DNA of 64,000 bases from the NCBI GenBank assembly GCA_002269645.1, contig NIVC01000841.1, forward strand, positions 370,946 to 434,945. Direction: 5' to 3'. The notes beneath the pieces are model-generated. The model did no database searches and was not told where the DNA came from. It worked only from the letters and a program-made list of their open reading frames with translations. This document shows positions 1 through 64,000 of this stretch, piece by piece (within the stretch, counting starts at the first letter, position 1; every line of letters begins with the position of its first letter). Origin of the DNA: Macrostomum lignano. Taxonomy: Eukaryota. Made by a program: the position numbers and the translations under genes.

Positions 1-150
1 CTATGCTAGCTTATCTATGCTAGCTTATCTATGCTAGCTTATCTATGCTAGCTTATCTATGCTAGCTTATCTATGCTAGCTTATCTATGCTAGCTTATCT
101 ATGCTAGCTTATCTATGCTAGCTTATCTATGCTAGCTTATCTATGCTAGC
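1..150. repeat. 14-bp tandem repeat (CTATGCTAGCTTAT)n, running off the window edge
   Basis: About 10 near-perfect copies, read directly. Confidence 0.95.
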
Positions 151-235
151 TGCTGTGATAGCTTCTATGTGATTGAGTAAACTCACCGTTTTAATTAGTA
201 CAGATTGTACTAATTATAGACAGGCACTAGACAGG

Positions 236-510
236 CACTATACACTAGCTAAGACAGACACTATACACTAGCTAAGACAGACACTATACACTAGCTAAGA
301 CAGACACTATACACTAGCTAAGACAGACACTATACACTAGCTAAGACAGACACTATACACTAGCTAAGACAGACACTATACACTAGCTAAGACAGACACT
401 ATACACTAGCTAAGACAGACACTATACACTAGCTAAGACAGACACTATACACTAGCTAAGACAGACACTATACACTAACTAAAGCAGGCACTATAGACTA
501 TACACTAGCT
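236..510. repeat. 23-bp tandem repeat (ACTATACACTAGCTAAGACAGAC)n
   Basis: About 11 copies, read directly. Confidence 0.95.
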
Positions 511-597
511 AAGACAGGCAGACAGGCAAGCAGACAAGGACACAGAAGCAATAAAGCCTGTATTATATTCTGAGCGATTGTATACTCTACACTTCAG

Positions 598-1875
598 CAT
601 TTGAGGAAGCTTACGAGGGCTGCTTCGAACCATGGTACGGCGATGGCGTGCTAAAATTTCGCAAAAGAAAAATCGACCGTTTCATGTCGCCAAAAAAATG
701 CTACTATTTCTGCGAGTCCTTTAAAGTCTACTCGTACTTCGGCCTAAAGAACGGCTTGGATTGCTATTGCGGCCACAGGATGCACTCGTACGCGAGGGCC
801 TCATCAGATAAATGCCAACTCCCTTGCTCGGGTTATCCGAAAGAACTTTGCGGCGGTGAAGCATCGATGGACGTGTACCAACTGGATAGGATAAGAAGCT
901 ACCTATATGGTAAATTTTTACTGTAAAATAAATATTTTTTCTTAATACTAGCTTAATTAATGCATGTATCTGCAGATTGAGGCAGGACTTCCGGATCTTG
1001 GGGTGGTCATCGGTTTTTTTGCTAGGGTGCCGCGTCTTCGGGAGCGTCATCTTGGGGACGTCATCGTGGGACGTCAACGTGGGGACGTCATCGTGGGGCG
1101 TCATCGTGGGACGTCATCGTGGGACGTCAACGTGGGGACGTCATCGTGGGACGTCATCGTTGGGCTCTAAAACTAGGGGCGCCAAAGCTATTCTAGGGGG
1201 GGGGGTTGCCAATATTTTGTTTGAGTGGTGCCAATGATAATGCAAAATGCTACCCGTTTACTTTGCCAACCAATTAGCCATTCCATTGGCAAGGCCGTTG
1301 ATAAAGTTTTAAGTCCACCTCACTTGAGCTGATGTTTAATCAACACCAATTAATGTTTCCAAGGTGCTAACAGAAATTGACTGCCGACCCTTACCCAAAC
1401 CCAATTGCCATAACCCCATTAACAAAACCAAATCAGTCAAATTAATTGTGGTACACAAGTCACACCGGATGAAATCTTCATTTCAAGTATTTTTGCATCC
1501 TATATTTTAGACTCTAACGAGAAGTCCAGTCTTGAATTCGCCACCACAACTCCCAAGCCCACTCTGCGGCCGCCCAACCCGAATCAGCTGGAGAACTCTC
1601 GTCATGTGGGCTGCTTTAAGCAAAACTTTTGGGAGTATGCGCTAAGTACAAATTTCGGGTTCTACTACAACCTCACTCCGCTGGTTTGCTACAACCTGTG
1701 CTACAAGAGAAGATTCGGATTCTTCGGCGTATCGAGCGGTAACAAATGCTTCTGCGATGTGCGCCTTTATCGGACGCAAATGTCGCGCAGCTGCAACGTG
1801 CCCTGCTATGGAAACGCGAATATTCATTGCGGCGGCTACAACGAAGTTGACGTCTACGCAATCGAGAAAATCTAA
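598..1875 (+). CDS. WSC-domain protein gene 1, last two exons (598-909 and 1511-1875); 5' exons not found, presumably upstream of the window
   Basis: Both exons encode the WSC pattern GC..C..C..FG..G..CYC..C..PC.G..CGG..VY (YEGCF..CYYFC..YFGLKNGLDCYCG..CQLPCSG..CGG..DVY; HVGCF..CFC..CNVPCYG..CGG..DVY). AG at 596-597, GT at 910, AG at 1509-1510, all phase 1; stop at 1873-1875. Confidence 0.85.
1053..1160. repeat. 13-bp tandem repeat (GGGACGTCATCGT)n in a WSC gene intron
   Basis: About 8 copies; explains the spurious ORFs 964-1170 and 977-1237. Confidence 0.9.
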
Positions 1876-2289
1876 ATCTATAATCTATATATACCAAACT
1901 GATATAAACTTACAATCAATAATTGCAGTGAGCCGCGTGTGAACTTGGCAATAAGAACCAAATAATATAAAAGTGAATTAATTAGTAAACGTTTATTTAT
2001 GCGACTTGATTGACAATAGTGGCAGGAGGGCTGTAGGTACCCTAACGGCGTCCTTAGCTGCAAACAGCGCTGCCCATTCCGCCGACTGGATGAAATTGCA
2101 GCGGCCGGTTTGGCTTATTCCTACGTATTTTTCTATTCAAAACGCTTTGAGAACAGAGATTGATAAACAATAAGATTCTTTGTTTTTCCCCAATCGAGAT
2201 AGGAAAGGCTTGCATTAAAACAAATATATCACGTTTCCAGTTTTGTTTTAACTATCAGCTGACAAACTAAAAATTGACAAAGCTGACAA

Positions 2290-2380
2290 ACCCTGTGTGA
2301 GCGTGTGCGCCTGCTCAGGGAAGTCTGCAGAATGGGCAGTAAAGCCTCTCTCCGGTTGTGTGACAATGACGTCTCTTAAT
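2290..2380 (+). mobile_element. SINE fragment (central/3' domain)
   Basis: CCCTGTGTGAGCGTGTGC..CTGCTCAGGG..AATGGGCAG..GTTGTGTGACAA shared with the copies at 14.6, 27.0 and 44.9 kb. Confidence 0.65.
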
Positions 2381-3384
2381 GGCCAAAACAGGCCCACCAG
2401 GTCCACTTCATGTCGCAATGTATTTTTAGCAGTGGGAGCAAATTTATAGTCTATGGCTAATAATGAAGCTGGAGTTTAGGTGATGTGATTCGTCCACTCA
2501 TTAACTGCACATGCCCAACTTGATTGTCTATGGCCAACACGTCTTGGTTCTTCTCTAAGGGGTGAGAAATTGATTGCTTTTTTTGAAATGCGTTTTTGGA
2601 TACTCTGGAATAAAACGACACCAAAGCCGACTTTCTTCGACCTCTAAATGCCGAGATATTTTGCAAATAACGGCGTCCTCGATTTAGGGTAATCGGAGTA
2701 CCTCCATGGTGATCCGGCCTACTTTTAAGGGACTAACGGTGTTTAATGATGGGATCCCTAGAATTTCTATGGCTATAAATGTACAACTGGGATTTCCTGT
2801 CATTAAACGATGGGTCGAGCTGGATCTGGGCTAAAAGCCAGCCGGCCCAATCTTATCAAGCATCGAGACAAGCTTTGGTCCGCAGGCCCTTCTAAGAGAC
2901 GGTGACAGGGCCGACAGTTCCTTCCGCAAGCTCGGAACTACGCAATTAAGTGACTTTCAATGCAATCGAAAATACAATGCTGGGCCCAAGGCGAATCCAA
3001 GCGGGTTGAATGGTCTTCATCGGCAACCGAAAGTTGTGAGAGTGTTTCATAGAGAAGATCATATTTCAAAAGACCTGCAAATGACGGTCACGTCATCCAA
3101 AACATTGCCACTGTGTCCAGATCTGTCTCGGCTGGTTTGGCCCACAGATACTAGAATAACCAGATGAGCCACTCAGGCATATATACTTAGTAAAGCAGCT
3201 TTCTACTTTCAGTTCAGTACCAAAGAAGAATGCATAAGCTATTTTATATAAACCAAGGCAGCTGAAATGACTTTGATAAGTTTAAAAGCCAAAAAAGCTT
3301 GCAGGTGTAAACAACTTGCTAAACTGCTTTCATTTTCTCCACCCTCTCTCCCCCTCTGTGCCTTTCTTCTTAGAAAACATAGTC

Positions 3385-4135
3385 TATGGCCAAAAGCTAT
3401 GATAAGCAGTCTTATTAAACGCACGAGTGGCCCCCACCCATTATCCCGAGTTCGGACCTTCGTCTACCCACCATGGATAAAGGAATAGAAAGGATTGCTC
3501 ATCTGAAAACGAGTCTATGACCAAAACCTACTAAAAATTGGGATATTCCCCCCATGAATTTCATTGGCTGCTGCAATTTAATAATAGAACGCGAAATACT
3601 GTGCTGTGCGACAAACATTTGTCTCCAGACTCAAACTCGTTGTTTTCTCAAGGGTCTTTCGCAATGGAAAAAGAAAAAAACAGTACCCATTGTAAAAAAT
3701 TACTATGCAATACCCAGCTTCGCCGCAGTTTGCAGCTTCAATCCCACCCCAAGTTCCGCCCAACAAGTTGTCTTGTTTCTTAACTTTTGCAGCAATTTGT
3801 TATTTGTTTCAATCACTGCCTCCTTTCTTTCAAACTAACTGCTGGTCTATCAAGACTCAAGAGGCAAAATTTGTTTACCACGCAAAAGAGCGCAAATGTA
3901 ATGTCAGGCCATGTTACTTGTATGTCTTTAAAATAATTCATTCTTTTCCTGTACAAGCTTCAGCCAGTAAGAACTTAGGGGGGGGGACTTATTATTAAAT
4001 TGCAGCAGCCAATGAAATTCATGAGGGGGGGAATATCCCAATTGTTAGTAGGTTTTGGTCATAGACTCGTTTTCAGATGAGCAATCCTTTCTATTCCTTC
4101 ATCAATGCTACCCACCCATTCTGGGCCATAGACAA
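3385..4135. mobile_element. MITE-like non-autonomous DNA element with long inverted repeats
   Basis: About 3470-3582 is the near-exact reverse complement of about 3990-4105; ends carry GTCTATGGCC / GGCCATAGAC. Confidence 0.7.
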
Positions 4136-4646
4136 TGAAAAGCAAGTCTTGAATAGCTTGATTCTTCCGCTAAGAATAGAGAAATTGGGCTAATCTGACT
4201 TTTTAAATGCTATATTATACAGAATCACTATAGTAGTTGAACCTTTTTCCTACAAAAAAGCAAGGAATTCGACAGCGTAGTCGGAGAAGCAATTGCTGCA
4301 GTATCGATTTGTGCTGTGAGGCGCATAATCGCTATTGAAAACAACTCAATAAAGCAAGTTGATCTCGTCATGTATAAATGAGTCAGTCAATACTTTCCTG
4401 TGCAACCGCTGCTCCAACTTGGTACCATAACGTGACTGCCTGCTATTGGGCAAAAGCCACCTTGTCTTCTACTCTCCACTCAGAGCAGCAAAAGAAATTG
4501 TTGCTAGCAATAATTTTATGCTTGCTTCTGCACTGGCAGCACTGGTACTTGCTTTGGTCTTTTCCTGCATTGAAAACTGTTCTGCCTGTTTCAGCCATTA
4601 AACAGACGGATATATTATAAGTGGTGAGTTTTTCCTGCACTATATG

Positions 4647-5343
<697 letters not shown>

Positions 5344-5414
5344 TTCTTTCCATCTGCTGTATCGTGAGTAGTAATTCTCATTTCAGACCGGCATCACTAG
5401 GGCGATTAAAAAAC

Positions 5415-6672
5415 ATGTCTTCATCAATCAGGTCGGAGCTCGTTCTCTCAATTGTCTTTGTCTGCTTGACGATTCAAATTTCCATCGCAGCATCGGCCAG
5501 TGAGCAGCCTAAAAAGGATATGTGTGAGTCCTCCCTGTGTTTTAAAATGTTTTCAACTTTACAATAAATTTCCCCGATCCTAATTGGGTACCTGTAACGA
5601 TGATGAACCCCGACAGTCGACGAGCTGACATTCAGCGGTTGCTATACCGACACGGCGCAACGACCAACTATCGAGGGCCGCAAAGAGATCAACGCAAAGG
5701 GCATGTCTCGAACCAAGTGCTTAAACGCCTGCGCTAAACGTGGCTACAAACTGTTTGGCCTGAAGTCCGGCTCGGAGTGCTACTGCGGCAACAATCTGAT
5801 GCACTCCAGCCTGGCTGACGCCGGCAAGTGCTCTCTGCCCTGTCCAGGCGACAAGTCCCAGCAGTGCGGCGGGAAGTCGGAAATGTCCGTCTACAAAATC
5901 AATGACGTCACCTTTTTTGACAAGCTGACCACTGAAGGTTGGTTACTGCAGCGCGGGTAGACGGCACTATTTAGGCTGAAATTCTTGAAGGGCAGTCCGC
6001 GTACGGCTGTTCAGTCCAAGGACTGGGGGGTCGCCACACACCCCCTCAATTACCCCAGCTGATGCTGGCACCCATTTCACAGCTGGGTGAACTGAATTGC
6101 AATGCAGAGTTAAGTGTCTTGCTCAACGACACCTTTCAATCTTTAAGTCCGCGCTCTAACTACTATAGGCTACAACCCCCTAATCATCAGGCAGATACAC
6201 TCTCTGGAGGGTTGACCCTCGTGGGGTTTAGTTCTGTATATGGACGATAAAAGGTGGGAGTGTGTCTATACGTATGCTATCCATAAGCCTGTATGGTCCG
6301 TGTCAGTGAAATTGGAACTCGTACTACAATCCTCAGTCACCGCTGCGGCATTCTACGGCTGCTACAAAGACGACGACAACAAACAGTCTGTCCTACTAGA
6401 CGTTATCGAGAAGAAGGACAACGCTCTGTCTAGCGAGATCTGTCGCAGATTCTGCTCCCAGAAGCAGATGAAATTCTACGGCATGAAGGCTGGCAATCTC
6501 TGCTATTGCGGTAGCGCCCTACGCAAGCAGGCCGCTACCGAGGACGGCATGTGTGGCCTCCTGTGCCTGGGCAACCGAGCCGAGACATGTGGCGGCAAGA
6601 AGCACACGGAAATCTATCAGATCCTGCGCATTGGCAACTTTCAATTGCCCAAACCGCCGCACTTGACCGATG
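5415..6672 (+). CDS. WSC-domain protein gene 2: signal peptide + 2 WSC (exons 5415-5523, 5617-5937, 6337-6672; possible last exon 7483-7529)
   Basis: MSSSIRSELVLSIVFVCLTIQISIAA signal-like N-terminus; FSGCYTD..CLNAC..FGLKSGSECYCG..CSLPCPG..CGG..SVY and FYGCYKD..CRRFC..YGMKAGNLCYCG..CGLLCLG..CGG..EIY. All introns are GT-AG phase 1. The candidate terminal exon (DTKDSSETWLTKEED*) is uncertain. Confidence 0.88.
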
Positions 6673-6721
6673 GTGAGTCTCCTACTGCTATTAACAACTT
6701 TTTTATCAAGTGTTGATACCA

Positions 6722-7925
6722 AGGACTACTCAAGTAGAAGGACGGGAATTTACATTTCTTAGAAAATGTTTATGGGGCTGTTTTTTTGCCAAAGAATACA
6801 CTACGAAGATAGGAAGTTTTTAATTTTTCAGCACAAAAATTAGTATTACTTTCGATAGGAGGCAGATCCAGTGTTCATCTTTTGATATGTTGTGCCTTTC
6901 TTATGGTTCTATTGATATTTATAAAGCTTTTTGTTCAAAGAATTAGGACTCTACGTCAAATTTCTATTCTACGTACAATTGCATGTCATGTACCTAAAAC
7001 CATTAAAATGGCACAGCTCGGCTCATGGGTTTTAGAAATCTAATTTAGTTCGTATCATTCTTAGCTGACTGTGTAACAAAATGTGTAACAGAAATGATAA
7101 AATAGATTCATGAATCCAAAGAGTCAAGATGTACCATGCAGTATTATGATTTTTAGGTACAGGAAATGTACGTAGAATAAAAAATTGACATGGAAATCTA
7201 ATTTTCTAAAAGGAAAAGATTTATGAATATCAATATATCAAGAGCTATAGGAAAGGCAAAAAATATCAAAAGATGAACATGGGGTCTGCCTCCAATCGAA
7301 AGCAATAACAATTTTAATTAGGAAAAAGCAGTGTTGGTCCGATACCAAAATTTGAGTATCGCGCGATACTTTATTCCGATACTTGGTCCGATACCCGATA
7401 CATCATTTTTTCGTGTTTTCTCACTTTTCTGCATCTATCAAGCCAAAATTGAAGAAAAAGCTCTTAGCTACTTAATTTTTAGACACTAAAGACTCTAGTG
7501 AGACGTGGCTGACCAAAGAAGAAGATTAAATGGGCAAAATATTGTTATAAATTTGCTATAAATGTTATAAATATGCTGATTGCCCCGGAGAAGTACCAGC
7601 CTCATCATGGGGGTCGAATGGGCCAGTCGAGCGCGCTTAGCACGGAGAACTTTCATTATATTTTTATATTAGAATTTGCACCTACCTAGTACATTAAGAT
7701 GAAAAGATTACATGATACAAAAATAAAAAATAATGCTCATGATATATAAAAACTCCAACTCATTAATTAGAAATTAGATGTTACTTGACTTTCACTAAAT
7801 TAAATTTATGAACAATTTAGAAAATTTAGAAAAGATTATCTCCGTAGTGTATTTTGGCGAAAACCAGCCTCATAAACCTTTTCTAAGAAATGTAAATTCC
7901 CATCCTTCTACTTGAGTATGTCTAA
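6722..7925. mobile_element. Diverged foldback element; right arm interrupted by about 490 bp (about 7325-7810) that contains a hAT-like end (CAGTGTTGG, CCGATAC repeats) at about 7330
   Basis: About 6838-7030 pairs with about 7105-7320, and about 6722-6815 pairs with about 7830-7925 (CTCAAGTAGAAGGAYGGGAATTTACATTTCTTAGAAAA on both arms). Confidence 0.7.
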
Positions 7926-8230
7926 AAGTTATAAACCGATATAAATTTTTACAAGGGCCGTCCCAGAAGTAGTATTACTTTTGATTTATATATCTCGTTC
8001 TGATAATGCAAACATCATCATTTCTAACAGTATGCACAATTTTTGACACAGCAAAAGGAGAGAACAAGAAGCAATGAAGCTGAAGCCCAGTTGGGAAATG
8101 TTCTGCTGCTTCGAAAGTTTTTTTGTTTCTTCAAGTTTTTGCATAGTTGTCTCTTTCTCACTGCATCCTAGCAAAGAAGTCTGAGTGCAGTTAATCAAAA
8201 GTACTTTCTCTACTTTCCACAAGCTTGTTG

Positions 8231-8547
8231 GAGTCACCATCAAATAACCCGAAAAATCACAACTCCGAAAACCAAAATAGCATTGCCCATCATAAACCCG
8301 AAATATCACAAAGCCGAAATATCATAAATCCGAAAACTAAAATAGTGTTGGACATTGCTAGAACTTTCGGAGTTATGATATTTCGGGTTTATCATGGGCA
8401 ATGCTATTTTTGTTTTCGGAGTTATGATATTTCGGGTTTGTGATTTTCGGGTTTATGATGGGCGTTGCTATTTTGTTTTTCGGAGTTGTGATTTTTCGGG
8501 TCTATGATATTTCGGGTTTGTGATATTTCGGGTTTATGATGGAAAGC
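8231..8547. mobile_element. Palindromic MITE (CCATCA..CCCGAAA subrepeats) flanked by the 8-bp direct repeat GCTTGTTG
   Basis: GCTTGTTG at 8223-8230 and 8548-8555; internal inverted CCCGAAATATCA/TGATATTTCGGG units. Confidence 0.7.
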
Positions 8548-8834
8548 GCTTGTTGACTTACTGCAAGTCTATCGTCGAGTTCCTGCTAAGTTTTTGTTCA
8601 AAACTTTTGTTTCCCTTGTTCAAAATGTCTATGGTCATTTACGTTAGGGCAATGACATTCAAGCAATGACCAGTCATTGTTTGAAATTGACAATAAAACA
8701 ATTTACTGGGATATCATTTTTGAAAACAAACGAGTCTATGAGCGTAAAATAAAATAGTCTATGGTTGTAAGTGGGGTCTTCACCCCCACACCCCATTCCC
8801 TCTTCCCACTCGGATCCTGATGGACAAATTGACC

Positions 8835-9150
8835 AATGAAGTTAGCTGGAAGTGAGAATTCATTGTAATGGCCATAGACATGAGCGGCTATCGCCGCTAT
8901 CGCCGAATTCATGGTAATGGAGGGTTAGCTGGAAGTGAGAATTCATGGTAATGGCCATAGACACGATCGGTGATAGCGACGATAGCCGCTCGTGTCTATG
9001 GCCATTACCATGAATTCGGCGATAGCGACGATAGCCGCTCGTGTCTATGGCCATTACCATGAATTCGGCGATAGCGGCGATAGCCGCTCATGTCTATGGC
9101 CATTACCATGAATTCGGTGATAGCGGCGATAGCCGCTCATGTCTATTGCC
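8835..9150. repeat. Complex direct/inverted repeat built on GGCCATAGAC..GCTATCGCC..GAATTCATGGTAATGG
   Basis: Several copies in both orientations, read directly. Confidence 0.8.
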
Positions 9151-9805
9151 ATTGTCTGTTTAAAAAGATTTTTTAAATTTCATATGAAGAAGAGAGTTGC
9201 TGCTATAATTATGTGCAAAATAATGTTACTTGGATCATCAGAACGGGAATTACAATCAAAAGTAACACCACTTTTGGGACAGCACTCGTATATTACGTAT
9301 ATTTTATCAAAGTCAGTGAACTTTTGAAACCATTAAAAAACAACGCACTGGATGCAAATGCTCCAGTACTGCACTGTCATGGTTACTTATTGGTTATTTG
9401 ATTATTTTGATCATTAGTATACTATGAGTTTTATATCAATACTAGCTAAACTCGTAATTATAGACGTCCAACAAACAACCATCAATCTATAATTTCAATT
9501 TGCAGAACTGTAAGCATTGGAAGAAGCGCTTGATCGTTAATACTCGTAATTGCTTGTTGTTATCAATTTTTTCGCCGACTGGCCATTTGGAGATGACCAT
9601 TGGAGATGAACCATTTGAAACAAAAAAGTATAACTACTGGCTAACTCTTTGAGCAAATATATGCATTCTGAAATCATTCTTTAACGAAAAATCTGATTGT
9701 TCTTAACAGAAAAAATGATTTTTTTTATGCTGCTTGTTCTGATAGCACAGCGCGGATGATGGAGCCTGCTGCCTGCGATTGCCGACCAATATGGACCAGG
9801 ACGGC

Positions 9806-10157
9806 ACTGTGATACAGTGATGCCACACAGTGATACAGTGATGCCACACAGTGATACAGTGATGCCACACAGTGATACAGTGATGCCACACAGTGATACA
9901 GTGATGCCACACAGTGATACAGTGATGCCACACAGTGATACAGTGATGCAACACAGTGATACAGTGATGCCACACAGTGATACAGTGATGCCACACAGTG
10001 ATACAGTGATGCCACACAGTGAGACAGTGATGCCACACAGTGATACAGTGATGCCACACAGTGAGACAGTGATGCAACACAGTGAGACAGTGATGCCACA
10101 CAGTGATACAGTGATGCCACACAGTGATACAGTGATGCCACACAGTGATACAGTGAT
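9806..10157. repeat. 21-bp tandem repeat (GTGATGCCACACAGTGATACA)n
   Basis: About 16 copies. Confidence 0.97.
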
Positions 10158-10413
10158 TAAACGTAACGATTTTATGGGCTATTGAAACAACCTTGATAAA
10201 AACTAGTCTTTCATAGCTTCATGTCAGGTAAAAATTAAGTAAAAAATACTGGCATTTTGTAAAAGTTTTGCCGAACTCGGTGTTCAATTATTTTAAACGT
10301 TTATTTTAAACACCCCAAGGATGTCAGACTCCTCGTCATTAAATGTTGAAACTGTTTAACAGTTTGTTAAAACTGCCAATTAGAAATCTGATAAGACGAA
10401 CCAGATAGATAAG

Positions 10414-12881
10414 CTACTTAGTAATTTCATAAACCTCAGTGCTGCGCACTCCGCCGCAGGTTTCCGACTTCTTACCCGAACACGGCAGGTTGCAGTTTTT
10501 CGCCCACTGGTACTTCTTGATTTGCTGACCACACTGACAAATGTTGCCATCTAGCAGGCCAAAGTACACAAATCGCTTACTGAAGCAGGAGTCGAGGCAA
10601 TATTTTTTGGTTAAATCGTAAGGTTTGTAGTCGAAGGTGTCCAGCAGCTGTTCACGCTTCAGCGCCTTGTAGCAGCCAAGGAATTTGGTGTTGGGCAGCG
10701 GCGGAGGCCAAGGCATGACGCCTGATGGAAAGCAGTTGCGACAGTGTAAAATAGCTCACTCGCGGGAGAATCATTCTTGTGCGAATAAATTATCAATCAT
10801 TTTGTTTTCTCCAACACTTCACATCTCCGACACTTCACATCTCCGATACCTCACATCTCCGACACTTCATATCTCCGACACTTCATATCTCCGACTCTTC
10901 ATATCTCCGACACTTCATATCTCCGACACTTCACATCTCCGACACTTCACATCTCCGATGCCTCACATCTCCGACACTTCATATCTCCGACACTTCACAT
11001 CTCCGACACTTCATATCTACGACACCTCACGTCTCCGACACTTCACATCTCCGACACTTCACATCTCCGACACTTCACATCTCCGACACCTCACATCTCC
11101 GACACTTCACATCTCCGACACTTCACATCTCCGACACTTCACATCTCCGACACTTCACATCTCCGATACCTCACATCTCCGACACTTCATATCTCCGACA
11201 CTTCATATCTACGACACCTCACGTCTCCTACACTTCACATCTCCGACACTTCACATCTCCGACACTTCACATCTCCGACACTTCACATCTCCGACATTTC
11301 ATCTCTCTGACACGCAAAATTCTAACCCAAAGTCAAACTCTAACCTTGTCTTAATTACTATTATGTCTGGATGCTTTCTTTCAGATTTAAAATCATTAAT
11401 TTTTTATTGGACAATATTTTATTGAAAAAATACACCCTCTTCTATGCCGTACTCCCATCATTCCATCCGCGCTCATTTGTAGCGGCGGGTTACCATACAA
11501 CAGCCCTGACTTTCAAATCGTCAAGAAATGTACGCTCTCAGTGCCTTGGGGGTCGGCCCTCGTAAATATGAATTGCACAACAATTTTAGAGTGGTCAATT
11601 TCGTGTACAAGCCCCCAAATGAAGATGAACGCTCATGAAATCAAGCCAGAGTTGAAAAGTGTTTCGAAATCAATCGCAAATTTACTTACCGTTAACAATG
11701 ACTCTACTGATGTCGTAGACCATCGTGTAATTGGGGCCTCCGCAACTATCTGACGGTTGGCCAACGCATGGAGTCTGGCAATATTTCGCATCCTCCCTAG
11801 CATTGTGCAGCAGGGCTTGACCGCAGTGGCAGATCCTTCCGTTTCTCAGACCGAACAGTGGGAAGAATCTCAATTTGCAAAATCGGTAGCAAATTGCGGG
11901 GCTCATAAGTTCGACCACTCTTACTCGCGCAACTCCGAGTGCCGGAAGCGACATCGAATGTTTGTAGCAGCCTGTTTTAGCTTGGCTAAAGTCTGGCGTT
12001 TTGGAATTTTAGAGTTCGTTTTAACATGGTTTTAAAATAACCATTCATCATATTGCATGTACGAACGAACAAATTCGTGTACTTAATGGATATGACCACA
12101 AATTCAAGTTGATAAACGATTAATCAAGCGGGTAACTACATTAATAATAAAATGGGACCTAGTGTTTCTATCATAGTAAAGAGCCTTAAACAGCTGATTT
12201 GGCTTGCAGTCTGTGGGAGAGTGCAGTTCTGTGGCAGTGGCTTTGATCGGCTTTATTGTCTATGGCCGAGTGCAGTTCTGTGGCAGTGGCTTTGATCGGC
12301 TTTATTGTCTATGGCCGAGTGCAGTTCTGTGTCAGTGGCTTTGATTGGCTTTATTGTCTATGGCCGAGAGCAGTTCTGTGGTAGTGGCTTTGATTGGCTT
12401 TATTGTCTATGGCCGAGTGCAGTTCTGTGGCAGTGGCTTTGATTGGCTTTATTGTCTATGGCCGAGTGCAGTTCTTTGGCAGTGGCTTTGATTGGCTTTA
12501 TTGTCTATGGTCGAGTGCAGTTCTGTGGCAGTGGCTTTGATTGGCTTTATTGTCTATGGCCGAGTGCAGCTCTGTAGCAGTGGCTTTGATTGGCTTTATT
12601 CTCTATGGCCGAGAGCAGTTCTGTGGCAGTGGCTTTGATTGGCTTTATTGTCTATGGCCGAGTGCAGTTCTGTGGCAGTGGCTTTGATTGGCTTTATTGT
12701 CTATGGCCGAGTGCAGTTCTGTGGCAGTGCATGGCCGCTGTTACAGCCAATGGGGAGTTCCAACTATAAAAATTCTATCAGCTATCACTAGCTATGAAAA
12801 CTTTGACCACTCACCTGCGCTCGCTTGGACAGAAGCGAGCAGAAAACCAACTAGAAGCAAACTCTTTACAACCAGCTTCAT
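10414..12881 (-). CDS. WSC-domain protein gene 4: signal peptide + 2 WSC, about 225 aa (exons 12881-12815, 11992-11690, 10721-10414)
   Basis: MKLVVKSLLLVGFLLASVQASA signal peptide then GTGAGT donor; KTGCYK..CYRFC..FGLRNGRICHCG..CQTPCVG..CGG..MVY; FLGCYK..CLDSC..YFGLLDGNICQCG..CNLPCSG..CGG..EVY*. Both introns phase 1; CDS totals 678 nt. Confidence 0.9.
10815..11297. repeat. 16-bp tandem repeat (CACTTCACATCTCCGA)n in a WSC gene 4 intron
   Basis: About 30 copies. Confidence 0.97.
12218..12730. repeat. 49-bp tandem repeat (GAGTGCAGTTCTGTGGCAGTGGCTTTGATTGGCTTTATTGTCTATGGCC)n in WSC gene 4 intron 1
   Basis: About 10 copies. Confidence 0.97.
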
Positions 12882-13439
12882 TTTTCTTGTTGTTTCTAGT
12901 AGCAATAAAACTATTGTTGCTAATTACGTACTGTATAATAACTCCAAAGTTAAGGATTAGAGAAAAAGTTTTTTTTTGATTTAAATAGATTTGCCAACTT
13001 GCATAATTAGCATTCCAGAAAGAACTTCGTGTTTTCAGAAAATGTTTTAGAAGAAGTTCATTTCATTTCATTTATTCTCAAAGAATTGTTAAGAAAATCG
13101 AACTAGTTATTTTTCGATGTTTAACCACCCAGAAACTGAAAATTAAATTCCAATAGTAAAAAGAAATAATGTTCATTTAATTTTCAAACCAATTTAATTT
13201 TGTTTTGAATTGCCTAAAATAAAAACTGCATGTTATGTATGTCAGACACTTGATGAATGACTCGTAATTTAGAAGTTTTTTTGTTAGAAAATCGTTTGCA
13301 TTGTAACTTTTTACGAGTACGCTCGTATGTGACTCAAATCAATTTGGTAAAACTAGTAGCGCTTTCAAATAAATAATTTTTTTATTTTTAAACTTTTTTC
13401 ACGCATTTCTTTGCAGCCAATCAGCAGTCACAGGGACAA

Positions 13440-13975
13440 ATGGCGCCCCCTCTGTAGCTGGCGCCCCCTCTGTAGCTGGCGCCCCCTCTGTAGCTGGCGC
13501 CCCCTCTGTAGCTGGCGCCCCCTCTGTAGCTGGCGCCCCCTCTGTAGCTGGCATCCCCTCTGTAACTGGCGCCCCCTCTGTAGCTGGCGCCCCCTCTGTA
13601 GCTGGCATCCCCTCTGTAACTGGCGCCCCCTCTGTAGCTGGCGCCCCCTCTGTAGCTGGCGCCCCCTCTGTAGCTGGCGCCCCCTCTGTAGCTGGCGCCC
13701 CCTCTGTAGCTGGCGCCTCCTCTGTAGCTGGCGCCCCCCCTGTAGCTGGCGCCCTCTCTGTAGCTGGCGCCCCCTCTGTAGCTGGCGCCCCCTCTGTAGC
13801 TGGCGCCCCCTATGTAGCTGGCGCCCCCTCTGTAGCTGGCGCCCCCTCTGTAGCTGGCGCCCCCTCTGTAGCTGGTGCCCCCTCTGTAGCTGGTGCCCCC
13901 TCTGTAGCTGGCGCCCCCTCTGTAGCTGGCGCCCCCTCTGTAGCTGGCGCCCCCTCTGTAGCTGGCGCCTCCTCC
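13440..13975. repeat. 18-bp GC-rich tandem repeat (TGGCGCCCCCTCTGTAGC)n
   Basis: About 29 copies. Confidence 0.97.
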
Positions 13976-14130
13976 GTTGCTCTTGTCAAAAAACAGACTG
14001 TTCATGGTGGTTTATTAGCACCAAAAATCAATTGTTTATTTAAACAATAAAAAGACGAAGTTACGAGATTTAAAGCAACATTCCGGGTATCAGAGTTCGG
14101 TGCTGACAATTGATAGCTAAAATACTATAC

Positions 14131-17100
14131 TCAAAGTATCTCAAACACGTCCATGCAAGTTTTCCCGCCGCAGGTCTCTTCTATGTTACCCTCGCAGGCC
14201 ACGCGGCACTGATCGCACGCCATGCAGTTCACCATCCTTTTGTCGCAGTAACAAAACCGACTTTTGGTTAATCCGAAATACTTGAATCCTTGTTTCACGC
14301 AATAGTCATAGCATAACTTGCCAGTCATCTTCACAGTCGAGTGCTGAACAGTCTTTGACAGTGGGAAGTTGTAACTGTAGTGGTAGCAGCCCAAGTACAC
14401 GGAATTCGCTACTTTCGGAGTCTGTTTTAACCAGGCTTCTGCAAGGGGTTTTAAAAATGAGTCTCTGAGGTCGCCAACAGAAGAATTAGCAGCCGACTCA
14501 GTGTCTCAGTGCTCAACAGCTTTCTTTCTTTCCTGAGCAATGAGCATACAGTAACACAGGTAGCTAGTGTAGCTAGTGAGTAGAGAGACACGCTACACTT
14601 GGCGGTTTGGCACGGTTGCTTTGATTTGCCAGAGGCCCAGGCTCGATTCCCAGTGCAGTCACATTAATTTTGGGGCTAAATTGGAATCTCGGCTTGGCTC
14701 TGCTCGTGCAATTAACGCCATTGAGGGCCAACCCTAAGGCACAGTGAAGTGTACATGCATAAGTTAAAGCCGCTGCGCACTCCTGTGTGAGTGTGTGCCT
14801 GTGCGTATGACTGCGTACGTATCCGCGCGCTAGTGTGCCTGCTCAGGGGAGTCGGTGAAATGGGCAGTAATGCCTCTCACCAGTTGTGTGACAATTTCCC
14901 TTAAAGTGCTCCGAGGGCGTTCACCTAGCGCCAAAAGTGTTCACAAGGCTTCAAAGCATAAATGTAATGTAAATACATTCTGACGTCCTCTTAAAACGCA
15001 GTATCTTTGATGAACAACGGCAAAACCCCGCAAGCAAAGTCACAGAGCAGGGTGCGTCAGATGGTGCGCCGCAGAGCCTGAGAACGAAGTCCGTCCCGTT
15101 GGCAGTGTCGGGCGCCCCGGCGTCGCGTAGGAGGCAGTCCACGTATCGACGGGTTCGGGCCTGACCCCGCCTGAGCGGGCTCTGCAAGGTGAGCAGCAGA
15201 ACGTTTTGAACAGGAATTGGGGGCAGTAGCCCTCGGCCCGGATCACGTGGCCCGCCAGTTGAAGTTGCCGCCGGCGCAGGATGATGGACGGGCGCTGCAG
15301 CTTGGCCCGATCGTACAGGGCCTCGGTCCCGACGCTCTCGTCAGCTCGAAAGGCCAGCCCTGAGTGCGCCGAGTCCAGCTGCCGCTCCAGCGCAGCCGTC
15401 AGCGTCCACGTCTCGGCGTTGTATAGCAGGACGGTTTCGACCACCGCCTGCCACAGCCGAGCCTCTGGCGGTCGGGCAGCGCTTCGGACTGGACGACGAC
15501 CCGGATCGAACGGAGGGCCGCCCAGGCAAGTCCTCTGCGCCGCCGGAGGTCTTCCTCCACGTGGGGCACCAGACTGCCGAGTTAGGTGAACCGCTGGCAG
15601 CGTGCGAGCCTGGTCGTCTGCCCGTCTGCGCCGCGGCACGTCAGGCCCGCTGGGATGTCGGCCGGCACATGTCGGCCGGCACCTCGGTCTTCAGCGTGTT
15701 GTCAACCAGACCGACCCTCGATGCCACCTCGACCAGCCTGTCAATCTGGCGCTGGGCGCCTTCAACGGACGAGGACAGGAGGGCGAGGTCGTCGGCGTAG
15801 CCAAGCACGCTCAGCCTGTGCTTTTCGCTGTGGCGGCGGCCGATGCGTCTACACAGCAGGAAGCCGTCGTCAGCAGACGGGAGTGCGGTCCGAAGCACCC
15901 AGTCCAGCAACACCACGAAGAGGAACGACACCAGTGTGTCGCCCTGCAGAACTCCTGATGAAGTGTCGAACAGGTCAGACAGGCCGTCTGCCGTCACCAC
16001 AGCAGCTCGAGTATTGCAGTACAGCGCCATGACAGCGTCGATTAGCTGCTGTGGGACCCGGTAGGCTCGAAGGACAAAGGGAAGCGCGGCTCTCAACACC
16101 GAGTCAAACGCCTTTAGAAAGTCAACGAAGACAATGATCAGCGTAGACTGGCGGATGCGCGCCTCCTCGATGACACGGCGGAGTGCGAGGATCTGTGTCA
16201 CTGTACCGCGTTGCGGCCGGAATCCGTTCTGCTCGTACCGCAGGTACGGGTCCAGCACCGACTGCAGGCGATCGAGCAGCAGCCGGTTGAAGAGCTTCGC
16301 GGTGCAGGACATCAGCGAGATCCCGCGGTGGTCTTCTTTCCGCGTTTTCCCTGCCTTCTTTGAGATCGGCACGATGTGCGCGACGGTCCACTCGGTAGGC
16401 GCAGGAGCGCCGGCGAGCACGCGGTTCGTGACGCCTGTGACCTGGGAGGCCACAAAGCGGAGCCGCAGCGCTTCGACCGGGACCTCGTCGGGGCCGAGCG
16501 CCTTGCCGCCTGATGTTTTCCGAGCGAACAGCACAACGTCCTCCGTGGTGACTGGTCTGGTGCAGAAGTCCTCCTCAGCTGGGAGCGGCGTGTCCAATGG
16601 GAGCACAAAGCTGGCGGGCAGCGGCGACGCGGGCGCGTTCACGATGCCGGCGAAGAAGTCGCGCAATTCATTCCTGCGCTCCTCTGGGGTGTCGCCGGCC
16701 AGGTTCAGCGCCACTCGCTTTTTGCGCCCCGTCAGAGTCCGGACGGCCGTCCACACTGACCGGCTCTTCACGTCGGGGCCGGCTGCAGCAGTGATGGACC
16801 TGACGGCGTCTTCGACAGCGCCTGCTGCCGCTCGTCTAGAAGGCGCTCAAACGCGTCTTCAGCGTCGCCTGTGGTCCGCCTGTTTCTGCGGAGTCGCTCG
16901 ATGTTAAGCCGCGCCTGCCTGATGGTCGGGTCGCTCTGCCAGACAGGCATCGATTTTTGCGCTGGCCGCATCAGCGGGACCGTCTACTCCGCAGCGGCTC
17001 TAACGACGGTGCTGATGTCGGAATACTCCGCCTCGCGCTGGTCTCCAAGCGCGCCAACGAAGGTGCCCGCGAATTGACGCTTCACGCGGGTGTCCAACAG

Positions 17101-19349
17101 TGCGCGATAGTAGCGCCGTGGCCGCTGCTTTGGCGGTCGGTAGAGCTGGTCGCGGAGCCGCAAGTCGCAGAACAGGAGTCTTTGGTCTGACCGGAGAGCC
17201 ACTGGAGCCATGGTGTCGCAGTTGGTGACGCGGCGGCGCTCGCGAGTGCGAACCAGCGCATGATCGAGTTGCGCCAGTCTCCTCGTGGCGTTCCGCCCGC
17301 ATGAGTTCCGTCACCTTTTGCAGCCCGAAAAGGTGACCAGGCGTGCAGGGGGCTTGCGGAACTGGGTGTTCGCGGACACCAGGTCCAGCCGGTCAAGCAG
17401 ATTCTCCAGCGCATCGGTGTTTGGCGTTCTCTCGTCCCGCGACAAAAGACGAGTGCTCGGACCTCCGCAGGACTGCGTTCAGGTCTCCGAGCACTGCCAG
17501 CGTGTCGTGGTTTGGCACCTCTTCCAGCTGCCCAGCCAGGAAGTCGAAGAAGGCACCAGCCTGCTCAGGGTGAGCAGCGGTGGGTGCATACGCGCAGAAC
17601 AGCCGGATGCAGCGGTCGCGCGGTCGCAGGTCGACCCGCATTAGTCGCGGGGACAGTGAGATGCAGTGCACGCTCTGCTGGAGGCGCGGTCCGATCAGCA
17701 CGCCGACACCGCCCCGGCCGCGGTCGTCTGCCGACGTGTACAGGAGGCTCCAGCCAGTTCCGAGGTCCTCAGAGTGGAGCCCCGGCTCAGCCACGATAGA
17801 GACCTCCTGCAGCGTGACGAGGTCCAGCTGTAGGTCGTGGGCCAGCTGGACGAGATTGATGCGACGCCAGGGGGCCTTCAGAGTTCGGCAGTTCATCGTG
17901 CCGAGCCTGAGGCGGCCACCTGGTACAGCTGGGGCCAGATGGAGGTTGGCCTCGTGGTCCCCGCGAAGCCACCCGGCTGATCCATAGTTGAAGTAGCAGC
18001 TGGACTGGGGACAACAGACGCCTGGCCGCGCCGCGGAGTCGTCTTCGACCGACCTCTGTGTGTCCCTGGAGTGCTGAGCTTTGCTGTCGCAGCCGTAGCG
18101 CGGCCGTCCGAGCCAACCGAGGTCATCCGCGGCCTGGTGATCTGGCCGCGATGCCAAGAGGTGTCAACACTGTTTGCACGGGTGTGCACATATAATGTCT
18201 GCAAATGTATTGGTTCTTTAATGAAGCACAACAGCTTAAGCAACATACCTCTTTTAAAGCGATCATCGTTAAGTACCAGACCAACCGCGAACACCTCCAT
18301 TGAGTATCTGCCTCCGCACGTGGCTGACTTCAGCATCTTGCACTGCATTTTTCGGCAACGTCTGTCACTCAGCCTTTGAGTAACAGTAAGCACAGCATTT
18401 CCACAGTAGCAGTCCACTCCGTTGTGCAGGCCAAACAGCCGACGCGAAGCTTTGATGCAACAGTAGTAGCATTTCTCCGGTGTGATGTCAGTCACTTTTG
18501 TGCACATCCTGGCCTCTATAGCCTGGTTCCATCTGGTGTGCGAGAAGCAGCCAACTCCTGCTTTGCTTAGATCTGGAATTTTTTTTTTGTCTTGTTGAAG
18601 CACTGGGGTTCTTATGTCGTTATGAGTAGTCTCGAGCATTAGGTTCCGTTATTACGAGTAAGCGTTTGATCCGTTATAGTAACAGAGGTAATGTTTTTAT
18701 AACGATTAACGTACCATACTCGTAGGTACTTTTTTCGGGGCAACGGAATAACAGTTTTGCGTTACTTTTTGTTCTCTTCCGTTACACTTTTTCACTTTTT
18801 TCTTTTCTTTTCTTTTAAAAAGCAAGAAGTAACGGATTATTAATGCCTTTTTGTAAAAATTTCCGTTTTTTTGTAAATTAAAGAAGTTTAATTTTTTTAG
18901 TTCTGTATAAAATGAGTGTGAATTTCTTCTAAGAAATGAAAACCTGCGCTGTTATGCTTACCTGGGGTCGCCATCACAAGCTCGAAAAATCACATCGTCG
19001 AAAACTGATTTAACAACCACCATCACAAACTCGAAAAGTCGTAAGCTCGAAAAATCACATCGTCGAAGAGTTTAGCAACTATCATCGCAAGCTCGTAAAG
19101 GCACTAGCTCTAACCCTAACCCTAAAGCACCAGTACCCTAACCTAACCCTAAACCCTAACCCTAAAGGCACAAGTTCTAACCCTAACCCTATTCGAGTTT
19201 GTGATGGTGGTTGTTAAATCAGTTTTCGACGATGTGATTTTTCGAGCTTGTGATGGGCTTCCCTTACCTGGACTCTTCGTCGCAGTCGCAATGAAAGCAG
19301 ACAACAGAATTCCTAGTAGATGTAGGAGAAAGCACTGAATTCGCTTCAT
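14131..19349 (-). CDS. WSC-domain protein gene 3: signal peptide + 2 WSC, about 237 aa (exons 19349-19268, 18572-18249, 14438-14131)
   Basis: MKRIQCFLLHLLGILLSAFIATA signal peptide; GVGCF..CYYCC..FGLHNGVDCYCG..CGG..EVF; YLGCY..CYDYC..YFGLTKSRFCYCD..CRVACEG..CGG..DVF*. Phase-1 GT-AG introns; intron 1 holds a MITE, intron 2 holds an RTE LINE and a SINE. Confidence 0.88.
14590..14935 (+). mobile_element. tRNA-derived SINE, most complete copy in the window
   Basis: A-box-like TGGCGGTTTGG (14600-14610), B-box-like GGCTCGATTCC (14640-14650), then the shared GTGTACATG..CCTGTGTGAG..CTGCTCAGGG..AATGGGCAG..GTTGTGTGACAA domain. Confidence 0.7.
14975..18160 (-). mobile_element. RTE-clade non-LTR retrotransposon (APE endonuclease + reverse transcriptase), near full length but with several frameshifts
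   Basis: EN motifs GTMNCRTL, LQEV, GGVG, YAPT, GDLNA; RT motifs RGISLMSCTAKLFNR, QNGFRP, FVDFLKAFDSV, GVLQGDTL, YADDLALL; short TACAT-like tail near 14975-14990; GC content far above the flanks. Confidence 0.95.
18966..19262. mobile_element. Mutator-like MITE with about 70-bp TIRs, a (CCCTAA)n core and a 9-bp TSD CTTACCTGG
   Basis: TSD at 18957-18965 and 19263-19271; arms CCATCACAAGCTCGAAAAATCACATCGTCGAAAACTGATTTAACAACCACCATCACAAACTCGAA are exact inverted copies. Confidence 0.85.
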
Positions 19350-19522
19350 TATAATATTGTTTTCTATGGACAAGTGCGACACAAAATAGTACTTTTCCGA
19401 CTTTGTGCTCTTCAAAATATCAGTATAAAAAAAGTAATACTGGTAGCTAAGCTAGCTGGCTACACAAAACGGGAGAATGGTTCACTCTGAAATCGACGTT
19501 TTTCTGCCATAGACATACGTAG

Positions 19523-20296
<774 letters not shown>

Positions 20297-20477
20297 TCAG
20301 TAGCATTTATGAGTAGCATTCAGCTGGTTTGGCCAATGAAAGCTGTTTCAAATCCTACATCCTAGTCCTGAGGCTACAAGAGGATGAAAAAACATCTAAA
20401 AGGTAGCTGCGTTTCAATGCAACAGAGAAATTTCTTGCAGCTAACTGGTAGCAACAAATTTGCTGGAACAATCAACA

Positions 20478-21646
20478 ATGAAGTCCCTAACGCTGACTTT
20501 GTGGTTCTATTCTGTCGTTCTGTTTTGTCTCTATAAGCCAACATCAGCTGGGATCGTGTTCACAGTCAACAAGATGGGCAGCCTCTCAACTCCGATTGAA
20601 ATGGGCCCAGCTGCCGGCAGCGACAGGCTGAAATGCGCCAAAGACTGCACTACGAACCCGGCCTGTTTCGGTTTCACCTGGTTGCCGAGTATTTGTCGCC
20701 TCTTCAACCTGTCCGCTTTCTACGACTTGGCCTGGGAGAACTCAGCCGCTAGCGACGTCTACACGAGGAAAGTTGGTAAGTGAAGAGCCTAACCATCTGG
20801 TCCTTCGGTGCATTTCCTGCAGTCCTTCGGTGCATTTCCTGCAGCTTTCGGTGCATTTCCTGCAGTCCTTCGGTGCATTTCCTGCAGCTTTCGGTGCATT
20901 TCCTGCAGTCCTTCGGTGCATTTCCTGCAGTCCTTCGGTGCATTTCCTGCAGTCCTTCGGTGCATTTCCTGCAGTCCTTCGTTGCATTTCCTGCAGTCCT
21001 TCGGTGCATTTCCTGCAGTCCTTCGGTGCATTTCCTGCAGTCCTTCGTTGCATTTCCTGCAGTCCTTCGGTGCATTTCCTGCAGTCCTTCGTTGCATTTC
21101 CTGCAGTCCTTCGGTGCATTTCCTGCAGTCCTTCGGTGCATTTCTTGCAGTTTTCATTGAAGTCATTAAATGATCATAACGATCTTGTAAGAGTTAACAA
21201 CTATGGTGTTAGAATTTCCATGAAAAAACGTCATTATTGCTATTTCAATTGCAGCCAAACTAAACTTCATTGCCTGCAATCAAAGCTCGGTTCTTCAAGA
21301 CGGAGTCTGCGAGAGAGCGATCGATGGAAATAAGATTCAACAATATCACCTTGGCAAAACATGCATGCAAACTGACAGCAAGGGCTACCCAGGCTGGTGG
21401 GAGGGTCAACTCTCTGCTGCTGCTGAGGTGTCGCATGTGACCATCTACAACAGGGTGGACTGCTGCAGCAACCGGTTGAACAAGCTTTCCCTGCAAGTGG
21501 ACGGTGTCGAGTGCCACAGGGTGGACCTGACCGTGCCATTTTCGAAAGCCACCTTCAACTGCAACGCCTTTGGAAGCAGGCTCACCGTCTTGAGCCTAGT
21601 GAAGCACATTATTTCCATGTGCGAGGTCGAGATCTATGGAATCTAA
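20478..21646 (+). CDS. Secreted PAN/apple + F-type lectin (fucolectin) domain protein, about 229 aa (exons 20478-20775, 21255-21646)
   Basis: Signal peptide MKSLTLTLWFYSVVLFCLYKPTSA; PAN-like CAKDCTTNPACFGFTWLPSICRL; F-lectin QSS..AIDGN..CMQT..WWEGQL..VTIYNRVDCCSNRL..CEVEIYG; phase-1 GT-AG intron. Confidence 0.88.
20797..21150. repeat. 22-bp tandem repeat (TCCTTCGGTGCATTTCCTGCAG)n in the PAN/F-lectin intron
   Basis: About 16 copies. Confidence 0.96.
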
Positions 21647-21807
21647 TAACACTGCCCGAGATTTGTAGAACGAAACGTAACTCCGTCATAGTACGAGCGT
21701 ATAACAACTTTTCAATTTTTTGTTTCAAGTTTTACATTTTCAATAACTGTTCTACTACGCTCTCCTCGTATGGCAAGTATAGCTAACGTTCTAGAAAATC
21801 TAGAATC

Positions 21808-21821
21808 TACTACTACTACTG

Positions 21822-21863
<42 letters not shown>

Positions 21864-21884
21864 ATACTACTACTACTACTACTG

Positions 21885-21931
<47 letters not shown>

Positions 21932-22024
21932 GCTGCTGCTACTACTACTACTAATACTACTACTACTACTACTGCTACTACTACTACTAATACTACTACT
22001 AGCTCGTACTACTACTACTGATAC

Positions 22025-22065
<41 letters not shown>

Positions 22066-22228
22066 ATACTACTACTAGCTCGTACTACTACTACTGATAC
22101 TACTACTAATACTACTGCTACTACTACTGATACTACTACTACTGCTACTACTGCTACTACTACTACTACTACTACTACTAGCTCGTACTACTACTACTGC
22201 TACTACTACTACTACTACTGCTACTACA
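21808..22228. repeat. (ACT)n trinucleotide microsatellite with interruptions
   Basis: Read directly. Confidence 0.97.
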
Positions 22229-25200
22229 AGAACTTAACTAGCTAATTTTAGGAATAGTAATAACAATAGAAAGAGACACCAAAAATAATTATTAATAAAT
22301 AATACAGAACCAACATATTTCGAAACCGCAATTATACAAAACAAATTGCGACCATGGTTTAATAATCAGGCATGCCAAACCTATTTGACTTTAGAATTTC
22401 ACTTTCTTACTATGACTTAAGCAGGTTTCGAGGTGCCCTGTGCAATACGACTCCAATTTAAACAGTGGCCCAAAGTTGCGAAGTTTTGGGGAATACTATG
22501 ATGATTGGATTTGAAAGTCTGTAAGTCTGTTGCTTGCGCTGAAACGAAAGCTTCGAGAGTGGCGCTGCCTGTGGAGTCAAAATGAGTGTTGAATGAGTGA
22601 AAATAACTTAGGAGTTTAGTCATGTAGAGTTCTTGGCTTTTGTCCTCCCCACCATAAAATCCATGGCAACCGGCCCCTGTTTCCAATGCTGCTTTTGTTT
22701 CTTGTCCAAAGTTACCCTCGAGTAAACGCCTCCCATGGCACTGATGGTCCCCATCTGTCGTTTTTCTCTCTGAATTTAGTCCCCCCCCCCAGCTCAACTT
22801 CGGAAACTGCAGGCAGCAGCTCAAAATCCTTAAACAAAGGCTCCACTTAAGAATAGATTTGCTTCTTTCAGCTGTTGGGGGTGAGTCTCCAGCCGGCATG
22901 CATGGTTTCTCAATCGAACTCCACTCTGCTAGTATAATGCGGTTCCAGTCCAAGGAACAACAATGGACAGCCCAAGTGTGTATGTGTAAAAAATTTTCTA
23001 CCATTTTTTCCAAAAGTGAAGAAACAGTTTCTTTTAGGGGATCGACAATTTCTGTGAGTGAAGGATTTCTCTCTCCTTACAAGCTTATGCATGCAGTCCC
23101 ACTTTAAGCAGTTCGCGGATAGTACCTAAATTGTTGTTGACACAGTTTCAGCAGGTAGTCTTATAGTGACAGTCTTGTTTAAGTACGCGGTCACTCCTAG
23201 GATTGAACGATTCAGTCAGGCTAATTCACTCTACTATTAGTAGGTTCCAGGAGAAATGTTAGTACGCTCGTAGTTAAGTTTATTACTGAGCTGTGAGTTT
23301 GTATAGGTGTAAAAAGCAGTTGAGCTTCTAAGGAAAACAGACCTTTTTGGAGTTAAGATCTCTGCCTTTTGGTTTCCATCTGCTCACCTCGATCCATCTG
23401 CTGTCTCTCTCCTCTGGTAGTCTCCCTCTGCTATTTGTGTCTTGGCTCCCATCACTGACTGGGGTCAGGCGTCCCGGATTAGGAGTTCGGTTCCGAATCG
23501 GGGAAAACCGGCTCTGGTGTGTCCTTTCGCTCTGGTGTGTCTGCTCCCTCTCCGGTCCCTTGGCGTGGGCAATTTGAGTTGGGAAGCGAAATAAGCCTTG
23601 TGGCTTGCAACCCTATTAGAGGTGTGAGGGCAAGCTTACTGATAGGAGTTTCGCCCTGCAGGGGGAATAAGCTGCTCAAACTCGTTCCAATCTGAAAGCC
23701 TTTGATCCGTAGACTCGGGGCCGCCCTGGGTGCCTTGTTATAGGTAAAAACAATGCCCGGGGTATTTCCGAAGTCCCGCTCTCGGACCTGCTTTCTAAAA
23801 ACTTTCCAAAAATTTCCTTTCTAATTCTATTTTTTTGCGCGCACACTCAGGTTATGGCGTTGGGATGGTGGCCTGGGGACAGTCTTAGAACGCGTCTACC
23901 TGATTCCACTGGTTGGGTTCTCTTTGTCCTCCTCAATTTGTTGAGCCCTGCAGTTGCTAGGGTCAGACTCCTAGCTCCAATCCTGTGGTGACCCTGTTAG
24001 GCTTTCTTTTTCACCGGGGTCTTAATTTACAAGATCAGGCGCATGTAAATGCGTGGGGCAGAAGGACACCATTAAGCGAGAATGGGACTGACTCAGAGTG
24101 CTTGGGAGGGGCAGATAAGATGCAATCATGCAGTCTAAGAATGAATCGACAATAGAATGTCGTTAAATGTACCCGTACAAGCGTACATGCCATGAATATC
24201 AGTGTACGAGCTAATAGCCTGCAACGGAATGTGTTGCGCAAATTATAAGAAACCTTTTATTTTCAGATAAGTTGGAATATATTTCTTGTCTAAGTCCTAC
24301 GTTTCGGAAAAATAATTCACTTGGTGGCCAAAGTAGCGCTAAATGAAGTGTTTTTTTACGTTTTTAGCGACGAGCATGAATTGAGCTGCCGGAACATTCC
24401 AGTACAAAAGAGAGAGATAATCTACAGAAGACGTGGAGTTAGCGGGTCTACCGCATCATCAAATGTCTCAGCAAAAATAGCTGGTACTTATCAGCTGGCT
24501 GGTTTCTAAAAATGTGAAAACGGAAGACGTCTCAATCAAAGCATCTGAAGAAGGCGGTGACTCATCAGGCTTCATTCAGCGGATCGCCAATTTTTGATTT
24601 ATCGAATTAGATTGGTGAATGAAGTTAACAAACTGCTTTTCGGTTGGCAATAGTAGCCTTAATTTTAGTTTTTTTGGAGTGTGTAAAAAAGCCGAAATTG
24701 TTATTGAAATATACAGTTAAATAGCATTTCGCAGATGTTTGCCATTGATAAGGTAACAAAAAGTGATTTTCTACTTTGCGAAAAGTGATCTCGAAATTTT
24801 TTGCTATTTCTAGCCCCGGATATCAGTAGCCGGATGTCCTGAAGCAAACCTCTGTCTCTGCAGGCTGACACCTTGCTTTCAACCTACAGTCGGATGTCCC
24901 AAGACAACTTCCCCTTCTTGTGATCTCCGGACCGGATAGCAGAGTCAGTGCCGTAGGATGTCCGGGAGAGACATCTCAAAGTGCCCGGACAATGCAAAGC
25001 CACTCAAGATATCCGGGAAGGAGAAAACACAGCAGGTTTTTTGCTTGGCAGTATCCGGGCGGATATTGTAAGTGCGTTCGGATATCCGGGCCAGACAAAA
25101 ACCCCGGATAGTATAAAGTGTAACACCGGGTCAAGTACCCCTGGTGGAATAACCATAAATACCTTGCGGCAGAGCCCTTTCCTGTGCTGATCCGCGCTAG

Positions 25201-26219
25201 CTAGGCATAGCTTGGCATCCCCGTTTAACAACAACAGACCTTTATTACAACTTTTAGAAATTTCGAGGTAAGAGCGGAAATAAATTTAGAAAATAAAAAC
25301 TGCTCAAAGATTTGTCTCGTCTTTCACAGGATATTGGTACACCCGTGAATAATTATTTAAAAAAATTCTTTTAATAGCTTCACAGAAACTTGACAGTGAC
25401 CCAACAGCCTTATAGATTGTTTTTGAATAAATAAATAAATAAAACAAAAGCGCAAAGCGCTTCATTTGAGGATGCCGGATTTTGCGCGAATTTGTTTATT
25501 AACTTCGCGACTTAAAGTTTAAGCGTCTTTTATATTTCAGTGGCTTAAAACATTTTGCTTTGATATCAAGATAAAGATGTTTTCATCAGTTCAGTGGCTT
25601 GACATTATTACGAAAGCAGGTCGATTTTCAGTTAACATCGAAAGGGACTTTCTGCAGAACAAGCAGTAGGTCAACTCTCAAACAACTTGACAACAAATTT
25701 TACGACATCAATAAATCCAATAGCTTTTGTTTTTAATGACTTTTGTATTTTTTTTTAATGTGGATATTTTAACTATTTGTATCCATTTAAAAGTTTTTTT
25801 AAGTTTGAATAACTGTTAATTAATTAAAATGGTTTACATAATTTCAATGGTTATAAATTAATTCATTATTTTACTCGCCATCTTATATTGATTAACAATA
25901 TGTAATTTTGTAGTCTAATTCACAAATAGCTCTCAAACACGGGCAACTGTACAACATCGAACAAAATATAATACGCTTTAATAATTATTTATTGATCCAG
26001 TTTGATAAAGCGAGATCTAGTTGAGGAAAAAGTTCCCAATCTCAGTTTGGTCTTATGAATAATTTTTTTCTGTATCACATTTAATTAGGTTAAGAAGACG
26101 AATAAACAGAAGCCAATTTTCGGCAGACGACAACATTTAACCACTCTTCTTAACAATAACACAAGTTCCGTTTGTCCATTTTTCGTTAATCCGTTTCCGA
26201 GATTAGCCAGTTGTTGTTG

Positions 26220-39624
<13,405 letters not shown>

Positions 39625-40125
39625 TTTTGAAACGGAATCTTGCTGCTACTAAAACAGCAGCATTATTATGTCAAAGCCAGCAATTTTTTTAATTCTTATA
39701 ATTTCCTAAAAGTTAGAAAGAAGCCGCGCCGCAAAAAGCAAAAGTCGGAACGGTTGGAGTATTTAATATTCAAATAAAAATATCAGCGATAACTGGAAAT
39801 GCCAAAAAACAAGTAGGTTTTAAATTAAGTATATTTTTTATATATTCCTAACAGTTTTTTAATTAAAAACACAGATAAAGCACTAAGTAATGAAAAAATA
39901 TTTATCGTTTGTTTATATGTGTAACAATTGAAGAAAATAGCAGGAGTTTAACTTTCTGTCATGATGATTTTTTATTAGTTAATCATCTTATTTAATACAC
40001 ACTCTATTCTATTTAATCTTCCAGAAAGTTAATATTTCGCAAAAAATATCAACGTGCTTCAATTGAATTTGCATCCTAACTTAGGTTTCCTTTTACTGCT
40101 TCAGAGCTTCCTAAATCAGCTCGAC
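39625..40125. promoter_or_regulatory. Probable bidirectional promoter region, PTPRN (-) / NDUFS4 (+)
   Basis: The two start codons diverge about 500 bp apart (39624 and 40126); transcription start sites not determined. Confidence 0.55.
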
Positions 40126-43100
40126 ATGGCCCACCGAGTTTCACTAGTTGCGAATTCTTCAAAGTATATTTCTTCGTTTCGTCTTGGTTTTAGGTAAGAC
40201 AGAACAGAACTAGCTTAAGACGAATCGGGTTTGGAATTTTCAAAAAAAAGTTTTATTACAATAAAATGTACTTCCTGCTTTAAAATGTATATTTTCTAGG
40301 CCTCTAAAAACTAGACTTATTGTATAACTAGGCCTATTTTAACAGATTAAGAAGCCTATGCATTTTCATTGCATACCTTATTAAATTTATTAACATTAAT
40401 TACGATTACCTATTTATTTTGATATACAAGTTCACATGACAATAAAATGCAATATTTTTATCACTATTAGGTTCTAAAACATTTTTATCATTGTATATTG
40501 ATGTCAGTGTTGGGCACCATTAATGAAAATCTTAACTTCCGTTAATAGCAAAAGCGTTAGTCTTAGTGTTAAAACAAAAAAACTTAACTTTTTAACTCCT
40601 AATTTCATTAAGTTAACTGAAAGTTAACTGATAATCATTAATAAGCGTTAATCCGTTAATGTTAACACAGAAAATATGGAAATCTTGCACGTTTTTTTCC
40701 AAAACAGAACCCTTCATATTGCACGTCTTTGCTATTCCAACTTTTTAGCGAAACACAGAGGTCATCTAAGCAATTTGAAAGCTAAAAAAGTAATAAATAA
40801 TCATTTTAAAAACTTGCATGCATAATACTACTAAAAGTAAAGCATATGATGATATGGTAAAAAAGTAACTTATTTTATTTGAAACTTAAAAGCTAATAAT
40901 GAGAAATTCATAATTAAATATGCATAGGAAGGTTGTTTCAGTACCATTAGCAGGCGCAGCAGAAAGTTGCCAAAGATTGGGACAGAAGTGAATCAAAGCG
41001 ATCGATGCTCACGTGTAAGAAATAAAGTTTCACACTATTTTAACTCATTATTTTAAAGTTTATTTGTAAGAAGTTGTTAATTACATGTACGTCTATATGA
41101 TCATCGTCATAAATAAAGAGATTATATTTAGGCATATAGGTAAACTCAAATACATTCATAATGTTTAAACTTCTTGTAAGACTTCTATTTTTCGTTCCTT
41201 CTTTGCCTCTTTGGTCATTGACATAGACACTACCGTTAACGATGAATTTATTGTTAATTCACAATTTTTTTAATGCAAATTTGTTAATCTGTTAGTTCAA
41301 AAAAATCTTAACGACAGTCCATTAACATTAATGAAAAATCTTAACGCTTATTAACACTTATTAACAGATTAATGCTTATTAATGGACTGGTGCCCAACAC
41401 TGATTGTTGTTCAAATTTTTGGTTTCATTTTTTAAAATAAATACAAACATTAAGTTAAAAATATTTGCTTTCTCTATCTTACCTTTATAATAGCTGGCTC
41501 TTTTTGTTTTTCAATCTTAAGCATAACTAATAGTCAATAACACAGTCAAATAATTAAATTAATTAATATAGCATATATAATATATAGTAAGATGGACAAA
41601 TAAGATGTTAATGAATTTTGTAATATCTAAAATGCCTTAATATAGCATAAGAGTTATAGTGTGCTTGTGTAAGCATAGAAGTGCTATTTTCTTAGCCATA
41701 TATTTAAGCATATATATATATTGATCTAATATACAATGAGCACAGTATGCACTATTGCATAATAAGTGCAAAGATGCTAATACAATGCTGGGGCACGCAG
41801 GGAAAAGCTAGAGCAAGAGCAAAGGAGAGAGATCAGACATCATAGTCCAGATCATGCTAGGTACATACCTAATCAAAAATTGAATAGCTATAAATGCATT
41901 CCAAAACATTTTTGAGTGCATGCCCACATTCAAAACTAGGGCAATGTTGCAACAATAAATGACCTTTTTTGCATCTTGATAATAAATGACCTTTTTGAAT
42001 TGTATAAAAGATATTTTTGGCTAATAATTTGGTTGGTTGTTTATCTTTCTTGCTTATACTATTTATAAAAAAATGATATATATAAACATTTGTTAAAATG
42101 CCTTAATTATAAGCTTAAAAACTAGAAAGCTTGAAATTTATGCTTAAAATTGAATTTGTTCAATCTTTTTTTCCACTTAACACTCAACCTTCCACGTGAT
42201 TCTATAAAGTGCATGCTAGGCGTGCACATAGAATATTTTTCTTAGGAGTAACACATACCAACCATACATGCGCAACAGTCGGCCGAGTCGGCCGATCCGG
42301 CCGACCGATTTGGCGGCCAACCAAGGAAGTCGCAAAAATGCCCACCCGAAAAAATAATCAAGTAGTAGTACTAAGTAGCTGACGAGGCATTTTGGCTTAA
42401 TAAGACAGTCATAGTTACTCCTGCCGTTTACTCAAAGTTGCGTTAATTTTGCTTTAGGGTTTTTTTTACATGTAAGTCGCATTTTTGGCCAAAAACTACG
42501 TCGCATTTTTGTTAAAACTAAGTCGCATGGCCGACCGAATTTCAGAGGTTGCGCATGTATGATACCAACTATGCATGCTTAACTATTGGCATGCAAGGCC
42601 AATGCATGCCCAAATTTTGGGCATATGCCCAAGGACATGATGTAGAGTATAGATCAGACAATACACTATATCTCTCCTCAACCAAAAAAGTATAAGGCTT
42701 ACAAGTCTGGAATTTGATAATTTTGCAAATTCAATTGAATAAAAATTGGAACAGTTGAGTCTATTAGCATTTGACATTTGTATATGCTTGTAATTTGCCT
42801 AATTAGTAGAACATAGCTGTGTTGCTGTGGCCTTGTTGCCATACAGCCAGTGGACTTCCCAAAGCCCATTGCACAGCTTTGGTCACTTGCTAATAGAATG
42901 CTAATTGAAAGTAGTGATGGGCTATCTGGTTACTAGCTTCCAGTTGCTCTCTGATGGCTGCTGAATGTCTACCTCCCCTGCTGTCTGCCACTTGCTTTTG
43001 TCCAGCTAGGAGCCTCTTGCATGCGCCATTGCCCCAGATGTCCTGGTATAAGCATCTCTTTGACAGAGCTGCCTGCGCCTATTGAGCCAAGCAAAGTCAC

Positions 43101-44449
43101 TAGAATTTCTGCTGCAACTGGTCAATGGCCTTCCTCCTATTTAATTAACCCTGGTGGGCCCAATTGATAGTCTGCTGCTGAGTTGCTATGGGTAGCACAA
43201 TCCTGCTGTCCCGAGCAGCAAGCTGTATACATGCCTTATTGGAAAAATAGACTAATCAAGATTTGAGCTATTACAAATCTATATTTAGTGAATGTTTAAG
43301 CATCATTAGGCCTACTTGCATGTTTATAGTTATTGGGTAGATATTAATGGATAAGTATTAAATTAACTTTTTATATATGCAACATACAAGTATATATACT
43401 TTAGCTCAGTAAACAGTTAGAAAAGAATATTATTAGATTTGGAGTTTTTTCTCCATAAAAAATTAATTGTGTTGCTTTATTTAATTGTACAAGTTCCCTG
43501 TTACTGAATGAAACTATAGAGAGTGTTGCCAAGTCTAACAATTAAAGCACTGATTAAAACTATAAACAGGCTGTGCAGCACAGCTAGTGGAGGCGCTAAA
43601 AACTACACCAGCATAGACAAAGAAGATGTAGCTAAAGAGGCTGAGTACAAGCAGCATCAGGCGGATCGCAAGCTGACAACTCCGCGTAATCTCACGGATG
43701 AAGAGAAATTCGCCTCGTCCAACATGCGCCTGATCAAATATCGGATCCGGGATGCGGAGGTTGACAAAGCCGCCCCTGGCTTAGTTGAACGGCGAGTCGA
43801 ACCCGGGACCACAGTGACAGTGCCAGCTAAGGATGACGTCACGGCTTTGTCGGGTGTGCCTGAGGAGCATATTAAAACTCGGCATGTTAGAATTTATTGC
43901 CCCACTAGGTGAGTAACAAAGGTGCTTCTTTTTCTTTAAACCACCCAAAAAATCGCCCCTAACCCACCCTCAAAATCGCCCTGAACCACCTCGAAAATCG
44001 CCCCTAAACCACCCTTAAAATCGCCCCTAACCCACCCCAAAATCGCCCCTAAACCACCCTTAAAATCGCCCCTAACCCACCCCAAAATTGCCCCTAACCC
44101 ACCCCAAAAATCGCCCCTAAACAACCCTAAAGAATCGCCCCTAACCCACCACAAAACCGGTCTCGAACCCAGGTCCGTCACCCAGTCCGGTTCGCACGGC
44201 ACCAAGAATTGGCGCATCGAATTCGACAACCGGGAACGCTGGGAGAACCCGCTAATGGGCTGGACCAGCTCAGCCGATCCGTTATCCACAATGGCCATCA
44301 GCTTCGCCAGCTCCGAGGAGGCCGCAGAGTTCTGCAGCAAAAACGGCTGGGCCTATCATATTGAGGAGAGGCGGGTGCCGCCGCTTCGGCCGAAATCTTA
44401 TGGAGCGAACTTCAGCTGGGACAAGCGGACTCGCAGATCTACTAAGTGA
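40126..44449 (+). CDS. NDUFS4: NADH:ubiquinone oxidoreductase subunit S4 (complex I 18-kDa), about 227 aa (exons 40126-40193, 43570-43908, 44173-44449)
   Basis: Transit-peptide-like [26 protein letters not shown]; [15 protein letters not shown]; [29 protein letters not shown]; [17 protein letters not shown]; both introns phase 2 GT-AG. Confidence 0.95.
40505..41402. mobile_element. Non-autonomous hAT-type DNA transposon, TIR CAGTGTTGGGCACC, 8-bp TSD
   Basis: CAGTGTTGGGCACC at 40505 and GGTGCCCAACACTG ending 41402; flanks ATTGATGT / ATTGTTGT (7/8); TTAAC/GTTAA-rich subterminal repeats. Confidence 0.85.
42263..42561. mobile_element. hAT-type MITE, TIR CATACATGCGCAAC, perfect 8-bp TSD ATACCAAC
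   Basis: TSD at 42255-42262 and 42562-42569; internal GGCCGA and GTCGCA repeats. Confidence 0.88.
43940..44150. repeat. Degenerate tandem repeat (AAAATCGCCCCTAACCCACCC) filling NDUFS4 intron 2
   Basis: About 9 units. Confidence 0.85.
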
Positions 44450-44879
44450 AGAAAAACTGTCTATTATTCAACTGTTTACTGCTATATATGTATATTGGAC
44501 TAATTTCGGAAGGAATGTGTAGCATCTAGCTTGAGTCTTGTAATAATAATAATAATAATAATAATAACAGAATTTTCTGTTTTTCCCCCTAGTTGCTTCA
44601 AAATCCTCGTTCAAATTACATAAACTTTGGAAAGTTTAATTTTTCAAAACGCAACTTTACGGAATGCTCTGAGAAAGATGTTTTATTTGCGTTTGAAATA
44701 AACAAAAGTGGAAGGTTTTAAATAAAAACTTGATAAATAGTCCACATTTGAGCTCCTAAATCATTGCCAAATTCTGTATAGTTTTATTTTTTCTTGTACG
44801 TTGATAAATTTGGCTAGCATTAAAGCTACTACTCGTAATAGTAGGCTATTTCACAGAAGTAATAAATATTTCAAAGTAT

Positions 44880-45145
44880 TACGAGCGTAAGAGTCGGTGG
44901 GATTTCGATTTGGTCAGAAGTCATTTATACGAGCTAATTGCTATCAGGGCTTCATTCGCAAACAATTAACGCTGCAAAGTTAAGCAAAGCTGGTTGTGGT
45001 TAGTCCAGCACAGAGAGTGTACATGTCTGACTGATCAGAAAGTCAGGGCCGCTGTACACCCTGTGTGAGCGTGTGCATGAGTGCTGTGCCTGCGTTGACG
45101 CGCTTGCATGTGCTCAGGAGTCAGCGAAGTGAGCAGACTTGCTTC
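44880..45145 (+). mobile_element. SINE copy abutting the left end of the Maverick-like region
   Basis: CACAGAGAGTGTACATG..CCCTGTGTGAGCGTGTGCATGAGTG..GCTCAGG. Confidence 0.65.
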
Positions 45146-45149
45146 AGCG

Positions 45150-45611
45150 CTGGTTGCTGCTGGGCGATGTCGCCGAAGGCGTTCGTCAAAGTGCTCGCAG
45201 CCCTCTTCAGAATATTATATCAAATATTACTCAATCAAAACAGTTATCCACTGAGTGGAGCAGGCGCATCGCCACCGGGGGGACAGGGGGGACATGGCAA
45301 TGCTTTGTCCACGACGACGACAAAGCACGACGCGGTTTTCTGCGTGTTGACCACCAGGCTTTGGTTCAGGGACATATTGTTCAGGGTCAAATGTACACGA
45401 ACGAAAATTTACAAGGTACGGCAATTCAAACAGTTCAGGATCCGGATAGTGGCCAAACCAGTCTACGCGAATCGGCTTCGGATCTTGAAAAAACTCTTGC
45501 CTCAATAGGTTTTTCACAAGTGTGGTCTTGCCGCTTTGAGCCACCCCAGCAAAAATTGCCGACGTGTTGGGGGGAAAATTTTAAAGAGTCGGGGTCTATT
45601 GTTTGATACAT
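45150..45611 (-). pseudogene. Maverick module A: A32/FtsK-like genome-packaging ATPase, frameshifted and truncated
   Basis: MYQTIDPDSLKFSPQHVG.. then, after a frameshift, Walker A ..AQSGKTTLVKNLL; position matches the ATPase of module B. Confidence 0.7.
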
Positions 45612-45640
45612 TTTGATAGGCCGCCCAATCATGCATATAT

Positions 45641-46092
45641 TTATGGATGATGCTGCTTTATTTGTAGACAGTGATTCTGCACCATCAAGTCGTTCTCATA
45701 AAGATTTTTGCTATAAAACAATCGCGCAATATTTTTTTAATAGACAGACCCTCCAAAAAGTGTTTTTCAGCCACAAATATTACATGAGCCCCGCAGGTCA
45801 CACTTAGCGGATGTTATACAGGATGCCGGTTCATGGCCACCTCCACAGGGACATACTTTGCGATCCACAACTTTAATAAATCTGGCACAGGATCGATACA
45901 CAAGGGGTCAAAAAATGTCACGCTCTCATCGGCATGAAGACAAATTAAAGCCCAGTGAGTGCCTGGTAGATTGCCAGTGTCAAAGTTAATCACGTATGCA
46001 GCAGGATAAACAGGCTGCGGAATCCTGTCAACCGGTATAACTCGAACAGGGACAGGTAGTATTAGACGTTCTAATATATCTAGACTATTCAT
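45641..46092 (-). pseudogene. Maverick module A: adenain-like cysteine protease with a premature stop
   Basis: YVINFDTGNLPGTHWALI (His), FFDPL (Asp), then HPV*HPLSVTCG where TAA replaces the conserved Gln before the catalytic Cys. Confidence 0.88.
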
Positions 46093-46143
46093 ATCGGCAT
46101 GAATATAGCCGTTATTATAGAGAATAAAAAAAGATGTTTGTTT

Positions 46144-47682
46144 CTACACGTAGTCTAGAATAACCTGACGACCGCGAGTGATTTGCACAGTATTGTCAAA
46201 GTAGCCAAACACCAACACGTTGATTCCTGCGGCCAAGGCAGCAGAAAACTTTATTTGTAGCGTCAGATTCCCTCGCTCGCGAGGCATGCTATGCCCACCC
46301 AGCTCCATGTCGGGCATGAGATTCCAGGCGAAGAAGCAGTAGCCAGCTCCATAGTCGGAATATGATATGTCAATATCCAGGTCCCGATTCATCTTTCCTA
46401 GACTTTTTAGTAGCATGGCATACTCGCGAGCATAGTTATGAACACCGAATCGAGGAGTAAACGGTTGTCAACACAGGCTGACCCATTCCTTATACAGAGC
46501 CACACTGTCGGCTCCAAATGGTTCAAAATTAAACGGGTTATGTGTAGCCACACCATCGTAAGCACCGCTGTTCACCATACCAACAACCACAAGTTTAGGC
46601 TTTTGTTCAGGAAATATATTGTTGATTGACACGTCTCGAACACCGCCGGCCACTGAAGCATTGTGCACAACAATCGGATAGACTGCATTCTGTTTGCCTA
46701 GTTGTTCTTCAATCTCCAAAGCCAATTAGGGGTTTGCCTTGACGCGGCGCACATGTAGCTTGGCACTGCTTGGCACTGCGAGTACCAGCCGCGCCTCAAC
46801 CCCGTTGGCATGGTTTTCCGGAATTGTGCATAGTTAGCGTAATTATCATATCCGTGTATGGCAGCAGCGTTCGGTCGGATCGTTGGTGACAAAAAAGTCT
46901 AAACTAAGAGGTCCATAAAGGTGAAAGGTGCGTGAGTTTGCCGCCATCGCCTTGCGAGCTACAAAGCCAGGATTTCCAACCACAGCCATTTGACCTCCAG
47001 CGTCCTTTGCGTAGCCCATCATTCTCAGTTGGTTGGTTTTTGAATCGTGACCGGAATTCAGGCACGTGCGAATATAGGCCTTGTAAACGTGATTGTTATT
47101 GCTCGACTCTACGTGGGTCCTGTTGATGGTCAACGTGACATTTTTAAACGAAAACGTAATTGGCGTATTTTTTTAAGGACGTAATTGACCGGCGCAACAT
47201 TCGAATCAGCAGCAAGATTTGTGCCATTAGCCCTCCTAACGCGGGCCTTAATCTCGAGGTCAATGTCGTTAAGATCGATAAGCGTCTCACCGCCAACAAT
47301 CCTAAATTCGACCACGCTGGCATTTTCAACACTGGCAACAGGGTGAACTTCTTCAGTGGTAGTGCTACGAGGGGTGTCCCAAAAGTTCCCGGAATGTCTA
47401 ACGTAACTCTTCAACAGAGCCATGAAATTTCACGCCCATGGTGTCAAATGAAAGGAAATTTTGTCACAAAGAATACAAAGTTAAAATCATGTTGATATCT
47501 TTTTTTATTCAAGAGCTACAGCAAGAAACTTGCGCAAAGGTCAGGGGTAGTGTTACACAACCTCAACAATCTATGACAATAATTTTTTCATCTCCATTTT
47601 TGGAGTTTTTAATTGCAGCAATTTGGTGTGCACGAGGAGCAAATAGCTCGAATTCCGACTTTTTACACAGACACTCAGTCAT
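46144..47682 (-). pseudogene. Maverick module A: double-jelly-roll major capsid protein, several frameshifts
   Basis: CLCKKSEFELF (47682-47563); EVHPVASV..VVEF..IDLNDIDLEIKARV..VAPVNY; NHVYKAYIRTCLNSG; KPKLVVVGMVNSGAYDG..NPFNF; GYCFFAWNLMPD..GNLTLQIKF..FDNTVQI..RQVILDY*; follows the Polinton/Maverick MCP pattern. Confidence 0.9.
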
Positions 47683-47724
47683 TTTTTTTCAACAGCGGCT
47701 TAGTGTGGTGCTCTAATAGTCAGA

Positions 47725-48060
47725 TCATAATATCAGAATGCTGCACTCTTTTTCTCGTTTTTTGTTAGTCTTCTTTCTACGCCTCTGACCACCGCCGCTA
47801 CCTCGTTGTGCGACTGTGTCTTTGAAAGCATCTTTAGCTGCCTGGACAGAGTTGCGCAATGCTGCTTCTTTCAAGTTCCCGTCTTGATCGAGTGTGTCGC
47901 TAACTGTTTTAGCTAGGGCTCGTGTTCCGTGGCGAAGAATATTTGTGCCAAAACTCTTTAAAATTGGCAGGGCAAATCGGGCAATGCTGCCAAACAGGCC
48001 GTTGCCGCGCTGTGCACCGGAAAATACCGGTAAAGCTCCTCCGATCAAGGTTGAAGGCAT
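47725..48060 (-). CDS. Maverick module A: small basic virion core/cement-like protein
   Basis: MPSTLIGGALPVFSGAQRGNGLFGSIARFALPILKSFG..; G-rich amphipathic N-terminus, K/R-rich tail; lies between penton and MCP. Confidence 0.75.
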   Translation of the reverse strand: MPSTLIGGALPVFSGAQRGNGLFGSIARFALPILKSFGTNILRHGTRALAKTVSDTLDQDGNLKEAALRNSVQAAKDAFKDTVAQRGSGGGQRRRKKTNKKREKECSILIL

Positions 48061-48105
48061 ATTGAAAATTAGCTGCTGACTTTTTATTCGTGAAAACTTC
48101 TTTAT

Positions 48106-49246
48106 TTATAGCTTAATTTCACGAATGTTGATGGATAAAACAGTTTTACCTCGAAGAATCCGATCCATTAACTTGCCCATATCGTCACAGATTTGCACCT
48201 CAATGGTTTTGAATGGGTGTTTCACCAACGGTAAGTAGGATGGATTGACAAACTCGTAGTACTCTCGTTCGCCGTATACCTTTTCATTCAAAGGAATTGC
48301 CCTAAGCAGGGGGACTTTGACGTCTCCAACAATGGCAGAGTCGACAATATTTGAATAGATGTACATAGTTTGTATACCATTTGTTAAATCGATTGGTCGT
48401 TTAGCTGTCTTTGGAGTTTCATTAGAAACATCTTCACGAAAGCCGAGAATGGCAGCAAGCTCTCCATGGGTTTCAATGGGTTTGTACTCACACCGGTTCA
48501 GAAAAAGGTTGTAGCTGAATGCATCCACTCTCGTCGCTGGACTTATTGGGAGCTTTGAAACGACGCTCCAGAGCGCTCCATTAACATAATTTAAGAGCTC
48601 ACCGGGCGTGCGGTAGAATCCTTTAGCAATCCGCAGTGACGTTCTAGAAGGCCAGACACTCTTTTCCAATGTAAGAGTCATGGGACTCTCTATGGAGGCT
48701 TCCAATTCTATAGCGAATACTAATTAACGAATTTCTTGGGTTTACTAAAAAACTTGTTACTTCGATATTTGATTTATTTCCAGCGTCATCAACCTTTTTA
48801 AACATGCTACGCACATTACTGGACAGCCTAATTTTCACACCATACCATGATTTATTCACAATCGAAATTTGACCTTCCTGTGAACGCTCTATGCAAATCA
48901 TTGCATTATCGTCTTGCGCATATTTTAGAGCGGCGATGATTGCATCAACCACTTCGTTAGCTGTGGATAGGCCCGCGGGGAGACAAACCGACGCAAACTG
49001 CTTATACGTGGAGGCGGGTTTTTCTTTAACCTTGATGTCAATCACTTCATCCTCGGGAGCGTTGGTCAGGACATCAACAATTCGATTATCGGGGACGGTT
49101 TTGAATTCTTTACAAAAGTAGATCCGTTCGATGCAGACTACATGATTTGGAAAGTGGAGGGTGTTGGGCAAATTAATGCTATAATGAGCCGAATTATTCT
49201 CAAGATAGTGCTCAACGCACGCATTGCTAGGTAGGAATAGATGCAT
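48106..49246 (-). pseudogene. Maverick module A: penton/minor capsid protein, one frameshift near 48.7 kb
   Basis: N-terminus MHLFLPSNAC..YLENNSAHYSINLPNTLHF; C-terminus DLTNGIQTMYIYSNIVDSAIVGDVKVPLLRAI..YLPL..TIEVQICDDMG..GKTVLSINIR. Confidence 0.88.
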
Positions 49247-52062
49247 TGTAATATACCACACGTTTCGGTTGTATGTGTGTGTGTGTGTGTGTGTGTATGC
49301 TTATCCTTGTCTTATGTTTATAACTTCCTCAGCTGGTACAAATGCATTGAACGACTCGGGATAGCCGCGCCAACTAACGAAATGATGAGCGACGCCATTG
49401 ATGACAACATTGCGTCTGTTGTCATCTGTCTGTGTATTGGCTATCTTATACCGATTTGAACTGTACTGCTTTGTGCGTTTGGCTGCTCAATTCTAGCTTA
49501 CCATTTTAGACCCTCCCCCTTCAGTGAGCTGATCAATTTCTATTTATACGAACAGTACTTCTTCGCAATGTACATCGTTCGTCCTAACTACATGTACTCA
49601 GTTCTATAATACAATATAAAGGACCAACGCGTCAGTCAAGAAACGCTGTTTACAACTTGCGGCTCAAGCCAATTCAATCGCTTCGTCCTGATCACAATGG
49701 CGTCGAGGACTTTTGGCCAAATTCCAGAACTTTCTGCTGAATCAGACCTTGAAATCTACGCTGAGCGCATGAACCAATATTTCATATGCAATAAAGTTGA
49801 GACTGCCGAGGCCAAGCGTGCTATCTTTCTTACTGCCATTGGTGAGAAGTACTACAAATTGCTTCGCGACTTGTGTCAGCCACAGAAACTGACTGAAAAA
49901 TCCTACGAAGAGCTGCAGGACATACTAAAGAAGCATTGCTCGCCCGAACCTTCGGAGATCGCCGCTCGTTTCAAATTTCAGCAACGTCTTCAGCAAGATG
50001 GTGAATCTTTCGCTAACTTCTTGGCAGGACTGAAAAACGCTGCAAACCATTGCAAGTTTGGCGAATCCCTTCAGGAGCGGCTTCGAGATCAGTTTTTGTT
50101 CGGAATGAGAAGCGACACTTTCCGCTCTAAGCTACTCTAGAGTTCGGATCATTCGTACGCTGGGCTGATCAAACTGTCCTTGGACTTCGAAGCTGCTCAC
50201 AAATCGTCAAGCGAGATGGCGCACACTTCAGCAACCAATCGAGTCAGCGCGAATCCATCAGTGGCGCGCCCGAGAACACAGTACAACATCAGCCAACACT
50301 CTGGTCCCGCTGGATCAGAGTGTTACCGACCTGGTTACCGACAACTATAGAGATCCACACTCGCGTCAGAACTGTAAATTCCGTAACTCGAAATGCCATG
50401 CTTGCGGGAAGGTTGGCCACATTAAGAAAGTTTGCAGGTCAGCAAAATCTGTGAAACTCCTGGAGGAGAATGAAACCGGGTCTCAGTACGACGAAGAAAA
50501 CTACGAGGAAGAGCCAATATTTCATGTCTCAATGACTTCCAAGTCCCCGATTCTGGTGCCTCTGCAAATCGAGGAAGTGCAATCTCATTTTGAGCTGGAC
50601 ACAAGATCTGCTGTAAGTCTCGTTCCTAAGGCATTCTATGATAGCCATCTGTCTCATCTGCGACTGCATCCGTCCAAGACGACTCTGCGAACCTACACGG
50701 ACCAGGAGTTCTCTCCGATTGGAGAAGTAACAGTGAAGGTCACTTACGAAGGGCAGGAAGCTTCTCTGCCGCTACTGGTGGTGTCTGAAGGCAGCGCTCG
50801 ACTCCTGGGACGCAACTGGCTAACCGTCATCCGCCTAGACTGGCCTCGCTTGACAGCACCCATCAACTCGTTGATCGCAGCACCTAACGATATGGCCACT
50901 GAGTTTGTCCATCAGTTTCCGGATGTCTTCGCCGAGGGTCTCGGTTAGTATCCCCTCAGTGAAGTCGATCTTTATTTACAAGAAAATGCTACGCCAAGGT
51001 TTTACAAGGCGCGACCGATTCCCTATGCTTTGCGTGAGACCGTCGATTTAGAGCTTCAGCGCATGGAATCAGAAGGGGTCATTACTCCAATAGCGACATC
51101 TCGATGGGCTGCCCCGATTGTGCCAGTAGTAAAGAAGGACGGTTCTGTACGAATCTGCGGAGATTACAAGCGCACATTCAACCAGGTCGCAAAGCAAGAG
51201 CACTACCCACTGCCGAGGATCGAAGATTTATTTGCAAGACTGGGTGGCGGCCACAAATGGAGCAAACTCGACCTGGCAAAGGCATTTCTGCAGCTCCCAA
51301 TATCAGAAGACAGCAAACAGTACCTCGTTATCAACACTCAACGTGGATTGTTCAAGGTGAACCGCCTGCCATTCGGCATCTGCTCGGCCAGTGCAATTTT
51401 TTAACGCATCCTTGACAGTCTACTCGGGCACCTCAACGGCGTCCAGGTTTATCAGGACGACATCCTGGTTACCGGGTCTTCACTGGCGGCTCACAAAGAA
51501 AATCTGCTGCAAGTCCTGCACAAGCTTCAAGATCCGGACTGCGTCTCAACGTCGCCAAGTGTGCTTTCTTCCAAGACTCCATCGACTATCTGGGCCACCG
51601 AATTGACCAACACGGGCTGCGGCCGCTCGAGAGCAAGGTCGAAGCCGTTCAGAACGCGCCTGCTCCGAAAGACGTGTCTCAGCTGCGATCCTATTTGGAA
51701 TGCTGACGCATTACGCCAAGTTTCTTCCCAACCTGGCATCAGTCGTGGCGCCGCTTAATCAGCTCTTGTCGAAGGGCGTCAGCTGGCTTTGGGGCGACCG
51801 CGAGAACGAAGCCTTCCAAGCATCGAAGCGAATGCTGCTCGAATCAAAAGCTCTGATGCACTTTGATCCAAATCTGCCGATTCGTCTCGAGTGCGACGCT
51901 TCCGCGTACGGCATTGGCGTGGTTCTCAGTCACCGGGTGGGCGGTCAGGATCATGCGATCGCATTTGCTAGTAAGTCGCTGACTTCAGCCCAGCGAAACT
52001 ATTCTCAGCTGGATAAAGAGGCACTAGCCATAATCTACGGTGTCCAACGCTTCCAACGGTAT
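49247..52062 (+). mobile_element. Ty3/Gypsy (Mag-like) LTR retrotransposon, 3'-truncated: 5' LTR about 49247-49696, PBS, gag, protease, RT, partial RNase H; no integrase or 3' LTR
   Basis: LTR TG..CA then PBS-like TGGCGTCGAGGA; gag 49697-50430 with CHACGKVGHIKKVC knuckle; LDTRSAVS protease; WAAPIVPVVKKDGSVRICGDY, LDLAKAFLQL, LPFG, YQDDIL; LECDASAYGIG, YSQLDKEALAI; stops and frameshifts present. Confidence 0.93.
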
Positions 52063-52273
52063 GCAGCTCTCAATGTGTTTTTGTGCAATAATGATGAATT
52101 CGCGACCTTCGTTGTCAGTACGCACACCCTTGACGATCAAAATAGGGATTGCATTGGCTAAGTAGAGAGGTCCCTGTTCGTCATATTCAATGTCAAACGT
52201 TTCAATCCCGACCACGCGGTTTGAGTGCCAGCTGCTCTCGCTTGACGCAGTTGAAGTCTTGCACTGCCTCCAT
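52063..52273 (-). pseudogene. Truncated unknown ORF downstream of a TATA box, probably Maverick-derived
   Basis: TATAAAAG at 52337-52330; ATG at 52273 (MEAVQDFNCVKREQLALKP, frameshift, VVGIETFDIEYDEQGPLYLANAIPILIVKGV..); cut at the Gypsy junction. Confidence 0.4.
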
Positions 52274-53096
52274 GGCTCTTGATTTTAGAAAAAGTTGCAG
52301 TTACGGGCGCTTGATGCTCCGGGCTGGTGCTTTTATACCCGAGAGACTCAATAAGTTTTTTTGTTTTAATTACACGATAACGAGCTTTTTACGGAGTTGT
52401 CGTTATCGGGGATTCCGGAAAAAATGAACCTTTTGTTCCTATTTTCGGGTGCTGGCGTTGGAGGCGTGTTGAAATCCTTGCTCCAAGTTGTTGGCAGTTC
52501 AAGCTTGACGTGTCGTTACCTTGATGACGTGTCTGGCTACAAAGTTAGCATTGTGTCTCGACCGGGTTGTTGCGTAACACTGCTGGTAGCTATAGCGGAG
52601 CGCGTAGGGCAGAGGGGTGGACAGCAGCGATTTACAGCGGCTGACTGACTCATGTCTCCTCCGCGGGGCCGCCAATTAATTGCGAGGGGCGACTGAATAT
52701 GAAGATTTTCTTGGATGGGTGGGCGCTAATTCTGCGCGTACACCAATTTTGAATATATATGGCCAGTTAATATGGACAGCTAATAATATGGACAGTTATG
52801 GGTAGGTGGGCGCGCTAATTCTGCGTACAACTATGCTGCATTGAAACTTGGGGGCTGGGCGCGTCCGCGCTTCTGCGTACAACAACAGCTACAGTGGAGT
52901 AGGCCGAGCGCTAATTATGCGTACTATATTGTACTGATCGCTTCTGTACGACACAATGTACAAATGGGAATGTACACTGATTACATGTATAATTAGATTT
53001 ACATGAGAGTTACATGTATAAATATCTCACATAATGACTTACATGAATCATAATGAAGGTCTGGATCAATTAGAAGAGGTCTAATGCATTTACGAG

Positions 53097-53405
53097 CTAG
53101 ATAGGCGTTGAATTTGCATTGGCTCTGACACCCACCTTACCTCCAAAATCAACCACTTTCTGCACGATACGTAGTAATCCTTGCTGTAGGTGCACTCCAA
53201 GACTGCTCAGCTCAGAATGGGCTGGTTGGATAATCCCATAGTGCCACAGAACTCTCCCTGGCTTCACATCAAACAGATTATCCCTGTACTGTATCAGATG
53301 CTTTACGAATGTTGTTTTTCCTGCATTCGTGGGGCCGCACACAATCATGCAGCTTCCTTGCCGCAGGCGGATATCATAACATCTTCTACTCACAGTTGAT
53401 TCCAT
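53097..53405 (-). pseudogene. Maverick module B: packaging ATPase, N-terminal part only
   Basis: YDIRLRQGSCMIVCGPTNAGKTTFVKHLI..KPGRVLWHYG..QP; Walker B missing. Confidence 0.88.
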
Positions 53406-53473
53406 CTCTAAACCGAGTTAAGTAAAAAAAATCACGATACTGTTCTTTTTCTTAAGCTATCTTCAAACTCCCA

Positions 53474-53800
53474 CTACATTCTGTCATTCAGATGACTTTT
53501 TTCCTTTGCATGCAGATGCCACAGAATGCACCGAAACGACCGCTTGAATCGAAACTTCTGATAGACAAAATAGAGACAAAACAGACCGCAGTTAACAGAG
53601 TTGCAGCTCTGAATTCGATTCAAATTACAACGCATATGAATTGGGGAATTCCAAACTTCTTTGAGGGTTGTATGTATTACCCCTAAAGTCTTTAGATCCC
53701 AGCCGAGAGAAATAAAAATATCGATTGAGTTTCCTTCACCAACATAGCAAACTACCCAGTGACCGAAGGACACGTTATGTTGTAGCAAGAAGAAAATAAA
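53474..53800 (-). pseudogene. Maverick module B: adenain-like cysteine protease, N-terminus eroded
   Basis: GHWVVCY..IFISLG (Asp replaced)..IQSCNSVNCGLFCLYF. Confidence 0.85.
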
Positions 53801-53819
53801 GTAAATTTACTTTTATATG

Positions 53820-54608
53820 CATCATCTTTCAGATTTGCGAAGATTCAGAACGCATTGGGAAATTTCCATGCGCTAGTCTGTGGTGTTTTCAGCCGGGGTT
53901 CTGATGGAAAATGCAGCATCGCTCGGTAGCAACTTGACATGTAGGTGCAGATTGTTCAACAGAAACACTGGGCACTGAAAGATGTCGCTGAGCAGCGGAC
54001 CCGCATACTCCACCCATCGGGACTCCCTGTGGCTCTCCAGGTGCGACTCAGCAGCTGAGTCGGGTTGTAGGAATCCCGCAGGGTAGAACTTTAGGTGCTG
54101 TGCATCGGATGAACTCATCAGAGCTTTGAAGTAGGCATAGTAGGGATAGAGTTGGTCTCCCCCAGACACAACTCGCTGGTTGATGCTGACGATTACATCA
54201 GAGAAGGCCGAAGATAGCACAAAGTTTTCGGGGTATACATCACTGTCTCTGCGTTCGGTAACAACTCCATCATCGTCTGGAACATCCTCTCTCAACTCCA
54301 ATACCATCTCGAACATCCTCTCTCAACTCCATCACCATCTCGAACATCCTCTCTCAACTCCATCACCATCTCGAACATCCTCTCTCAACAAACCTCCACC
54401 CCCGTCGGACAAGGCGACAGCGAATGTATAGAAAAGAATTAAGCAGATCAGTGTATTCGTCAGCTGATGGATGGCAGTCAAATTCAATGGGAGAGTTTGC
54501 AGCAATGGAGTTCACAGGGTGGATATCAACATATGAGGACTTTTCAATAGCAGTCTGTAATTCGGGAGTTTTAAACTAATTGAGTCGAGGGCTGTATCCA
54601 TAAGCCAT
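53820..54608 (-). pseudogene. Maverick module B: major capsid protein, N-terminal half; C-terminal half deleted; 4x31-bp duplication at 54280-54389
   Basis: FKTPELQTAIEKSSYVDIHPVNS..PIEF..EYTDLLNSFLYIRCRL; VYPENFVLSSAFSDVIVSINQRVVS..LYPYYAYF; GPLLSDIF..LLNNLHLHVKL. Confidence 0.85.
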
Positions 54609-54636
54609 GTTCAAGATAGGGAATCCAAAACACGAT

Positions 54637-54990
54637 TCACTTTTTTCTGCTTGCTTTTTGTTTTCCCTTAGCTAACTTCTCACTTTTTGTTTTGGTTAGC
54701 CTTTTCTTAAGTTTCTTTCGGCTACCCGCATCAGTTTGCTTTTTTGATGTTCTCTTTCTACCACTTCGCCCAACTATCTTCCGTGTCTTATTCTTTTTAC
54801 TACGATTTTTCGGTGCTTGTTTTTTTCTGCTGCTTGATTGAGCTGACTTGGCTGTTAAAATTGACGATGGTGTAGTTGACGGCGGGGGCTGGTATGTTGC
54901 AATTCCTGGGAAACTCCCGCACCCATGCAGTGTGGGCTTTTCGCTGGCCCCTGAATACTGTCGAATCAGCTGTTGATGGTTCATTGAAGG
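54637..54990 (-). CDS. Maverick module B: highly basic protamine-like core protein candidate
   Basis: C-terminal half about 40% K/R; LHGCG site; same position (penton-core-MCP) as in module A. Confidence 0.6.
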   Translation of the reverse strand, partial: PSMNHQQLIRQYSGASEKPTLHGCGSFPGIATYQPPPSTTPSSILTAKSAQSSSRKKQAPKNRSKKNKTRKIVGRSGRKRTSKKQTDAGSRKKLKKRLTKTKSEKLAKGKQKASRKK

Positions 54991-55670
54991 CATTTCTCTC
55001 GAATCTGGATGGTAAGCAAAACAGGACTGCAACACTGCGAGGTCAGTGGACAGCCAAATATATCAAGAAGCTGAATACGAATGTTGTGTAAGATATAATC
55101 ATTTTCTTAAACACTTTGCTCACGTAGCTACCCCATTGGATTTCAGAACCCATCCCAACAGTCCGCAGCAGAGAGTTCCTGTTGCAGTTACTTGGCTCGA
55201 TAATGCTGCAGTGAATGTTAATTAGATCCGTGGATGAGCAGCCAATGCATTGGCTTGACTCATGGCGTCCGGGTTGGATTTTCAAATTTCAAATTTTATG
55301 CCGAAATCTTTATTGCTGCGTCCCATAAGACCGGACTCATCAGCCTCCATATTTCGGTATCCCTGTCACTCATTGCATCAAAGAACAGCGAATCAGAGTT
55401 GGCCAGCAGCTCATTCAGGCGTTCCAGCAGGTCTTTCACTCTAGCAAAGCGTCCGGGTTGAAGAACCAGGGCCTCATGCTCTCTTCCATCTGAGACAGTG
55501 AAGCAGTAAGGCTCGTCAACATTGAACCATGCAGCAGGTGGGTGGATTTCAGCCAGACCTGCCTCATAGTCCACATTTCGATCCAAGTGAATAGGTGAAG
55601 GCAGGTGAAGATTAAAGTCACTAGGAGTACCTTCTGCATTTTCACTGCTGATGAAAATATTTCTCGTATT
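54975..55670 (-). pseudogene. Maverick module B: penton/minor capsid protein, frameshifted
   Basis: NIFISSEN..TPSDFNLHLPSPIHLD..YEAGLAEIHPPAAWFNV; DLINIHCSIIEP..SLLRTV; IRIQLLDIFG..VLLTIQIR. Confidence 0.82.
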
Positions 55671-55699
55671 ACAGGCTAGCTGTTGTAGCTCGTAGCTTA

Positions 55700-56772
55700 C
55701 TTGCACCGACGCCTTTCTTAAGTCCTTCTCATCCACCCAGCCAGTCGAGTCGTAGCCAGCCCACTTGACTAGGTAGCGAATTTTCCACCTCGCTTCTCAG
55801 TCTTTATTACCTTCTCAATCACATACAGTCTCTGCGAGTCTGGTACTGCCTGCAGCTCGTGCTCGTGAAACAGGCCTTGGATCTCTTCTCCCTTCATGTT
55901 TCGTATCCTGTACATGTAACGATAATGCTTTGGAGCCCTGCCTACCACAGAGTACACCTCTTCACTCAACTTGGCTTTGAACTCCTTCCTGAACAGCCAG
56001 GGTGCGTTGGAAATTCTCGCTGCCTGATTTTCTCGGAATTTTGCTTCCCGGACTTCATCTAAGGTTTCTATTGCCTTCCCATCATACAAATTCATCAACA
56101 CTTTTGATTCGTTTTGCTTGCTAACATTTTTCGGTGCCATTTCGATGCTTCTGTGATAAGTGTCGTTGTATGACTTGACTAATTTTGGCAGCACATCAAC
56201 CCAATGTAGAGTGCTTTTGTGAGTAAAGAATCGCCACGTTTTATTTTTTAAGGTTCGATTCCATCTTTCCAAGATGGCTGCCTTCTGCTCACTGTTAGTT
56301 TTGAATGCCAAAATTCCATGGTCAATGCAACTTTGACGAAAGCTCGAATTGACAAATTCCTTTCCCTGATCTGAGCGAATTTTTTGCGGCCTGCGCTTTG
56401 TGCTTTTCAGAAAGCCTTCGAAAGCGGATTTAACTTTCTACTGCTGATTTAGATTTTAGTGCTTTGGCCCAGGCGAACTTTGACAGTATATCAATGCATG
56501 TGAGGATATACTTGTATCCATGGTTGTACTTAGCGAATGGAATCATCTCAACCAGATCCAGCTCCCATTGATCATCCATGGCTCTGACTACAATCGGTGC
56601 TCTGGGATAGTTTCTCCTTGCGGGTTTGTGTAGTGTAAACCACTTGATCATTTAGCCAATTCTTCACACTCTTTTCATTGACTTTGACGCCTCTCTCTCG
56701 AGCTTCATACAGAACTTTATTGCAGCCAGAAAAACTAGCCGCATGCTCTGGACTAAGGAATATTTTTTTCAT
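55700..56772 (-). pseudogene. Maverick module B: retroviral-type (rve) integrase with C-terminal chromodomain, about 3 frameshifts
   Basis: ASFSGCNK, TLHKPARRNY, DDE triad WELDL / IRSDQGKEF / ILERWNRTLK, YNDTYHRSI.MAP, EEVY.V, IQGLFHEHELQ, VIEKVI, IRYLVKWAGYD..WV. Confidence 0.92.
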
Positions 56773-57119
56773 TGAGCAACAAAATTATCTCAGCTAAAGC
56801 ACATTTTTCTTAAGCACTAGTCTAGCTTTTAAGAACTGTGTATTTCAATTTAATAAAGTATAAACTAGCCTGAAAATGAAATAATTTTTTTAAATTCACA
56901 AGACAAAATAATGCATTTTATTAAAACACAAAACCATTATCATCATCATAAACCCCAATTTTTTAACTGAAAATACTCGTAATTTATTTTCTCTGGATAA
57001 ATACAGTATGTAATAGACGAGTAAATTTTTAAACCAAGTAAGCCGTGTTAAATAGACAATGCTAACACCTCCACCAACACAAAAATACGAGCAATTACTG
57101 TTAAATCGTTTTTTAGTTT

Positions 57120-57419
57120 TTACTCCTCATCAGAGTCCAGCTTCGGCAACTTCACTGCATCCTGCCGGCGCAGAGGCCAAGGAAGCTTCCGCTTGCTGCT
57201 ACCACCGCTGTTGTCGCTGCCAGTACCCTGTAGACCGGTAGCCGCACGGATCTGATACCAAATCGGATCCTGCCTCAGGTCGCTATCTTGCGGAGGAATG
57301 CGCCCGATGGATGATGATGATGCCGCAGGTGAAGACCTCTCACTTGCAGCAATGAGCAGTGCTTGATGCAGACGCAGCTTTTCATACAAATTCGAAATCG
57401 TCTTTGCCTTCGGTGGCAA
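57120..57419 (-). CDS. Small unknown ORF upstream of the integrase (TTG start; true start unclear)
   Basis: 99-aa ORF in the same orientation as all Maverick genes; no recognisable motif. Confidence 0.35.
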   Translation of the reverse strand: MPPKAKTISNLYEKLRLHQALLIAASERSSPAASSSSIGRIPPQDSDLRQDPIWYQIRAATGLQGTGSDNSGGSSKRKLPWPLRRQDAVKLPKLDSDEE

Positions 57420-57560
57420 AGACGATTCGAGAATGTACGAGATGTCGTTTGAGCTGCTTCAGTTTCTCCCATTGGTAGAGATTCAAATTGAAGCCAGGGA
57501 TGCCGGGCTTCAAGCCTCCTTCAGTTGGACAAAAAACGCCGAATAGCGAAGAAGCGATGC
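57382..57560 (-). pseudogene. PC4 (p15/Sub1)-like ssDNA-binding domain remnant
   Basis: FAIRRF (frameshift) ..EGGLKPGIPGFNLNLYQWEKLKQL, compared with the PC4 pattern IDIRE.Y..G..KPG.KGISL..EQW..LK. Confidence 0.6.
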
Positions 57561-57630
57561 CTTAAGAGTTATTTAGATATTGATCAGAATAGCTGAAGTC
57601 GTTTAGCTAAGCATCAGAGAAACTGGCCCC

Positions 57631-57638
57631 CTTATATA
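57631..57638 (-). promoter_or_regulatory. TATA box (TATATAAG) heading the minus-strand Maverick gene train
   Basis: About 70 bp upstream of the PC4-like remnant. Confidence 0.5.
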
Positions 57639-57819
57639 TTATCGGAGAGGAGTGGCGTAGGTGTTTGATATAGCTGCTTGTTGGAACTATGGTATTAGAT
57701 TAATGTAGAACCCTGATCAGTTTATTCTTTTCAATGCAAACACGTAAGTTAAAGCAGTTATCCTGATACTCTGTTTAATTGTCACACTCTTTGTTTCATT
57801 ATCTTATTAAAGGTAATGC

Positions 57820-58400
57820 ATTCATTATCTAACGATTTTGTCTCATATCATAGTCCAAATTTAAGAATTCATTATCTAACGATTTTGTCTCATATCATAG
57901 TCCAAATTTAAGAATTCATTATCTAACGATTTTGTCTCATATCATAGTCCAAATTTAAGAATTCATTATCTAACGATTTTGTCTCATATCATAGTCCAAA
58001 TTTAAGAATTCATTATCAAACGATTTTGTCTCATATCATAGTCCAAATTTAAGAATTCATTATCTAACGATTTTGTCTCATATCATAGTCCAAATTTAAG
58101 CATTCATTATCTAACGATTTTGTCTCATATCATAGTCCAAATTTAAGCATTCATTATCTAACGATTTTGTCTCATATCATAGTCCAAATTTAAGAATTCA
58201 TTATCTAACGATTTTGTCTCATATCATAGTCCAAATTTAAGAATTCATTATCAAACGATTTTGTCTCATATCATAGTCCAAATTTAAGAATTCATTATCT
58301 AACGATTTTGTCTCATATCATAGTCCAAATTTAAGAATTCATTATCTAACGATTTTGTCTCATATCATAGTCCAAATTTAAGAATTCACTATCAAACGTT
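57820..58400. repeat. 47-bp tandem array (ATTCATTATCTAACGATTTTGTCTCATATCATAGTCCAAATTTAAGA)n
   Basis: About 12 near-identical copies. Confidence 0.97.
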
Positions 58401-58463
58401 TGATAATGACAGATTAATTATTCAACACACTTTTACTGCGAAATCATGTGACAAAAATATTAT

Positions 58464-58551
58464 GTATACGGTTTCAGAGGTAGATAATGATCAAAGTCAC
58501 TCGTAACTCGCCACTCGTGACAATTGATCATTATCTCTGAAACCGTGTATA
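58464..58551. other. About 85-nt near-perfect inverted repeat / hairpin
   Basis: ACGGTTTCAGAG/CTCTGAAACCGT, GATAATGATCAA/TTGATCATTATC and GTCAC/GTGAC stems around a short loop. Confidence 0.85.
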
Positions 58552-59003
58552 TAACTAACCATTATGATAATCTTTATCAATCAAAACAAAGCACACATAT
58601 GGTAAACAGTTAACCACCAACAAACTAGCAAATTCGGCAGGGTGCTGCTAATCTTCAACCTGACCAACTCACTCGCACAGTACATTGCGCGCTGGGCCTC
58701 TCCAATTTCTCCAGTTCAACCGACCCCACGCTCTGCCTTGCATGCATCCCTACCCCGATCGCCCCGTACGCTCGCTCTCCTATCTCCGCACTGTTCGGCA
58801 GTGTTCTGATAACCAATACTAATGGCGCTTTTCAAAAAAATATGCATCGCTTAAGCAATGAAATATTTCGTTGTGATATTGAATAAATCTATAAGTGTAA
58901 AGTCGTTACAAATTTGTGATATATAAAGGTGATAAATAAATTGGCTAAATTGTTTAAAACAGACGAAGTACCACAGCACGAAATTAGCGGCATTGCAAAG
59001 AAA

Positions 59004-61375
59004 ATGTTAGCTCGACTGTTTCTAATTCTTGTGGCTGCAACAGCGCTGACGCTGGCCAGCCAGGGAATGCCTCGCTTTGACTACTCAACGTCAAGAAAGA
59101 TCATGCTGACCTGGGATGATCACTGGGAGGTGGGCGGTTCTAACATGCTCGCCATCCTTAGCAAAGACAAGAAGATCATCATTCGAGTGAAGGTTTCCGG
59201 TGACACTGGTGGCGGTATGAAGCGAATGCTCTTCTACAAGTGTCCAAAAAACTCTGCAGAAGAAAGCATCGATCTCAGCTCACTGGCCACCACATCGACC
59301 ACAGACAGGTGCTCGAGCACCATCTCCTTCCAGGTGTCGGCACTAAAATCGGTAGACGACACGGACTTCCAGCTTACGATGGGGTCTTCAAAGCTGAGCT
59401 ACACAGAGGTGTTCCGAGAGCGCATCGAGTTCTTTATAAAAATTGAATATGCGACTGGAGAATTAGTGTCCAACCGGCTGTTTGTCTGGAGTTTGGACGC
59501 AATCAGCAGCTTCAGCTCGGCATCAACGAGCACCTCTTACAAAAAGAGGTTCCTAACCGATGCAGCCGTGAATTACATGAAAAAAACGTCCACGGCTACC
59601 TCTGGATTCGACAGTATACAGTTTCTAGAGCCGGCAATCAGCCGAGTTCTCAAGGAGGCTCCCGACTTTTTCAAGGCAAAGATGAACCTCGGCTCAATTC
59701 TGTACTTTGATGCTGGCTCCTGCTTGACATTCCAAATGGGAAAGTCCATCATGTTTGTGAACTATAATTCCAAGCTCGATGACGACAACCAGAATTTCCA
59801 AAAGCTCATGAAACTAAACATTGATGATGGAAAGCTGTGGTACTCTGCTTGCGGACTCAGAAATGAAGTCAAACGATTTTATGATGAGAAAAAGCCTGCA
59901 ACATCTATTGGAATCTGTTCGATTGTGTCGTTCTCAGGTGAAGTTGAACCGTACCAAAACACCGAAGCAGTGGAGCAGCGAGTTCCAATTAGCGATACCT
60001 CCTACTCCACCTGTGTCTCGTCTGACAAGGCCTGCGAAGTGGTCCCTGGCATCAGTCCGAACGTGACTATCTTGTCTGGCATGGATTTTACAGCCATCGT
60101 GTGCCCGATCATCTGCAACGATAAAACGGAGGTGTTTCGCTTCTACCGCAACGACGTTCAGATGGTCGGGTCTGGAGATGAATGGACCTACGTGGACGGC
60201 TTACGAATTTCTAGGACAGGGAACATTGTCGAGTTTCCGCACACACTGAGTAACCGTCACTCAGGTGTCTACAGGTGCGAAGCCGGGTCAAAGAGCTTCA
60301 GCTTCAAAGTGAAGGTAATCTCTCTTCCGCAGTTCCAGACTGAGACCTTCGTCTCCGACAGTCACGCCAAGATTACAGGTCTGTTGCCACCAAAAGTGTA
60401 CGCCATCGAAAAAGAGTACGTTTCCTACAGCTGCATCGTAAACTTTGCCAGTCTGGAAACCGTCAAGATCGAGCCAGTGTTCTATTTTGTAGAGACGGTC
60501 GGAGGGTCCCAATCTTGGACAAAGATGACCCTTGACGAGTTCCGATCCAAGGTCAACACAGATGGTTCCAACTTCTTCCTGAACGCGACTTCGGCAGGAA
60601 AAGACTCAAAGCGCTTGACTGCTACGGTTCGCCGTGTTCCGCCAGTGTACACAACGTACGGCACAAACTTCTCTCACAGATTTGTGTGCGACGTGTCCAT
60701 CGATCGCTCCGAGTCTATGATGGTCGGAATGCCGACCTACAAAGTTCAGAGCGGCGGTGACGTCGTGTTCATTCCGAGACTCACTCGCAAACAGTTCGTG
60801 CTCAACCCGAACAACAACTGCTCAGTGCAGGGCTGCGGATTCAGCAAGGGTGCGTTTTTCGAGTTCAGTCTCACGGACGAGTTCATGGCCTACCTGACGA
60901 GAGTCGGAGTGGATGTCGAATCCTACCTTCGACTGGACAATGACCTGCTCGACAATGTCAAGATTCTGTTCAACAACGCGTCGGAGATCTCGACGACGAA
61001 TGCGCCGCAGCGACTCGCTTACAAAATCTACCCGTGAGCAGCCCGGATGTGGCGAAGGAGCTCGTGAAGAGGAAGCGACTCATTCCGGTGTACAACTTCC
61101 GCTATCGGACTGGCTCGAACATCGCCAACCTGAAGCTGGACAAGGAGCGTCACGGAGAACCGATCGCCGCGCTGGGTCAGTCGGACTGTCGGCAGGACAG
61201 CCTGTGCTTCTACTCGACCGACTTCGACATCGGATCATCCTTGTCGTTCCTTCCAGTGTCGCTCACATTCACAATGCCGGAAGCCGCGTCTTCGTTGAAA
61301 TCCGCTGCCAGCGAGGTTGCCGTATTCGCTATGGCCATGTTTGCCTTTCTCTCTGAGAAAGTCTGCAACTCTTAA
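59004..61375 (+). CDS. Intronless secreted or membrane-anchored Ig-domain protein, about 790 aa if one frameshift at about 61030 is corrected
   Basis: Signal peptide MLARLFLILVAATALTLASQG; Ig-like C..FYRN..HSGVYRCEAG..VKV..P; ORF 61034-61375 overlaps the stop in another frame and ends in a small-residue then hydrophobic tail. Confidence 0.75.
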
Positions 61376-62347
61376 AGAAACTCTGACAAAGCAGTAAAAC
61401 TCTATAATTTTGTTTATACGACTTATCATGACGGGTTGAAATATTTTACTGCACTTTGTCCAGTAATCAAATCAAAATTTCTTTTGACGATTTTCTAAAA
61501 TTGTATCTAATGTACAACTCGATTTGCAGAACTATATGGTGAAACATTCTTTTAGATTTTATTATATAGCTATTCAATGCAAGTTGAATACTCGTTTGAG
61601 TACCGAAGCTGTGTCGTAGCGATCGTGTGTTTAATTGAATTTGATAAATTGTAAACAATGTTTTATATTAAACTTATTCACGTATGCAAAATTCTGACGC
61701 ATAATAGCTAATCCCCTGCATTAAAAAATCGTTTTTATTCAATCTCTTTAACGACATGTGTGATTAAATTTTAAAACAACCACTTTTTAAACGGAAATAT
61801 ACTCTAATATTTTTACTGTTAGTAGTGCAAAAATTACTTTAGCACTGTTTCTTACTGTTTCAACTCATATATAGCTAGCCAATTAGTTAATGACGCAAGT
61901 TTAATTTTGCGTCTCTAAATGATCGCTATTGGTTCTTTGGCTCTTAAATAAAGAGTGAAGAGCGTCTACTCTCGTAATTAAAATTGAAATGATTACATAT
62001 GGCTATAGCTTAAACTTTATTCCATTTTAAAGAGTTTAAAATGTAATAATATTCTCTATTTTCAGTTTAAAGTGTACACTAAAGCGACCTATTTCTCCGA
62101 TTTAACAACTGTACTGCATATGGAAAATTGGCTCCATTGAATTTAAAACAACACACGAAGAAAACAACATGCAACATTTTGCGCACGAATTGCGGGTCTC
62201 CGCGCGAGCAACCGGAACTCTTAGAATAAAGATTGTCGAGAGTTGATTCTGCGAATTTATCTGCTCGTGTTTTTTTTGAAGCTTGTACAGTATCGACAAC
62301 CTCTCCCCAGGCGTTGGCTCACCTGGCACAGAGGATGTGATACGATT

Positions 62348-62692
62348 GGTAATTCCGGTGCTGGCGCCCTGGTGCTGGCGCCCCTGGTGCTGGCGCCCCT
62401 GGTGCTGGCGCCCCTGGTGCTGGCGCCCCTGGTGCTGGCGCCCCTGGTGCTGGCGCCCCTGGTGCTGGCGCCCTGGTGCTGGCGCCCCTGGTGCTGGCGC
62501 CCCTGGTGCTGGCGCCCCTGGTGCTGGCGCCCCTGGTGCTGGCGCCCCTGGTGCTGGCGCCCCTGGTGCTGGCGCCCCTGGTGCTGGCGCCCCTGGTGCT
62601 GGCGCCCTGGTGCTGGCGCCCCTGGTGCTGGCGCCCCTGTGCTGGCGCTGGTGCTGGCGCCCCTGTGCTGGCGCCCCTGGTGCTGGCGCCCA
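62348..62692. repeat. 15-bp GC-rich tandem repeat (GGTGCTGGCGCCCCT)n
   Basis: About 23 copies. Confidence 0.97.
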
Positions 62693-64000
62693 GGTTAGGG
62701 ATCAATGAATTAACTAATCAATTATCAAATTAATCAAGTTAGCAGCTATAGTCAAATGAAATGGTGTCAATTTGTCTCCGCCACTGCACGCTGTGGAGAG
62801 TGGCTAATAATGTACATGTATGTGTCGCATTTCATTTGTGGCCATTAAGGGCAGCTGTGGATGTAAGGGCACCGTGGGATTAAGGATATGATGGGCATAG
62901 AGGCACAGGCAGAATTTTCGCCCCAATATTTAGGCCGATCGAGTTTAGTCATCTTTTATAATGGCAGACTATATACCATGTGTAGCTAGAGACAATATGC
63001 AGACATCTAGCTGTTTGCCTAGAACTGCACAAAAACAGTCTCGCGTCGAGGGTTTGTAGTTAAAACTCGTTGCTTGCACAGTGCACGCTGTTCACAGTTT
63101 TCTTCTATTGTGCTGCTGCTTTATGTAAGGTATAATAGTCGTACAGCAAGGCATGGGTAGGAGAGAGTATAGCCAAGTCTGGTTGACCAAACGAGCAATT
63201 GTCTTGCTTATATAATTAAGTACGCACAACATGCAAGCAAAGGCAATCGTCAGAAGCAGAAGCGCGGCGATGGAGATGCGAATTCTATGCTTTCGTGCGA
63301 ACTCTGCTGCTGCATGGGGTGAAAGCCGGGGAAGGTCTGAAGTAAATACAGTAGTGACTCAGCACCCAAAGACACCACCTACCTAATCAGGGACGCCAAC
63401 AGTTAGACATCTGGCAGCTCTTATTGGGGCTATGCAGCTAGCTTCACCCTACCTAAATATAGGCATCCGTACAATGTCTTTAGTTATATTTGATGAAATA
63501 TTTTGCACATGATAAAAAACGAAGCTAAAAAAGTGTTAGTGAACTCGAAGAAAACTTGCAAATTCTTCCAATGTGCTCTCAACGCAAGTGAAGAGAAGCA
63601 GCGTTTCACAAGCTCGAAACATCACACGATCAAAGTCTCTTTCCAGCTGCCTTCTGGCATTGAGATGAGGAGAATTGCCCCCCCCCCACACTTCAAATAT
63701 GCTTAATCGCAATCAGGCACTGCACTCCTCTATGGGTCTAGGGAAGTCATGCAGTGTGGTCAAAGAGCCACGGAAACGATTGCTCTACAAAATCCAGACA
63801 TTGGCGCTAATTGGCGCTACAATTTAGTTCTGGCGCTAAAATATAACTTATAAAAAACGGCATTTAAAAAATTGGTAGCAAAACAGCGAAATTAATCAAA
63901 GCTTCACTTGGGCATGGTTTGCATGGTTTGAAATTCGTCAAACCAGATTCTCTTCTGAGACCACACACTCAGACTGCACACACTCAGAGTCTCAGACTAT

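Follow-up and report, generated by a model that had tools for sequence, protein, structure and literature searches.

Polintons or Mavericks (Polintoviricetes, adintoviruses) are described as carrying a double jelly-roll (DJR) major capsid protein (MCP), a penton-like protein, a protease, an ATPase, an rve integrase and a pPolB polymerase, with terminal inverted repeats (TIRs) and a 6-bp target site duplication (TSD) (PMC8097293, 10.1101/2024.03.18.585575). The accessible text of one source defines Polintons by polymerase and integrase in one element, and also describes Tlr1 elements and PLVs, which have a capsid module without a complete pPolB (PMC5499653). Surveys are reported to filter on co-location of pPolB and integrase within 20 kb (10.1101/2023.08.22.554363, PMC11414722). 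Polintons described from butterflies are flanked by TIRs, retain capsid genes, lack polB and are mobile (10.1101/2025.02.07.637071). Bidnaviruses and the Drosophila Vesanto virus are described as segmented, with a polinton-type pPolB on one segment and TIRs that resemble one another between segments (PMC8363768, 10.1101/2024.03.25.586562, PMC4061559). Pairs of linear killer and helper plasmids are described in yeast (PMC13348850).

The window (the whole 64,000-nucleotide stretch of Macrostomum lignano DNA analysed) contains two decayed, genuinely distinct Maverick-type modules, A and B. Module A probably belongs to a two-segment virus whose other segment would be a separate family, P, with the polymerase and with A's ends; the copy of A in the window is decayed and nested in an ordinary Maverick, B (probability about 0.7). 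This reading is preferred because A and P have complementary gene content and common ends, both are flanked by 6-bp duplications, the P polymerase is spliced, and both are under purifying selection.

The first-pass annotation had reported two minus-strand gene trains in the order penton-core-MCP-protease-ATPase. Both are present, with an integrase ahead of B (56772-55710), and the motifs AQSGKT, GTHW, GPTNAGKT, GHWV and NCG are all seen in the translations. On the minus strand, A retains the first 90 of 216 codons of a packaging ATPase (45362..45632), an adenain-like protease with one stop and one frameshift (45644..46092), and a DJR MCP with five stops and frameshifts (46144..47682), in which a ~240-bp insertion (47368-47609) is missing from the copy on contig C2255. 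These are followed by the translation of a basic protein that we take to be core-like (47725..48060) and by a gene with one frameshift (48109..49246), presumably penton-like from its position. Homology to the A family identifies a minus-strand 3' remnant, the final 38 codons, of the integrase that belongs to A itself (49304..49417) and, on the same strand, remnants of orf2 and orf1 (52058..52506). A had been placed at 49246-45150; the gene train stands but the end point does not, since A homology stops at 45360. The remainder of the ATPase and A's left TIR are deleted at this break, which is also present on C2114.

Module B, likewise on the minus strand, has the first ~80 codons of an ATPase interrupted by the A insertion (53176..53414), the C-terminal two thirds of a protease found by homology (53444..53800), and roughly codons 1-260 of a 460-codon MCP (53834..54659) holding a 31-bp tandem array (54262-54389). 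It continues with a core-like gene of approximate limits (54660..54983), a frameshifted penton-like gene (54984..55664), a frameshifted rve integrase with a chromodomain, found by domain and homology match (55710..56772), and a PC4-like remnant found by homology (57141..57525). The long penton is A's (384 aa, compared with ~275 aa in B), the reverse of what had been proposed. A repeat search found a 47-bp tandem array in the B subterminal region (57820..58398). No TIRs had been visible in the first-pass annotation, but TIR sequence is present in both modules: A has a lineage-1 end at 52518..53175 (terminus 53175; minus strand 5'-ACTACGTA), and homology places a minus-strand remnant of the B TIR tip, with an AGTA-type terminus at 58820, near 58777..58820.

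The A terminus is at 53175, and each of the six B regions compared begins to match at 53176; therefore, A is nested in B's ATPase gene, and the two are neither tandem neighbours at a hotspot nor one chimeric element. A's far end lies between the modules together with a plus-strand fragment of a Gypsy-type LTR retrotransposon (gag, zinc knuckle, RT, RNase H; 49415..52057), which replaces ~3.2 kb of A. The locus reflects insertion of A into B, replacement of the middle of A by the Gypsy-type fragment, and loss of the left parts by deletion. A check of the junctions against misassembly had been advised; the A-Gypsy-A-B junctions recur on a second contig (C2255) at 96-98%, which rules misassembly out. 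A search for the junction motif expected of the absent left half of the nested locus gave one match, a P1-type end on C4099 that is not this half. A recent duplication is also ruled out, as had been suggested from their divergence: the modules have no blastn or tblastx match, and the family proteins are only 26% (MCP), 30% (ATPase) and 34% (integrase) identical. The trees agree with these identities that the two lineages are distinct.

The B family is an ordinary 16.5-kb Maverick family with pPolB and AGTAGT ends. A copy on C754 has PF03175 with Endonuclease VII, plus rve, in one element and a 674-bp TIR, a copy on C114 has a 6-bp TSD, and the ends are of the AGT type; with pPolB, rve integrase, TIRs and TSD, the family matches Polintons/Mavericks fully. 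The window has no match to B-type or P-type pPolB probes, in agreement with the first-pass annotation. Its suggestion of a PolB-less element applies to A as a family trait and fails for B, whose relatives carry the pPolB that was deleted here. The genome-wide copy search that it recommended recovered TIRs in both families and pPolB in B only. The genome contains several families of complete Mavericks.

The A family has ~60 copies of 10-10.6 kb in two lineages (A1, A2), a count that, like that of P, takes in duplicated haplotypes. The copies have TIRs, and a 6-bp target duplication flanks 16 of the 20 coding A1 copies with both ends and 7 of the 8 A2 copies. Their gene content is the capsid module plus integrase: DJR MCP, ATPase (30% identical to B's), protease (by motif only) and rve integrase. 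The MCP is double jelly-roll by its predicted fold; a model of a natural relative (pLDDT 70) matches PBCV-1, iridovirus and virophage MCPs in Foldseek (best E 2e-14). MCP relatives in metagenome and viral collections are only 31-37% identical, and closer relatives (P0001-P0003, 78-80%) are on short contigs. None of 39 A regions (whole copies with flanks, some partial) matches B-type pPolB probes. P probes have no match in 37 of the 39 and find only a short 5' piece in the other two, with a polymerase gene in none; five A1 copies contain a ~400-bp piece 75-78% like the 5' region of P1. Pfam gave no match in A to a substitute replicative helicase or primase, and four ORFs of 142-250 aa match no assigned function. 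An Atlas search with orf1 and orf2 gave no usable match. For orf2 there is no match in the PDB, six unnamed homologues are 57-64% identical, and the predicted model has a pLDDT of 42; a putative ssDNA-binding protein is a guess. Since orf1, orf2, orf3 and orf5 have no assignment, a replication role is conceivable for them.

The P family has ~90 pPolB places in the genome and an element of 8.8-9.8 kb, with a 6-bp TSD in 11 of 11 whole pPolB-bearing copies. None of these 11 matches probes for the capsid module or the integrase of A, B or C506 type (E<=0.01); the Pfam scan covered the longer P ORFs. The pPolB is of polinton type (PF03175; 35-39% identical to spider and Xenopus proteins), and its tree placement agrees. 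Terminal-protein and vOTU domains at its N-terminus are putative, from motif likeness. The P polymerase is spliced, with spliceosomal introns. GT-AG joints of the P1 pPolB are in 3, 2 and 1 of 3 runs guessed to be RNA and in 0 of 1 guessed to be DNA, where the query locus resembled the gene-less satellites (D) and no matching run is on record as RNA. The pPolB break points are identical in P1 and P2.

The termini of A and P are both 5'-ACTAC...GTAGT-3', which is unusual and differs from the 5'-AG...CT-3' termini of Polintons/Mavericks; the monopartite families whose ends were found have AGTAGT. The terminal classes are partly set by the first 7 bases, so the independent evidence is nt 8-27 alone. 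At nt 8-17, A1 and P1 have 4 variants in common (in 42/64 and 14/27 ends), A2 and P2 have 6 (in 15/20 and 19/32 ends) and the four cross-lineage pairs share 0, with D satellites included in the P-ended counts. The TIRs of A1 and P1 diverge past ~nt 27, and the A1 block at nt 27-50 resembles P2, not P1. The TIR interiors of A and P are unlike, and the reference copies have no internal tblastx match. The element on C1438 combines a left end of P1 type with a right end of A1 type and is flanked by a single TSD. The D satellites are palindromic and carry the ACTAC ends common to A and P. TIR pairs that enclose no gene of A or P, considered as a third coding segment, are such gene-less palindromes except for C2132 (transposase-like cargo). 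C56 (18.4 kb, A2 ends) has no match to any probe. An ACTACTA motif near the C2158 end was rejected as a terminus because it sits in the flank.

It is very improbable that A and P are unrelated hitch-hikers, with A dependent on a polymerase from ordinary Mavericks (B, for instance) and P, independently, on any integrase. The nesting of A in B and the presence of complete Maverick families would suit such an arrangement, but wherever their ends were located those families have AGTAGT, and A and P have ACTAC, and neither the lineage-specific sharing of terminal variants nor the mixed ends of C1438 are expected of independent elements.

For A1 versus A2, dN/dS is 0.04-0.16 and dS 1.4-2.4 for six genes, with saturation in three; for P1 versus P2, dN/dS is 0.07-0.14 and dS 2.1-3.8. 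These values show a similar depth of divergence, with purifying selection on both. GC tracks lineage (A1 0.44, P1 0.46; A2 0.49, P2 0.53). In quick tree builds with long branches, the A MCPs form one clade and the P polymerases another, each apart from all sampled monopartite families. The A/P split is likely older than the separation between lineage 1 and lineage 2. Two genome-wide lists, one with 134/134 and the other with 150/159 candidates scored, overlap on only 3 contigs when compared by eye, where A and P are >40 kb apart. In the same lists, C2932 and C4072 each show a monopartite-family gene ~6 kb away from a P2 polymerase.

Alternatively, a one-piece parent virus, either exogenous or absent from the assembly, could have given rise repeatedly to A and P as its defective halves. 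The P1-like piece in five A1 copies may be its relic, PolB-lacking mobile polintons of butterflies have complete near-identical relatives in the accessible account (10.1101/2025.02.07.637071), and the MCP and Pfam searches scored part of the candidates. This origin is quite unlikely, since no A-P pair lies within 40 kb among ~60 A and ~90 P places, the TIR interiors and reference copies are unlike, and the split layout and pPolB break points are identical in two lineages whose synonymous sites are nearly saturated.

Under the two-part reading, A and P have complementary gene sets on segments with common termini, as asked of a segmented virus, and we infer complementation and virions. The spliced terminal-protein/polymerase precursor of P would prime on any linear segment of the same lineage, at its 5'-ACTAC ends. 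Strand displacement and panhandle repair would keep both ends of a copy identical and exchange terminal blocks between segments. Packaging, in units of ~9-10.5 kb, would fall to the capsid proteins, protease and ATPase of A, and integration of A, P and the D satellites to its integrase. It is unlikely that A and P complement each other as intracellular transposons only, with capsid genes that make no transmissible particle. The introns in the P pPolB suggest a long nuclear stay when compared with intact vertebrate Mavericks, described as intronless (PMC8097293); however, MCP, ATPase, protease and core are strongly purified between two polymerase-less lineages, and three unrelated segment types are mostly 6.4-10.6 kb, as expected from a packaging limit. 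A segmented DJR dsDNA animal virus is fairly probable: a Maverick with capsid/integrase and spliced polymerase on separately integrating segments. Terminal blocks that shuffle would pair these segments within a lineage, and palindromic satellites would parasitise them.

If this is true, genome segmentation extends to DJR viruses, and the split form would be missed or binned as debris by 20-kb filters for pPolB and integrase; since pipelines demand both within 20 kb, it may be widespread. The literature leaves open how Mavericks without a polymerase move; the split form offers an answer. No split Maverick was found in the published literature, where Repbase, subscription journals or supplements could hold an annotation. 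Maverick virions had not been observed according to the accessible text of a 2021 report (PMC8097293). Macrostomum lignano, the host named by UniRef relatives and an animal cultured in the laboratory, with many young copies and apparently spliced polymerase RNA in the RNA-guessed runs, is a place to look for them.

Compared with Polintons/Mavericks, A and P place the same genes on two TIR-bounded elements; A alone has no pPolB within its TIRs, and P alone has neither integrase nor capsid module. Their ends are 5'-ACTAC, in contrast to (AG)3 or (AGT)2, and their pPolB has spliceosomal introns. We know of no segmented DJR virus, and none turned up in the literature searched. Yeast killer and helper plasmids are two linear TIR-bounded DNAs with divided labour and protein-primed replication, cytoplasmic, with no virions and no integration; the likeness to A/P is in the two linear TIR-bounded DNAs that divide labour. 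Bidnaviruses and Vesanto virus are described with ssDNA and a parvovirus-type capsid, whereas A has a DJR capsid and an integrase and both A and P integrate; membership of Bidnaviridae was rejected on the MCP of A. Tlr1 elements and PLVs, as described, have a substitute replication gene (a helicase fusion), and none is recognised in A. The butterfly polintons, in the accessible account, are young, lie beside highly similar complete elements, have TE cargo and leave the helper open (10.1101/2025.02.07.637071). In contrast, no complete parent of A was found, its state is old and it has a dedicated polymerase-only partner; this separate family, P, is the real novelty.

The family exposed by the window is best read, from its sequences, as a bipartite Maverick. 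Two minus-strand capsid-gene trains, A and B, had been proposed by the first-pass annotation and are recovered both by six-frame reading and by tblastn with natural relatives, although each carries stops, frameshifts and deletions. Their strong difference also holds, since DNA similarity in the window is undetectable and identity between the family proteins is 26-34%, with no significant A-to-B alignment for protease or penton. Own-genome searches show that both modules are multicopy. A natural A copy (G000:C261:112484-122657, in the host's own assembly) spans 10,174 bp, with terminal inverted repeats (TIRs) of ~575 bp and a 6-bp target site duplication (TSD). It is matched by window 45360-49414 and by 52058-53175, the latter being the far end and TIR of A. 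Homology to B starts at 53176, within the ATPase, in 6/6 B regions compared; therefore, A inserted into B. A Gypsy-type retrotransposon fragment (RT and RNase H, weak gag, weak zinc knuckle) separates A from B and replaces ~3.2 kb of A. A deletion leftwards from 45360 took A's left end, and the remainder of B is also missing; B's own TIR tip is still present at about 58820. The same arrangement on contig C2255 (96-98%) speaks against misassembly, and the locus is a nested fossil. On the plus strand, an NDUFS4 gene (PF04800, 43520-44449) contains a 23-bp tandem array (43937-44156) that interrupts it, and an open frame of 705 codons (58920-61037) with a signal-peptide-like start lies 100 bp past B's terminus and has no Pfam match.

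The A family has two lineages, A1 at ~31 places and A2 at ~29 in a genome-wide list, counted by eye with duplicated haplotypes included. They share eleven co-oriented genes (orf1-5, integrase, penton, core, major capsid protein (MCP), protease and ATPase), to which A2 adds one further ORF and a Fic-domain gene (Fic/DOC, L097:6044-6532 on G000:C976, E 8e-14) that is absent from A1. The predicted structure of the A MCP (pLDDT 70) matches double jelly-roll capsids. TSDs flank 16/20 two-ended coding A1 copies and 7/8 A2 copies, and individual genes are intact in 6-18 of 22 A1 copies. B-type polymerase probes matched 0/39 A regions, and P-type probes, from the partner family described below, matched 2/39 and three more loci via a short 5' piece only. 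The absence of a polymerase is a family trait. The P1-like piece inside five A1 copies counts against the bipartite reading, as do four A ORFs without an assigned identity. Proteins of public assemblies are 78-80% identical to A in MCP (P0001-P0003) and 57-64% in orf2 (P0121-P0126), one of them on an 8.8-kb contig, and suggest that A has a third lineage elsewhere. At G000:C1313:243594-257956, part of A1 forms an inverted dimer whose arms are 3.7 kb long, resembling a snap-back product.

The partner family, P, carries a protein-primed polymerase (pPolB). A Pfam search of the genome gives many pPolB matches of a type other than B's, and seven fetched loci lie in elements with A-like ends, six including both TIRs. 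A one-exon probe (134/134 candidates scored) places P1 at ~37 and P2 at ~56 places, counted by eye, with a few more diverged. The 11 whole pPolB-bearing copies are 8.8-9.8 kb long, all with a 6-bp TSD, and none was matched by capsid-module or integrase probes. One P2 ORF is weakly PC4-like (Pfam E 0.034). The polymerase carries a VSR-like motif and shares 35-39% identity with animal members of its Pfam family. More diverged pieces (31-54%) on G000:C3161, C485, C583 and C234 are possibly a third, older P lineage. A 9.5-kb P1-ended element with a TSD (L219, G000:C2132:148104-157572) contains long ORFs that resemble a THAP/P-element transposase, possibly cargo.

P1 and P2 agree in the motifs at which the polymerase frame is broken. 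Contigs from three runs of three studies, labeled RNA by guess, skip 75-81 bases of a P1 copy with GT-AG ends. Joints at 1186-1264 (three runs) and 2175-2257 (two runs) fit predicted breaks, and another lies at 4925-5001 (one run); one predicted intron is missing among the joints listed. The single run guessed to be DNA has no such joint. Given these guessed labels, the P polymerase RNA is spliced.

The ends tie A to P. All A1-, P1-, A2- and P2-type ends start with 5'-ACTAC, whereas monopartite families have AGTAGT wherever ends were located (B, C84b/C424, C506/C925, C2158). Exact patterns find 68 A1-, 52 P1-, 57 A2- and 211 P2-type ends, satellites included, and 0 in reversed controls. Variation in bases 8-27 is blockwise. 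Across the 143 ends placed in loci, block 8-17 has four variants common to A1-P1, six to A2-P2 and none to any of the four cross-lineage pairs; block 18-27 has seven, two and one, respectively. Both ends of a copy are identical across 27 nt in 42/58 elements, and on C1438 a single TSD encloses an element whose left end is of P1 type and whose right end is of A1 type. Against the bipartite reading, the A1 subterminal block is more like P2 than P1. Lineages 1 and 2 are near synonymous saturation in genes of A and P alike (dN/dS 0.04-0.16 by pairwise Nei-Gojobori, rough at such depth). In a quick tree of 46 rows, A1 and A2 MCPs cluster with three unnamed outside proteins; neither B nor any of four further resident families falls in this group. 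P1 and P2 polymerases form a long-branch clade separate from every capsid-linked resident polymerase sampled. Three contigs are common to the A and P lists, with A and P >40 kb apart on each.

Twenty elements were chosen by P-type ends, and five carry pPolB. Most of the rest, and four A1-ended elements, are gene-less satellites 3-9.5 kb long. These form one family per lineage, that of lineage 1 having either A1 or P1 ends, and inverted repeat makes up 78-99% of each of eight elements tested.

B is an ordinary Maverick. Its copy on C754 is 16.5 kb long, with a 674-bp TIR and AGTAGT ends, and encodes pPolB with Endonuclease VII, rve with a chromodomain, C5 protease, a PC4-like gene and a TBP-like gene. 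B-family Mavericks also have an ORF that is weakly FAM76-like, and their TBP-like gene (L041:8100-8750 on G000:C754, PF00352, E 4e-25) matches in two stretches. At least two other types of monopartite family reside in the genome (G000 C2529, C3758, C2158, C84, C506, C925). A P2 polymerase lies ~6 kb from a monopartite-family gene, at an identical offset, on G000:C2932:62611-69428 and C4072:10423-17245. This proximity counts against the bipartite reading; it is either a nested insertion or a chimera.

The bipartite reading draws on the complementary gene content of A and P, on their shared and exchanged ends and on the splicing of the P polymerase RNA. P has an integration signature yet no integrase, and A has selection on capsid genes yet no polymerase. 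From the protein-primed replication of polintons (10.1101/2024.03.18.585575), we infer that P would provide terminal protein and polymerase in trans, and A the particle and integrase. The similar lengths of A and P suggest, as a guess, one segment per particle. The analysis covers one host assembly.

A literature search, with Repbase, subscription papers and supplements outside its scope, turned up neither a bipartite Maverick nor a study of Polintons in Macrostomum, and passages of 10.64898/2026.10.13.758929 gave no match for segment or bipartite. Intact vertebrate Mavericks are reported to have no introns, ends of AG or AGT and 6-bp TSDs (PMC8097293), and polinton surveys use co-location filters of 20 kb (10.1101/2023.08.22.554363, PMC11414722). 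Also described are pPolB and a TIR in the absence of integrase at ten C. elegans loci (10.1101/2023.08.22.554363, PMC11414722), mobile polintons without polB alongside complete relatives (10.1101/2025.02.07.637071), and segmented bidna-like viruses and adintovirus variation (PMC8363768, 10.1101/2024.03.25.586562).
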